Assembly: GCA_965203555.1 (NCBI GenBank)
Contig: CBDBCY010000004.1
Span: 416,001 to 480,000, forward strand
Direction of reading: 5' to 3'
DNA length: 64,000 nucleotides
Source of the DNA: Acidimicrobiia bacterium
Lineage (GTDB): Bacteria > Actinomycetota > Acidimicrobiia > Spongiisociales > ZC4RG35
Shown here piece after piece: positions 1-64,000 of this stretch. Position 1 is the stretch's first letter; every line of letters begins with the position of its first letter. A model generated the notes under the pieces. That model was given only the letters and a program-made list of their open reading frames with translations, made no database searches and was not told where the DNA came from. A program made the position numbers and the translations under genes.

Positions 1-1824
1 CTGGGCAAGGCGTTCGGGCTGCCCGGCCAGGAGTTGACCCTCCTGTCCAAGCAACTCCACTCCCACCATGCGGCGGACCTGAGATCGGAGATGCTGGAAC
101 TGCCCGCCTTCCGGGACCGGGTGGACGCCTATGGGTGGAAGAACCTTATCGAGATCTCCCCTCAGCTGATGGGAGCGCCCAAACACCTCAGCCAGCACGT
201 GGGGGGAATGATCCTCAGCAGCACTCCCATCCCGGAGATGGTTCCCGTCCGGGAAGGGGCCATCGAGGGGCGTTTCATCATGGACTGGGACAAGGACAAC
301 GTCGCCGACGCCAACTTCGCCAAGATCGACCTGCTCTCTCTGCCGGCGCTCGACCAGTTGCACGAGGCGTTGGATCTGATCGAGGAACGCGAGGGGGAAA
401 GGCCCGATATTTCCAGGATCGATCCGCAGGATCGGCGGGTTTACGAGATGATCACCGAAGGCCGGTCCAAGGGCGTGTTCCTGCTCCAGTCGCCCGCCCA
501 GTTGAAGATGGGGCGGCGCCTCCGGCCGGAGAACCTCCTGGACCTTGCCTACCAGGTGGCGCTGATTCGCCCGGGCGTGGGCGTGCAGGGGAGTTCGGTC
601 TCGCTGTTCTTGGAGAGATACCGTCACGGGGCCTCCTGGGACTACGACCATCCCTTGGAGAGGCGCTCCCTGGAGCGCGGGTACGGGATCATCGTCTGGC
701 AGGAGCAAGTCGTCCAGCTCATCATGGACGTGGCGGGAATGACCGCCGCCCAGGCCGACGAGATAAGAAGATCCTTCGCTCGTTCCAACAACCGGCACCT
801 GATAGCCATGCACTGGAAGGATTTCCTCCAAGGCGCGGAGAGACGGGGCGTCCCGGAACCTACCGCGCGGAAGATCTTCTCCAAGATCAACGGACACTAC
901 ATGTTCCCCGAATCCCACTCGCACGCCTTTGCGGTCACCGCCTACCAGGTGGCCTGGCTCAAGCGCTATCACCCACTGGAGTTCTTCACCACCCTCATCA
1001 ACAACCAGCCCATGGGGTTCTACCCGCTGGAGACCCTCAAACAGGACGCCGGGACCTTCGGCGTTCCGTTCCTCAACCCTTGCGTCAACCGCAGCGGCGT
1101 CCAATGCGCACCTGAGGACGGCGCCGTGCGGCTGGGCCTGGGGATCGTCAAAGACGTGGGAGGCCGGTCCGGGGAGACAATCGTCGAAGAGAGAAACCGA
1201 AACGGCCCCTATGACGGCGCCGGGGACCTGATCCGACGCACCGGCTTGAAGCCCCAGGCCGTGGTCTCTCTGGTGATGGCGGGCGCTCTGGACGGCCTCT
1301 CACCCAATCGCCGCACCGCCATCTGGGACGCGGGGCTGTCTGTGCGTCCCTCCCGCAACGGACAGACCGTCCTGGACATCACCCGGGGAAGCAGAAAGCC
1401 CGACCTGGCCGATTTCACCGACTATGAGAGGATGGCGAGCGAGTACCGGATCCTGGGGATCCATCCGGGAGGCCACCTCATGGAGTACCTCCGGGAAACA
1501 CTGGACGCGGAGGTGCTGACCACCGTCGAGGTGGAGGACTGCGCCGAGGATGAAGAGGTCCTGGTGGCGGGCTGGCCCATCGCCCGCCAGCACCCGCGCG
1601 GGATAGGCGGCACGGTGTTCGTGACCATCGAGGACGAGACCGGAGACGTGCAGTTGATCATCTGGCCGGACGTGTTCGCCCGCTACAAGAAGCAACTCAG
1701 AAGCCAGGTGATCCTGGCGCGGGGCGTGATCTCTCGATGGGACGGCACCACGTCGATGATCGTCTCGGCCCTGGAAGCGGTCGACGTCCCGGTCTCGATG
1801 CCCGCCGCCCATGATTGGCACTGA
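1..1824 (+). CDS. dnaE2: Error-prone DNA polymerase III alpha subunit (DnaE2/ImuC), 5'-truncated by window edge
   Basis: Motifs PKHLSQHVGG, KIDLLSL, VALIRPG, FPESHS, NNQPMGFY, C-terminal OB fold (FVTIEDETG) and short terminal AHDWH resembling the DnaE2 SRDF(H/R) tail. Confidence 0.85.
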   Translation: MGKAFGLPGQELTLLSKQLHSHHAADLRSEMLELPAFRDRVDAYGWKNLIEISPQLMGAPKHLSQHVGGMILSSTPIPEMVPVREGAIEGRFIMDWDKDNVADANFAKIDLLSLPALDQLHEALDLIEEREGERPDISRIDPQDRRVYEMITEGRSKGVFLLQSPAQLKMGRRLRPENLLDLAYQVALIRPGVGVQGSSVSLFLERYRHGASWDYDHPLERRSLERGYGIIVWQEQVVQLIMDVAGMTAAQADEIRRSFARSNNRHLIAMHWKDFLQGAERRGVPEPTARKIFSKINGHYMFPESHSHAFAVTAYQVAWLKRYHPLEFFTTLINNQPMGFYPLETLKQDAGTFGVPFLNPCVNRSGVQCAPEDGAVRLGLGIVKDVGGRSGETIVEERNRNGPYDGAGDLIRRTGLKPQAVVSLVMAGALDGLSPNRRTAIWDAGLSVRPSRNGQTVLDITRGSRKPDLADFTDYERMASEYRILGIHPGGHLMEYLRETLDAEVLTTVEVEDCAEDEEVLVAGWPIARQHPRGIGGTVFVTIEDETGDVQLIIWPDVFARYKKQLRSQVILARGVISRWDGTTSMIVSALEAVDVPVSMPAAHDWH

Positions 1825-1931
1825 TGCGAATCCCGGCGCCACGAGTCTGGATCGTATGTGTCCTGTTCAGCGCCGTTGTTGCCTCCGACAAGGGAGGCAG
1901 TGGTTGTGGCCGGTTCGCGCTGGGGAGCACC

Positions 1932-2684
1932 CTAAGGAACCCTACCGGCGCGGACGCGGCGTTCCAACGCCAACAACCGGGTTTCGGCTGTCTTGACGAT
2001 CTGAGCGGTGCGTTGCGTGTCCCGCTGAGCACAAGCGTCGGACTCGACCACCACAGCACGGGTACCGTCCCCGAGGACGATATCCGCCGCTCTGCTGCCG
2101 GGTTGGGACAACTCGACCCATACCGTGTCCCGGTCGATAGCCGCCATTGCTTGGGCGGTGATCCGGTCGCGGCGTAGCCTGGTGGCCAACAGATGATCAA
2201 ACCCGGCCCGGGTCACCGTTTCCAGATTGGCGCCCGATATGAGACCCCGGTCCGCTACCACACAGCATTCTGCCCACCGCGGACCGTTTGGACAGATCCT
2301 TCAACACCTCGGATAGGGTGGACGCGTCGTTGCCCGTGAAAACGTGATGGGCGATGGGGGATACCGTCGGTGGTGCATAACAGACCGATCACGATTTGGG
2401 GTCGGTCCGGGCGATGATCCCGCGAGCTTCCCGAACACCCGCGACGGAAAACGCTGGGAGGGTCGGGTGGAACCTTCGAAATGGGCGGACGTCAGGTCGT
2501 AGCACACCAGCCGTAGGTTGAGGTTGGTCAAATCGCGCAACTGTCCATTCTGTTGGCGATCAGCCGAAAGTACCCAGGGTCGATCACCGAAAGTACTCAC
2601 CCTGGGTTCGAACAACAGTTCTCGTGAATCCCGGTGGGATTCAAACACTCCCGACCCACCACACAGCCCCAACCAACCCTCCAA
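1932..2684 (-). pseudogene. IS1634-family transposase remnant (fragmented, frameshifted)
   Basis: Fragments in different frames: LVCYDLTSAHFEG (first DDE Asp), VADRGLISGANL (second Asp), FDHLLATRLRR, AQRDTQRTAQ; no intact ORF. Confidence 0.75.
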
Positions 2685-2956
2685 TGAAACTCCCGGAGCG
2701 GTTCAATCGAAGACATCTTTCTTTTCCCGCCCCACGTTTCAGCGAGGCCACTGGGCGTCTGTCCGTATATCGCATCCGGCCCTTGACCACGGCATTTCCG
2801 GTGGGCTGCCCGTATGCCCTGAGCGCTATTTTGAGAGGCATCCAGTAGTCGAACCGGCTGGTGAAGGTGGAATCCAAGTCCATTTGAAGAGCGCCGCTGA
2901 TTCTTCCATTCTAGATTTAGTGTTTTTTTTGACAACTTGGTGTTATGTGGTGTTGT

Positions 2957-2979
2957 TTGTCACACCTCTGGTGCATACT
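2957..2979 (+). promoter_or_regulatory. Putative PafBC/RecA-NDp-type DNA-damage promoter of the HNH gene
   Basis: TGTCAC-N10-CATACT (2958-2979), 8 nt before the ATG at 2988; spacing matches the mycobacterial TGTCGG-N10-TANNNT motif with mismatches. Confidence 0.45.
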
Positions 2980-2987
2980 GGTAAGAC

Positions 2988-4229
2988 ATGAACAGAAAAG
3001 ACATGAACGGTGCGGTGGCCAACCGGGTGCGCCTGCTGGTGCCTTCTTTGCCGGTTGCAGAAGCTTCGTTGGAGCAGTTGCGCAAGCGGTTAAAGTCCAC
3101 TGTCCGCGTTCAGAACCAGGCCGCGGCGATCCGCGCCGAGATCGTGTCGGAGTTACGCCGCCGGGAAGGCACCGAGGTGGTAGAAACCGTGTTACAAACC
3201 GACGGTCTGCTAGGCCGTCGGAAAGCACGATCAGAAGTAGAAACCGCCCGAGCATTGGAGGAACTACCAAAAACGCGGGAAGGGCTTCGGGCGGGGGAGA
3301 TCTCCCACGACAACGCGCGGATCATCGCTGGTGCCAACCAGCGGGGAACCATAGCAGAAGACGAGTTGTTGGATGATGCTCGTTCCCAGTCTCCTGACAA
3401 GTTCGCGGCGACGGTCCGCAAACACGAACAACAGCGTGCCGGAGATGATGGTGTGTCGAAGTTGGAGCATCAGCGGTCCCATCGGTTCGCCAGGATCACC
3501 ACCGACCAAGACGACGGGATGACCGTCCTGTACGGACGTTTCGATCCGGTCACCGGTGCCCGGGTGGAAACGGCCGTGTCACACATGATGAAACAACTAT
3601 GGCACAAAGAAGACCCCCGGGACCGGGCCACGGCGGGACAGAGAATGGCCGACGCCCTATCCAAACTTCTTACTCGGGAAGGAAACGGTCGGTCCCAGGA
3701 TGTGCGCCTGTTGTTGATCGCCGACTACGACACCATCAATCAACAACTGAAAGATGCCCGTCTGTCCGATGGAAACCCCATCCCCGCCCGGGCATTGCGC
3801 CACCTGGCCTGTGACGCGCAGATCCTGCCCGCTATCTTCTCAGGGTCGTCGATACCCCTGGATCTGGGACGGGCCAGACGCAAAGCCAGCCCGGCCCAAC
3901 GCGCTGCGCTCATCGCCCGCGATCAACACTGTGTCGGGTGCGGCGCGAAAGCCGCCTGGTGCCAGGCGCATCACATCGTCCACTGGGCCGACGGAGGCCC
4001 CACCGACCTGGACAACATGTGTCTGCTGTGCAGCAGATGCCACCACAAAGTACACGACAACGACTGGACAATACACAAGTCACCGGCAGGAACCTACAGC
4101 CTCCGCCGACCACCCACCCAATGGGGACGCCCACCCCGCCAACCCACCTCCCACCGCTACCCCCGCAAACGCCGACCCAACAGCCGCTACCCCCGCAAAC
4201 GCCGACCCACCATAAAACAACGAAAATAA
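2988..4229 (+). CDS. DUF222 (13E12-repeat family) HNH endonuclease
   Basis: C-terminal ARDQHCVGCG...WCQAHHIVHWADGGPTDLDNMCLLCSRCHHKVH; DUF222-like motifs (QRMADAL, LRHLACDA, PLDLGR). Confidence 0.9.
   Translation: MNRKDMNGAVANRVRLLVPSLPVAEASLEQLRKRLKSTVRVQNQAAAIRAEIVSELRRREGTEVVETVLQTDGLLGRRKARSEVETARALEELPKTREGLRAGEISHDNARIIAGANQRGTIAEDELLDDARSQSPDKFAATVRKHEQQRAGDDGVSKLEHQRSHRFARITTDQDDGMTVLYGRFDPVTGARVETAVSHMMKQLWHKEDPRDRATAGQRMADALSKLLTREGNGRSQDVRLLLIADYDTINQQLKDARLSDGNPIPARALRHLACDAQILPAIFSGSSIPLDLGRARRKASPAQRAALIARDQHCVGCGAKAAWCQAHHIVHWADGGPTDLDNMCLLCSRCHHKVHDNDWTIHKSPAGTYSLRRPPTQWGRPPRQPTSHRYPRKRRPNSRYPRKRRPTIKQRK
4154..4209 (+). repeat. Two-copy tandem repeat, 30-bp period (CCGCTACCCCCGCAAACGCCGACCCA), encoding RYPRKRRP x2
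   Basis: Identical 26-mers at 4154-4179 and 4184-4209. Confidence 0.9.
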
Positions 4230-4599
4230 ACAGACCACTTCCCCCGACTCTTCCCACCCGGGACACCATCCCCCACCCGCCACCGGACCCCTGCCATCCG
4301 GTTTTCCCACTCTTGCCCCGCGGCATCCCCCTCCTATTTTGGGTTTCCCCTCCCGACCCGCCGCCTCCTTGACCGACCAAAAACCCGGACAGGCGCAGGC
4401 CTACCCGAAACCGAAAGGAGTTCAGCTAACTCGTTGGTTCCCGTGATCGACAAGGCCGCTTTGGACCCCAGCCTGTCGCAGGACGGGAACCACCTGATGA
4501 AGACGATCCGGACCGCACACTTCATGTTTGTATTTGACTCCACTATGCAACAGGCTTGGGACAGTTTTCAAGCGTTGCGCGGCGGTTCTTCAAGGAAAG

Positions 4600-5021
4600 T
4601 ATCGCGACCCGCCCAGATCCGGCGGGACAGGACGACATGTCACAAGCCCGGGGCAACGGGGATTTCCTGGCGTCCCTTCTGCCGGCTTGGAAGGCGGTGG
4701 CCATGGTGAGCAGCATGGCTATGGCTACTCCCGTGCACAGCACCGGCAATCGTTCCCCGGATCCGTCAGAGCCTCGCCAGAATGGTCTTCGAGGAAGATG
4801 TGTTCGAGAAAGTGCACCGCTACCCATACGGTCATCACGGCCGAGAAAACGCTGATGACCCCGTTGCATCGGTTTCAACTCCAGCTTTTCTGTTCCCATG
4901 CCGGGCGACACAGCCCGCGGTAGGGCAGAATGGTCATTATCACCCAGGGCAAGGAGAGATACCGGTTCTTTCTTGGCGTCACAGGGTTGACGCAACTGCC
5001 GTGATCGAGGTTCTCTGTCAT
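4600..5021 (-). pseudogene. Possible degraded small membrane-protein gene
   Basis: Hydrophobic segments (VISVFSAVMTVWVAVHFL; LPVLCTGVAIAMLLTMATAF) spread over frames, with an internal stop and a frameshift. Confidence 0.3.
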
Positions 5022-5056
5022 TTCCGACTCGGGGATCCGTTGTCCGACCGGGGGGA

Positions 5057-5704
5057 TCAGGTGGCGAAACGCTCCTCCAGAACGGTGATTGTCTCGGACG
5101 GGGCGATGCCTCGTTCGGCTGCCAGGACCAGGAGGTGATAGAGGAGGTCGGCCATCTCCTCAGCGACTCGCCGGTCGGGTTCCTGTCCGTGAGCATGGTC
5201 CTTGGCGGCCATCAACACTTCCGTGGCCTCCTCCACCAGCTTGCGTCCGGTCATATCCACCCCGCCCTCCAGCAGTCGGGTGGTGTAGGAACCAGAAGGT
5301 CGCCCGGCGGCGCGGGAATCGATCACCTTCCACAACCGCTCCAGCCACATGAACCCCTCTCCGCGGGGACCCTCGTCGAAACAGGTGACGGTATGGCGAT
5401 GACAGGCGGGACCGGCAGGGCGGGCAGAGATCAAGAGCGTGTCGGCGTCGCAATCGGCGGTGATCTTCACCGCCTCCAGCAGGGAGCCGCTGGTGGCGCC
5501 CTTGAGCCACAGTTCACGGCGAGACCGGGACCAGAAGTGGACGTAGCCGGTTTCCAAGGTCAGTGCGTAGGACTCGGAGTTGAGGTAGGCCAGCATCAGG
5601 ATCTGGCCGGTCCGGGCATCCTGGACCACCCCGGGTATCAGTCCCTGGGAATCCCATCGCAGCGCTTCCGCAGGGGGAACGTCGGTCAGGGCGGACTCCC
5701 TCAT
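5057..5704 (-). CDS. hisIE: Bifunctional phosphoribosyl-AMP cyclohydrolase/phosphoribosyl-ATP pyrophosphatase
   Basis: [49 protein letters not shown]; ATG overlaps the hisF stop. Confidence 0.95.
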
Positions 5705-6462
5705 GCCAGACGCACCGGCACACCCGCCCGGGCCATGGCCTGCTTGACTTCGATGATCTCGATCTCCCGGCGATGGAAGATGGAAGCGGCCAGGACCGCT
5801 TCCGCTCCGGCCTTCTGGCAGACCTCCACGCAGTGTTGGGGAGTTCCCGCCCCACCGGAGGCGATCACCGGCACTTCGACCGCCTCTGTTACGGCCGCGG
5901 TGAGTTCCAGGTCGTATCCGATCTTGGTCCCGTCCCGGTCCATGGATGTCAACAGAATCTCCCCGGCGCCCAACTCGACTCCCCGTCTCGCCCACTCCAC
6001 CGCATCCCAACCGACCGGCTCCCGGCCTCCCACCACCACCACCTCGAACCCACCGTCGGGGCGGCGCCGGGCATCGATGGCCAGCACCACGCACTGCCGA
6101 CCGAACTGGCGGCGGCACTCTTGGAGCAACCGGGGACGGCGGACGGCGGCGGTATTGATGCTCACCTTGTCGGCGCCGGCCCGAAGCGCTGACTTCATAT
6201 CGGCCGGAGAGCGAATCCCGCCCCCCACCGTGAGCGGAACGAACACCTCCGAAGCGGTATGCCGGACCACATCCCACATGGTGTCCCGGTTCTCGGGGGC
6301 GGCGGCGATGTCGAGGAAACATATCTCATCGGCGCCTTCCTGGGCGTACCGGGCGGCCAACTCGGTGGGATCCCCTTCATCGGTGAGATTTACGAAGTTG
6401 ACGCCCTTCACCACCCGGCCGGCGGCTACATCGAGGCAGGGAATGATCCTTTTGCGAAGCAT
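5701..6462 (-). CDS. hisF: Imidazole glycerol phosphate synthase cyclase subunit
   Basis: [53 protein letters not shown]. Confidence 0.97.
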
Positions 6463-7094
6463 CAACCGGCCTCGTTTCCGGGCCCGGTCGTCCAGGCACG
6501 ACAGTCCGCCAGGAAATTGGACAGGACCTTGAGCCCGTTGGCGCCGGACCGTTCCGGGTGGAACTGCACCCCCACCCGATGGCCGTCCCGGACGGCCACA
6601 CAGAACCGCCGCCCGTATTGCGTCTCGGCCGTGATCACCCTCGGATCGAGCGGCGCCGGCGCATAGGAGTGAACGAAATAGAAGGTGGGGTCGGGGGGAA
6701 GGCCTCGCCACAGGGAGTCGTCGGCGGTCATCAGCAGATCGTTCCAGCCGATGTGGGGTAGTCGGGGACTCTGTTGCAGCCGCTCCACCCGGCCGGCCAT
6801 CAGCCCCAGACAAGTGCTGTCGTCCTCCGAACTGCCCTCAAAGAACAGTTGCAACCCGACGCAGATTCCCAGCAGGGGTCCGGGCCACTCGATCAGAGGC
6901 TCTACGAACCCGACCTTGTCCAGTCTCTCCATGGCGGCGCCGGTGGTTCCCACCCCGGGGAGCACCACTCCATCGGCGCCTTGGATCTGGAGAGGGTCGA
7001 CGGCCAGGATCGTTTCAGCGCCGGCTCTCTCCAGACCCTGGGTAATCGAGACCAGGTTCCCGGCGCCGTGATCCACCACGGCGACGGTCGTCAA
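6462..7094 (-). CDS. hisH: Imidazole glycerol phosphate synthase glutamine amidotransferase subunit
   Basis: [32 protein letters not shown]. Confidence 0.97.
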
Positions 7095-7678
7095 GTCGTC
7101 CCCTTGGTGGAAGCCACTCCCTGCCGCCGGGGATCGAGGGCCACCGCCTGCCGCAACGCCCGAGCCAAGGCCTTGACGGCCGCTTCCGCCTGGTGATGAT
7201 CGTTGAGCCCGCGCGACCGCAGATGGAGGGTGAAACCGGCGGTGCGGGCCATGGCTTCCAGCGCGTGGGGGAGATTCTGGGTAGTGAGGTTGCCGATCAT
7301 GGGGTTCTGCAACCGAAGGTCGATCACCGCATAGGGACGGCCGCCCACATCCACTGCGGCTGAGCCAAGCGCCTCGTCCATGGGCACCGCCGCGTCACCG
7401 AAACGGCTGATCCCGGCCCGGTCGCCCAAGGCCTCGGCCATTGCCGAACCCAGCACCAGAGCGGTGTCCTCCACCGTGTGATGGTCGTCGATGATCAGAT
7501 CACCCTTGGTGATGACAGTCAGATCGAACAGGGCATGGTGGGCCAGCGACGCGAGCAGGTGATCGAAGAAACCGACTCCGGTGGAGATCTCGGCCTGTCC
7601 CGATCCGTCCAGATCCAGACGAACCTCGACCAGTGTCTCTCGGGTCTCCCTGGTTATGTGTGCGGTTCTGTTCGGCAT
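7091..7678 (-). CDS. hisB: Imidazoleglycerol-phosphate dehydratase
   Basis: TGVGFFDHLL, DDHHTVED, PMDEAL, NDHHQAEA, STKG. Confidence 0.97.
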   Translation of the reverse strand: MPNRTAHITRETRETLVEVRLDLDGSGQAEISTGVGFFDHLLASLAHHALFDLTVITKGDLIIDDHHTVEDTALVLGSAMAEALGDRAGISRFGDAAVPMDEALGSAAVDVGGRPYAVIDLRLQNPMIGNLTTQNLPHALEAMARTAGFTLHLRSRGLNDHHQAEAAVKALARALRQAVALDPRRQGVASTKGTT

Positions 7679-7680
7679 TT

Positions 7681-8991
7681 CTATGCTCCTGGTCCTTGTG
7701 CGCCAAATCGTAATTCGGCGGCCCGACGGTGGGCGGTGAAGCCCTCCACATCAGCCAGGCAGGTGATTATCGGAAGAATCTCGGCCAGGCCATCGCGGGT
7801 GAGACGCTGTTCCTGCCGCCAGGAACCGAAGTCTTCCACCGACAGCGGTCCGTAACAGGCCGCCAAACCACCGGTGGGCAGGACATGATTGGCCCCGGTG
7901 GCGTAGTCTCCCGCCGACTCCGCCGACCAGCGACCCACATACACGGAACCCGCCGCCGTCACCGCCTTGGCGTGAGTTTCCAAGTCGGAGGTGAGCAAAG
8001 AGACGTGCTCGGCGGCGTACTGGTTGGCGAAGGAGATGGCTTGCTCCATATCCGGGGCGATCACCGTCATCCCGTGATTCGCCAAAGCCTCGGCCAGAAT
8101 CTCACTTCGTTCCAGGTCGGCGAGTTGCTCTTCCAGGGCCACCTCCACCCGGGCCGCCAGCTTCGGGTCGGTGGTGACCAGCACAGCCGGAGAATCAGGC
8201 CCGTGCTCGGCCTGGCACAACAGATCGGCGGCCACGAGCCGAGGATCGGCCGCATGGTCGGCCAGCACCAACACTTCCGAAGGCCCGGCGGGCAGATCGA
8301 CCCCGCAGTCCCCGAACACCGCCAGCTTGGCGGCGGTCACCCACTGATTACCCGGACCCACGATTTTCTCCACCGGTCTTACCTGTTCGGTCCCGTAGGC
8401 GAAGGCGGCTACCGCGCCTGCTCCTCCCATCGCCCACACCTCATCAGCCCCGGCCACCCAGCACGCAGCCAGTGTCGCTTCGTTTACCGACCCATCCGAT
8501 CCGGTGGGAGTCCCCACCACCACCTCCGCCACCCCGGCCACCTTGGCGGGGGTCACCGTCATCAAGACAGTGGAGGGATAGGCGGCCTTTCCGCCCGGAA
8601 CGTAGGCGCCTACTCGCTGGAGGGGAGACCAACGACGGGTAATCGAGATACCTGGGAGAGTCTCGGTGTGAGTATCGGAGGGAATCTGGCGGCGGTGAAA
8701 AGCCTCTATCTGGTGGCGAGCCGCCTCCAGGGCGTCCACCACCGCCGGCAGGCGCCGGGCAGACGCTTGCAGTTCCGCCCGGGATATCTGAAAATACCCC
8801 CCTCCATGCCTGCGGGCCAGGTTCTCCATGGCCCGGTCGCCGTCCCGCTGCACTTCCTCGCATATGGCTTGGGCGATCTTGCGCACTTGCGGGTCGGGTA
8901 CCGCCGACCGGCGGCACAAACCGGTGCGCTCGGCCGCGGTCAACTCTGGTAAGCGCACCAGGCGAAGGCGGTTACCCGATGAGTTGCTCAC
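7681..8991 (-). CDS. hisD: Histidinol dehydrogenase
   Basis: YVPGGKAAYPST, KIVGPGNQWV, AGPSE, DLLCQAEH, GDYATGANHVLPT; GTG start overlaps the hisG stop. Confidence 0.96.
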   Translation of the reverse strand: MSNSSGNRLRLVRLPELTAAERTGLCRRSAVPDPQVRKIAQAICEEVQRDGDRAMENLARRHGGGYFQISRAELQASARRLPAVVDALEAARHQIEAFHRRQIPSDTHTETLPGISITRRWSPLQRVGAYVPGGKAAYPSTVLMTVTPAKVAGVAEVVVGTPTGSDGSVNEATLAACWVAGADEVWAMGGAGAVAAFAYGTEQVRPVEKIVGPGNQWVTAAKLAVFGDCGVDLPAGPSEVLVLADHAADPRLVAADLLCQAEHGPDSPAVLVTTDPKLAARVEVALEEQLADLERSEILAEALANHGMTVIAPDMEQAISFANQYAAEHVSLLTSDLETHAKAVTAAGSVYVGRWSAESAGDYATGANHVLPTGGLAACYGPLSVEDFGSWRQEQRLTRDGLAEILPIITCLADVEGFTAHRRAAELRFGAQGPGA

Positions 8992-9851
8992 GGGATCAAC
9001 TGTCCCACATCGAGCACCAGAATCCCCCGGGCGCCGGCCTCCTCCAGGCGGGGAAGCAGTTCCCAAAGATCGGAGGCGTCCACCACCGAATGCATAGCCA
9101 CCATGTTCTCCTCGGCCAGGGGGATGACAGTGGGCGCCGACAGCCCCGGGATGATCCGGCTTATCCTCCCGGTGTTGTCGGGGGAGGTGTTGAGGAGCAC
9201 ATAGCGTTTGCGTCGTCCGGCGTTCACGGCCCCCACGGCCGTGACCAGTTGCCGCACCAAGGGATGATCCTTCACATCAGGCAGACCGGCAAGAACTGCC
9301 TGGGACTCCAGGAGGACGCCGATCTCCCGCAATCCGTTGAGCTTGAGGGTGGAGCCGCTGGACACCAGATCCACCACCGCATCCGCCAGCGCAATCTTGG
9401 TAGCCGCCTCCACCGATCCCTTCAGAGCCACCACCTGGGCAGGGATGGAACGCTCGGCCAGAAATCGGACCGTGGCGCGGGGATGGGAAGTGGCGATCCG
9501 CAATCCTCTCAATTCGGCCATAGAGGAGATAGGGGAGGAGTTGGGAACCGCGGCGGCCAGGCGGCAGAATCCGAAATCCAGTTTGGCCAGGGGCTGCAAC
9601 TCGGAATTTCCGTTGGCCTCCTCCATTAGGTCCAAGCCGGTGATTCCCACGTCGGCCACGCCTTCGATAAGCATCCCGGGGATGTCTTCGGTGCGGACCA
9701 GCACCAAGTCCACCTCCACGTTCCTAACCCGCAGAGAGAGCACCCGGTCGGTGACCTCGAAGGACATCCCCGCGTTTTTCAGAAGCCGCAAGGATGGTTC
9801 ACGCAAACGTCCCTTGTTGGGAACAGCCAGCGTGAGCGCTTCTTTGTTCAT
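8988..9851 (-). CDS. hisG: ATP phosphoribosyltransferase (long form)
   Basis: AVPNKGRL, DVGITGLD, GSVE, DLVSSGSTL, C-terminal regulatory domain (PGLSAPTV). Confidence 0.95.
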   Translation of the reverse strand: MNKEALTLAVPNKGRLREPSLRLLKNAGMSFEVTDRVLSLRVRNVEVDLVLVRTEDIPGMLIEGVADVGITGLDLMEEANGNSELQPLAKLDFGFCRLAAAVPNSSPISSMAELRGLRIATSHPRATVRFLAERSIPAQVVALKGSVEAATKIALADAVVDLVSSGSTLKLNGLREIGVLLESQAVLAGLPDVKDHPLVRQLVTAVGAVNAGRRKRYVLLNTSPDNTGRISRIIPGLSAPTVIPLAEENMVAMHSVVDASDLWELLPRLEEAGARGILVLDVGQLIP

Positions 9852-10165
9852 GAGGTTTCTTCCGGTTCCGGCCGGGCTTGCACTCTGGACAGCGCCAGCC
9901 GGTATCCCCCGGTCCCGTGGCGCAGCCACTGGTTGATGCGAGTGATGGTGGCGGTGGCCACCCCGGTGATCGCCGAGATCTCCCGATAGGAGAGACCCCG
10001 GTCAAGTTGGCGGACCACAGCCCAGCGCTGGCTCATGTCGTTCAATTCTCTCAATGTGCAGAGGTCGCGAAAGAACAGCGCCGCTTCATCGACAGTCTTC
10101 AGGGAAAGCATGGCAGTGAAGAGTTCGGCGGTCTCCCGATTTTTCCATGATCCGTCCAAAGTCAT
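9848..10165 (-). CDS. YerC/YecD TrpR-like transcriptional regulator (probable histidine repressor HisR)
   Basis: FFRDLCTLREL, SQRWAV, SYREISAITGVATATITRINQWLRHGTGGY; first gene of the his operon. Confidence 0.9.
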   Translation of the reverse strand: MTLDGSWKNRETAELFTAMLSLKTVDEAALFFRDLCTLRELNDMSQRWAVVRQLDRGLSYREISAITGVATATITRINQWLRHGTGGYRLALSRVQARPEPEETS

Positions 10166-10194
10166 ATGATCTCAGTCGCTTGGTTTCCAGCCTA

Positions 10195-10239
10195 TGGACT
10201 AATGCGCTATCATGCTAGCACAATAACACAGTAGCACAA
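10195..10239. promoter_or_regulatory. Putative HisR operator array between divergent yerC-his operon and hisA
   Basis: Palindrome TGCGCTA-N6-TAGCACA (10203-10222) plus extra half-sites at 8-bp period (TGGACTAA, TAACACAG, TAGCACAA). Confidence 0.6.
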
Positions 10240-10289
10240 ACCGTGAAAAGGATAACACCAACGCCGCCATCGAACCAAAGGGGTTTGCA

Positions 10290-10988
10290 TTGCAGGTGAT
10301 ACCGGCCGTCGACATCCTGGAAGGCCGGGTGGTGAGGTTATTGCACGGCGACTATGGCAGGGTCACCCGCTATTCCGACAATCCGGTGGAAGTAGCGGGA
10401 CAGTGGATGTCCCAAGGCGCCGAACTGGTGCACGTGGTGGATCTGTCCGGCGCCCGATCAGGAGATCCCGACCGTCGTATATGGGAATCGATGGCGGGCG
10501 CCGGAATACCCTTTCAGGTCGGTGGAGGGATCCGTGACTCATCACTGGCCCAGGCTGCGCTTTCGGCCGGGGCCCGGAGAGTCGTGATGGGGACGGCGGC
10601 GGTCTGGAATCCGGATGTCCTGGGGAAAGTGGAACCGGTCGAGCGGGTGGTGGCGGCGCTGGACATCCGGGCGGGCCGGGCCAGGGGAGCGGGGTGGCTG
10701 GACGAGGGTCGTTCCGTCTCGAAGTCCGTGGCCGGTCTGCGCCGGGTCGGAGTGGAGCGGATACTGGTAACGGGGATCGAGCGGGACGGGGCGATGACCG
10801 GGCCGGACCTCGAACTCTTGGCAAAAGTGCAGGCCCTGTCGGACATGGCGGTGATCGCTTCCGGCGGGGTGGGGGATCTCGCCGATCTGGAGGCCGTGGC
10901 GACACTCGGATGCGAAGCGGTGATCGTGGGAAGGGCCCTGTACGAGAGACGCTTCACACTGGCAGAGGCAATCTCCGTCTCTACTTAG
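10290..10988 (+). CDS. hisA: ProFAR isomerase (HisA/PriA family)
   Basis: IPAVDILEGRVVRL, HVVDL, QVGGGIR, TGIERDG, IASGGV. Confidence 0.93.
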   Translation: MQVIPAVDILEGRVVRLLHGDYGRVTRYSDNPVEVAGQWMSQGAELVHVVDLSGARSGDPDRRIWESMAGAGIPFQVGGGIRDSSLAQAALSAGARRVVMGTAAVWNPDVLGKVEPVERVVAALDIRAGRARGAGWLDEGRSVSKSVAGLRRVGVERILVTGIERDGAMTGPDLELLAKVQALSDMAVIASGGVGDLADLEAVATLGCEAVIVGRALYERRFTLAEAISVST

Positions 10989-11803
10989 CCACCGCACCTT
11001 TGACGACGCGCCTCGAACAGCAGAACGGCCGCCGCCGCGCCGGCATTAAGAGAATCGACCGAGCCCGACATGGGAATAAGCACCTGCCGGTCGGCCCCTG
11101 ACAGCCACCGGTCCGACAATCCCGACCTCTCCGATCCGATCACCACCGCCACAGCCCCTCGCAGGTCGACATTCCAACACAACCGGTCCGCCGACGGACT
11201 GGTGGCGACTACCTTCACTCCCTGCTCCCGCAGCCATCTCGATGCCTCCCCGCCGGTAGCCACCGCCAGCGGGAGGGTGAAGAGCGACCCCAGGGAGGCC
11301 CGCACGACGTTGGGATTGAAGATGTCGGTGGCCGGATCGGCCACCACAACCGCCTCGACGCCAGCCGCTTCGGCGGTGCGGAGCATGGCCCCCAGATTGC
11401 CGGGTTTCTCCATCGACTCGACCACCAGCAGCAGGGGACAGGGGCCCAATCGCAACTCCGAAAGAGCCAGGCGCGGCTGGCGCAGCACCGCCAACAGCCC
11501 ATCAGGGTGGCCCCGGTAGGAAATTTTGCGAAATGCCGGCTGCGACAGTTCCACCACCTCCACACTCTCTTCCACCTTCTCCACCAACTCCTCCGCGCCT
11601 TCTGCCGCACAGAGGGAGGGGCACCAATAGACCGTCAGCATCTGATGCTGCCAAGCCAAGGCTCTGTCAACCTCCTTAACCCCCTCCACCAGGAAGACGT
11701 TCTCTCGGTCCCGCCCTCGACGAGTACGCAATCTCACCAGTGATTTGACTCGCCGGTTCCCAGGCGACGAAATGACTTCCCGCCGCCGGCCCATCCCCGT
11801 CAT
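10985..11803 (-). CDS. TrmH/SpoU family RNA methyltransferase
   Basis: EKPGNLGAMLRTA, IGSERSGLS, IPMSGSVDSLN. Confidence 0.92.
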   Translation of the reverse strand: MTGMGRRREVISSPGNRRVKSLVRLRTRRGRDRENVFLVEGVKEVDRALAWQHQMLTVYWCPSLCAAEGAEELVEKVEESVEVVELSQPAFRKISYRGHPDGLLAVLRQPRLALSELRLGPCPLLLVVESMEKPGNLGAMLRTAEAAGVEAVVVADPATDIFNPNVVRASLGSLFTLPLAVATGGEASRWLREQGVKVVATSPSADRLCWNVDLRGAVAVVIGSERSGLSDRWLSGADRQVLIPMSGSVDSLNAGAAAAVLLFEARRQRCGG

Positions 11804-12789
11804 CAGGTCGCTTTCCCCGGAGTTTTCCATCCCACCCGGTGAATGAACTCACGAAGGCCCACCAGGATCAAGACCGCCCACAGTGGAGCAGCTGGTCCAA
11901 CCGCCTCCGCCATTGGGACGTTGGACGCCGAGGCCCACGAGACTACCAGAAAAGCGATCACCAAACAACGCGCCAGCCTCACCCGTTCCGGTGATATCGC
12001 GTGGTCGGCGCGATCCGTGGGCGACTCCACCTCGATTCGCATCAAGCACAAGGCGGTACCCATTACCAGGCCTCCCGCCAGCAACATGTATTCCAACACC
12101 GACCCCAGCCAGAATCCGGCATCGTCCACCCTGCCGACCAGCAGCGCCGCGGCCGGCAGGCCAGCTGCGACCGCGGTGATGGCCAGCCTTCTCGCCAGGC
12201 CGGATCTGCCGTACGCCAAACACAAAGCGGCCATGACCACTGCACCCACATGAGCACGCCACTGCGGATCAGGCATCCCCAAGAGCGCATAGAAAACCGA
12301 CGCACCGAGTCCCACGGCTCCGGCTATCCACCGGTGGGAGGCGGTAGCCAACGGATAGGTCCAAGTGTCGAGAAACAGGGCGGCGGCCATCGCCATCCCG
12401 GCCCACCAGCCGTTCAGGGTTCCCGCAAAAACGATGGCGCCCATACCCAGCGCACCGGCTTCCCAGCGAGCCGGCGACAGTCCGCTGCCTCCCACCACAA
12501 CCTTGGCGACCAGCAGCATGACGAACAACACTCCCGCCTGCGTCTCCAACACCAGGGCCAGTGCCCCGCCGGCCAGCACCGTCATGTTGGCGGAGGCAGG
12601 ATGGTCGGGATCTATTTCCCGGCACAAAGCCCACGAGAGGTAGGCGGCCAGCCCCGCCTGGACACCTTCGGCCCACCCGCCCAGGACGAAACCCGCCGCC
12701 CCGAAACCGAATAGGGCGATCAGCGCCAGACGGTCGGTGAACCGCTCCGGGTCGAGCGGCCGGGTGATACTCACGCTGAACGTCGGCAT
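11803..12789 (-). CDS. Multi-pass membrane protein, unknown function
   Basis: About 10 hydrophobic segments; conserved-looking WALCREIDPDHP; translationally coupled to neighbours. Confidence 0.75.
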   Translation of the reverse strand: MPTFSVSITRPLDPERFTDRLALIALFGFGAAGFVLGGWAEGVQAGLAAYLSWALCREIDPDHPASANMTVLAGGALALVLETQAGVLFVMLLVAKVVVGGSGLSPARWEAGALGMGAIVFAGTLNGWWAGMAMAAALFLDTWTYPLATASHRWIAGAVGLGASVFYALLGMPDPQWRAHVGAVVMAALCLAYGRSGLARRLAITAVAAGLPAAALLVGRVDDAGFWLGSVLEYMLLAGGLVMGTALCLMRIEVESPTDRADHAISPERVRLARCLVIAFLVVSWASASNVPMAEAVGPAAPLWAVLILVGLREFIHRVGWKTPGKAT

Positions 12790-13907
12790 CAGGCGAACCG
12801 GTCCGGACTGAGGACGGTGGGATTCAAGCCATGATCAAGCAACCGGGAAGAAACCCCGGAGTCCAGCACCAGCGAGGCGGTCAACTCCCCGGCGGCCGGG
12901 GCGGTCTGGATGCCGGTGCCACCCTGGCCCACCAGCCAGAAGAACCCTTCGGCGTGGGGATCGAACCCGATCACCATCTCCCGGTCGGGAGCGAAGGTGC
13001 GAAGTCCCGTCCAGGATGAACGCACCGAACGGATCCCCAAAGTGGTGGCCTCGTTGATGCGCTCGATGGCCAGGGCAATGTCCAGCGGCTCGGGCCGGGC
13101 GTCGCAGGGAGGGGAGGGATTCTCCTCCGACAGCGAGCACAGCAGTTGGGCGCCGTCGGGCTTGAAGTACCACTCCATAGCCACGCTGGCCACCAGCGGC
13201 CAGTCCCTGTATTTCTCCGACCCCGGCGCCATGAAGACGGTCCGTCTCATGGGAGTGATACCCACCGGAGCTACACCGGCCAGGCGGGCGATCTCATCAC
13301 CCCACGCCCCGGCGGCATTCACCACCACCTCGGCCTGCAGAATCTCTCCACCCGCGGTCACTCTCCACCCTCCCCGAGTCTTCTCCAGGGCCTGGACGGG
13401 GGAAGAAACTCGGATTTGGGTTCCCCGATGCCGGGCCCCCCGTACGAAAGCCTGATGGATGGCGGCCACATCCATGTCGGCGGCGCCCGGTTCCCACACC
13501 GCCGCGGCCAGGCGTTCTTCCCGGAGGGCGGGACAGATCTTTTTGGCCTGCAGCGGTTCCAACCACTCCACCGGCGTACCTGTCTTATTGGCGTCTGCCT
13601 CCCATTCCCTGAGACCCTCTGCCTGGGAGTTTTCACCCACCAACATCCCGCCCCTCTCGGAAAGAAAGGGAAAGTCCGCCAATCCATCGGGAGGGTGATC
13701 GAAGAAACGGCGGCTGGCCATGGTCAGAGGGCGAATACCCGGGGATCCATAGGACTCGAACAACAAGGCGGCCGACCGTCCCGTAGTGTGATAAGCCAGA
13801 GTGGACTCGGCCTCCAGCAATACCACGTCCGCCCGTTCCGCAAGATAGAAGGCCGCGGCGACACCGGCGATCCCGCCTCCTACAACCGCCACCCGCAGGG
13901 CTCTCAC
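12789..13907 (-). CDS. FAD-dependent oxidoreductase (DAO/D-arginine dehydrogenase-like)
   Basis: VVGGGIAG, YHTTGRSAA, VVNAAGAW, WTGLRTFAPD, GQGGTGIQTAPA. Confidence 0.9.
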   Translation of the reverse strand: MRALRVAVVGGGIAGVAAAFYLAERADVVLLEAESTLAYHTTGRSAALLFESYGSPGIRPLTMASRRFFDHPPDGLADFPFLSERGGMLVGENSQAEGLREWEADANKTGTPVEWLEPLQAKKICPALREERLAAAVWEPGAADMDVAAIHQAFVRGARHRGTQIRVSSPVQALEKTRGGWRVTAGGEILQAEVVVNAAGAWGDEIARLAGVAPVGITPMRRTVFMAPGSEKYRDWPLVASVAMEWYFKPDGAQLLCSLSEENPSPPCDARPEPLDIALAIERINEATTLGIRSVRSSWTGLRTFAPDREMVIGFDPHAEGFFWLVGQGGTGIQTAPAAGELTASLVLDSGVSSRLLDHGLNPTVLSPDRFA

Positions 13908-13916
13908 CCCAGGTCT

Positions 13917-14411
13917 CTACAGGTACAGACCGGGCGCCGGCCGATCTTCCCGCTCATGCCGGCCCGCCATCAGTTTGGCTCGTTGGGCGGCCCGGGCCTG
14001 AGCGACCATCTGCTTGGTGACCAAGCTGGCTTGAATACCCTGGAAGAGTCCCTCCAACCACCCGATCAACTGGGCCTGGGCGATGCGTACCTCCGAAGAA
14101 GTCGGAGGGTCGTCCCCCAGCAGCGGTTCGAACATGCGGTCGAACTCGGACAGGAGATGGTCGCCCAACACGTCGCGCAATTCGTGCAGGGAACGATCGT
14201 GAATCTTGGATATGAGGTTGCGCCCGGACTCATCGGGGGTAGCGGTCCGTACTTCCTCCAGGACCGCCTTCGTCATGGTGGCGATCCTGATCAACTTGGC
14301 CGGTTCGGTGACCTCCGCATCCCCGTCATCAGCAGACGAGTCCTCCCCGGCCGGTGAGGCCAAAGTCACTTCTTCCACCAGGTCGGGACGCAGAGTTTGT
14401 TCTGAGGGCAT
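13917..14411 (-). CDS. bpa: Bacterial proteasome activator Bpa/PafE
   Basis: PAKLIRIATM..LEEVR, RIAQAQLIGWLEGLFQGIQ, C-terminal GLYL (HbYX-like, cf. GQYL). Confidence 0.9.
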   Translation of the reverse strand: MPSEQTLRPDLVEEVTLASPAGEDSSADDGDAEVTEPAKLIRIATMTKAVLEEVRTATPDESGRNLISKIHDRSLHELRDVLGDHLLSEFDRMFEPLLGDDPPTSSEVRIAQAQLIGWLEGLFQGIQASLVTKQMVAQARAAQRAKLMAGRHEREDRPAPGLYL

Positions 14412-14467
14412 AGCTATCAGGCTACCTCGATGACAGGTGCAGGCAAGCCAGGCTCAAGCCACCCGTC

Positions 14468-15160
14468 CTACAGAGGTATCTCGGCGCCGTTGAGCAACCA
14501 TGCCTGCGGTGAGAGCAGGAATTCGGCGACGGCAGCCACGTCATCGGGGGTGGGCCAGAGGCTGTGGTCGGCGTCGGGCATGGCCTCTCGAGAGGCCGGG
14601 GTATCGATTACCGACGGCACCAGGACCGAGACCGAAACGGCGGTTTTCCGAAGTTCGGCCGCCAGGGTGCGGCCCAGGGCCACCACCCCCGCCTTGGCGA
14701 TGTTGAAGGCGGCCTGTCCGGGGGGAGTCTTGAAGGCGGCCCGGCTTGCGGTCAGCACTACACGAGCCCATTCGGCACGGCGCAGGTAGGGGAGAGCCGC
14801 CCGCACCACCGTGAAAGCGGAGCGAAGATTGCTGTCGAGCATCCTCTCCAGTCGCAGATCCGAGGTTTTCTCGATGCTCCTGCCTCCCGCCCAGGCGCCG
14901 GCCAGGCAGGCCAGACCCGCAAGGTCACAATCGTTATCCATCAACTCCGTAAAGAACCTTTCCACGGCGCGAGAGTCAGTCACATCCACCCTGCGGAGGC
15001 TGATCCGGTCGTGATGGGTGCCGAACCGGTCCTCAAAACCCGCCGCATCGGCGGGTATGAGGTAAGTGATGGCCAGGCGCAGATCTTTGTTGCGCAACAA
15101 CCTGCTGGTGAGAGCCTGCCCCAGCCAGCCGGTCCCGCCGGTAATAACCACCGTTCTCAT
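14468..15160 (-). CDS. SDR family oxidoreductase
   Basis: VITGGTGWLG, FNIAK (YxxxK variant), PSVIDTP. Confidence 0.85.
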   Translation of the reverse strand: MRTVVITGGTGWLGQALTSRLLRNKDLRLAITYLIPADAAGFEDRFGTHHDRISLRRVDVTDSRAVERFFTELMDNDCDLAGLACLAGAWAGGRSIEKTSDLRLERMLDSNLRSAFTVVRAALPYLRRAEWARVVLTASRAAFKTPPGQAAFNIAKAGVVALGRTLAAELRKTAVSVSVLVPSVIDTPASREAMPDADHSLWPTPDDVAAVAEFLLSPQAWLLNGAEIPL

Positions 15161-15345
15161 ATCCCTTCAATTGTGGCAGATCGAGGTAACGATTGTGGCA
15201 GATCGGGGTGACGATTCGCACCTTTTTCCGAAGGATCGGAAAGTGGTACGGACGGCATCACGAGGTACGACCGGCATCATGACGTCGACGCGGCGACCGG
15301 ACCTGACGCCCGCCGCTTTCCATATCTGCCTAGTCTCGGGTATCG

Positions 15346-16413
15346 ATGTCCACCCTGGCGATCACCGGACTGCCCAACAGCGGAAAGAGTTCCCTGTTTG
15401 CCGCGCTGACCGGGCGCTACGAAGGAATTGCGCCGTTTCCTTTCTCGACAACCGCAACCCGAGTCGGGGTCCTGCCCATCGAAGACTCCCTGCTCGGCGA
15501 ACTGGGCCGGTTGGAGGGATCCGCTCGTATCACCCGCGCTTTCCTGGAGGTGACGGACACCCCTCCCCGGAATCGCTCGGGAGGGGAGATCGACGCCGAA
15601 ACCGTGGGCAAGATTCGTCAGGCCGACTGCCTGGTCGTGGTCCTCGGCGCCTTTTCGGATCCGGCCACGCCCGAAGGCGCCTCGAAGGCCGACCCTGCCC
15701 AACAGGTGGAGGAAACCATATTGGACCTGGCATTGAACGATGCGGACATCTTTGAACGCTCTCTTCTGCGCTTACGCAATCAGGCCACCTCCCGGCCGGA
15801 ACGGCGACTGGCTTACCGGACAGTGGCCAAGGCTGCTGAGATCACCCGGGAGGGACGGCTGTTGAGATCGACACCTTGGTCGGAAAGCGAATTGACCGCG
15901 TTGGGAGACTTTGCTCCCCTCACTCTCAAACCGCTGGTCTGGGTGATCAATGCCGACGAGGACCGGCTTTCCGATTCTTTCGAGGAAACCAGGACGGTGA
16001 CGCCCTCCGGCGACCCGGTGGTAACGGTCACCGCGCAATTGGAGGCCGAAGCCGCATCACTGGATCCCCGGGACCAGACCGAAATGAGAGAGGCATTCGG
16101 GTTGGGAGAGGGAGCAGCCGCCACCATTTCCCGGGCCGCGCTCAAGGCGTTGGACCTTTGCACCTTCATAACCGCCAACGTCCGGGAAACCCGCGCCTGG
16201 TTGACCCCGGTGGGCTCGAGCGCCCGGCGAGCGGCGGGCAAGGTCCACTCCGACATGGAAAGGGGATTCATAAGGGCCGAAGTGGCAAGCGCGGCGAGTG
16301 TGATCCGGGCCGGAGGATGGGAGACGGCGCGCCGCAGCGGTGCGGTGCGGGTCGAGGGCCGGGACTACCCGGTGCAGCCCCAGGACATTCTCCGGATCCG
16401 TTTTTCTGTTTAG
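15346..16413 (+). CDS. ychF: YchF-like P-loop ATPase (divergent)
   Basis: GLPNSGKS, LTLKP, ETRAW, AGKVHSDMERGFIRAEV, EGRDYPVQPQDILRIRFSV. Confidence 0.8.
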   Translation: MSTLAITGLPNSGKSSLFAALTGRYEGIAPFPFSTTATRVGVLPIEDSLLGELGRLEGSARITRAFLEVTDTPPRNRSGGEIDAETVGKIRQADCLVVVLGAFSDPATPEGASKADPAQQVEETILDLALNDADIFERSLLRLRNQATSRPERRLAYRTVAKAAEITREGRLLRSTPWSESELTALGDFAPLTLKPLVWVINADEDRLSDSFEETRTVTPSGDPVVTVTAQLEAEAASLDPRDQTEMREAFGLGEGAAATISRAALKALDLCTFITANVRETRAWLTPVGSSARRAAGKVHSDMERGFIRAEVASAASVIRAGGWETARRSGAVRVEGRDYPVQPQDILRIRFSV

Positions 16414-16457
16414 GTTCCAAAAAAAAGCGGCCTCGATATTGTATTGTTATCCCACTA

Positions 16458-18677
16458 GTGACCCCTGTACTGGCCGCTTCTGAATCAGGAGGGTTGAGCC
16501 TCCTGGACGAACACCAGTTGTTCGTCTTCCTGATTCAATTGACTCTGCTGGTGGGAACCGCCCGGTTGCTGGGAGGCATTGCCAACAAGATGCGCCAACC
16601 GCCGGTGGTTGGACAGCTAATTGCCGGGGTATTGATCGGTCCCAGCGTGCTGGGCCAGTTCTACCCGAACACCTTCGAGTGGATCTTCGCCGACTCGACC
16701 GTGGGATCGGTCATATACGGGTTGGCCTGGCTGGCGGTGATCATGGTGCTGGTCGTGATCGGGTATGAGACCGACCTGGGCATCATCATGCGTCTGCGCA
16801 AGGCCGCCGTCAACGTCTCCGCCGGCGCTCTGCTGGCGCCCTTGGTGGTGGTAGGGCTGGTGGCGTTGTTGACCCCGTCTTCTTTCATAGGGGACACCAG
16901 CAGGGGTCTGTACGCGGCATTCATGGCGCTGGCCCTGTCGGTGGCTGCTCTGCCGGTGGTAGCCAAGATTCTCCTCGATCTGGGAATGTTGCGACGCAAC
17001 TTCGGCCAGGTGACCTTGGCGGTGAGCATGACCATGGACTCCGTGGGGTGGTTGATCCTGGCGGGGCTGGCAGGTATCGCTCAGGAAGGGTTCGAACCGA
17101 CCCGGTTACTTACTTCCCTGGGAGGTCTGGTCTTGTTCGTGGCACTGGCCGCCACGGTCGGCAAGTGGATGCTCAACCATGCGATGCGCCTGGCTTTACG
17201 TAGCGGTTGGAACCTCCAAGCTGCCCTCACAGTCAGCCTCGTGGCAGCTATCGGTGGGGGGGCGATAACCCATGTCCTGGGCCTTGAGGCCATCCTGGGC
17301 GCTTTCATCGTGGGGATCATCCTCGCCACGTTGCGCTACCAGATCGGCGAAGTGCGTCATGTATTGGAAATCATGACCGACTCCTTTTTCGCCCCCATCT
17401 TCTTTGCCTTCAGCGGACTGCGGGTGGACATATCACTGCTGGCCAGCCCCAGCGCCGTCATCTGGACGGTGACGCTCATCGTGCTGGCGGTGGCCGCCAA
17501 GGTGTTCGGCACCCTGGTGGGCGCCCGGAAGGCAGGCCTCACCTTCCGGGAAGGCCTGGCCTTGGGATCAGGTCTGTCGGCGCTTGGCGCCATGGGAATC
17601 GTGGTCGCCCTGGTGGGCCTGAGTCTGGGAGTTCTGAGCGACACCGGATACACCGTGATCGTTCTGGCCGCCATCGTAACCTCGCTGATCGCTCCGATCA
17701 TGCTGAAGCTGGCTGTGAAGGGAATGGAGGCTGGAGAGGAGGAGCAGTCTCGCTTGGAATCGGAAGCCATTCGGTCGCAGTCCCAGATTCTGGGTTCAGA
17801 ACGAATCCTTATTCCCACCCGAGGAGGCGCCAACAGCGTCTATGCAGCCAACCAACTCAAGATCCTGTTTCCGGCGGCCGAAATAACGGTGCTGGCGGTC
17901 ACCGGCCAGCGGGGCAGTTGGATAAAGCGATTGATCGGCGCCGAGGTCACCCGGGACGCCGGCCCCGAAGAAGCTATGAAAGCACTGGGGTCCGATCGGC
18001 ACCGACTGATCCGTCGACAGCGAAGGGACCCTGCGGAAGCTATTCTCGGCGAGGCCACACTCGGCTATGACCTGGTGGTGCTAGGCGCCACCGAGCCCGC
18101 CGACGAGAGCGAAGTCTTCTCCTCGGTGATCGACCGGGTGCTGTCCAAGCTGGAGCTGCCGGCCCTTATTTTCCGATATCCCAGCCCGGACCCGGAGGGC
18201 AGGCTCCCTGACTCGGCGCCTCTCGCCGTCAACCGGGTGCTGCTGTCTGTGGAGTCGAACCGGGCCTCCCGCGCCGCAGAGGAGGTGGCATACTCTCTGG
18301 CGGCGCACAACGACGGCTTGGTCTTGGCATTGCATCTGATCGCAGAGGCTGCCGACGGACCGTTTCACTTCGACATGCTGAGCAGCGCCCAGAACTACAT
18401 GACGGGCCTGGAGATGGTGGAGGAATCGGTGGCCTTCGGGGAACGACTGGGCGCGAGAGTGGATGCCGATGTCAAGCCGGTGGCCCAGCCGGTGGGAGAC
18501 TTGGTGGAGACCGCCAACACAGGGAATTGGGATCTTCTGGTGATGGGCGCCACCAGCCGGCCACTCACCAATCGACCCTTCTTCGGATACGGCATGTCCT
18601 ATGTTCTCAAATATGTCACCATCCCGATGGTGATCGTGTCCATTCCCGACGTTGTATCCCGCTATACGCCCCGCTGA
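16458..18677 (+). CDS. CPA2 cation:proton antiporter with two C-terminal universal-stress-protein domains
   Basis: RQPPVVGQLIAGVLIGPS, SVAALPV, FFAPIFF; USP-like ILIPTRGG...YDLVVLGA and VLLSV...WDLLVMGA; start uncertain. Confidence 0.85.
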   Translation: MTPVLAASESGGLSLLDEHQLFVFLIQLTLLVGTARLLGGIANKMRQPPVVGQLIAGVLIGPSVLGQFYPNTFEWIFADSTVGSVIYGLAWLAVIMVLVVIGYETDLGIIMRLRKAAVNVSAGALLAPLVVVGLVALLTPSSFIGDTSRGLYAAFMALALSVAALPVVAKILLDLGMLRRNFGQVTLAVSMTMDSVGWLILAGLAGIAQEGFEPTRLLTSLGGLVLFVALAATVGKWMLNHAMRLALRSGWNLQAALTVSLVAAIGGGAITHVLGLEAILGAFIVGIILATLRYQIGEVRHVLEIMTDSFFAPIFFAFSGLRVDISLLASPSAVIWTVTLIVLAVAAKVFGTLVGARKAGLTFREGLALGSGLSALGAMGIVVALVGLSLGVLSDTGYTVIVLAAIVTSLIAPIMLKLAVKGMEAGEEEQSRLESEAIRSQSQILGSERILIPTRGGANSVYAANQLKILFPAAEITVLAVTGQRGSWIKRLIGAEVTRDAGPEEAMKALGSDRHRLIRRQRRDPAEAILGEATLGYDLVVLGATEPADESEVFSSVIDRVLSKLELPALIFRYPSPDPEGRLPDSAPLAVNRVLLSVESNRASRAAEEVAYSLAAHNDGLVLALHLIAEAADGPFHFDMLSSAQNYMTGLEMVEESVAFGERLGARVDADVKPVAQPVGDLVETANTGNWDLLVMGATSRPLTNRPFFGYGMSYVLKYVTIPMVIVSIPDVVSRYTPR

Positions 18678-18845
18678 TCCCGGGTGGGAGGCTTATTCGT
18701 CGGCCTCCTGCGGGATTGGGGAGTGTCGAATCCGGTCGTGGTAGCGGTCTTCATCCCAATCCCGCCCCGACCGGTATCCTGCCTGCTCCCTTACCGGCGG
18801 TTATGATTCAAATGGGCTTCGCAAAACCGAGGAAGGATTAGCAAA

Positions 18846-20048
18846 TTGTCTTCCATCAAATTCGAAAGAGTCGGAAAGGTATATCCGGGAGGCACCAGAG
18901 CGATCACCGACGTCAGCATCGAGGTTGCCGACGGAGAATTCGTGGTGCTGGTCGGCCCGTCAGGATGCGGCAAGTCGACCCTGCTGAGAATGGTGGCCGG
19001 CTTGGAAGAGGTGACCGAGGGAACCCTTCGGATCGGCGACAAGGTGGTTAACGAGGTCTCACCCAAAGATCGCGACATTGCCATGGTGTTCCAGAACTAT
19101 GCGCTCTATCCCCACATGAGCGTGTTCGACAACATGGCGTTCGGTTTGAAGATGCGCCGCATGCCCCGCGAGGAGATCAGGCAGAAGGTTCGAGAAGCGG
19201 CATCCATCCTGGAGATATCGGAGTTGATGGACCGCAAGCCCAAGTCGCTGTCGGGCGGACAGCGCCAGCGCGTGGCCATGGGAAGGGCGATCGTGAGGGA
19301 ACCGGCAGCTTTCCTTATGGATGAGCCTCTCTCGAATCTCGACGCCAAACTGCGGGTCCAGATGCGCGCTGAATTGGGAATCCTGCACAAGCGCCTACAG
19401 ACCACCACTCTGTATGTGACCCACGACCAGGTGGAGGCAATGACAATGGGCGACCGAGTGGCGGTCTTGCGCAAAGCCAGCGAAGACCAGACCAACCTGC
19501 AACAGATCGACACTCCCAGGGTGCTCTACGATCACCCTGCCAACCTGTTCGTCGCCGGGTTCATAGGCTCGCCTTCCATGAATTTCGTCTATGGCAGCAT
19601 CAAAGCGCGGGGCGCCGAAGTCTCTCTCATCTTTGCCGACGAAGAGGTCGCCCTCCCCGGTTCGGTGATGTCCGAACATCCCCGGTTGGCCTCTTACACA
19701 GACCGGCAGATTGTGGTGGGCATCAGACCCGAGGCTTTCGACATCTACTCCCCGGCGTCGGAACGCGAGGGACCGGCGGCCATCGCCGCCGATGCAACCC
19801 TGGTGGAGCAATTGGGGTCCGAGGCGTATGTCCACTTCAGCAAACCGGCGCCTCCGGTGATCACCCCCGACATTCGAGAACTCCTGGAGGACGAAGGAAG
19901 CGACGTTTCGTCTCTTGGTGACACCACCAAATTCGTGGCCCGCGTCAACCCCGATCTGGCCCCCAGCGGCGGAGACCGGATTCAATTGCTTGTCGACACC
20001 TCCAAGTTGCACTTCTTCGACGACGAGACCGGTAGCGCCATCACCTAG
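18846..20048 (+). CDS. Carbohydrate ABC transporter ATP-binding protein (MalK/MsiK/UgpC family)
   Basis: GPSGCGKST, VFQNYALYPHM, LSGGQRQR, DEPLSNLD, TOBE domain; no permease genes adjacent. Confidence 0.95.
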   Translation: MSSIKFERVGKVYPGGTRAITDVSIEVADGEFVVLVGPSGCGKSTLLRMVAGLEEVTEGTLRIGDKVVNEVSPKDRDIAMVFQNYALYPHMSVFDNMAFGLKMRRMPREEIRQKVREAASILEISELMDRKPKSLSGGQRQRVAMGRAIVREPAAFLMDEPLSNLDAKLRVQMRAELGILHKRLQTTTLYVTHDQVEAMTMGDRVAVLRKASEDQTNLQQIDTPRVLYDHPANLFVAGFIGSPSMNFVYGSIKARGAEVSLIFADEEVALPGSVMSEHPRLASYTDRQIVVGIRPEAFDIYSPASEREGPAAIAADATLVEQLGSEAYVHFSKPAPPVITPDIRELLEDEGSDVSSLGDTTKFVARVNPDLAPSGGDRIQLLVDTSKLHFFDDETGSAIT

Positions 20049-20069
20049 AACCACGAATGGGCTGACACC

Positions 20070-21386
20070 TCAATTATTGGTGGAACTCCATTCGGTACGG
20101 CCGGCGCGAGCTTTGTCCACGTTAACCAGACTCAGTAGCACGAATCCCACCACGAAGAAAATTACCAGCGACAACACGCCCGGTCGGCTGGAACCGGTCA
20201 CCTGTCGGAAGGTCGCAAAGATGATGGGCCCCCAGATAGCGGAGAACTTGGTGAACACGGAGAAGAATCCGAAGAACTCGGACGAAGCCTGCTCGGGGAT
20301 GATCGACCCGTACAGACTGCGGCTCAGCGCCTGGGTGCCGCCCATCACCACCCCGATGACCATTCCCAGAGCCAACAGGGGAAGGTTCTGCCCCACCGGC
20401 AGGTAATAGGCGGCGACCAGCACGCCCGTCCACACCACCAAGGCGATCAACACCGATCGCTTGGGACCGATCCGATCGGATAACCGCCCGAACATCAGCG
20501 CTCCGAAAAAAGCCGTGAACTGCACGATGAGCAGCAAAAGGGCAATGAAAGCAGTGCTGATCTCCAGCGTTTCCGACGCGTAGATGGCGGAGATGCTTAT
20601 GACCGTCTGCACGCCGTCTATATAGAAGATATAGGCCACCACGAACAGCAGCAGTTGCTTGTGTCCCGAAAGCCTCCGGCAGGTACTCCAGGTACGGCTG
20701 AAACCGATTCGCATGTAGGCGAGAACCCGACTCTGACCTTCTTCGGTTCCCAGCGCTCCCTGGGATTCTCCAATCTCCTGCATTCTCCGGAAGGCGTACC
20801 ACGAAAAACCTGCCCACCACAATCCCGACCCACCGATAGCCAGTCGGGCGGCCATATCCTCCTCAAATCCCAGGTTCTCGGAGTAGAAGATGAAGATCAA
20901 GGCCAGCAGCAGATAGATGCCGCCTCCTATATACCCGTATGCGTAACCCTTGGAACTGACCCCGTCAATGGTGTCGTCAGTACTGATATTCGGAAGCATG
21001 CCGTCGTAGAAGACATTGCCGGCCGCGAGCCCGAAGTGGGAAGCCAGGAACATCACGATGGCCAGCAGCACATCGCCGCTGGCGACGAAAGCGAAACATG
21101 TGACGAACAGCGCGCCCCCGTAGGCAAAGACCCTCAGGAACATCAGGCGTCGGGCGCTGTAGTCGGCTATCGCTCCCAACACGGGGGTTATCAAGAACAG
21201 CCCCAAGGAGATCAGCCCGACCATGTATCCCCACAGAGACTCGGCGCTGAAACCCATCCAACCTTCTTCAGGAACGATCACCGACGCGAAATAGGCTGGA
21301 AGGATCCCCGCTGCAATAACGACATACCCGGAATTGGCCCAGTCGTACATGGCCCACCCGAAAATGGTGCGTCGATCGTTCCGCAT
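20070..21386 (-). CDS. MFS transporter (UMF1/ATG22-like)
   Basis: WAMYDWANS, PVLGAIAD, GGTQALSRS, EFFGFFS. Confidence 0.9.
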   Translation of the reverse strand: MRNDRRTIFGWAMYDWANSGYVVIAAGILPAYFASVIVPEEGWMGFSAESLWGYMVGLISLGLFLITPVLGAIADYSARRLMFLRVFAYGGALFVTCFAFVASGDVLLAIVMFLASHFGLAAGNVFYDGMLPNISTDDTIDGVSSKGYAYGYIGGGIYLLLALIFIFYSENLGFEEDMAARLAIGGSGLWWAGFSWYAFRRMQEIGESQGALGTEEGQSRVLAYMRIGFSRTWSTCRRLSGHKQLLLFVVAYIFYIDGVQTVISISAIYASETLEISTAFIALLLLIVQFTAFFGALMFGRLSDRIGPKRSVLIALVVWTGVLVAAYYLPVGQNLPLLALGMVIGVVMGGTQALSRSLYGSIIPEQASSEFFGFFSVFTKFSAIWGPIIFATFRQVTGSSRPGVLSLVIFFVVGFVLLSLVNVDKARAGRTEWSSTNN

Positions 21387-21555
21387 CTGAGATAGAACAT
21401 TACTCGCCAGCGTTCGCCGCCCCCGGCAGCGGCCTTGCCCACCGGACTCGGGCATTCAATCTCCTGCTAGTCTCCGCCCGGCCCGACGCCTCTTTCCGGC
21501 GCCGGGCGTCTTTTATGATCTTTGTATCCTGTCCCGTTCACATTTGTAGAGAGTC

Positions 21556-22386
21556 ATGGCTTTCTTTCTCGCCGGCCTGACCTCTCTTCTCTACGGGTTA
21601 TGTGATTTCGCCGGGGGTTTGGCCACCCGCCGCGCGCCGGTTCTGGCGGTGACGCTATGGGCCAACCTGGTTGGCCTGGGAATCGCGCTATTCGTCTCCG
21701 TGATACACCATCTCGTGCTGGGAGATTCCCCTACCCTTGCCGACCTGGCCTGGGGGCTGGGCAGTGGAGTGGCGGGAGTCGGCGCCCTCGCCATGTACTT
21801 CCAGGGAATGGCCAAGGGCCAGATGGCCGTGGTGGCGCCTGTTTCGGCGGTCACCCTGGCGGTGGTTCCTCTGCTCTTCGGAGTCTTGACAGGCGAACGC
21901 TACGGTGTGCTGTCGTGGGTGGGAGTGGCGGTGGCTCTTCCTGCTCTATGGCTCACCGTTCGACAGAGAAGAGATGATCAACGGCCTGGCAAGGCGATCT
22001 ATGGCTTGGCGGCGGGCCTTGTTTTCTCGCTCTTTTTGATCGGTATCGCCCAAACCTCGTCCGAAGCCGGGATGTGGCCATTAGTGGCGGTGCGGATCGG
22101 AGGGCTGGCTCTGTTGACACTCCTCCTGACAGTACGCAGAACATCACCCACCCTTCCCCGAGAGGTTCGCCCACTGGCTTTCCTGGCCGGCGGTGACATT
22201 CTGGCCAACCTCACCTATCTCTTGGCGGTCCGGATCGGCCCGTTCGGCCTGGTGGCGGTGGCGTCCTCGTTCTACCCGGTGGTGATCGCAGTGATGGCCC
22301 GGTTCGTGGAAAAGGAAAAGATGTCACCCACCCGAATCCTGGGGCTCACCCTTTCCATGATCTCCCTGGTCCTGATCGCACTCTGA
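21556..22386 (+). CDS. EamA/DMT family transporter (paralogue 1)
   Basis: DFAGGLATRR, MAVVAPVSA, SFYPVV; 10 TM segments. Confidence 0.88.
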   Translation: MAFFLAGLTSLLYGLCDFAGGLATRRAPVLAVTLWANLVGLGIALFVSVIHHLVLGDSPTLADLAWGLGSGVAGVGALAMYFQGMAKGQMAVVAPVSAVTLAVVPLLFGVLTGERYGVLSWVGVAVALPALWLTVRQRRDDQRPGKAIYGLAAGLVFSLFLIGIAQTSSEAGMWPLVAVRIGGLALLTLLLTVRRTSPTLPREVRPLAFLAGGDILANLTYLLAVRIGPFGLVAVASSFYPVVIAVMARFVEKEKMSPTRILGLTLSMISLVLIAL

Positions 22387-22389
22387 CCC

Positions 22390-23223
22390 ATGGCCCTTGC
22401 GCTGGCAGGACTGACCGCTCTCATCTATGGGTCCTGCCATTTCGCCGGAGGAACGGCAACCCGCCGCGCCCCGGTTCTGGCAGTCACCTTCTGGGCCAAC
22501 CTTATCGGGTTGGGCATAGCTGCGGTTGCATCAATCATCCATCATCAAGTGATCGGCGCCTCCTTAACCCTGACCGATGTGGCTTGGGGGGCACTGACCG
22601 GCGTGGCTGGCCTAGTGGGAGTTGTTTTCCAGTTTCAAGGCCTCGCAAAAGGTCAGATGGCAGTGGTGGCGCCGGTCTCCGCGGTGACTCAGGCCACAGT
22701 TCCCTTTCTGTTTGCGGTTGTCACTGGAGAGCAACACGGAGCGATGGCGTGGTTGGGGCTGTCAGTGGCGATTCCAGCCCTGTGGTTGACCGTCCATCGA
22801 CAACGGGACCAGGACCGCCCGGGCAGAGCCCTGTATGGACTGGCTGCGGGCCTGGCTCTGTCCGTATGGTTCATTGCCATCGCGCAAACCTCGCCGCAAG
22901 CCGGACTATGGCCGGTCCTCACACTCAGAGGAACCGGTCTCATCCTTCTGGGAGTTCTGCTGCTGATCCGCCGGGAACCGCCTACGCTGCCTCCGAATGC
23001 TCGTCCTCTGGCGCTCGCTTCTGGCGCTTACACCTTGGCGAACATCACCTATCTGGCGGCGGTGCACATCGGACCGTTCGGCCTGGTGACATTGGCCACT
23101 TCCTTTTACCCGGCCGTCACTGTTCTGCTGGCCCTGGTGGTAGCCAAAGAGAAGGTGTCTCCTCAACGGATGACGGGACTGGCGCTTTCGGTCGCTTCCC
23201 TGGCTCTTATAACCTCCAGTTGA
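22390..23223 (+). CDS. EamA/DMT family transporter (paralogue 2)
   Basis: HFAGGTATRR, MAVVAPVSA, SFYPAVTV. Confidence 0.88.
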   Translation: MALALAGLTALIYGSCHFAGGTATRRAPVLAVTFWANLIGLGIAAVASIIHHQVIGASLTLTDVAWGALTGVAGLVGVVFQFQGLAKGQMAVVAPVSAVTQATVPFLFAVVTGEQHGAMAWLGLSVAIPALWLTVHRQRDQDRPGRALYGLAAGLALSVWFIAIAQTSPQAGLWPVLTLRGTGLILLGVLLLIRREPPTLPPNARPLALASGAYTLANITYLAAVHIGPFGLVTLATSFYPAVTVLLALVVAKEKVSPQRMTGLALSVASLALITSS

Positions 23224-23406
23224 GGGTTTGGTCGGGGAAATTCGCAGACCGCCGAAGGCTCGACAAGATCCTGACCGGGTCGGAACACTTGGGCGGCGAT
23301 CCTCCCGGTTGGTTCTCAGATCCAATCGCGTACCCGCCCGGGAGACTGATTCCCAGGCATATGATGTGTGCATGCCCCAGCGCGCAACCCTCTGTACCGG
23401 AGCCTC

Positions 23407-24237
23407 ATGGCCATCTTCCTGGCCGCGCTGACATCTGTTCTCTACGGGGTGTTCGATTTCGCCGGGGGCATGGCCACGCGTCGCGCCTCCGTATTCTCGG
23501 TCGCCTTTTGGTCCAATGTCTCGGGCTTGGCTTTGTCCGTTGTCATCGCCTTTGCCAACTTCCTCGTGGTGGGAACCGCCGCCACCGTCTCCGACCTTGC
23601 TTGGGGAGCATTCAGCGGGGTGGCCGGAGTCATCGGAGTGATCTTCTACTTCCAGGGCCTGGCCAAGGGCCGGATGGCGGTGGTTTCTCCGGTTTCCGCC
23701 ATCACTCTCTCCCTGGTTCCCTTCCTGTTCGGCTTCCTGACCGGAGAACGCTATGCCCTTCTGGCATGGATCGGAGTAGCTCTGGCGGGCCCAGCCATGT
23801 GGTTGACTGTTTCCACCAGGCAACGGGCCAACCGACCGGGGAAGGCGGCATACGGACTGGGCGCCGGTCTGGCTTTCTCCCTGGTCTTCATCGGCATGGC
23901 CCAAATACCGGCGGCGGCCGGATTCTGGCCGTTGATCCCCTTAAAGGTCTGCAGTCTCGTTGCCGCGGGAATTCTGGTGAAGGTCCGACGAGTTCCGCTC
24001 AAGATGCCAAGAAAGCAATTTGCTTTGGCTTTCGCCGCCGGGGGCACCGTGCTGGCCAATCTCACCTACTTGCTCGCAGTGCAGATCGGACCGCTGGGAC
24101 TTGTGGCTGTGGCGTCATCCCTCTATCCGGCGGTGGTAGCTGTCATGGCTTTCCTGGTTTATAGGGAAAGCGTCCCGTTACAGCGCCTAACGGGTCTGAT
24201 GTTGTCCCTGGTCGCCCTATCCCTGATAGCCCTCTGA
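23407..24237 (+). CDS. EamA/DMT family transporter (paralogue 3)
   Basis: DFAGGMATRR, MAVVSPVSA, SLYPAVV. Confidence 0.88.
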   Translation: MAIFLAALTSVLYGVFDFAGGMATRRASVFSVAFWSNVSGLALSVVIAFANFLVVGTAATVSDLAWGAFSGVAGVIGVIFYFQGLAKGRMAVVSPVSAITLSLVPFLFGFLTGERYALLAWIGVALAGPAMWLTVSTRQRANRPGKAAYGLGAGLAFSLVFIGMAQIPAAAGFWPLIPLKVCSLVAAGILVKVRRVPLKMPRKQFALAFAAGGTVLANLTYLLAVQIGPLGLVAVASSLYPAVVAVMAFLVYRESVPLQRLTGLMLSLVALSLIAL

Positions 24238-24249
24238 CACCAATCCCGT

Positions 24250-24684
24250 TCAACGAAGAACCAATCGGGCGCCCAGAATCAAAAACATTATGCCCAGCAG
24301 TTTGGTGAGAGAGATCTCCCTCACCGAGGCGCCCAACCATCCGAAGTGATCGATGATCGTTCCGCCGGTCAACTGGGCGGTCACCAACAGCATGGAACCG
24401 GCCAGCACCCCCACCCGGGAGACCGTGAAGGCGATGCTGCTTATGATCACGATACCGCTGATTCCCGCCAGAAACAGGTACGGTGGGACCTCTCGCCACT
24501 CGGCCAGAGTGGGGCCGCGGATCGCCAGCAGGATCACCGCCATCGCCACCGCTCCCACAATGAAGTTGGCGGCCGTGCCCGCCATCATCCCCACCCGTTG
24601 TTCGAATTCCCCCATCATCTGACTCTGGACCGCGGCCACGACTCCTCCCAGCAATCCGAACAGTACTACGGCCGCCGCGCTCAC
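24250..24684 (-). CDS. DMT family transporter (DUF606/YdcZ-like)
   Basis: AVQSQMMG, PPYLFLAG, AQLTGGTIIDHFGWLG. Confidence 0.85.
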   Translation of the reverse strand: MSAAAVVLFGLLGGVVAAVQSQMMGEFEQRVGMMAGTAANFIVGAVAMAVILLAIRGPTLAEWREVPPYLFLAGISGIVIISSIAFTVSRVGVLAGSMLLVTAQLTGGTIIDHFGWLGASVREISLTKLLGIMFLILGARLVLR

Positions 24685-24785
24685 CGTCAGGAGCCTAACC
24701 GGTGGGCCGAACACATTTTTGCATTGATATTTGCCACGCCTATTGAGACCCTGTGTTACTCTTACAAAAAGTAAAGCCGTTGAAG

Positions 24786-24962
24786 CTGCGCGGGAGAGTC
24801 TCGCTGGTCGAGACGCCGAAGGGGCAAGTCCTCCCGGGAATCTCTCAGGCAAACGGACCGCGTTGACGAGGCAATGCTGAAGAGGGCGGGCGCCACCGCC
24901 GCCGAAGGAGCAAGTTCCTTTCCCGAAAGGAGCGAAAACTCTCAGGCAAACGGGACAGCAGG
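24786..24962 (+). ncRNA. Tandem glycine riboswitch
   Basis: Two aptamers each with GAGAG/GAAGAG...GCCGAAG(G/A)GCAAG...CTCTCAGGCAAA motifs, directly upstream of gcvP. Confidence 0.95.
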
Positions 24963-24994
24963 GAGGATGGACATCCGCGTCCCCAGGAGGTGCA

Positions 24995-27844
<2,850 letters not shown>

Positions 27845-27997
27845 GAGGCGGGAGTATTTGCTGTTGGACTGACCTGGTGCGGGGATGACGAGGTTGGAAA
27901 ACAGCATTCCGTGTTGGTCTACAAAAGGTAGTAGTTGTTGTTACATCCCTGTTGGTACAATGGGGGACAGTACAGAAATGAATGTGAGGATGCCTTG

Positions 27998-28594
27998 ATG
28001 CTCAGCAGCACAAAGGAATTGCGAAGCCTTGTGAGCAAAGCTCAAGAAGCAACCAAAGACCTGGACAATGACCTAAGGAGAGTTGCTTTTGAGCGGGTTC
28101 TCAATCATCTCCTTGAGAGCAGGACTGCTGGTGTAGCTGTGCAAAATCGTGACGCATCCTCCGAAATCACGGAAACGATCAACAACAAGGCAGATGGCGT
28201 TTTGGCCGATGAACAACAGCGGATCGACGCTTTGGCGCGCTATTTCAAGATATCTCCTGAAGAGGTTCGATACATTTTCGACACCTCGGAAGAACAACCC
28301 AAGCTGATGCTGGCAACAAAACACCTGGCAAAGGCAAAAGCCCACGCTACACAGGAGATAACTCTGCTGATAGCAGGTGCACTTACTGCGCTGGGACAAC
28401 AAACCACTACCTCCCACATAAGAAACGTGGCCGACGATTACGACAGGCTTGACGGCCCCAATTTCATGGCGGCCCTCGGAAAGATGCCGGGAATCTCAGT
28501 CCTGGGAAGGCCAGGATCCCAAAACCGGATTGTCCGGATGAAAGTTACCGGTGCTGAGGCCGCCCAAACCCTAGCCCAGCGAATAGTCAGTTGA
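27998..28594 (+). CDS. Hypothetical protein (accessory; possible C-terminal winged helix)
   Basis: Open 198-aa ORF, visibly more AT-rich; upstream TGGTACAAT extended -10-like box. Confidence 0.7.
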   Translation: MLSSTKELRSLVSKAQEATKDLDNDLRRVAFERVLNHLLESRTAGVAVQNRDASSEITETINNKADGVLADEQQRIDALARYFKISPEEVRYIFDTSEEQPKLMLATKHLAKAKAHATQEITLLIAGALTALGQQTTTSHIRNVADDYDRLDGPNFMAALGKMPGISVLGRPGSQNRIVRMKVTGAEAAQTLAQRIVS

Positions 28595-28669
28595 CCACCC
28601 ACAAAGAGGGGGAGGGGTGAAGGCACTGGGCTGGCGGCAACCAAGGCCCACCGGCCCCACTCGCTTCTA

Positions 28670-28873
28670 TTGATTTCCATTGACGACCTTCACTCGGAAG
28701 TTGCTATTGCACGCGGCCTTTTCAGGGATGGGCACTATGACGACGCCGTGAGAAAGGCTTCCCAGCGCTTCGTGAATAGAGTGCAGGAGTTGGCAGGCCG
28801 ACCCGATCTCGACGGAGTCGGGTTAATGCACCACTCCTACCCAGGCAGTCAGAAACGTCGTTACACATCATGA
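28670..28873 (+). pseudogene. TIGR02391-family protein N-terminal fragment
   Basis: LHSEVAIARGLFRDGHYDDAVRKA...VQELAGRPDLDGVGLM, then truncated. Confidence 0.65.
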
Positions 28874-29055
28874 CGACTACGGTTTGAGCGCTGTTCCAGC
28901 ATTAGAGTGGTTGGCATTCATTAGCGCGTTGCATCGCCGCTTGGACCAGGCCCAACAGATTCCTCAACAGCAAGCGGGAGTCCCGTTGTCACTTCCAGGA
29001 GATCCGATCGCACCACCTTGAGTTGGGTAATCCTGAATTCAAAGCGTAAACCTGG

Positions 29056-29265
29056 TCAGTCGCCGTTTTGCACTCGGCGGGCAAGACGCCGGGCTAGCTC
29101 CTGTGCCTCGGCAACCTCTTCCGGACAAGGTTCACCTACTTCTGCGACCAGTTCGCTCAGGTATCGCTCGGTCTCCTCCAGCAGTCGCCGACGCTTCTTC
29201 TTGTCTCGTATAGCTTGCCTGCGCAAACGGTAGGGTTCTTTGCCACCTCCTTGAGCGACGGGCAT
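29056..29265 (-). CDS. Putative orphan/truncated antitoxin-like small protein
   Basis: YLSELVAEVGEPCPEEVAEAQE resembles the C-terminus of actinobacterial antitoxins that precede PIN toxins; no toxin ORF follows. Confidence 0.4.
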   Translation of the reverse strand: MPVAQGGGKEPYRLRRQAIRDKKKRRRLLEETERYLSELVAEVGEPCPEEVAEAQELARRLARRVQNGD

Positions 29266-29387
29266 TTCAGTGATCACTCCCTTGAGGGTCGGGCAAGCGC
29301 ATGTCGATCCGACGACTCTAGCATCTGCAATCTGGTATTCCGTACAGCCGGTAGGATTCACTCAATCCTGAGAGGAAGAAAGCCCAC

Positions 29388-29903
29388 ATGGACCGCGTTC
29401 CCCGTCGACTAGCTACTCCCGTGATCCACCCTTCGGCATTCATCGCCTCTACGGCCAGGATTTTCGGCGATGTGGTGGTGGAGGCCGAGGCGGTGGTGAT
29501 GTTCGGAGTGGTGATACGGGCCGAGACCGATCGGGTCGTGGTGGGGGAGGAGACCAACCTTCAGGACAACACCGTGCTCCACACCGATGACGGATATCCG
29601 ACGCTGATCGGCAGGCGGGTGACGGTGGGTCATCTGGCCCTGGTGCATGGGGCGGTGGTGGGGGACAACTGCTTGATCGGGATGGGCGCCATCGCTCTGA
29701 ACGGGTCGGTGATGGGAGAGGGATCATGGCTGGCGGCCGGCTCGCTGCTCGGAGAGGGAAAAAAAATACCACCCTGGACCATCGCCGTGGGAACACCGGC
29801 CCGTCCGCTGCGAGAACTTCGGCCGCAGGAAATCGAACGGGCCGAGATGGGCATCGAGGAGTATCTGACCCTGGGGGCGACCTACCGGCGAGTGGAGGGC
29901 TGA
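29388..29903 (+). CDS. Gamma carbonic anhydrase family protein (PaaY/CaiE-like)
   Basis: Hexapeptide repeats, NLQDNTVLH, VTVGHLALVHGA. Confidence 0.9.
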   Translation: MDRVPRRLATPVIHPSAFIASTARIFGDVVVEAEAVVMFGVVIRAETDRVVVGEETNLQDNTVLHTDDGYPTLIGRRVTVGHLALVHGAVVGDNCLIGMGAIALNGSVMGEGSWLAAGSLLGEGKKIPPWTIAVGTPARPLRELRPQEIERAEMGIEEYLTLGATYRRVEG

Positions 29904-29934
29904 GAACGATCCACCTCCCGGACTTCACACCAGG

Positions 29935-30648
29935 TCACCTGACCGGCGCGCCCACCGTCAGTTCCTGAACCTGGAAGGATCCGCCTCCGTGCCGGCGCAG
30001 GTGGTCGGGTCGCCCGGCCAGGACGGGAAAGGTCCCGAAATGCATGGGAATAACCGTCTCCACTCCCAGCAGGCCGGCCGCTCTGGCCGCCGACCGCGGG
30101 TCCATGGTGAAATGACCTCCGATCGGAAGGCAGGCGATATTCGGTTCCCAAAGCTCTCCGATCAATTCCATGTCTCCGAAAACATCGGTGTCTCCGGCGT
30201 GATAGACGATCGGTCCCCCGGGAAAGTCCAGCACCCAACCGCCTGCCGCACCACCGTTGATCATTCCTTCCTCTCCATAGATGCCGGAGGAATGAACGGC
30301 GTGAACGAAGGTGGCTTTCACCCCGCCCGGCGCCGACACCGTACCGCCCTTGTTGAGAGGAACTGTTTGCTCGTCCTCCAAACCTTGTTGCATCAGCCAC
30401 CGTTTTATCTCAAAGATCGAAAAGACCGTGGCGCCGGTGGACCGGGCAATGGATGCAGCGTCTCCCAGGTGGTCGCGATGGCCGTGGGTAACAAAAATGG
30501 CATCGGCCTTGTCCGGGTATTTCTCCTCGGTGGGGCAGAGGGGATTGGCCCGTAGAAACGGGTCGATCAAAAGGGTGACTCCCTCCTCGACTCGAAACCG
30601 GAAGGCGGCATGTCCCAGCCAGGTGATCTCAACACCATGCAGTTTCAT
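29935..30648 (-). CDS. Metallo-beta-lactamase-fold hydrolase (UPF0173/UlaG-like)
   Basis: [37 protein letters not shown]. Confidence 0.92.
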
Positions 30649-30689
30649 GTTCTCTCCTTGAATCGTTGTGCACTCATGACACTACCGCT

Positions 30690-30718
30690 TTGACCAACGA
30701 ACGGTCGTTTGTTAATAT
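30690..30718 (+). promoter_or_regulatory. paa operon promoter with overlapping TetR (PaaR-type) operator
   Basis: TTGACC-N17-TAATAT; the spacer holds the palindrome AACGA-N4-TCGTT within an imperfect 26-bp inverted repeat; ATG at 30726 suggests a leaderless mRNA. Confidence 0.75.
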
Positions 30719-30725
30719 GGAGCGC

Positions 30726-31664
30726 ATGACAGACAGCCACCCGGGAAAAGCTCGTTTCGAGGCGCTTCTGGCTGCCGAGGAGAAGGTGGAACCTGCGGAT
30801 TGGATGCCCGACGGGTACCGCAAGACGCTGATCCGCCAGATCGCCCAGCACGCCCATTCCGAGGTGATCGGGATGCAGCCGGAAGGCAACTGGATAAGCC
30901 GGGCGCCCACACTCAAACGCAAAGCCATCCTGATGGCCAAGGTCCAGGACGAGGCCGGCCACGGCCTGTACCTCTACTCGGCGGCGGAGACGCTGGGCAT
31001 TACCCGGGACGAGATGATGCGCTTGCTCCACGAGGGTAAGCACAAATACTCATCCATCTTCAATTACCCCACGCTCAGTTGGGCCGATATAGGGTGCATC
31101 GGCTGGCTGGTCGACGGGGCGGCCATTACCAACCAGGTGATGCTCACCCGGTGCTCCTACGGGCCGTACGCGCGGGGGATGGTGCGGATCTGCAAGGAGG
31201 AGTCCTTCCATCAACGGCAGGGGTTCGAGATAATGGCCACCCTCAGCCGGGGAGCGCCCGCCCAGCGGGAGATGGCGCAGGACGGTTTGAATCGATGGTG
31301 GTGGCCGTCGCTGATGATGTTCGGACCGCATGACTCCGCCTCCACTCATGGCAAGCAGTCGATGGAATGGAAGATCAAACGGGTCTCCAACGACGAACTG
31401 CGACAGCAATTCGTCGACATGACCGTGCCGCAGGCCGAGTACCTGGGACTGACGGTCCCCGATCCGGACCTGCGCTGGAATCCCCGGCGCGGGCACTATG
31501 ACTTCGGCGAGATCGACTGGGAGGAGTTCTGGGCGGTGGTGAAGGGCAACGGACCAATGAACCGGGAACGGATCGCCCACAAGCGGGCCGCCTGGGACGA
31601 GGGCGCCTGGGTGAGGGAAGCCGCCGCGGCCTACGCCGCCCGCCAACGGGACGTGGTGGCCTGA
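30726..31664 (+). CDS. paaA: 1,2-phenylacetyl-CoA epoxidase subunit A
   Basis: [46 protein letters not shown]. Confidence 0.97.
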
Positions 31665-32014
31665 TGTCCTATTCGGTTCCCCGTTTGCCCGAAGAGGGGG
31701 ACCGAGACTTTTCTCCGCAGGGCAGGGACGGGTCCTCCGGTTGGCCTCTGTGGGAAGTGTTCATCCGGCAGAGAAGGGGCATGTCCCACGTCCATGCCGG
31801 GAGTCTGCATGCCCCGGACGCGGAGATGGCATTGCAGTCGGCGCGGGACGTGTATACCCGTCGAGGAAAAGGAGTGAGCCTGTGGGTAGTGCGATCGTCC
31901 GACATCACCGCCTCCGATACCGACGACGCGGGTTCCCTGTTCGAACCAACCGCCGACAAGCCTTACCGGGACGCCACCTTCTACCAGGTTCCCACCGAGG
32001 TCGAATGGCTGTAA
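31664..32014 (+). CDS. paaB: 1,2-phenylacetyl-CoA epoxidase subunit B
   Basis: WPLWEVFIR, HVHAGSLHAPDAEMAL, ARDVYTRR. Confidence 0.95.
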   Translation: MSYSVPRLPEEGDRDFSPQGRDGSSGWPLWEVFIRQRRGMSHVHAGSLHAPDAEMALQSARDVYTRRGKGVSLWVVRSSDITASDTDDAGSLFEPTADKPYRDATFYQVPTEVEWL

Positions 32015-32808
32015 CCGGAATCTCCCAGTCAGCCGCGGAAGCCTCCTCCGGACCCCTCGATTCCCTGCTGTTCCGCTACACCCTCTATCACGCCGATGAC
32101 AATCTCGTCCTGGCCCAGCGGATGTCGGGATGGATTTCCCGAGCCCACGACCTGGAAGAGGACATTGCCCTGGCCAACATCGCCCTGGATCTGCTGGGCC
32201 GGGCCCGGATGCTCTTGGAGTACGCCGGGCAACTGGAGGGCGCAGGCCGTACCGAAGACGATCTGGCCATGTTCCGATCCGAAAGGGAGTTCACCAACCT
32301 GCTGCTGGTGGAGCAACCCAACGGCGATTTCGCCCACACCATGGTCCGCCAGTTCCTCTTCGACGCCTATCAAATGGAACTGTGGAATCGTCTTGCGGAG
32401 TCGGCTGACCCCACCTTGGCCGCCATTGCCGGAAAGGCCGTGAAGGAGACCCGCTATCACCTTCGCCATTCATCGGCGTGGCTGGTCCGGTTGGGTAACG
32501 GAACCGAGGAGAGCCACGGGCGCACCCAGCTGGCCGTCGAGGACTTGTGGCGTTTCGTGCCGGAGATGTTCGACTCAGACGAGTTTTGCGACCACCTGAC
32601 CCGGGCCGGGATGGCGGTTTCTCCGTCGCTATTGCAACCTGCCTGGAACAGGTGGGTGCGGGACACCTTCTCGTCAGCAGAGCTTGAGATCCCCGGCGAC
32701 CGGTTCTCCCGTTCCGGCGGACGATCTGGATTTCACACCGAACACCTCGGGTATCTGCTGGCCGAGATGCAGTGGATGCAACGCTCCTATCCGGGGATGC
32801 AGTGGTGA
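32005..32808 (+). CDS. paaC: 1,2-phenylacetyl-CoA epoxidase subunit C
   Basis: LEEDIALANIALDLLG, EQPNGDFAHT, KETRYH, HTEHLGYLLAEMQ. Confidence 0.96.
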   Translation: MAVTGISQSAAEASSGPLDSLLFRYTLYHADDNLVLAQRMSGWISRAHDLEEDIALANIALDLLGRARMLLEYAGQLEGAGRTEDDLAMFRSEREFTNLLLVEQPNGDFAHTMVRQFLFDAYQMELWNRLAESADPTLAAIAGKAVKETRYHLRHSSAWLVRLGNGTEESHGRTQLAVEDLWRFVPEMFDSDEFCDHLTRAGMAVSPSLLQPAWNRWVRDTFSSAELEIPGDRFSRSGGRSGFHTEHLGYLLAEMQWMQRSYPGMQW

Positions 32809-33278
32809 TCGACGCCCGGCAACTGCAGCGCCGATTGGAGGCGGTGCCCGACCCCGAGCTTCCCTGGGTAACCATCTCGGACCTGGGAGTGCTCCGCCGC
32901 GCGGTTGTCGAAGAAGCACGCGTGGTGGTGGAAGTCACACCGACCTGGTCGGGATGTCCGGCCATGGACGCCATCAGAGAGTCCATCCGCCTGGTGTTGG
33001 ACGGCGCGGGTTACAAACCTGAGCAGGTCGAAATCAATACCAGCTTCAGTCCGGCCTGGACTACGGATGACATCACCGACGCCGGTCGGCGTAAGTTGGC
33101 CCGAGCCGGTATCGCTCCGCCCCGCAAACCCGCCGAAAAACCGCTGGGCGATACCGTCTGTCCTCTATGCCAATCCTCGAGGGTGCGGGAAGTGAGCGAA
33201 TTCGGATCCACGCCCTGCAAGGCTCTGATGGCGTGCCGCAGTTGCCTGGAACCATTCGATCGCTTCAAGGAGTTGTGA
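32805..33278 (+). CDS. paaD: Phenylacetate-CoA oxygenase subunit PaaD/PaaJ
   Basis: VPDPELP, TPTWSGCPAM, PAWTTD, CPLC, FGSTPCKAL..C..CLEPF. Confidence 0.95.
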   Translation: MIDARQLQRRLEAVPDPELPWVTISDLGVLRRAVVEEARVVVEVTPTWSGCPAMDAIRESIRLVLDGAGYKPEQVEINTSFSPAWTTDDITDAGRRKLARAGIAPPRKPAEKPLGDTVCPLCQSSRVREVSEFGSTPCKALMACRSCLEPFDRFKEL

Positions 33279-34357
33279 TGGAAGCGCCACCGGTGTTTCA
33301 CCGGTTATGTGTAGCTGAAGTAAAACGTGAGACCGACCAGGCGGTGGCGATCACATTCGCCGTTCCTTCCGATCTGGCGCCGGATTTCAGATATCTGCCG
33401 GGCCAGCACATAACCGTGCGGGCCGAGATCGACGGAGATGACGTGCGTCGCAGTTATTCGCTGTGCGCAGACGCCGGCGCCGGGCAACTGCGGGTTGGCG
33501 TCAAACAACTTCGGGGAGGAAAGTTCTCCACTTTTGCCAATTCCCGCCTCAAAGTGGGTGATTTCCTGGACGTGATGCCTCCGGTCGGAGAGTTCACCAT
33601 CGAACCCGACCCCGTTTCAACCCGTCACTATGCGGCCGTGGCGGCAGGAAGCGGCATCACCCCCGTCCTGTCTCTGGTCTCAACCACCCTTCGGGCCGAA
33701 CCGCGATGCCGTTGGACGTTACTGCTGGGAAACCGCTCGGCCGCTTCGATCATGTTCCTGGAGGAGCTTTCCGCTCTCAAGGACAGGTATACCGACCGGT
33801 TCCACCTCATTCATGTACTCAGCCGCGAACAACCGGCTTCACCCCTTCTCAGTGGACGGATCGACCGCCCGCGACTCGAAGCCGTCTTCGCCTCTCTGGT
33901 CGACCCGGACACGGTGGATCTGTGGTTCTTGTGCGGCCCGTACCGGATGGTGACCGCGGTACGGGAGACCCTGGAGGATCGAGGAACGCCGCCCGCCGAC
34001 ATCAAAGACGAGTTGTTCTTCGCCGGGCCGCCCCCCGCCATGAATAGTGACTCTGCGAACGGAGAAGACTCCGAAGACACCGTGGATCTCGTTTTCACCC
34101 TGGACGGGCGCACCTCGATGGTGCGTATGGCGCCCGACTCCCGGGTCCTGGACGCAGCCTTGACCGTTCGCCATGAACTACCGTGGTCCTGCCGGGGAGG
34201 CATGTGCGCTTCCTGCAAGGCCCAGGTGCTGGAGGGTGAGGTCTCCATGGAGCACAACTACGCCTTGGTGGCCGAGGACCTGGAAGCAGGCTTCATCCTG
34301 ACCTGTCAGGCAGTTCCCCAAGGCGAACGGTTGGTCGTGGACTTCGATCGGCGATGA
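33278..34357 (+). CDS. paaE: Phenylacetyl-CoA epoxidase reductase (FAD/2Fe-2S)
   Basis: RRSYSLC, AAGSGITP, LCGP, CRGGMCASC, LTCQ. Confidence 0.95.
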   Translation: MEAPPVFHRLCVAEVKRETDQAVAITFAVPSDLAPDFRYLPGQHITVRAEIDGDDVRRSYSLCADAGAGQLRVGVKQLRGGKFSTFANSRLKVGDFLDVMPPVGEFTIEPDPVSTRHYAAVAAGSGITPVLSLVSTTLRAEPRCRWTLLLGNRSAASIMFLEELSALKDRYTDRFHLIHVLSREQPASPLLSGRIDRPRLEAVFASLVDPDTVDLWFLCGPYRMVTAVRETLEDRGTPPADIKDELFFAGPPPAMNSDSANGEDSEDTVDLVFTLDGRTSMVRMAPDSRVLDAALTVRHELPWSCRGGMCASCKAQVLEGEVSMEHNYALVAEDLEAGFILTCQAVPQGERLVVDFDRR

Positions 34358-34983
34358 GCGCCACCACCCGCCACAACCGGGAAAGCGTGATCCGGGCGGC
34401 GGGCAAACTGTTTGCCCTACGGGGTTATCACGGCACGTCCATGAAGGACCTGGGAGACGAGTTGGGACTGCTCAAGTCCTCCATCTACTCCCATGTGTCA
34501 TCCAAGGAGGACTTGCTGCTGGAAGTGGTGCGGCGCGCCGAGCGGCTCTTCAAGGAGTCCGCCCGCAGGGCGCTGGATACCGCCTCGGGAGAAACTGCCC
34601 GTCTGCAAGCGTTGATCAAGGGTCATCTTGAGGTGATCCTCGACCATCGCGACGAGGCAAGTACTTTTCTGAACGAGGCCCGGGCCCTGGACGAACGCTA
34701 CCGGGAGGCGGTGATCGCCGCCCGCGATGGCTACGAACGTATCTTCCGCCGGGTGATCGGAGCAGGCGTCAGAAGCGGGGAGTTCGACGACCGGGTGGAC
34801 CCGGTCATGGCCGGCATCTTCATACTCTCCATACTGAACGCAGTGGGACGCTGGTACAACCCGGACGGAAGATTGCAACGCCAGGAACTGGTAGAAGAGA
34901 TGTGGGATTTCATCAGTTCCGGGCTGGTCTGCACCCGAACGGACGGCCGGACCGCTCCAACGGCTCCAACCGCTCAGACGTAG
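34354..34983 (+). CDS. TetR family regulator (PaaR/KstR2-like)
   Basis: LFALRGYHGTSMKDLG...SIYSHVSSKEDLL; WYNPDG; last gene of the paa operon. Confidence 0.9.
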   Translation: MSATTRHNRESVIRAAGKLFALRGYHGTSMKDLGDELGLLKSSIYSHVSSKEDLLLEVVRRAERLFKESARRALDTASGETARLQALIKGHLEVILDHRDEASTFLNEARALDERYREAVIAARDGYERIFRRVIGAGVRSGEFDDRVDPVMAGIFILSILNAVGRWYNPDGRLQRQELVEEMWDFISSGLVCTRTDGRTAPTAPTAQT

Positions 34984-35648
34984 GACATCTCCCGCCGAAA
35001 CTTCTTCCAATCCGAGATCTTTACCGACCACACTGCATCGGTAAAGACCTGCAATACACCCTGACCCAGCAATAGCCATGCCGCCCACGAAGGGAAATCG
35101 GCCGACAGTGCCGGAACAAGAATGGCGAACGGGACCACCTTGGTAACCAGAGCCCCGGAGGCGTGCATCCAGGCCCTGGACCTGGGACTGGCTCGAAGAT
35201 AGGTGTCGTAGTCCACCTTGACTCCGGGCTGGGGACGAGTCAACGATCCCACGAACCAATGCGTGAAACGGATACCGGCCATCCGGCCCACTACCAGATG
35301 ACTCAGACCGTGGGTGGTGGCCACCAGCACGCCGCCCCCGCCGCCCAGCAGGACGAGCCCGTTCCAGGGATCAGGCAGGGCGTGAGACCAGACCACTAGG
35401 AAGAGACCCAGCAAGGTGAACAGCCCCATCAAGGTGGTTCCTGCCTTGATGCCGACACTGAACAGCGCCCACTGCAAGAAAGCCCTACGATCTATCTCGG
35501 CGATCCGTGATCCGTGATGATCAACCAAGTGAGGGGTGGATTTGACAGTTCCCACCGCTTTCCAAAAGCCCGTCCCGGCCAACCCCGCTCCCGCCTTCAC
35601 CGCTTGCTCGGCGGCGGTGAGGACTTCTTCTATGCCTTGATTCCCCAT
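34974..35648 (-). CDS. Hypothetical membrane protein
   Basis: 4 hydrophobic segments; HGLSH and MHASG motifs reminiscent of membrane metal sites. Confidence 0.7.
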   Translation of the reverse strand: MGNQGIEEVLTAAEQAVKAGAGLAGTGFWKAVGTVKSTPHLVDHHGSRIAEIDRRAFLQWALFSVGIKAGTTLMGLFTLLGLFLVVWSHALPDPWNGLVLLGGGGGVLVATTHGLSHLVVGRMAGIRFTHWFVGSLTRPQPGVKVDYDTYLRASPRSRAWMHASGALVTKVVPFAILVPALSADFPSWAAWLLLGQGVLQVFTDAVWSVKISDWKKFRREMSYV

Positions 35649-35717
35649 GCGTCTGACACTATCAGCAATGTTCGGGGTTGTCGAAGTCGAATCGGCAACT
35701 TTCTACCTCCAGGTAAG

Positions 35718-36506
35718 ATGCTTCCGGTATGTCTTCTTGGTCCTCACGACTTGAGCGCTGAGCTAGACCTGATTACCGGGGCGCTGTTGGTGCTGGCCGG
35801 CTTCGCAACCGCCTTCATCAATGTGATGGCTGGGGGAGGATCGGCTGTGAGCCTGATCATTTTGGAGCCGATGCTGGGAGCCAACATCGCCAACGCCACC
35901 AACCGGGTGGCCATTGTGTTCGCCAACGTCCTGGGAACCTCCAACTTCGCCCGCAAGCAGTTGGTTCCCTGGAAGATGTCCTTCAGCCTTATTTTCCCCA
36001 CCATGATCGGTACCGCGGTGGGCGCCTGGGTCGCCACCCGGGTTTCTAACGAGCAGATGCGCGCCGCTTTTGCGGTCGTGCTGATCGGGGTGGCGCTCTC
36101 GGTGCTGCTCAAACCCTCGGCCTGGTTGAAGGAGCAGGTGGATCCCCGGCTGGGACGGTGGGGCAGGGCGACAGCCTTCCTGGCTATTGGCTTCTATGGA
36201 GGCTTTATCCAGGTGGGAGTGGGGTTTCTGTTGATCAGCGGCCTGGTTCTGGGTTGCGGACTCGATCTGGTCAAAGGCAGTGCGGCAAAAATGTTCCTGA
36301 TCGCCTGCTATACCGCTCTGGCTGTGGGGATCTTTGCCCTTGCCGACCAGATCAACTGGCCGGTGGGCCTGGTGATGGCGATCGGCAACTCGACCGGCGC
36401 CTACCTGGGCACCCGTCTCGCCATGGAAAAAGGCGCCCGGCTCATCCGGTGGCTCCTGGCCATCGCCTCGGTGGCGGTGGCGTTGCGGATGCTGTTCTTC
36501 CAGTAG
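35718..36506 (+). CDS. TauE/SafE (TSUP) sulfite exporter family protein
   Basis: FINVMAGGGS, ANATNRV, GFYGGFIQVGVG; start uncertain (35718 or 35751). Confidence 0.88.
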   Translation: MLPVCLLGPHDLSAELDLITGALLVLAGFATAFINVMAGGGSAVSLIILEPMLGANIANATNRVAIVFANVLGTSNFARKQLVPWKMSFSLIFPTMIGTAVGAWVATRVSNEQMRAAFAVVLIGVALSVLLKPSAWLKEQVDPRLGRWGRATAFLAIGFYGGFIQVGVGFLLISGLVLGCGLDLVKGSAAKMFLIACYTALAVGIFALADQINWPVGLVMAIGNSTGAYLGTRLAMEKGARLIRWLLAIASVAVALRMLFFQ

Positions 36507-36541
36507 AGCTACAACGCCTCCTTAGGTAACCTTTTTTGTCG

Positions 36542-37585
36542 ATGATCATTCCCGTTCTCCTGTCCGGAGGGATCGGCGTCCGGCTGTGGCCGCTGTCCAC
36601 CCCCGAGTCGCCCAAACAGTTTCTGCGGATCTTCGGCCGCGAATCCTTATTGCAGGCTGCTGCCCAGCGGGTGATGGGCATGGAAGAAATGGGGTCTCCC
36701 GTGGTCGTCACCGGAAGGTCCATGTCCCGACAGGTGATCGAGCATCTGGATGAGATCGGGTGCACTCCCGCGGCGGTGTTGACCGAACCGGTGGGTCGCA
36801 ACACCGCCCCCGCAGCAATGGCAGCCGCTCTGTGGGCCGATTCCGATGATCTGCTGCTGGGTCTTCCCACGGACCATCTGGTATCGGACGTGGACGGTTT
36901 CCAGGCTGCCATCCGCCAGGGAATTCCGGCCGCTCGGCACGGGAACCTGGTGATCTTCGGCATTCAGCCATCCCGACCCCATCCCGGGCTCGGGTATATG
37001 GAGGTGACCCCGGGTCGCGATCCCGGAGTGCTCGACATCCGCCGATTCGTGGAAAAGCCGGATGTGGAGACTGCTCGACAGTTCATGGAGTCGGGCAACT
37101 ACCTGTGGAACGGCGGGATGTTCCTGGTGCAGGCCCGGACAATGCGGGAAGTGATCATGCGTCTGCTTCCGGAAGTGGCTGCCACAACGACCAGGGCGTA
37201 TGCCAACGCGCGCCACCATTCCGACGGAACCGTCGAACTGGGACCGGAATTCGGACAGGTCCCGGCCGTCTCGGTTGCCAAGGGACTTTGGGAACGCGCC
37301 GAGAAAGTGCAAGCGGTGCGGTTGGTGGCGGGGTGGTCTGATATCGGCTCGTGGGCGGCGCTGGGAGAGGTGCTGGAAGCGGACGACAACGACAATGTGA
37401 TAAGCGGTACGGCGGTGGTGGAAGCGGGTCAGGGAGTGCATGTACTCTCCCGGAACGCCAGGACGGCGGTGGTGGGGGTCTCTGATGTGCTGGTGGTAGT
37501 GGCCAACGACCGGGTGCTGGTGGCAAGCCGCCGGATGTGGGAACATACAAGTGAAACGATCAAACGCCTCGAAGACCTTGGGTGA
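36542..37585 (+). CDS. manC: Mannose-1-phosphate guanylyltransferase
   Basis: LSGGIGVRLWPLS..PKQF, EPVGRNTAPA, FVEKPD, WNGGMF, WSDIGSW. Confidence 0.88.
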   Translation: MIIPVLLSGGIGVRLWPLSTPESPKQFLRIFGRESLLQAAAQRVMGMEEMGSPVVVTGRSMSRQVIEHLDEIGCTPAAVLTEPVGRNTAPAAMAAALWADSDDLLLGLPTDHLVSDVDGFQAAIRQGIPAARHGNLVIFGIQPSRPHPGLGYMEVTPGRDPGVLDIRRFVEKPDVETARQFMESGNYLWNGGMFLVQARTMREVIMRLLPEVAATTTRAYANARHHSDGTVELGPEFGQVPAVSVAKGLWERAEKVQAVRLVAGWSDIGSWAALGEVLEADDNDNVISGTAVVEAGQGVHVLSRNARTAVVGVSDVLVVVANDRVLVASRRMWEHTSETIKRLEDLG

Positions 37586-37604
37586 ACGACCTGCAAGGCC
37601 GGTG

Positions 37605-37907
37605 ATGGTACGGATCGCGGTCCTCTTTTGGCTGATCGTCATTGCCGGATGCTCTTCGCCGCCTCCTCCTGACGTCACCGGACCCGAGTTGTTCAACCAA
37701 CTGTGCGCTACCTGCCATGGAGCGCAACTGGAAGGCAAGACTGGTCCCCCGTTGGGGCAATACTCGCCCAGTTCAACCCTTCCTGACGAGTATCTGGTGA
37801 CATCCATACGGCGCGGGATCGGGACGATGCCATCCTTCGACCATCTTTCCGACGACCAGGTAGAACGATTGGTCTCCTATATCCGAAACGTTCAGGCTGG
37901 ACCGTGA
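37605..37907 (+). CDS. Monoheme cytochrome c lipoprotein
   Basis: Lipobox-like IAGC, CATCH heme motif, distal Met GTMPSF. Confidence 0.88.
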   Translation: MVRIAVLFWLIVIAGCSSPPPPDVTGPELFNQLCATCHGAQLEGKTGPPLGQYSPSSTLPDEYLVTSIRRGIGTMPSFDHLSDDQVERLVSYIRNVQAGP

Positions 37908-38893
37908 CTCTTCGACCGGATCGGGTCTTTACCCACGGCCCCTTGGCCGGATTGCAAGCATGGGCCGTGGCTATTCCGATGCGACTTCCGTACCGACGCC
38001 TCGCCGAACGGCGGGCGGTCCTGCTGCGGGGTCTCGCCGGATGGGGAGAGTTCTCGCCTTTCGACGAGTACGACGATCGCGCCGCCGCTCGCTGGCTGAC
38101 TTCTGCGCTGGAGTCCGCTCTCGACCCTCTGCCACCACCCAGGCGCGACCGGATCCCGGTCAATGTCACAGTTCCCCCTGTGGGGGCCGATCATGCAAAG
38201 CGGTTGGTGGAAGCTTCAAGCTGCCGAACCGCCAAGGTGAAAGTGGCCGACAAGGGCCAGGACTTCACAGAAGACCTGGCGAGGGTGGCTGCTGTACGGG
38301 AAGCGCTGGGAGATGACGGTTTCTTGCGAATAGACGTGAACGGGGCGTGGACAGTGACGGAGGCGGATACCCGCCTCCGTCTTTTGGAGGAGTTCGATCT
38401 GCAGTACGCCGAGCAACCCTGCGCCACTCTGAGCGACCTCTCCGAGTTGCGATCTCGCACCAACATCCCGATCGCTGCCGACGAATCGATTCGGTCCGGC
38501 GCCACACCTGAAGAGATCATCGACTCGGGCGGGGTGGACCTGCTGGTGATGAAAGTGCAACCCATGGGAGGCGTTGCCCGGATGCTGGACTGGGCATCGA
38601 GGACAGGACTGCCGGTGATACCCTCCTCCGCGCTTGAGACCTCGGTAGGACTGGCCGCGGGACTGGCCGCGGCCGCAGCGTTACCCGAACTACCCTATGC
38701 CTGCGGCCTGGCCACCGCTTCACTGCTGGCAGGAGACGTGGTCCGCCAACCTCTGACTCCCGAATGTGGCGAGATCCCCGTCCACCGACCGGCACCTGAA
38801 CCTGAACTGGTGGAGAGATGGCGGCCAAGAGAGGAAGTAGCCTCAGTGATGATCGCCCGGCTGGAACGGGTTGCAAACCTGCTGCGAGTATGA
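37904..38893 (+). CDS. menC: o-succinylbenzoate synthase
   Basis: GWGEFSPF.EY, KVKVA, RIDVNGAW, EQP, IAADES, SSALETSVG. Confidence 0.93.
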   Translation: MTLRPDRVFTHGPLAGLQAWAVAIPMRLPYRRLAERRAVLLRGLAGWGEFSPFDEYDDRAAARWLTSALESALDPLPPPRRDRIPVNVTVPPVGADHAKRLVEASSCRTAKVKVADKGQDFTEDLARVAAVREALGDDGFLRIDVNGAWTVTEADTRLRLLEEFDLQYAEQPCATLSDLSELRSRTNIPIAADESIRSGATPEEIIDSGGVDLLVMKVQPMGGVARMLDWASRTGLPVIPSSALETSVGLAAGLAAAAALPELPYACGLATASLLAGDVVRQPLTPECGEIPVHRPAPEPELVERWRPREEVASVMIARLERVANLLRV

Positions 38894-40608
38894 ACCCCTC
38901 CCACCCCAACCCCTCAGTTGCCCTGGCAATCGTGGTGGTGGACGAACTGGTGCGAGGGGGTGTGACCAGGTTTGTGCTCTCACCCGGGTCTCGGTCCGCT
39001 GCGCTGGCCAGAGCTGTTGAGGACCATCCAGGGGCGTCACTGGCAGTGATGATCGACGAGCGATCGGCGGCCTTCTTTGCACTGGGGGTTGCCCGGATTA
39101 GCGGGTCCCCGGCGGCGGTGATTACCACCTCGGGAACGGCGGTGGCCAATCTCTTTCCTGCCGTGGTGGAGGCAGATGTGTCCGGAGTCCCGCTGATCCT
39201 GCTCACTGCCGACCGGCCCCCCGAACTCCGACACACCGGCGCCAATCAGACCATCGACCAATTGAAACTGTTCGGCGAGGAGGTCAGGTGGTTCTGGGAG
39301 GCCGGACCGACCGAGGATCGGCCGGCGTCCAATGCTTATTGGAGAGCTTCGGCGGCGCGGGCGGTGGCGGAAGCAGGCGGCTGGAGCGGTCGTGGGGGAC
39401 CGGTACACGTCAACCTGGCTTTCCGAGAACCCACCACTCCCACCGGCCACGACGGACGTTCCCAAGCGCCGCCCTTCATTTCCGAGACCAAGGGACGCCC
39501 GGCTGGAAAACCCTGGATCACCGCCCGGCGACCGGCCGGCTTGGACCCTTCCTTCCTTTCCGAGGTAAAGAGAGCAGAACGGGGCATCGTGGTTGTGGGG
39601 GAGGGGGCGGGGGGATCAGACATCTATGCGCGCCTTGCCGACCAACTCGGTTGGCCCTTGATCGCCGAAGCGCTGTCAGGCGCCCGCCATCCGCCTTCGA
39701 TCTCCACCTTCCATTTTCTGCTCCAAGGTTCTCCCTCTTCGCTGCGGCCCGATGTGGTTTTGCGCTTCGGTAAGACCGGACTCAGCCCGAACCTTGCCCG
39801 CCTTCTGTCGGACCCTTCCATAGCCCAGGTGGTGGTGGGCGCGCCGGGACGGTGGGCCGACCCGGACCGGGCGGTTTCCCAGATGGTGAGTGGTCCGCCC
39901 ACCGCGGCGGCCGAAGCCATGTTGAAACGGCTGGGAGAGAGAACCGGCAGTGGGGAATGGCTGCGAAGATGGCAGGAAGCCGAACAGGCCTGCCGGATGG
40001 TCATCGACCGGATCCTGGACGACGACACTCCGAGCGAACCCCGCGCAGCCCGGGATCTGGCGGCCATGCCGCTGGACGGGCTGGTGGTGGGCTCCTCGAT
40101 GCCGGTGCGCGATGTGGATTGGTTCGCCGAACAGACACCGGCCACAGTGATCGGCAACCGAGGAGCGTCCGGCATCGACGGAATCGTTTCCACCGCCCTG
40201 GGCGCGGCTTGGCAGAATCCGGGGCGGGTGGTCGGCCTGATCGGCGACCTGGCCCTGCTGCACGACTCCAACGGGTTTCTGGTGAGTGAACGGCCATCCT
40301 GCGTGCTGGTGGTGGTCAACAATGACGGAGGCGGGATATTCAACTTCCTGCCCCAGGCGAGCTATCCCCATTTCGAGAAGCTCTTCGGAACTCCACACGG
40401 ACGGGATTTCGAGGCGTTGGCTGCCTTTCATGAACTCGGCTACCGGAGACTGGAGCGAGCCTCGGATCTGGCCACCACCGTTGAAGACGTTCTGCACGAG
40501 GGCGGCGTATGGCTGGTGGAAGTTCGCACCGATCGGGAGGAAAACCACCGCCTGCACCAGCGAATCGGTAGGGAAACCGCCCGCCGGGTGGCCGAGGTGC
40601 TGGACTAG
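38890..40608 (+). CDS. menD: SEPHCHC synthase
   Basis: SPGSRS, DERSAAFFALG, TSGTAVAN, NRGASGIDG, GDLALLHDSN, NNDGGGIF. Confidence 0.96.
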   Translation: MNPSHPNPSVALAIVVVDELVRGGVTRFVLSPGSRSAALARAVEDHPGASLAVMIDERSAAFFALGVARISGSPAAVITTSGTAVANLFPAVVEADVSGVPLILLTADRPPELRHTGANQTIDQLKLFGEEVRWFWEAGPTEDRPASNAYWRASAARAVAEAGGWSGRGGPVHVNLAFREPTTPTGHDGRSQAPPFISETKGRPAGKPWITARRPAGLDPSFLSEVKRAERGIVVVGEGAGGSDIYARLADQLGWPLIAEALSGARHPPSISTFHFLLQGSPSSLRPDVVLRFGKTGLSPNLARLLSDPSIAQVVVGAPGRWADPDRAVSQMVSGPPTAAAEAMLKRLGERTGSGEWLRRWQEAEQACRMVIDRILDDDTPSEPRAARDLAAMPLDGLVVGSSMPVRDVDWFAEQTPATVIGNRGASGIDGIVSTALGAAWQNPGRVVGLIGDLALLHDSNGFLVSERPSCVLVVVNNDGGGIFNFLPQASYPHFEKLFGTPHGRDFEALAAFHELGYRRLERASDLATTVEDVLHEGGVWLVEVRTDREENHRLHQRIGRETARRVAEVLD

Positions 40609-41822
40609 CGCAGATCCAAAGCGCTGGTCATTGCCCCCAGCTTGAGACGAGTCTCGGCCAACTCCTCCTCGGGCAGAGACCCGGTCACTATCCCGGCCCC
40701 GGCGAAAAGACGCGCCCCGGTGTCCTTTAATTCGGCGCACCGCATGGCAATCGCCCACTCGCCGCCACCGCCTTTATCGAACCATCCCACCGGACCGCCA
40801 TATCCTCCCCGATCCATCCCCTCCAGTTGGCGGATTGCCTCCAAGGCGGCGTCGGCAGGAATCCCTCCCACCGCGGCAGTAGGATGAAGGCGCTCCAGGA
40901 CATCGAAACAGGAAACCGGCTCGGCAAGCACCCCCCAAAAAGAGGTGGCGAGATGGCGCAGGTTGGCCAGATCCCGGAGAGTCGGTTCGGCGTTGCGGCT
41001 CAGCCTGGAACAAACCTGCGCCAACCCGCCCTCCACCGAACCCACCGTCAATTCATGCTCAAGACGGTTCTTCTCTGAATGCAACAGGCCTTGCGCCAGT
41101 TCCTCATCCCGTCCGTAGTCAAAATGACGAGGAGCGGTCCCCGCCAAGGCCACCGACTCGATGTTCTTCCCCTGTTGACGCAACAGTAACTCCGGACTGG
41201 CGCCCACCAATCCATCCACCAAGAAAGTAAAGCACTCCGGAAAGGTCCTGTGCAGCCGGTCCAACAGTAGCTCTAAGTCGAACGGTGATTTGCTCCACAC
41301 CTCTATATCGCGCGCCAACACCACCTTCTGCAGGTGACCGGCTTCGATCAACTTCACCGCTGTGGCCACGGAGTCCATCCACCGCCAGTCCGGAGTGGTG
41401 GGACCCAGATAACGAGGGCGGTCGGGAGATGCTCCGGTGCGGGCGCCAACCCCAATAATGCCGGGATCGGCGTCTCCCACGGTGGTTATCCAACCGGCGG
41501 CGCCCTTGCGGCCCACCACAACCTGGGGAACCGCAACCACTGATCCCCCGGACCGGGGATCGAAAGTGAACGACGCAAAACCCACCGGACCGGTTCCAAC
41601 TTCCGACACCCGGTCATCCACCTCTGCTCGGGCTAGCCAACTCGTCCAGGCGTCATGGGCCCGGCGAAGGCGACCTTTTCCCAACCCGGGGTCAAAGCGC
41701 CATGCTTCACCGAATCCCCGCAGAGAGAAATCGCCGTGCATCCAGGCGAAATCGGGAAACCGAATACTCTGAGATGAGAACCCGCTGCCGTCGAGGGGAA
41801 GCGATCGAATCAGAATGCTCAC
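40605..41822 (-). CDS. menF: Isochorismate synthase
   Basis: KVVLAR, GASPELL, LAGT, HPTAAVGG, YGGPVGW, AGAGIV. Confidence 0.9.
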   Translation of the reverse strand: MSILIRSLPLDGSGFSSQSIRFPDFAWMHGDFSLRGFGEAWRFDPGLGKGRLRRAHDAWTSWLARAEVDDRVSEVGTGPVGFASFTFDPRSGGSVVAVPQVVVGRKGAAGWITTVGDADPGIIGVGARTGASPDRPRYLGPTTPDWRWMDSVATAVKLIEAGHLQKVVLARDIEVWSKSPFDLELLLDRLHRTFPECFTFLVDGLVGASPELLLRQQGKNIESVALAGTAPRHFDYGRDEELAQGLLHSEKNRLEHELTVGSVEGGLAQVCSRLSRNAEPTLRDLANLRHLATSFWGVLAEPVSCFDVLERLHPTAAVGGIPADAALEAIRQLEGMDRGGYGGPVGWFDKGGGGEWAIAMRCAELKDTGARLFAGAGIVTGSLPEEELAETRLKLGAMTSALDLR

Positions 41823-42307
41823 GGATTGATGGATTCTTCCAAAGTGTTCCGGGCGGTCTGCAGCAGGATTCTCCGAAAGTGACCGGCCACCAACTCGGCG
41901 GTGGCATCCATCATGGTTTGATAAGCCTCCACCAAGCGTTCGGTGGCTTCGACATCCGATCCGGCGGTGAATTCCACCGAATCACGAACAAACCGGGCGA
42001 AGACATCCACTGCGCGGGCCGCGATCGGACGCATTGCCTCATCCAACTGGCCCGCCAGGCTCAGCAACTCGTCGAGCGGAACCCCTCTTTCCAGGAGCAT
42101 CTTCCCGGCTCGCAAACCATCGGCGTCTCGACGATTGTACAACCGGGTGGGACCGGAACGCTCGGGGATGAGGATTCCCAGTCGCTCCAGAGCCTCCAGG
42201 ACGGTCACCGAGAGTCCCGACGCCGATGCAAGCTGCTCCAGCTCCAGAGACAAATCACTCCCGGAGTCGGTCAACAGTTCGTAGAGGGAACGGTCCCAGG
42301 GATCCAT
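41819..42307 (-). CDS. MerR-like HTH protein
   Basis: LEQLASASGLSVTVLEALERLGIL...RLY...LLERGVPL; start uncertain. Confidence 0.7.
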   Translation of the reverse strand: MDPWDRSLYELLTDSGSDLSLELEQLASASGLSVTVLEALERLGILIPERSGPTRLYNRRDADGLRAGKMLLERGVPLDELLSLAGQLDEAMRPIAARAVDVFARFVRDSVEFTAGSDVEATERLVEAYQTMMDATAELVAGHFRRILLQTARNTLEESINP

Positions 42308-42342
42308 CTGGCCGGACACGAGATCTTCGAAACCGCCGGGCT

Positions 42343-42786
42343 TCAGGCAGCTACTCGTTCTAGGTGTCTTCTGACTTGGTTCTTCAATGTGGCCACGATC
42401 GCCCCCATGCCCCGCAGGCGCAAAGGCGAAACCACCTCTTCCAAACCCACCCCGTAATAAAAGTCCTCGGGAAGGTCCAACACCGTCTGGGCCGACTCGC
42501 CGTCGAGCCCCACCGACAAAAGCCCGGCGTAACCGCGGATGGTGGGCGAATGGGGCGGCGCGTCGAAGAACATCCGGACCGTATTGTCCTCCTCCAAACG
42601 GGTGGCCAGGAAGAAGGGCGTCTGGCATTCCACCACTCTCTCCAACTCGTCTCTCATTTCGCCGTGATACTCGGGAGGCAGGGGTGGGAGGGTGCGGGAC
42701 AGATCGAGCAGGGCATGTCCCCTAATGGAACGGGGAGTGCTCTGCAACAGGATCAAAATCCGTTCGAGACGCTCGGGAAGGGCCAT
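42343..42786 (-). CDS. sufE: SufE family sulfur-acceptor protein
   Basis: [24 protein letters not shown]. Confidence 0.88.
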
Positions 42787-42908
42787 TCCCCATGAGGATA
42801 ACAGCGGCTTGTGGTGGGAATATGCACCGCATTCGGCGGGGTTTAAATCGTTATAACATGGGAGTACTTTCTACTCCCTACTCTGCACGTCAAACCGGAG
42901 AAATATGC

Positions 42909-43781
42909 ATGTCTGACACCGCAAATCCCAAGTTCGCCGCCTACGCACATCCCGGGATGCTGGTCACCACCGACTGGCTCGCCGCACATCTGGACGACCC
43001 CAGTGTCATCCCGGTGGAGTCGAACGAGGATCCGCTCCTCTACGACACGGGGCACATCCCGGGAGCGGTAAACCTCGACTGGCATCTCGATCTGAACGAC
43101 CCACTGATCAGGGACTACCTGCAGAGTGACGATTTCTCCTCGGTGATGGGAAGCAAGGGAATCAGTCCCGACTCCACCCTGGTCTTCTACGGAGACAACT
43201 TCAACTGGTGGGCCACCTACGCCCTGTGGGTGGTCACGCTGTTCGGTCACCGCGATGTCCGCATACTGGATGGAGGACGCATGAAGTGGGAGGCCGAGGG
43301 CCGCCCTCTCACCACCGAGTCCACCCAACGCGCCGCTGTAGATTACCCGTCCGTGGATCGCGACGACACCCGGATCCGCGCATTTCTCCCCATGGTGCTG
43401 GACCACTCCAAGGCAGGAGACCCCTTGGTGGATGTCCGCTCTCCCGAGGAGTTCCGTGGGGAACGTCTCCACATGCCCGGGTACCCGAACGAGGGTTCCA
43501 CCCGGGGAGGTCACATTCCCAACGCCAGCAATGTCCCCTGGAAGCGGGCCGCCAACGACGACGGAACCTTCAAGGACGCCGATGAACTTCGCGCCATTTA
43601 TGAGAGCGAAGTCGGCTTGCAGTCCGCCGACGAGGTCATCACCTACTGTCGGATCGGGGAGAGGTCCAGCCACACCTGGTTCGTCCTCACCCACTTGCTG
43701 GGATACGAGAACGTTCGCAACTACGACGGATCGTGGACCGAGTACGGCAACACGGTGGGCGTACCCATCGAAAAGCCCTGA
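42909..43781 (+). CDS. Thiosulfate/3-mercaptopyruvate sulfurtransferase (double rhodanese, SseA/CysA)
   Basis: [30 protein letters not shown]. Confidence 0.95.
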
Positions 43782-43862
43782 CCGGATCATCCGCCCCTTA
43801 CTAGACAACCGGGGCGGGGTTACTCCCTCCCCGGTCACACTTTTCGGGTAGACTGGGCGCCC

Positions 43863-44973
43863 GTGCCGCGGGAAGATATTTCCTCCCAGTCTGCCCACCC
43901 TCCTCCCTGGCTCAACAGATGGTTGCTGACTGCCTCGTTGATCCTGCTTGGTGTTGCAGCCACCGTTTGGGTGATCGCACAATTGACCACCCTGCTGCTG
44001 ATGACGTTCATGGCGCTGTTTCTGACGGTGGCCCTCGGTCCGGCGGTCGACTGGCTGGAAAAGAGAAGATGGAACCGTCGATGGGCCACTGCCGCGGTCT
44101 TCTTAGCCGCCTTCTTCCTGGTGATCCTGTTCCTGGCCACGCTGCTGCCGCTATTCATCAACCAGACCGCCGCCATTGCGGTCAAACTGCCCGACTATCT
44201 GGCTACCACCGAGGAATGGCTGGGACGGTTCGTAGACATCGACCTACTGGACACCGCAGTCCGCGACCAACTGGAAGACCTGGGGTCACTGCTTCAGAAG
44301 TACGGAACGCAGGTGGCCGGCGGGGTCCTGGCGGTGGGAACCACTCTGGCGAATGTGGTCTTCCAAGCAGTGACCATCCTGCTGTTCGCCTTTTACATGG
44401 TGGCCGAAGCGCCAAAGATGCTGCAACTGGTGCTCTCGTTTTTCTCTGCGTCGCGTCAGCGCCTTCTGTTGCAGATCTGGCAGGTTTCCATAGAAAAGAC
44501 CGGAGGATACGTTTATTCACGCCTGATCCTGTCGGTGGTTTCGGCCGTGGTCACCGCGGTTGCGCCTCGCTCTCCTCTCGGTGCCTTATCCGGTGGCCCT
44601 GGGAATCTGGGTAGGAGTCACCTCCCAGGTCCTGCCCGTAATCGGGACCTATATCGCCGGGGCCCTCCCGGTGTTCATCGCCTTGGTCGAGGACCCGATC
44701 ACCGCACTTTGGGTGCTGGTGATCATCGTCGCCTATCAGCAACTCGAAAACCTGGTGATCTCACCCCGGGTCACCTCCCGCACCATGGAAATCCATCCCG
44801 CTGTCTCAGTGGGCGCCGTGATCGCCGGCGGATCGCTGATGGGCATAGTAGGCGCGGTGCTGGCCCTGCCGGTTGCAGCCATCGTGCAGTCCCTGATTTC
44901 CACCACCCGCCAACGTCACGACCTGGTTGTGAGATTCGATGAGCAGGATCAAGAGGATGACGCAGTGGGATGA
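43863..44973 (+). pseudogene. AI-2E family transporter with a single +1 frameshift at about 44565
   Basis: N-terminal half in ORF 43863.., C-terminal half (YQQLENLVISPR, IHPAV, LALPVAA) in ORF ..44973; removing one C at 44565/6 restores TAVA-LALLSVPYP. Confidence 0.85.
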
Positions 44974-46147
44974 ACCGGTCATAGAAACGCCGAACGATCC
45001 TGACTCCCCGGATCGAAACGGCCCCCTGGCTGCAGTGTCGGTGGTGGAACTCGCCGGGCTGGGACCTGGGCCCTTCGCCGGCATGGTGATGGCCGACCTG
45101 GGCGCCGAGGTGACGTTGGTTGACCGCCCCGGCGGGGGCGTGGATTACGCGGCGGGCCAAGTCATTCTCAATCGGGGAAAACGCTCGATCGCAGTGGACT
45201 TGAAGAAGCCCGAGGGCAGGGAGGTAGCGCTCAGCCTGGTGGAGCGGGCCGACATACTCATTGAAGGTTTCCGGCCCGGTGTCGCCGAGCGCCTGGGAGT
45301 GGGCCCCGAGGTCTGCCTGGAACGAAACCCTCGCCTGGTTTACGGGCGGATCACCGGATGGGGACAGGAAGGTCCGTTGTCGCGCACCGCCGGGCACGAC
45401 ATCAACTACATAGCCGTGGCCGGAGCCCTGCATCCCATCGGCCCGGTCGAGCGACCGGCGGTACCACTCAACCTGATCGCTGATTACGGCGGCGGAGGGA
45501 TGTTGCTGGTTTCGGGAGTGCTGGCCGCTCTGATCTCGGCTCGCACCACCGGGAAGGGACAGGTAGTGGACGCCGCCATGGTGGACGGCACGGCTCTACT
45601 GACCGCCGTCATGCACGCCGGTCTCGCAGGAGGTTGGTGGACATCGCAGCGCAATTCCAACTTCCTGGACGGCGCGGCGCCTTTCTACGACGTCTACGAG
45701 ACAGCGGACGGGCGCCATGTGGCGGTGGGGTGTTTGGAGGAGCAGTTCCTGGAGGAGATGTGCTCCAGGCTGGACATCGACCGTGGGGACCTGCCGCACC
45801 GGTTCGATCCAAAGGGATGGCCGCAGTTGCGCCGGCGGTTGGAGGAAACCTTCCGGCAAAGGACCCGTGACGAATGGGCGGAGGAATTCGCGGAGGGCGA
45901 CGCTTGCGTGTCGCCGGTGCTGAGTCTGAGCGAAGCCACCCGGCACCCTCACCTGCGGTGGCGGTCCACCTTCGTAGAAGTGGGGGGATGGCGGCAACCG
46001 GCCCCGGCGCCGCGGTTCTCGCAAACCCCCGCTGCGACCCCTTCTCCCTCCCCATCCCGGGGGGAGCACACAGACCGGATTCTCGGCGATCTCGGGTTCT
46101 CACCCGAGGTCATAGATAGACTTCGCAGCAAAGGCGCAGTTGGTTGA
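44957..46147 (+). CDS. Alpha-methylacyl-CoA racemase (CaiB/BaiF CoA-transferase III family)
   Basis: AGLGPGPF, NRGKRSI, EGFRPGV, GHDINY, ADYGGG, PAPAPRFS. Confidence 0.92.
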   Translation: MTQWDEPVIETPNDPDSPDRNGPLAAVSVVELAGLGPGPFAGMVMADLGAEVTLVDRPGGGVDYAAGQVILNRGKRSIAVDLKKPEGREVALSLVERADILIEGFRPGVAERLGVGPEVCLERNPRLVYGRITGWGQEGPLSRTAGHDINYIAVAGALHPIGPVERPAVPLNLIADYGGGGMLLVSGVLAALISARTTGKGQVVDAAMVDGTALLTAVMHAGLAGGWWTSQRNSNFLDGAAPFYDVYETADGRHVAVGCLEEQFLEEMCSRLDIDRGDLPHRFDPKGWPQLRRRLEETFRQRTRDEWAEEFAEGDACVSPVLSLSEATRHPHLRWRSTFVEVGGWRQPAPAPRFSQTPAATPSPSPSRGEHTDRILGDLGFSPEVIDRLRSKGAVG

Positions 46148-46167
46148 TCTAAGAAGGAAACATAGAA

Positions 46168-48015
46168 ATGAGTAATCGCGATCTTCAATCCGAACGCCGG
46201 CAGATCGATCAGGCCGTTGACGGTCTCACGCTGGTAGACCTCTTGAACCGTGCCGCAGACGACCATGGAGACCGGTCCGCCGCCCGGTGGCAATCCGGAG
46301 ACGGCGAGTGGCGGGGCCTTACCTGGGAACAGATGCGCCGGATTACCCATCAGGTCGCGGCAGGCCTGCAAACCCTGGGAGTCGGGGCGGGTGACTTCGT
46401 GGGGATCACGGCCGGAGTCCGACCCGAACATGCCCTGGCCGATCTGGGAATCGTGCACACCGGCGCGGTTCCGATCACCTTCTATGAGACTCTCGCTCCG
46501 CCGCAAATCGCCTACATCGCCAAGCAGACCGGCGTGAAAGTGGCCATAGTGGAGAACCGGGAGGCGATGGACGGTTGGCAGGCAGCCCGCTCCCAGCTTC
46601 CCCGGCTGGAGACCTTCATCCTGCTCGACACCCCCGAAGGCGGAGTTCCGGACGGCGCCCTCTCCTGGGAAGCGCTACTGGAACAGGGAAAGGACCTTCT
46701 TTCGAAGGATCCCGCCACTGTTGCCCGGTCGGCTGAAGAGGTCACCCCCTCCCAACTCGCCACTCTGATCTACACGTCGGGGACCACCGGCGACCCCAAG
46801 GGAGTGATGGTCACCCACCGCAACGTGGTGTGGACGGTCGAGAGCGTGTTTCGCACCCTGAACATGCCATCTCATGTCCGGACCCTGGCCTATCTTCCCT
46901 TCGCTCACATCGCAGCGCGGGCCGGCACCCATTACACGACGATCTACTCGGCGGGGGAGGTCTACTACTGTCCCGATCTCACCCAGGTGGCCGACTACTC
47001 CCGAGCCTGCCGACCCCAGGCTTTCCTGGGAGTGCCGAGGGTGTGGGAGAAGTTCCAGGCTCGGCTGCTGGAAGCGTTGGAGGCCGATCCCAAGCGCCGG
47101 GACCTGGTTTTGAAGGCAATCGCCAACGGTCGGGAAGTGGTAGAAGGCCGGGTGTCCGGAAAGCACGCTTCGCTCGGCAAGCGCATCAAGCATGCTCTGT
47201 TCGACCGGATCATCTTCTCAAAGATCCGCAAGCGCCTGGGAATGGAGGAACTGGAACTGGCCGTCACCGCCGCCGCGCCCATCAGCCGCGATCTGCTGGT
47301 TTTCTTCCACGCCCTGGGAATTCCCCTCTACGAGATCTACGGGATGAGCGAGAACACCGGCCCGGCCACTTGCACCACGGCCGCCAACACCGCTTTGGGA
47401 ACGGTGGGCAAACCGTTCATGGGGGTGGAGGTGGAAACCACCGACGACGGCGAGATCAGAATCCGGGGAGGGGTGGTGACCGACGGTTACTACCGGCTTC
47501 CCCAGGCCACCGCCGACACCTTTGCCCAGGATGGATGGCTGTATTCAGGAGATCTCGGCGAGTGGGACGAAAACGGGAACCTCAGGATTGTGGGAAGGAA
47601 GAAGGAAATCATCATCACGTCCTCGGGCAAGAACGTCGCTCCGGCCATCCTGGAGACCTCTCTTTCCAGCCATCCGCTGGTCGGTGGAGTGTGCATGGTG
47701 GGAGACAACCGGCCATATCTCACCATGCTGGTTTCCCTCGATCCCCAAGAGGCGCCCAGGTGGGCTGAACAGCAAGGGATTGCAGCCGGCGACTGGGACG
47801 ACCTGATCACTGAAGCCAAAATCGTCGACGAGATCCAATCCGCCTTGGAGACCGGCAATCAGATGGTGGCCCGGGCCGAGCAGGTCAAGAAGATCGCCAT
47901 CGTCCAGGACCCGTGGCTTCCCGACACCGGGGAGATCACCCCCTCCATGAAAGTCAAACGGCACGTCGTTTTGAGCAAGTACGCTGGGGTGATCAGCGAG
48001 CTCTACGACGATTAG
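46168..48015 (+). CDS. Long-chain fatty acid-CoA ligase (FAA1/FadD15-like)
   Basis: IYTSGTTGDPKG, YGMSE, SGDLG, GRKKE, GKNVAP, TPSMKVKR. Confidence 0.93.
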   Translation: MSNRDLQSERRQIDQAVDGLTLVDLLNRAADDHGDRSAARWQSGDGEWRGLTWEQMRRITHQVAAGLQTLGVGAGDFVGITAGVRPEHALADLGIVHTGAVPITFYETLAPPQIAYIAKQTGVKVAIVENREAMDGWQAARSQLPRLETFILLDTPEGGVPDGALSWEALLEQGKDLLSKDPATVARSAEEVTPSQLATLIYTSGTTGDPKGVMVTHRNVVWTVESVFRTLNMPSHVRTLAYLPFAHIAARAGTHYTTIYSAGEVYYCPDLTQVADYSRACRPQAFLGVPRVWEKFQARLLEALEADPKRRDLVLKAIANGREVVEGRVSGKHASLGKRIKHALFDRIIFSKIRKRLGMEELELAVTAAAPISRDLLVFFHALGIPLYEIYGMSENTGPATCTTAANTALGTVGKPFMGVEVETTDDGEIRIRGGVVTDGYYRLPQATADTFAQDGWLYSGDLGEWDENGNLRIVGRKKEIIITSSGKNVAPAILETSLSSHPLVGGVCMVGDNRPYLTMLVSLDPQEAPRWAEQQGIAAGDWDDLITEAKIVDEIQSALETGNQMVARAEQVKKIAIVQDPWLPDTGEITPSMKVKRHVVLSKYAGVISELYDD

Positions 48016-48056
48016 ACCACCGGCGCCCGAACCCGAACCAGACAGGAGAGTTTGCG

Positions 48057-48962
48057 TTGTCAGACATCACTTTTGACCAGAGGGTGGCGATCGTCACCGG
48101 GGCAGGAGGCGGCTTGGGGCGAAGCTACGCCTTGGAACTGGCCCGTCGCGGCGCCCGGGTGGTCGTAAACGACCTGGGAGGCGCCATCGACGGCACCGGA
48201 GGGGACAGTCGACCCGCCGACCTGGTTGTTGAAGAAATCGCCCGGCGGGGTGGGGAGGCGGTGGCCAACTACGATTCCGTGGCCAGTCCCGATGGGGGAG
48301 CGGCGATCGTACAGACCGCGGTGGACGCCTTCGGAACAGTGGATGTGGTAATCAACAACGCCGGGATCCTGCGGGATCGCAGCTTCGGGAACTTGACCCT
48401 GGCTGAACTCCAGGCGGTGATGGATGTGCATCTGCTGGGCGCCTTCTACGTCTCGATGCCGGCCTTCCCCATCATGAAGGAAAAAGGATACGGGCGGTTT
48501 GTCTTCACGTCCTCCAACGCCGGTATCTTCGGCAATTTCGGCCAGACCAATTACGGGGCCGCCAAGGCCGGGCTGGTCGGTTTCTCCAACGTGCTGGCCA
48601 TCGAAGGGGCCAAGTACAACATCAAGTCCAACGTGATCGCACCCGTGGCCCGAACCCGGCTCACCGAGGAGTTGCTGGGGCCTCTGACCGACTTCCTGGA
48701 CCCCGATCAGGTGATGCCCATGGTGGTGTATCTCTGCTCGGAAACCAACCAGTTCACCCATGAGATCTTCACCGCCGGGGGTGGCCGCTACGGACGCATT
48801 TTCGTTGGAACCAACCAGGGATGGTTCTCGGGAATGCAAGTGGTGCCCTCGGTAGAGGAGGTCCGCGACAACCTCGATCAGATCCGCGACATCTCCCAGT
48901 ACCAGGTCCCGATGAGTTCCACCGAGGAGATCATGCTGATCGCCAAGGCCATGGGGGGCTGA
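48057..48962 (+). CDS. SDR 3-hydroxyacyl-CoA dehydrogenase (MFE-2/HSD17B4 N-domain-like)
   Basis: TGAGGGLG, VVNDLGG, NNAGILRD, GNFGQTNYGAAK. Confidence 0.92.
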   Translation: MSDITFDQRVAIVTGAGGGLGRSYALELARRGARVVVNDLGGAIDGTGGDSRPADLVVEEIARRGGEAVANYDSVASPDGGAAIVQTAVDAFGTVDVVINNAGILRDRSFGNLTLAELQAVMDVHLLGAFYVSMPAFPIMKEKGYGRFVFTSSNAGIFGNFGQTNYGAAKAGLVGFSNVLAIEGAKYNIKSNVIAPVARTRLTEELLGPLTDFLDPDQVMPMVVYLCSETNQFTHEIFTAGGGRYGRIFVGTNQGWFSGMQVVPSVEEVRDNLDQIRDISQYQVPMSSTEEIMLIAKAMGG

Positions 48963-48964
48963 TC

Positions 48965-49819
48965 ATGCCTATCGACGTCGAAGCCGCCCTGGGCAGCACC
49001 CTCCCGTCCCGGCAGTTCGCCTGGGACGAGGACCGGGTCATCCTGTACCACCTGGGATTGGGCGCAGGCGCCCCTCCCACCGATCCGCTCGAATTGTCCT
49101 ACGCCTACGAGGGAAACCTCTCGGTTCTTCCTTCCTTCGGCACGGTGGCCGCCTATTCCTCCATGGCCGCCATCTCCATGGCCCGGGGAGTGGATATCAA
49201 CTGGGCACTGCTGCTCCACGGCGAACAGGACCTGGAGATCCGCCGCCCGATTCCCCGCAGTGGCGAGGTGACAAACCAGCCGCGCATCGTCCACATCTAC
49301 GACAAGGGACGGGCCGCCCTGATAGTGGTGGAAGTCACCTCCACCGACAATCGCAGCAACGAGGTGCTGTTCGTCAACCGGGCTTCCCTTTTCGTTCGCG
49401 GCGAAGGGGGATGGGGTGGAGATTCCGGTCCCAAGGCCTCGAATCACGCGCCTACCCGGGATCCCGATCACGTCGTCCGCTCGGGTACCCTCCCCCAGCA
49501 GGCGTTGCTGTACAGGCTGTCGGGAGACAAGAACCCACTTCACGCCGATCCGGCCTTCGCCGCACTGGGAGGATTCGACCGCCCGATCCTTCATGGCCTC
49601 TGCACCTACGGAGTCGTGTGCAAAGCGGCAATCGATACCGTGTTGGGGGGAGATCCAGGACGGGCCCGGCGCTACCAGGCCCGATTCGCCGGGGTGGTGT
49701 TCCCCGGCGAGACAGTGGTGACCCGAATGTGGGAAGAAGGGGATGTGATCCTTTTGGAGGCGGCGGTGGAAGAGCGCGACGCGACGGTTCTTTCCAACGC
49801 GGCCCTCTGGGTGAACTAG
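48965..49819 (+). CDS. MaoC-type double-hotdog (R)-enoyl-CoA hydratase 2
   Basis: LLHGEQ, YRLSGDKNPLHADP, ILHGLCTYG. Confidence 0.93.
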   Translation: MPIDVEAALGSTLPSRQFAWDEDRVILYHLGLGAGAPPTDPLELSYAYEGNLSVLPSFGTVAAYSSMAAISMARGVDINWALLLHGEQDLEIRRPIPRSGEVTNQPRIVHIYDKGRAALIVVEVTSTDNRSNEVLFVNRASLFVRGEGGWGGDSGPKASNHAPTRDPDHVVRSGTLPQQALLYRLSGDKNPLHADPAFAALGGFDRPILHGLCTYGVVCKAAIDTVLGGDPGRARRYQARFAGVVFPGETVVTRMWEEGDVILLEAAVEERDATVLSNAALWVN

Positions 49820-49834
49820 AGAGGAGGTCTGGAC

Positions 49835-51025
49835 ATGGCGCCGACCGCAGTCCGCAGTCCGATAGACGAGAGACTGGACCAGTTGATTTCCACGTATCCG
49901 CCCGCCGAAACCAATCCGGTGGAATTCTGGGGCGCCCAGTTCGATCTGGGTCTGGCCTGGCCGTCTCTTCCCGAAGGATCGGGAGGAATGGGTGTCTCAC
50001 CCGCCGAGGCAGCATCGGTCAACCGAGTGTTGGGAGAGGCAGGGGCGCCATCCGACAATGTCGCCCGCAACCTGATCGGCTACGGGATGGGCGGTCCCAC
50101 GGTGGCGGTTCATGGAACGCCCGAACAGAGACAGCGTTGGTTGCGGAAGATGTTCACCGCCGAGGAAATCTGGTGCCAACTGTTCAGTGAACCAGGCGCC
50201 GGATCAGACGCGGCCGGGGTGAGCACCAGCGCCGTCCGGGACGGTGACGAGTGGGTGGTGAACGGGCAGAAGGTGTGGACCACCCTGGGACACAACGCCA
50301 AGTGGGGCATGCTCACCGCCCGCACCAATCCCGGAATCCCCAAGCATCGGGGCATCACCTACTTCATAATCGACATGGATCAGCCGGAGGTGGAGGTGCG
50401 CCCGCTGCGTCAGATGACCGGCGAGGCCGAGTTCAACGAGGTGTATTTCACCGACGCCCGGGTTCCCGACAGCAACCGCCTGGGAGAAGTGGGGGAGGGT
50501 TGGAGAGTCTCGGTGACCACTCTCATGAACGAGCGGGTGATCATCGGCGAGAACATCAGCCCCCGCGGAGAGGGCGCCATCGCCACCGCGGTGGAAGTAT
50601 GGCGCAACTCCGATTCGGATGACCAGGCTCGTCGCGACGAACTGGTAAAGCTGTGGGTGGAGGCGGAAGCGATCAGGCTCACCGGCATCCGAGACCGGAC
50701 GGCCCGGATGCGAGGAACGCCCGGTCCAGAAGGATCGACGCTCAAACTGCAGTGGGCCGAATTCCGCAAGCAGACCTTCGCCTGGGCGGTCGACATGATG
50801 GGAGCCCACGGGATGCTCTATCCGGAGGCCTACGAGTTCCGCACGCCCGACAGTTTGGAGACAGAACACAGCCCCCAATGGCAGTTCCTCCGCTCCCGCG
50901 CCAACTCCATAGAGGGAGGAACTTCGGAGATCCTTCGCAACGTGATAGGGGAGCGGGTGCTGGGACTGCCCAGGGAACCCCGGGTGGACCTGGAACTCCC
51001 CTGGAAGGAAGTAGCCCGCAGCTAA
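49835..51025 (+). CDS. Acyl-CoA dehydrogenase
   Basis: WCQLFSEPGAGSD, NGQKVWT, FNEVYF, IEGGTSEILRN. Confidence 0.95.
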   Translation: MAPTAVRSPIDERLDQLISTYPPAETNPVEFWGAQFDLGLAWPSLPEGSGGMGVSPAEAASVNRVLGEAGAPSDNVARNLIGYGMGGPTVAVHGTPEQRQRWLRKMFTAEEIWCQLFSEPGAGSDAAGVSTSAVRDGDEWVVNGQKVWTTLGHNAKWGMLTARTNPGIPKHRGITYFIIDMDQPEVEVRPLRQMTGEAEFNEVYFTDARVPDSNRLGEVGEGWRVSVTTLMNERVIIGENISPRGEGAIATAVEVWRNSDSDDQARRDELVKLWVEAEAIRLTGIRDRTARMRGTPGPEGSTLKLQWAEFRKQTFAWAVDMMGAHGMLYPEAYEFRTPDSLETEHSPQWQFLRSRANSIEGGTSEILRNVIGERVLGLPREPRVDLELPWKEVARS

Positions 51026-51080
51026 GGGCCGCTCGCCTCCGGCCGATCCACACCCGGAGAAGAGTTATCCTTTCGGTGCC

Positions 51081-52052
51081 ATGGCGCGGGTGCTGGTAAC
51101 CAGAGCGATCAATCCTCTGGCGGCCGAGAGGCTGGCCGGACATGACGTGTGGACCTGGTCGGAGAACCGCACGATGCCCCGAGGATTGCTGTTGGACCGC
51201 GTTGCCAAAGCCGACGGCGCCCTGGTGATGCTCACGGACGCCATCGATGACGAGTTTCTCGATGCAGGCGCCGACTTGCGGGTGGTTTCCCAGATGGCAG
51301 TGGGGGTGGACAACGTGGATTTGCCGGCCTGCACCCGCCGGGGAGTACCGGTGGGACACACCCCGGATGTCCTTACCGAGACCACCGCCGACATGGCCTG
51401 GGCGCTGCTGGGCGCCGCCGCCCGGCGCATCCCCGAGGGACGAGAATACGTCCTGGGCGGGCATTGGGGAGAATGGGACCCCGATCTTCTGCTGGGCAAC
51501 GATCTGTGGGGAACGACCCTGGGAATCGTGGGGATGGGACGGATCGGGGCGGCGGTGGCCCGAAGGGCCATGGGATTCTCCATGAGGGTGCTGTACAGTT
51601 CGAGGACGCCCAAACCCGATGTGGAACAGAAGGCAGGCGCCACCTACGCCGAGTTGGACGAGGTGTTGCGGGAGGCCGACCATGTGGTGATCACCGCCTC
51701 TTACACATCGCAAACCCACCACCTGATCGACTCGGCCGCCTTGGATCGGATGAAACCGACCGCAACATTGGTGAACATCGCCCGCGGCCCGCTGGTCGAC
51801 CCGCAGGCCCTTTACCGGGCACTCCGATCGGATGGCATTTGGGCGGCGGCCCTGGACGTGACCGAACCGGAGCCCATACCGGCCGACCATCCGCTCCTCA
51901 CCCTTCCCAACTGTCTGGTGATACCTCATCTGGGTTCGGCCAGCCACGGCACGCGACTGGCAATGGCCACCCGAGCGGTGGAGAACCTACTCGCCGGACT
52001 GGACAAACGGAGAGTCCCGTGGTGCGCCAATCCCGAGGTTTACTCCCCGTAA
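51081..52052 (+). CDS. D-glycerate dehydrogenase/glyoxylate reductase (D-2-hydroxyacid DH)
   Basis: GVDNVD, GMGRIG, NIARG, LDVTEPEP, PHLGSA. Confidence 0.92.
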   Translation: MARVLVTRAINPLAAERLAGHDVWTWSENRTMPRGLLLDRVAKADGALVMLTDAIDDEFLDAGADLRVVSQMAVGVDNVDLPACTRRGVPVGHTPDVLTETTADMAWALLGAAARRIPEGREYVLGGHWGEWDPDLLLGNDLWGTTLGIVGMGRIGAAVARRAMGFSMRVLYSSRTPKPDVEQKAGATYAELDEVLREADHVVITASYTSQTHHLIDSAALDRMKPTATLVNIARGPLVDPQALYRALRSDGIWAAALDVTEPEPIPADHPLLTLPNCLVIPHLGSASHGTRLAMATRAVENLLAGLDKRRVPWCANPEVYSP

Positions 52053-52141
52053 TACCGGCCGGGCGGAAGAAGGGACAGACTCCCGACCAACTATGGCTGG
52101 CAACCGGATATCTTGCGGCTTTCTAAAGCTATATGAAAGAG

Positions 52142-52813
52142 TTAGATAGCAGGTCGGCCGGTTAGAACGGCACCCGGCTGGACGGCCAGCAAGGCGCCTT
52201 GACGAATCGATACGTGCGCGCTGGTTTCGGTGAACCGGTTGGAGACGCCGCGGGTGCTCCCCGCCGCCAGCGTGGCGTTTTCCAATGTCCATTGGAGACC
52301 CTCGGTGGTCACCCCTACGGCATGCCCGCCCAGGGGTAGGAGCGAAACCAGGTCTCCCGGCTTTCCATGAAGGGTTGCCTGATGACGAACCACGGTGGCC
52401 AGATCTTCACCAGCCAACCATATGATTCGGGCGGCCAACCACCGATGATCCACTAACAGTTCAGCATTGGCGAGCAGATGGTCCAGTCTCCCTCCGTGTC
52501 CTCCCACCACTACCACCTGGTCCGCCTTTGGCATCGCCGCTTCCATCGCCAACTCCAGGTCGGTGTAGTCCTTGTCCTCGCAGTACTCCTGCACATCGCC
52601 TTTATGCCGCTCTGCGGCGTTCAGAGACACCGAGTCCAGATCGCCCACCAGCAGATCAGCTTCGAACCCCAGGCGATGGGCATGATCCAGTCCCGAATCA
52701 GCGGCGATCGCGAACGCCCCAGCGGGAATCCAGCCGGCAACCTCCACAGAAGGTGGCTCACCACCCGCGAATACCACTACCACTCGGGCCGCGATTGGAG
52801 CTTGCATCTGCAT
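52142..52813 (-). CDS. thiN: Thiamine diphosphokinase
   Basis: IAADSG, GDLDSV, KDYTDLELA, GGRLDH, RGVSN. Confidence 0.92.
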   Translation of the reverse strand: MQMQAPIAARVVVVFAGGEPPSVEVAGWIPAGAFAIAADSGLDHAHRLGFEADLLVGDLDSVSLNAAERHKGDVQEYCEDKDYTDLELAMEAAMPKADQVVVVGGHGGRLDHLLANAELLVDHRWLAARIIWLAGEDLATVVRHQATLHGKPGDLVSLLPLGGHAVGVTTEGLQWTLENATLAAGSTRGVSNRFTETSAHVSIRQGALLAVQPGAVLTGRPAI

Positions 52814-53136
52814 GAAGATAATGCTTGGCGGTACTCTGCGAAAGCTTCACCTACTTGGAACAGAATACTTACGGACAGGGGAGGCACACCTGAACCCAAG
52901 ACCCGGTTCCCCGAGCCTGCAAATTCGTACTCGCCGCGCCTTCAGGTCCCTCTTGTCGATGTCCAAGATCCAGGCCTCAAGCCGATGGTTGAGGTCCTGC
53001 CTGGTAAGGGCCTTCGATCTGACTACTTGGAAAACCCCTTCTCAAAAGAGGGATCCCGACCCAATATCAAAGGAGGGATTCGGGCATCTCGATCCTTGTA
53101 GAGTTGCCAGGGTCCCGCAGAGTATGTCAACCACCA

Positions 53137-54252
53137 ATGCCGTCTGCTGATCCAATCCGGTCCATTCGAAGGCTTGCCGTCCTGACCTCGGGAGGGGACG
53201 CTCCCGGCATGAACGCCGCGATCGTGTCAGTGGTGAAGGTGGCGGCGAGGGCCGGCGTAGAAGTGGTGGGGGTGGAGGATGGTTACGAAGGGCTGATCAA
53301 CGGCGACCTGCGGCCTCTCGTTGAACCAGGTTCACAGACCGGAGCACTGGCGCCGATCCCGGAGTTGACCGGCGTGGGAGGTCAAGGGGGAACCATACTG
53401 GGAACGGCCCGCTGCCCGCGTTTTCAGGATCCCACCTATCGGGCCCTTGCCGCGCAGTCGCTGCGGGAAGCCGGCGTAGAGGGACTGGTGGTCATTGGTG
53501 GAAATGGTTCGATGGCGGGCGCCCATGCCTTGTGGTCGGAGCACAGGCTGCCCACCGTGGGTATTCCCGCCTCGATCGACAATGATATCGGACACACCCG
53601 AGAGGCCCTGGGGGTGGACACAGCCCTCAACACCATCGTGGAGGCCTGCGATCGCATCAGTGACACAGCCAGATCTCACCGCCGAGCTTTCGTCGTGGAA
53701 GTAATGGGGCGCGACTGCGGATATCTTGCTTTGGCGGGAGCAGTCGCAACTCGGGCCGATGCAGTTCTCCTTCCCGAGAAGAATCCCGAGCGTCACCAGG
53801 TCTTGAAGAAGCTGGAAACCATAGTCCGGCATCGACTCTCGGACCATCGGGAGAAGAAAAAGGTGCTGATCCTCAAGGCTGAAGGTGTCAAGATCCCCAC
53901 CCCAACCCTGGTGACCGATCTTGCATCGGCGGTCTCGGATATGGAGGATGTCGAGGTGAGAGCAACCGTGTTGGGACACATCGTCCGTGGAGGTGACCCC
54001 ACATTTCGTGACAGATTGCTGGCCAGTCGATTCGCTCTGGTGGCAGTTCAGTCGATTCTGGCCGGGGAGTCAGGCGTCATGGTCTGCTGGTCGGTATCCG
54101 GTCGGGGAAAGGCAACCAGTGATGCATTCGTGAGGCTTCTGTCGCTTGATTCCGTGCTGCTAGAAACCATGTCGCTGACCGAGGGAACATCCGATCTCCA
54201 GAATGAGCGGATCCAGCGTCTGGGTGCAATCCATGGCGTACTTGCATTCTGA
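53137..54252 (+). CDS. pfkA: 6-phosphofructokinase
   Basis: TSGGDAPGMN, GGTILGTAR, IGGNGS, SIDND, EVMGRDCG, LGHIVRGG. Confidence 0.93.
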   Translation: MPSADPIRSIRRLAVLTSGGDAPGMNAAIVSVVKVAARAGVEVVGVEDGYEGLINGDLRPLVEPGSQTGALAPIPELTGVGGQGGTILGTARCPRFQDPTYRALAAQSLREAGVEGLVVIGGNGSMAGAHALWSEHRLPTVGIPASIDNDIGHTREALGVDTALNTIVEACDRISDTARSHRRAFVVEVMGRDCGYLALAGAVATRADAVLLPEKNPERHQVLKKLETIVRHRLSDHREKKKVLILKAEGVKIPTPTLVTDLASAVSDMEDVEVRATVLGHIVRGGDPTFRDRLLASRFALVAVQSILAGESGVMVCWSVSGRGKATSDAFVRLLSLDSVLLETMSLTEGTSDLQNERIQRLGAIHGVLAF

Positions 54253-54355
54253 AGCCTGCCGGTAACGGTCAGCACGGTATGTGCGTCTTATAGGAGGCCT
54301 AGGCAGCGGGTTCCAGGACCAGGGCGCCTGACAGCTCCAGGGAGCCACCCGATGT

Positions 54356-54435
54356 ATGGCGGGCAAGATGCAGGCTCATCTGGCAATGATCCAGGGCGTG
54401 GTCAACCGCTTGGCGCAAAGTTCCTTCCTCCTAGC
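54356..54435 (+). pseudogene. N-terminal fragment of a small membrane protein often found beside TIR/defence genes
   Basis: HLAMIQGVVNRLAQSSFLL resembles a recurrent HLE(M/F)IQ..I.R.A.NSF.LKGW motif (from memory); breaks off immediately after. Confidence 0.45.
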
Positions 54436-54543
54436 GGCACCTTCCGCTTACGCTGGGAACGGCCACCGAGTGGACTATCAGGGCGATAGGACAGCGAATA
54501 GGCGCAGGCTGAACTACCGGGAAACGGTGTATGCTGTGGGTTT

Positions 54544-54876
54544 ATGGGCAGACCATCTGCGGATACTCTCTCCGCAGGACTCGCCGGCAACATATCAGAA
54601 GCCGAACTCCGAAAAGGGATGGGCGAGTACTCTGATCGCATTACCGACAGCGGGCCTTTCGCCTCGGGGGACACACTGTTCGCTGTGGGGCATCACACAG
54701 AAGACAGGGATGCGTGGTTTGATATCCTCACTGTCACCACGGACGACATCATGCGAGAGTGCGGCATTCCCGAGGAGGAGAGAGAGGAACAGAGATCGCT
54801 GAACCGCTCCTACGCAAGGCTTTTTCTTCGGTTCCACAACGGACCGGAAAGGACCGTCCCTCTGTTAGAGGACTGA
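54544..54876 (+). CDS. Hypothetical acidic protein ('CGIP' family, copy 1; putative antitoxin)
   Basis: TATGCT -10 box 8 nt before the ATG; C-terminus aligns with 57479..57874. Confidence 0.7.
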   Translation: MGRPSADTLSAGLAGNISEAELRKGMGEYSDRITDSGPFASGDTLFAVGHHTEDRDAWFDILTVTTDDIMRECGIPEEEREEQRSLNRSYARLFLRFHNGPERTVPLLED

Positions 54877-54895
54877 GAGCGGAAGGGGGACATTA

Positions 54896-55200
54896 GTGCC
54901 TCCCTACATGTACTGGCCATCTAAATACGCGGAGTTCGATTTCGATGAGGAGTCTGCTTCAAGAACCGCGTGTCGGGAAGCGACATCTTCTATGTTCTTT
55001 CCCTACCACCGAGAATGGTGCGTAGGTCCAGGGGCGAACCGTCGGCATACGATGTGATATACAGTGGCGGGAGGATGATCGCCCGACCGACCATAGCTGT
55101 GGGGGAACTTCCTGCGGGCCATCTTCTCGAAGTGGGGTTTCGTAGAGACTTTCGCCAACGGGGAGAGGTGTGCTACGTGTTCCACGCTCGCTATCGCTAG
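54896..55200 (+). pseudogene. BrnT/RelE-like toxin homologue (copy 1), frameshift at about 54954
   Basis: SD-like GGAAGGGGG before GTG; MPPYMYWP..DFDEES / FKNRVSGSDIFYVL...GHLLEVGFRRD...CYVFHAR. Confidence 0.5.
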
Positions 55201-55259
55201 GAAACTGCCTGGTCAAGGGGAGTTGAGTACCGACCGGGTGGTGGATGCTCCTATGTTTG

Positions 55260-56483
55260 TCAAATCCGGGTTTGGTGGGGGGTGTGGGTGGTGAGCCAGT
55301 GTTGGTATTGGGTGGCGAGTTGGTGGTTGTGGTATTGGCCTCGTTCGAGTTGTGAGAGGCGGGTTGGGTGGCTGTGGAGGGCTGTGGCGGCGCGAGCGAG
55401 GGTGATCTGGTGTTTTTGGCGTAGGCAGCGGAGATGGGGGCCGTGGGGTGTTTGGGGCGGGTCGGTCAACAGTCGGTAGACCTGGCGGGCGATGTACCGT
55501 TTCAAAGAGCGGATGATCTCTTTTCGGGTTTTTCCTTCCGCTTGTCGCCTTTGGACGTATTCGATGGTTGGTTGGTCCCAGCGCATTCGGATGGTGGCGA
55601 TGCGCCAGAGGGCGTTGTTGGCGTGGCGGTCGCCGCCGCGGTTGAGTCGGTGACGCACTATGCGTCCCGACGACGCCTGGACGGGGCTTGCGCCGCAGAG
55701 GGCGGCGAACGACGCTTCTGTGCGCATGCGGTGGGGGTTGTCACCTGCTGTGACCAGCAGAGCGGCTGCGGTGTTTGGGCCGATCCCCGCCGTGGCCAGC
55801 AGTGCCGGGTTGGCCCGGGCGCAGAGCTGTTTGATTTCGGTGTCGAGTTGTTGGATCTCCGAAGTGAGCGCCTGATGTCGGCGGGCCAGCAGGCGCAGTG
55901 TTTTCTTGGCATAGGCGACGGTGGTCTGAGCTGTGCCGGGACGATAAGCCGAGCAGACTTTCACGCGGGCTGTGGGGGACAGTCCCCCGAGTTGGTGTTT
56001 GACCTGGTCGGGAGCGGTGACCACCAGGGCGTGCAGTTGGTTGATGGCCTGGGTACGGGCCTTGGCCGCTGAACGACGAGCCACAGACAGCATCCTGATC
56101 GCTTCGACTGGTCCATTCCCGCTTTTGGGTGTCCCGGTGGCCTGCCCGCTCAGGACAGCCCGTGCCGCTGCTTGGGCGTCGGTGGCGTCGGTCTTACCCC
56201 ATCGGCGGCGCAGCTGGCGGTTGGGACGATTCACTTCCACCACCTCGACACCGATGCTCACAAGGTGGCGGGCCAGGCCGGCGCCGTAGCTGCCGGTGCC
56301 CTCTATCCCAACTTGGGCAACGTTGCCGTGTGACCCCAGCCAGGCGCCCAGCTGGCCATAACCGGCTGGGTCGGCGCTGAACGATGCCGTGCCCAACACT
56401 CGACCGGTGGCATCCACCACCGCGGCGACATGAACATCACGGTGGGTGTCCACCCCACCAAACACAACCTGATCCTCTGACAC
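55260..56483 (-). CDS. IS110 DEDD recombinase with C-terminal HTH
   Basis: GGVDTH, GIEGTG, KTDATDA (DEDD), GIGP, SPVQASSG (Tnp Ser), RLNRGGDR, RSLKRYIAR; SD GAAGGAGAGG before GTG. Confidence 0.95.
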   Translation of the reverse strand: MSEDQVVFGGVDTHRDVHVAAVVDATGRVLGTASFSADPAGYGQLGAWLGSHGNVAQVGIEGTGSYGAGLARHLVSIGVEVVEVNRPNRQLRRRWGKTDATDAQAAARAVLSGQATGTPKSGNGPVEAIRMLSVARRSAAKARTQAINQLHALVVTAPDQVKHQLGGLSPTARVKVCSAYRPGTAQTTVAYAKKTLRLLARRHQALTSEIQQLDTEIKQLCARANPALLATAGIGPNTAAALLVTAGDNPHRMRTEASFAALCGASPVQASSGRIVRHRLNRGGDRHANNALWRIATIRMRWDQPTIEYVQRRQAEGKTRKEIIRSLKRYIARQVYRLLTDPPQTPHGPHLRCLRQKHQITLARAATALHSHPTRLSQLERGQYHNHQLATQYQHWLTTHTPHQTRI

Positions 56484-56524
56484 AGCTTCCTCTCCTTCAA
56501 AGTAGAATCCGTTTCTGTTCTCCC

Positions 56525-56700
56525 TGACCCGAAAAAGCGGTTGGACGGACCACTCAAGTGGCAAAGAGCAAGGCTCCTATCAGGTCACAGCCGCCCTGTC
56601 GGGAGAGCACCGCCCCCAGGCCGGAAGCCGGCCGACAGATCCACCAAAAGGCACAACCGGCCAGGTTAGGTTCGAGTCAGACCCGCCCCGGCCTAGGGGC
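56525..56700 (-). ncRNA. Predicted IS110 bridge RNA (target-binding loop followed by donor-binding loop)
   Basis: Four segments matching left flank, right flank, right end and left end in the expected order, enclosed by GC-rich stems; boundaries approximate. Confidence 0.8.
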
Positions 56701-56779
56701 ACCTATAAGTATGAGTGGGTTAGGTTGACTGTTTTGCCCGGTTCTGTGGTCACCGGTGGAGGTTCCCACCCCCCTGACA

Positions 56780-57036
56780 TACACGACACGCAAAAGGAAG
56801 GGGGTTCTTTGTTCACGACACCTTTCGTCGCTTTGCCACCTGTGGCGTTCAGCAAGAGGCCTCATCACCGCTGAGCGGTAGATACGTTCGACCACAGCGA
56901 ACTCGGTGAACGAGTGTCCGTCGGAGGTCCACCCGAACAGGTCCCGGTTCTTGATCTGAGCGACCGCCCTTGCAAATAGGTCTCGCTCCGGACCCTCGGG
57001 AGCGTCACTGATCGCCCTGGCAAGTCCGTGAAAGTC
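56780..57036 (-). pseudogene. Unidentified coding fragment without a start codon
   Basis: Open frame DFHGLARAISDAPEGPERDLFARAVAQIKNRDLFGW...VVERIYRS looks protein-like. Confidence 0.3.
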
Positions 57037-57478
57037 ACAGTTGTTTACGTCCTCTGCGTCTCCGGCGGCCTGCGCTGGGTTTGCTCATAGCGTGGAACAC
57101 GATGCACCGCGGAAGGACTCGACTCTCTCTTCGGCATTTCTCTTGCCACTTCTCGCTCAAATCCTGCCGTAAAGCGATTTCGATCAAGGAGTTCTCGTTC
57201 TTCAACACCATGGCGTATGTGGCGAATGTTTGGTAGAAGTCGTCAGCGTCCGGGTCTGGGTCGTCGGCGTTGAATGCGACAGTATCTCGCGGGTCTTGTT
57301 CCATGACCCACCTAATTTCGTTCTCTGTAATGCCCCACCAACGCGCGGTGGGCAAAATGTCCAGCCTGACGGTTTCCGGATGAGGCCAGAAAAGGCCCTG
57401 ATAGTGAACTACCGGTCGAGGATCGTCATAGCAAGATACGGATCTTCCACGATACTGACCGTGTTGAGAAGTAAAGCG
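57035..57478 (-). pseudogene. BrnT/RelE-like toxin homologue (copy 2); native start missing or atypical
   Basis: GLFWPHPETVRLDILPTARWWGITENEIRWVM...LIEIALRQD...CIVFHAM; in frame with the upstream ORF across its TAA; first standard start is TTG at 57355. Confidence 0.5.
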
Positions 57479-57874
57479 TTATTCGTCTAAAAGGGGAATG
57501 TGATTAGGGACGTCATGCTTGTCCCAGTGCAGAATCCTTCCCAGCAGGTAGGTCCGGTAGCAGTCAAGGGCTGCTTCTCTCTGATGGTCGGGAATTCCGC
57601 ACATCTCCACCAGTTCATCCTCAGAGACAACAAACAGATCAACTGTGACAAGGTCGCCGGTTTCGCGATGGGGAATCCCCAACAACCCACTGGGCGGATT
57701 CTTAGCGACGATGTCCCTGTAATAATCGAAACCAGGGGGGTAAAACCGCGAGTCTGTTTCTGTATCGGCCTCTTGGATTCCCGGCGATTCGTCGGTTACC
57801 GAAGGACTGGCAGGCAACCAGCCGCCCCCCGCACTTCTCCCAGTCACGGTGCCGCTACGGTGTTCCAAAGCCAT
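57479..57874 (-). CDS. Hypothetical acidic protein ('CGIP' family, copy 2; putative antitoxin)
   Basis: Perfect TATAAT (57883-57888, minus strand) 8 nt before the ATG; C-terminus aligns with 54544..54876. Confidence 0.72.
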   Translation of the reverse strand: MALEHRSGTVTGRSAGGGWLPASPSVTDESPGIQEADTETDSRFYPPGFDYYRDIVAKNPPSGLLGIPHRETGDLVTVDLFVVSEDELVEMCGIPDHQREAALDCYRTYLLGRILHWDKHDVPNHIPLLDE

Positions 57875-58133
57875 CGGTTCCCATTATAAGCCGGGACTGC
57901 ATTGGCGAAGCCCGCTCCATCCGCACGGAAGGATCCCCCGCACACCACCCGAGCGATGACCTCTCCTTTTCCCAGTCGCCGAAGTGCCAGATGTGCGGTG
58001 CCCTCCACTGCGCCCCCACCGTGGCGGGGTTCCACACACCCCTGGTCGCCCGTCACCGTGGGCGCCGAACCGGGAAGGTCGGGCCAGATGGGAGGCTCGC
58101 CCGAGGTGGCGGCGCTCAGCTTGTCGGAGTGAC

Positions 58134-58490
58134 GAAGAGGTTCTCGATCTGACGAATTGGCACGAGTCCTCAAGTGTTTACTGCATGCCGGATTCCGCCG
58201 ACGCCGGATGTTGACATCACAGACAGCCCTCATCTACACCTACGTCCTATGGCTGATCGGCAAAAGAGACTTCGGAATCGGTATCAAGACCCTACGCGAC
58301 GTCGTGGCACGGTGGTTCTTCATGTCCCACACGACCGGACGCTATACAAGCTCTCCCGAGAGCCGGATCGAATACGACCTGGCCCGCATCAATGACTTGA
58401 AGCCGGGGGACGGGAAAGCCTTCTGCGCCGAGTTGGATCGCATTGTCCGGTCGACCTTCACCGGTGACTACTGGGCAATATCGCAACTCG
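58134..58490 (+). pseudogene. Internal fragment of a DUF262/GmrSD-type restriction protein
   Basis: VLDLTNWHE / LKCLLHAGFR...ARWFFMSHTTGRYTSSPESRIEYDL...FTGDYWAI; frameshifted, no N-terminus. Confidence 0.6.
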
Positions 58491-58504
58491 TGCCGACTTC
58501 CTCG

Positions 58505-58566
58505 TTGTCCCATAAGATATATTACGGGTAACCGGCGGTTGTCCCATAATAACCGTTATGTTAAGT
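58505..58566 (+). other. dif-like XerCD site (58539-58566) preceded by a variant copy (58505-58532)
   Basis: TTGTCCCATAA-TAACCG-TTATGTTAAGT (11-6-11); upstream TTGTCCCATAA-GATATA-TTACGGGTAAC. Confidence 0.75.
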
Positions 58567-58648
58567 TGCTCAAACTGCCCGTCTATGGCAAACGAGGTAG
58601 GAGGTAGGATGGGCAGACCGACGACGATCGAACCGAGGCGCCCCTTTC

Positions 58649-59398
58649 ATGCCACCCCAGACAACACCCCCGAGTCACATCGCGCTACTGGTCGACGGCG
58701 ACAATGCGCAGCCTTCTCTAATCGAGCCCATATTGACCGAGGTGGCAAAGCACGGCAGTATCAACACCAGGCGCATCTATGGAGACTGGACAACACCGCA
58801 AATGTCCGGGTGGAAAGAAGTGCTGCAAACCTACGCCATCCAACCTATTCAACAGTTCCGGTTTACGGTGGGAAAGAACGCCACCGATAGCGCCTTGATA
58901 ATCGATGCCATGGATCTGCTGCATGCCGGCACGGTGGATGGATTCTGCATAGTGTCCAGCGACAGCGACTACACCAGGTTGGCTACTCGCATACGCGAAG
59001 AGGGACTCTTTGTGATGGGAATAGGCCGCATGCAAACCCCCAGCTCCCTGGTTAACGCCTGTGAAGTGTTTGTCTACACCGAGAATCTCACTTCGTCGGA
59101 GCAAGAACCAGAAGAGCGGGCCACATCCTCACAACCCTCGAAGTGGATCACTACGGTGGGGCTCGCCCTGGAGACAGCCATAGAGACAGGTGTAGATGAA
59201 GACGGCTGGGTGATCCTCAGTATTGTCGGCAGCCAGATCCGCAAACTGGACCCCGCATTCGATCCCCGGACCTACGGATACTCACGCTTGTCGCTCCTCG
59301 TCAAGTCGGAACCCGACAGATTCGAAACCAGCAAAAGGGAGATCCGCGGTCACAAACAACTCTACATAAGAAAGTCGCAGAAAAGAGGCAGACGGTAG
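58649..59398 (+). CDS. NYN (LabA/DUF88) domain protein with C-terminal OST-HTH/LOTUS
   Basis: ALLVDGDN, RIYGDW, GKNATDSALIIDAMDLL, VSSDSDY, FDPRTYGYSRLS. Confidence 0.93.
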   Translation: MPPQTTPPSHIALLVDGDNAQPSLIEPILTEVAKHGSINTRRIYGDWTTPQMSGWKEVLQTYAIQPIQQFRFTVGKNATDSALIIDAMDLLHAGTVDGFCIVSSDSDYTRLATRIREEGLFVMGIGRMQTPSSLVNACEVFVYTENLTSSEQEPEERATSSQPSKWITTVGLALETAIETGVDEDGWVILSIVGSQIRKLDPAFDPRTYGYSRLSLLVKSEPDRFETSKREIRGHKQLYIRKSQKRGRR

Positions 59399-59578
59399 AA
59401 GTCCTGTCCCGGGGGGTCGGAATCCAGCAGACGTGACAACACCAAGGGGCATGCTCGCAGTAATCTGCACCGCCCCGTCCTTCACCGCCGACCCTCTCCT
59501 AACCTCCACCGCCTCGCTTTCCTCCTCCAAACTGATCCGGATCCCCCGAAACCGAGGCTCTGCAAAGTCAGGGATCTG

Positions 59579-61222
59579 CTAGGCCGACTCGACTTCGGCG
59601 GCGGTTTCCAGGCCGAGTTCTCCGACCGATATCTCGCGCATCTCCACCTTGCGGACCTTGCCGGTGACGGTCATCGGGAAACCGTCGACAAACTTCACGT
59701 AATGCGGGACCTTGAAATGGGCGATGCGGCCCCGGCAGAAGTCCTTGATCTCCTCCTCGGTGGCTTCGGCGCCTTCCCGCAGTTTGATCCAGGCCATTAC
59801 CTGCTCGCCGTACTTGATGTCGGGTACACCGATTACCTGGACATCCTCGATGGCCGGGTGCCCGTACAGGTATTCCTCGATCTCCCGCGGATAGATATTC
59901 TCGCCTCCCCGGATGATCATGTCCTTGATCCGCCCGACGATGTTCACGTAGCCCTCGAAGTCCATCGTGGCCAGGTCGCCGGTGTGCATCCAGCCCTCGG
60001 CGTCGATCGCATCGGCGGTCCTCTCCGCATCCTTCCAGTAGCCCAGCATGACCGAATAGCCGCGGGTGCACAGTTCGCCGTCCCTCCCCCGCTCCACTGT
60101 CCTGCCGCTGCGGGGATCGATGATCTTGATCTCGACGTGGGGGTGGACGCGGCCGACGGTGGAGACCCGCCTCTCGATGTCGTCCGTGGTCATCGTCTGG
60201 GTTGACACCGGGGATGTCTCGGTCATCCCGTAGGCGATGGTCACTTCTGTCATGTTCATGTCCGAGATGACCTGCTTCATGACCTCCACCGGGCACGGTG
60301 AGCCGGCCATGATCCCGGTGCGAAGAGACGACAGATTGAAGGATTTCAGATCGGGATGGGCAAGCTCGGCGATGAACATGGTGGGCACCCCGTAGAGGCT
60401 CGTGCACCTCTCCCCCTGCACCGCGGTGAGCACCTCCTCCGGATCGAATCCCGGGCCCGGAAGGATGATCGCCGACCCATGGGTGGTGCACGCCAGGGTG
60501 CCCAGCACCATACCGAAGCAGTGGTATAGAGGGACCGGGATGCACACTCGATCCTCTTCGGTGTAGGCGCACGCCTCACCGATGAAGAACGCATTGTTCA
60601 GTATGTTGGAGTGGCTGAGAGTGGCGCCTTTGGGGAACCCCGTGGTACCGGAGGTGTACTGGATGTTGATAGCGTCGTGGTGATGCAGGCCGGCCATCCG
60701 ATCAGACAGGGCGCTTTCCATGCCGTCGTCGGCAGGTTCCATCAGGGCATCCCACTGAGGCGTGCCAAGGAAGATCACCCGCTCAAGACCGCCCAGTTCG
60801 TCCCGGACCTCCGAGACCATGGACCGGTAGTCCGAGGACAGGTGTTTCTGAGCCGAGACCAGTACCCGGCAGCCCGACTGCGCCAGCACATAGCGCACCT
60901 CGTGGGTCCGGTAAGCGGGGTTGATGTTCACCAGGATCACACCGACCTTGGCGGTGGCGTACTGGAGCCACACCCACTCCGCGCAGTTCGGACTCCAGAT
61001 TCCTACCCGGTCACCCACCTGCAGGCCGAGACGGAGCAAACCCATCGCCAACCGGTCGACCGATTCGTCGAAGGCTCTATAGCTCTGGCGAATTCCCTGG
61101 TGCATCGAGACCAGGGCGTCCCTGTCCGGGAACCGGGCGACCATCGACTGGAGGTTCTGACCGATGGTCTCCTGCAATAGGGGTGTCTTTGTGTCACCAC
61201 TTGCGTACGCTAAGGTCGGCAT
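59579..61222 (-). CDS. AMP-binding acyl-CoA synthetase (ACSF2/YngI-like)
   Basis: [46 protein letters not shown]. Confidence 0.94.
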
Positions 61223-61312
61223 GTCGCTCTCCCGATCCGATGACCTCTCAGGGCACTATATCAGCATGTGGAGAACAGTACATACCACGTTCGTCTTAAG
61301 CTCCCGGTGTCA

Positions 61313-62668
61313 ATGGTGAAAGAACGCGATCAGTCGGAAGGCGAGGAAGAGAAACCCTCACCCCACCCTCCGGGCCGACACCGCCTGGACCACGGTTGGA
61401 AGGCCTGGGGCGCCCACGTCGGCCTGCGGACCGTACTGGCGTTCGTGGTGGCGGCGGCGATCGCAACCGGCGTTGGTTTCACAACCCTTTGGCCGACCGG
61501 AGAGGGAATCGCCACGGCGACTGCCAGCGCGGATGAGATCGGACTGGCCACCGCCCGGCTCAGGGCCACCGTGCAGCAGATCCGCGATGGTCCATGCAGC
61601 TACTCGACTGTCGACAGCCCCTATAACTGCCGCCAGGTAACGGTCGTGCTCGACGAGGGCCCAAACCTGGGATCGGTGATAGCTCTACCCGAGTTCGACC
61701 TTGCATTCACAGCCACCGCGCCGCAGTTGGTGATCGGTCAGAAAGTGATCCTCGGCTACGAGGAGTCCACCGACTTCTACTTTTACGCCGATGCCGACCG
61801 GCGCGCGCCCCTTGCGTGGCTCACCGCGTTGTTCGCCCTGTTTGTGATCGCTCTGGGACGGCGACGTGGAGTGCTGGCGCTACTGGGTATGGCCGGCACG
61901 CTGGTGGTGCTGGTTGCATTCATGGCGCCATCGGTCCTCGATGGAAACGATCCGCTGCTGGTAGCGGTAGTGGCCGCGTCGGCAATTGCCTTCGTCAGCC
62001 TCTACCTCGTGCACGGATTCAACTCGATCACAACCGTGGCCCTGGCCGGAACCCTGTCATCGCTGGGGTTGACACTGGCGCTGTCGTGGGCCTTTTTCGA
62101 GTTCGCCCACTTCACCGGACTGGCCAGCGAGGAGGCCCTCACTCTTCCCTTCCTTTTCGGAGGTCTGGATGTCGCCTCGTTGATCCTGGGAGGCGCCGTC
62201 ATAGGCGCCCTTGGCGCGCTGGACGACATCACGGTGACACAGGCCGCTGTGGTAGCTGAACTCCGCTATCGCAACCCCGCTCTCAGCATTCGCCAGTTGG
62301 TTACATCCGGAATTCGGGTCGGCCGAGAGCATATCGCTTCCACGGTCAACACCCTCCTGTTGGCCTACGTAGGCGCCAGCATTCCCATCCTGATGTTATT
62401 GGCAGTGTCCAGCCAATCCCTGGTGATGGTGGCAAACTCCGAACTGATCGCGGTGGAGATCGTTCGTACCCTGTGCGGATCAATCGGCTTGGTGGCGGCC
62501 GTACCGATCACCACCATCCTCGCTGCCCTGGTCGTGGTAAGTCCCAGTCAGGGTTACCCGACGCACAGGGATCGTCTACCCCTGGCGACTGAACCCCGCT
62601 CACCCGCCCACAGCAGACCTAACAGTTCTCCGGATCAGCACCCCCGAGATCTTCCCATCGACCTTTAG
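61313..62668 (+). CDS. YibE/F family membrane protein
   Basis: DADRRAPL, GALGALDDITVTQ, HIASTVNTL.LAY.GAS, EIVRTLCGSIGL. Confidence 0.92.
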   Translation: MVKERDQSEGEEEKPSPHPPGRHRLDHGWKAWGAHVGLRTVLAFVVAAAIATGVGFTTLWPTGEGIATATASADEIGLATARLRATVQQIRDGPCSYSTVDSPYNCRQVTVVLDEGPNLGSVIALPEFDLAFTATAPQLVIGQKVILGYEESTDFYFYADADRRAPLAWLTALFALFVIALGRRRGVLALLGMAGTLVVLVAFMAPSVLDGNDPLLVAVVAASAIAFVSLYLVHGFNSITTVALAGTLSSLGLTLALSWAFFEFAHFTGLASEEALTLPFLFGGLDVASLILGGAVIGALGALDDITVTQAAVVAELRYRNPALSIRQLVTSGIRVGREHIASTVNTLLLAYVGASIPILMLLAVSSQSLVMVANSELIAVEIVRTLCGSIGLVAAVPITTILAALVVVSPSQGYPTHRDRLPLATEPRSPAHSRPNSSPDQHPRDLPIDL

Positions 62669-62944
62669 ACAGGTCCATGCACTAACCTCGCTGGATCCGC
62701 TGTCCAAGTGTTGCCCTCAACCTAGGGTTCGACCGGAATACCCCCACGACCAGGGCATCTGCGGCAGTCAAGCAGACAGATTCACTGTCACCGGCCCCTT
62801 CGGTGTAGCTGCCTGAAAGTTCAAGATATAGCCGGGTTGGCCACCCGCCACCACCCCCGTCCAAGCAGCAATCCTTGCCTTCCCTCACCTTCCAGCCATG
62901 GGTTGGAAAGGCTATGGATATTCTTGAGTCCCGCTCAATGCCTT

Positions 62945-64000
62945 TCAGGCCCCCTTGTAGTTGATGCGCGCCACAAGTGTGTGCTCAACTCCCACCAAGT
63001 CGTCTTGATCTTTCATAACCTGCTCTATCGGTTTGTAGGACCACGGAGATTCGTCCACCAGTCTGCGGGCCTTGTGCCACTCCCAGGTCTTGTCCTTCAT
63101 AGCCTCGGTCAGTTGTTCGGCTGTGAAACGCTTTTTGGCCTGGTTCCTGGAGAGCACCCGGCCGGCGCCATGCGCCGCCGAGCAGTAGGAAAGCGGGTTC
63201 CCGAGTCCTCGAACGATGTAGGAATCGGTACCCATCGAACCGGGAACCACGCCGCGGTCCCCAAGTCCAGCCCTGATAGCTCCCTTCCTGGTCACCCAGA
63301 CGGTCCGGCCTCCATGTCCCTCCTCCGCCGCGTAGTTGTGGTGGCAGTTGATCGTCTCCTCCAACTTCACCTCCCCCATGTGGTTCCTCATCGCTCTCCA
63401 AACCACATCCAGGATGAGTTCGCGGTTACGCCACGCGTAGGACTGCGCCCACAGCATCTGCTCGATGTACACACCAAACAATTCGTCATCGCTCAAGTAA
63501 TAGGCCAGATCCCGACTCGCCCTTCTCCCCCGCCGAGCGCACTCCTGAGCGGAGACTTCAATATGATAGGTAGCAATTCGGTTTCCGATTCCTCGGCTAC
63601 CGGTATGGAGCACTATCCACAGCCGATCCAGCTCATCCGAGGAGATCTCCACAAAGTGGTTTCCTCCGCCCAGTGTGCCCAGCTGCCTCCCAACCCGGGC
63701 AAGTCCGTTTTTGGCCCTCGGCAAATCCCGGACATGGGGGATGGGGTTTTTCTCCAGCCACCGCGAAGCCGCCCGGGAGGCTGTCCGGTGCCAATTGAAT
63801 CCGGCCGGAACGCCTCGCCTGATCTCTCTCAGAATGCCCTGCGGATCATCAAGTTCCTTGAGAGGCCGGTTGGTAAGGGCGGCGATCATGCCGCAGCCGA
63901 TATCCACTCCCACCGCGGCAGGCACGATGGCCTTCTCCGTGACGATCACCGACCCCACCGTGGCGCCCTTTCCCAGGTGGGCGTCCGGCATCAGGGCCAC
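62945..64000 (-). CDS. rtcB: RtcB RNA ligase, 5'-truncated by window edge
   Basis: MPDAH.G.G, VGVDIGCG, GTLGGGNHF, HTGSRG, CHHNY, RKGA, PGSMG, HGAGR, YKG. Confidence 0.95.
   Translation of the reverse strand: MALMPDAHLGKGATVGSVIVTEKAIVPAAVGVDIGCGMIAALTNRPLKELDDPQGILREIRRGVPAGFNWHRTASRAASRWLEKNPIPHVRDLPRAKNGLARVGRQLGTLGGGNHFVEISSDELDRLWIVLHTGSRGIGNRIATYHIEVSAQECARRGRRASRDLAYYLSDDELFGVYIEQMLWAQSYAWRNRELILDVVWRAMRNHMGEVKLEETINCHHNYAAEEGHGGRTVWVTRKGAIRAGLGDRGVVPGSMGTDSYIVRGLGNPLSYCSAAHGAGRVLSRNQAKKRFTAEQLTEAMKDKTWEWHKARRLVDESPWSYKPIEQVMKDQDDLVGVEHTLVARINYKGA

Follow-up and report, generated by a model that had tools for sequence, protein, structure and literature searches.

The segment from position 55244 to 56716 (minus strand) of an Acidimicrobiia genome, lying within the 64,000-nucleotide stretch of DNA analyzed here (the window), is very probably an intact insertion sequence of the IS110 group whose left end encodes a predicted bridge RNA. 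The anatomy of the element, the family and catalytic residues of its protein, the conserved structure of its left end, and the covariation of its guides with the DNA that flanks each insertion are demonstrated below, and the coordinates of its features are collected in Table 1.

Bridge recombinases are under development as programmable genome-writing tools, and the design rules for them rest almost wholly on IS621 and a handful of its relatives in Proteobacteria and Firmicutes. The high-GC actinobacterial subgroup to which the present element belongs supplies about 24 guide pairs that nature has reprogrammed and whose targets are known, a compact RNA without a 5' stem-loop, and a natural marker at position 8 of the target that makes it testable which strand's information survives and whether a mismatch drives directionality. 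For genome annotation the finding is an ordinary one, namely another IS110 element with its guide RNA.

Table 1. Positions in the window of the inserted element, its junctions, its gene, and its guide segments
Feature	Position	Strand	Details
Whole inserted segment	55244–56716	minus	1473 bp; ACTCAT...GGAGCA plus terminal TC
Left target half AACCTAACCC	56717–56726	minus	CC at 56718–56717 forms target positions 8–9
Right target half CACCA	55239–55243	minus	Target positions 10–14; 5/5 complementary to RTG 56646–56642
Right end	55244–55263	minus	TTGACA (55263–55258, -35-like); left donor ATAGGAGCA (55254–55246); TC (55245–55244)
Transposase gene	55260–56483	minus	407 aa; GTG start; AAGGAG ahead at 56497–56492; identified by domains, family model, and PDB matches
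Target-binding stem-loop	56613–56699	minus	Outer stem 56699–56676 / 56636–56613; inner stem GGC 56662–56660 / GCC 56652–56650
Donor-binding stem-loop	56529–56602	minus	Outer stem 56602–56584 / 56546–56529
LTG AACCUAACC (DNA AACCTAACC)	56664–56672	minus	Identical to left flank 56726–56718, 9/9
RTG UGGUG	56639–56646	minus	UGGUG (56646–56642), then G 56641, A 56640, U 56639
LDG AUAGGAGC	56570–56580	minus	AUAGGAGC (56580–56573), then C and UU; ATAGGAGC identical to 55254–55247, 8/8
RDG UGAGU	56548–56556	minus	UGAGU (56556–56552), complementary to left-end ACTCA; followed by G 56551, G 56550, UC
Putative -10-like hexamer CATACT	56708–56713	minus	Of a presumed circle-junction promoter

Element Structure and Boundaries

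The boundaries of the element are fixed by its ends, ACTCATACT and ATAGGAGCATC, which are kept in all relatives. The start of the left end, ACTCATACT, is near-invariant in the left-end alignment, and the right end of relatives follows the pattern TTTGACAAA(C/A)ATAGGAGCA and then TC; this TC follows GGAGCA in all 24 distinct right-end contexts. The target is rebuilt exactly by a paralogous empty site (G000 C4:2786205), in which the left flank, up to and including 56717, runs straight into the right flank at 55243. The left end comprises 233 nt (56484–56716) and the right end just 16 nt (55244–55259), the latter being so short because the TGA stop codon of the transposase (55262–55260) sits within the -35-like TTGACA. 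A long left end combined with a short right end is the arrangement that Durrant et al. (2024; PMC11208160) describe for the IS110 group. Comparison of the two ends (ACTCAT... with ...GCATC) revealed no terminal inverted repeats.

The insertion site lies within a repeat of approximately 540 bp (54837–55244 plus 56717–56840) that has a paralogue in the same genome (G000 C4:2785794–2786321), to which it is 95% identical across the 412 bp of one side and 77% identical across the 128 bp of the other. Contigs from sequencing run X1 span both junctions of the window copy without differences. A joint of 55220 to 56717 with 24 letters between, seen in X1 and X2, shows 12–13 differences and corresponds to the paralogous empty site rather than to an excision product.

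The Transposase

The protein encoded by the element matches both domains of the IS110 family, with scores of 87.3 bits for PF01548 (the DEDD RuvC-like N-terminal domain; residues 10–154) and 69.6 bits for PF02371 (the C-terminal Tnp domain; residues 228–310). The NCBIfam model NF033542, "IS110 family RNA-guided transposase," is matched with 190.2 bits against a cut-off of 140. Sequence matches in the PDB include ISCro4 (structure 9t56; E 3e-12), which is the best of them, and IS621 (E 6e-11). ISCro4 is distant and is likened to the present element on the protein only, but both domains align, together with the D, E, DxxD, and SG motifs: D12, E62, D99, and D102 fall in motifs that align with ISCro4, and the serines S271/S272 belong to an SSG at 271–273 that aligns with the ISCro4 ESG. 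Numbering of the IS621 catalytic residues follows passages of Hiraizumi et al. (2024, 2026; PMC11208158, PMC13626964). Judged from these alignments, the protein is a DEDD/Ser transposase of the IS110 family.

Guide Segments in the Left End

An earlier note on this DNA had reported four segments in the non-coding region upstream of the transposase that match the junctions of the insertion, in the order LTG, RTG, LDG, and RDG. Recomputed as longest common substrings on the minus-strand reading, all four matches proved exact (LTG 9/9, RTG 5/5 plus 3, LDG 8/8, and RDG 7/7). The LTG, which is the least conserved stretch of the left-end alignment, has the sense of the left target and would therefore pair with the bottom strand. 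The RTG lies in TGGTGGAT (56646–56639), the reverse complement of 55246–55239, and the RDG in TGAGTGG (56556–56550), the reverse complement of 56718–56712. The guides of the second loop match the joined right end and left end, and both these guides and the ends are invariant in relatives.

The bases that follow the guides deserve separate description. On the RTG side, C9 lies opposite G 56641, and donor T8 and A7 lie opposite A 56640 and U 56639, respectively; the GAU following the RTG is invariant in 21 of 21 sequences. The AT of TGGTGG(AT), which had been counted as part of the target match, is complementary to the element's own end instead. On the LDG side, the C mismatches donor A7, and UU faces T8 and C9 (C9 by a G-U wobble). 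On the RDG side, G 56551 faces C9 and G 56550 faces position 8.

The matches were compared with those in 5000 dinucleotide-preserving shuffles of the 217-nt non-coding region, searched with junction words of 14–16 nt. A match of at least equal length arose by chance in 7, 310, 15, and 161 of the 5000 shuffles for LTG, RTG, LDG, and RDG, respectively, and all four matches reached at least 6 nt in 11 of 5000. In the opposite orientation, the longest match was just 5 nt for each of the four junction words. Any single match can be due to chance; four in the correct orientation and order are not.

Predicted Structure of the RNA

We propose that the left end encodes a predicted bridge RNA of about 165–175 nt with two stem-loops, the first binding the target and the second the donor. 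The structure is the RNAalifold consensus of 13 sequences, and pairs were counted on 21. In those 21 sequences, pairing is kept at 95.7% in helix 1 and 100% in helix 2, which form the target-binding stem-loop, and at 70.8% in helix 3 and 91.2% in helix 4, which form the donor-binding stem-loop. The stems that the earlier note had named are present, GGCCGG/CCGGCC in the closure of the first loop and GCGG/CCGC in that of the second. The 3-bp inner stem of the first loop has undergone compensatory changes from GC to AU in three sequences. Over all 37 pairs, 90.6% of cells are paired, compared with 37–59% when the partner column is slid, a control that by the tool's own caveat overstates support among related sequences; changes on both sides occur in eight pairs. 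How the donor loop pairs internally is ambiguous, RNAalifold joining some of the LDG to the RDG side.

The columns of the alignment that vary are the LTG and the RTG of the first loop, and ATAGGAGC and TGAGTG in the second loop are invariant; a variable first loop and a conserved second one are described for bridge RNAs by Durrant et al. (2024). Folded as a single sequence, the 237-nt region has a z-score of -1.34, and 19 of 200 shuffles were equally stable, so that its stability is not significant. No helix is predicted ahead of the first stem, which is separated from the end of the element by only 17 nt. A search of 55000–57000 against Rfam 15 returned no match at E values up to 1, and hence no family for the left end.

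Covariation of Guides with Flanking DNA

Covariation of the loop segments with the target flanks, which the earlier note had named as the check on its reading of the layout, is present across the relatives and supports the interpretation of the four segments as the guides of a bridge RNA. Relatives were gathered from 19 loci in public genomes and 4 loci in metagenomes, plus five of the genomes bearing relatives; the named source records are all assemblies of Acidimicrobiia/Acidimicrobiales or of "bacterium OM1." A regular expression anchored on conserved stem bases yielded 31 distinct insertions bearing a left end, from six Acidimicrobiia genomes and further contigs. Loci with no recognizable left end were left out (e.g., L023, L024, L034–L036, and the metagenomic L040 and L041); among the other metagenomic loci, L042 repeats the guide pair of L039, and L043 added no guide pair or left end. 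A left-end search of 301 genomes of the class found the element's own genome only, a weak negative in which the best two candidates per genome were scored.

The LTG, taken as the 9 nt just 5' of the inner stem and scored in the better of two registers, agrees with its own left flank at 9/9 positions in 11 of the 31 insertions, at 8/9 in 12, and at 7/9 in 6 (at least 7/9 in 29/31), the poorest matches being one of 6/9 and one of 3/9. The RTG, taken as the 5 nt ahead of GAU and scored in the 19 insertions with a right end, matches its right flank at 5/5 positions in 10, at 4/5 in 6 (at least 4/5 in 16/19), at 3/5 in 2, and at 1/5 in 1. Guides fit their own flanks far better than those of other elements, with means of 7.2 versus 4.0 of 8 for the LTG (13 elements) and 4.5 versus 1.3 of 5 for the RTG (11 elements), and the observed match sums were reached by none of 100,000 permutations. 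The window's own genome contains three lineages that differ in their RTG, and every one of these RTGs agrees with its own right flank at 5/5. The 31 insertions are not independent, several sharing an element lineage or a repeated target, but the covariation signal far exceeds this caveat.

These data bear directly on what else the element might be. It is highly improbable that the matches are sub-terminal repeats read on the DNA by the transposase protein, in the style of classical insertion sequences and with no guide RNA. The donor-side ATAGGAGC and TGAGTG are invariant and so resemble protein binding sites, and the lack of a significant single-sequence fold would suit such repeats too. The first-loop segments, however, match and vary with DNA outside the element across 31 insertions, which repeats of the element's own ends cannot do; stem pairing is kept through compensatory changes; and the RNA requirement of the same family has been demonstrated in vitro for IS621 (Durrant et al. 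2024). We also think it unlikely that the bridge-RNA anatomy is genuine but the window copy is an immobile fossil, whose perfect guide match records its last insertion. The exact copy is single in the genome at 100% identity, the nearest others being 87% identical, and recent mobility is therefore not established. Same-genome relatives have decayed, copy c4 being truncated and copy c5 having a shortened frame, and in two sequencing runs no contig joins the flanks of the locus without the element, the only such joint being the paralogous one. Against a fossil stand the open 407-aa frame with all catalytic motifs and a Shine-Dalgarno sequence, the unmutated state of all four guides and both ends, and the intact -35-like and -10-like hexamers.

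Weighing against the intact, RNA-guided element that we favor are the non-significant single-sequence fold, the lack of an Rfam family, the ambiguous donor loop, the singleness of the exact copy, the shared descent of some insertions, and two further points, namely the LTG register of the window copy and the insertion L031. The register of the LTG is not uniform across the family. The window copy and 13/31 insertions have their LTG duplex one base more distant from the cut, and 18/31 do not; in the shifted register, the next base (U) could wobble-pair opposite C9. The possibility that the left end begins one base sooner (CACTCAT), so bringing the LTG into register, was rejected because the extra C is present in the two empty sites of copies c2 and c3 and in the paralogous site of the window target.

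One insertion, L031:946–2440 (the same element as L021, in genome G304), occupies a site that matches its own guides at just 3/9 and 1/5 positions. Guide pairs from elsewhere in the family suit its flanks better (10/14), and L058, which lies in the same genome, bears one of them, GCCTGAATC / ACCGA. The insertion may have been guided in trans by the RNA of a relative, or it may be a half-match off-target event.

Certain members of the family have guides (LTG TTGACAAAC, with the RTG for ATAGA) directed at the right end of their own relatives, which accounts for the doubled right ends of several loci; insertions of this kind involve L070 (minus, about 1430–3030), L027:2360–2440, L036 near a doubled right end, and L075. 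One such copy is lodged between TTTGACAAAC and (A/C)TAGGAGCATC of its host element, directly after the transposase stop codon. Insertion into the right end of a host element would split the junction promoter of that host.

The Crossover Dinucleotide and Position 8

Judged from the empty sites and from 30 other insertions, the crossover falls at a single dinucleotide, which is CC (56718–56717) on the left and TC (55245–55244) on the right. Empty sites are known for four target families. The paralogue of the window copy's site reads ...AACCTAAC-CC-CACCA..., and the two sites for the target of c2 and c3 read ...CTCAT-CC-AAACC.... Those for the target of c5 read ...ATCGTCC-AC-TGGCA..., with this right target (RT) in 12 of the 15 sites listed and an AC core in all 15 of them; in the fourth family, a repeated GCCTGRAT-CC-ACCG, CC is present in 12 of 13 exact pattern matches. 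In all four families, the left junction retains the target dinucleotide and the right junction is TC. Among the insertions as a whole, the left junction is CC in 23, AC in 5, GC in 2, and TC in 1, and the right junction is TC in every distinct context. The two boundaries do not carry an identical core dinucleotide: only the C at position 9 (IS621 numbering) is common to both.

The earlier note had envisaged a shared CCAC core with a donor guide offset by 2 nt from it, and had suggested on that basis that the subgroup follows other recognition rules. With a single C common to donor and target in the empty sites, the CCAC is a coincidence, which arises because the right target half CACCA resembles ACTCA, the first bases of the left end. 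Nor is there an offset, ATAGGAGC-C-UU being contiguous with the dinucleotide except at donor position 7, which is mismatched; the pairing of AUAGGAGC extends to donor position 6, and position 7 is reported to tolerate mismatches in IS621 (Durrant et al. 2024). The subgroup departs from IS621 in respects other than the one proposed: only the C is shared, position 8 appears to behave in a handshake-like manner, and the register of the LTG can slip by one base.

At position 8, the LTG and LDG each match their own substrate. The A on the RTG side, in contrast, is complementary to the invariant donor T8 and mismatches the target C, A, or G. On the RDG side, the base at 56550 varies with target position 8, G accompanying C8 in 17 cases and U accompanying A8 in 4 and G8 in 2, with two exceptions among 25. 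The tree of left ends (21 sequences) has 12 of its 18 inner branches unresolved, too few being resolved to count independent changes at position 8.

In IS621, as described by Hiraizumi et al. (2024, 2026), the bases just 3' of the RTG and RDG act as handshake guides: once the top strands, which are cut 3' of the core, have been exchanged, they pair with the opposite substrate, and this pairing sets the directionality of the reaction. By comparison, the present alignments suggest that the core may have shrunk to a single C, that position 8 may serve as a handshake position, and that the junction footprint may reflect inheritance of top-strand information only; we regard this interpretation as evenly poised between right and wrong. 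If it is true, top-strand exchange would replace a mismatch and a G-T wobble by two Watson-Crick pairs, biasing the reaction toward insertion. Since donor and target differ at position 8, each natural insertion bears a built-in marker, with the target base at the left junction and T at the right (24/24 right ends and four empty-site families), and under the same interpretation this marker would constitute natural in vivo evidence on the disputed exchange of the bottom strand.

Integration dominated by the top strand and excision by a single strand have been reported in preprints on CazIS110-1 (Sun et al. bioRxiv 2025; 10.1101/2025.10.25.684509) and on cell-free IS621 (Xie et al. bioRxiv 2026); the 2026 preprints among our sources are 10.64898/2026.08.31.748434 and 10.64898/2026.08.14.744561. 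The top-strand model of these authors predicts footprints such as those seen here, although their work is biochemical, with donor and target cores that are apparently identical, and ours is comparative sequence analysis only. The footprint in our alignments fits that model, and a 1-bp crossover with both strands exchanged accounts for it equally well. In such a crossover, the CC at the left and TC at the right would result from double-strand exchange with the bottom strand cut between positions 8 and 9. This is a tentative but real contender: the same data fit it, position 8 never being exchanged in them, IS621 structures show both strands cleaved (Hiraizumi et al. 2024, 2026), and none of the present data speaks against it; what weighs on the other side is the report in the two preprints, for other IS110 elements, of mainly top-strand transfer or single-strand excision. 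A search of the full-text literature found no description of the geometry of the subgroup (its one-base core, handshake-type pairing at position 8, missing 5' stem-loop, and sliding LTG register); the supplementary tables of Durrant et al. (2024) may already include the subgroup itself or similar unequal cores.

Expression and Proposed Mechanism

No sigma-70-like promoter was found in the integrated copy, which fits a promoter formed only in a circular form of the element. When the ends are joined, TTGACA is followed after 17 nt (counted by hand) by CATACT, and both hexamers are conserved in relatives; in IS621, the promoter is split between the right and left ends (Durrant et al. 2024). No circle junction was seen in the contigs of four sequencing runs.

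By analogy with IS621, the following mechanism can be outlined. An excised circle would set the TTGACA of the right end 17 nt from the CATACT of the left end, and the joined promoter would switch on the transposase as well as the RNA. In the first loop, the LTG would base-pair to the left target half's bottom strand; in the second, the LDG and RDG would pair likewise with the joined right end and left end. A tetramer of the transposase holding both loops would cleave the top strands on the 3' side of the shared C, and the circle would be inserted at a site matching the first loop. For the window copy, we infer transcription, RNA binding, the chemistry of cleavage, and present-day activity.

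Comparison with Known Systems

The closest parallel is IS621 of Escherichia coli, which shares with the present element the same protein domains, a long left end that encodes the RNA, and two internal loops, each with its 5' side reading in the same sense as the left half and its 3' side complementing the right half. The guides are of similar length, the LTG being 9 nt and the RTG 5 nt beyond the core here, compared with 8–9 and 4–7 in IS621 (Durrant et al. 2024). The two systems also have in common a variable first loop and a conserved second loop, a mismatched donor position 7, and a match to the donor rather than the target in the bases that follow the RTG on its 3' side (the handshake principle). 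A promoter divided over the right and left ends, as in IS621, is predicted for the present element from its sequence.

The differences from IS621 begin with the protein, the similarity of which is just about E 1e-11. The core of IS621 is CT, whereas here it is a single C, with T at position 8 of the donor and any base there in the target, and pairing of the handshake type appears to fall at position 8 as well as position 7. A 5' stem-loop has no room here, the 17 nt ahead of the first stem holding the -10-like hexamer; in IS621 this stem-loop enhances activity and is not essential (Hiraizumi et al. 2024). The register of the LTG varies by one base in the present subgroup (13/31 insertions), and the right end is 16 nt with the stop codon inside the -35-like hexamer.

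Elements of the IS1111 group, with their seekRNAs, belong to the same transposase family and follow the same RNA-guided principle, but according to Durrant et al. (2024) their RNA lies in the right end and they have sub-terminal inverted repeats of 7–17 bp; here the RNA lies in the left end. The same authors predicted bridge RNAs in 85.7% of catalogued IS110-group elements. The kind of element described here is thus already known, and it is the geometry of the subgroup that appears to set it apart, with its one-base core, handshake-type pairing at position 8, absence of a 5' stem-loop, and sliding LTG register.

Other Copies and Genomic Context

Elsewhere in the element's own genome are three copies that are 87% identical to it and one that is 72% identical, along with several fragments and the paralogous empty site. 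The three copies at 87% (c2–c4; G000 C4:1961514–1962985, 1150576–1152047, and 2915211–2916645) all occupy the same position of another repeat, of which two empty copies exist (C4:2168665 and C4:2645596); the right end of c4 is cut off by unrelated sequence. The LTG of c2–c4 is identical to that of the window copy, and their left target differs at 2/9 positions. Copy c5 (G000 C4:2306491–2307943), the one at 72%, has the shortened frame and sits in sequence repeated about 25 times genome-wide; its empty sites read ...CACATCGTCCACTGGCAAGAC....

Two small related frames converge on the element in the window, 54544–54876 (plus strand) and 57479–57874 (minus strand). Both end in ...PLL(E/D)(D/E), and neither has a Pfam match. 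Further out, 53104–54252 (plus strand) is an open frame of 382 aa that resembles phosphofructokinase by eye only. A glycine riboswitch aptamer (RF00504) at 24781–24870 (plus strand), with 65.6 bits, is the only Rfam 15 match in the whole window.
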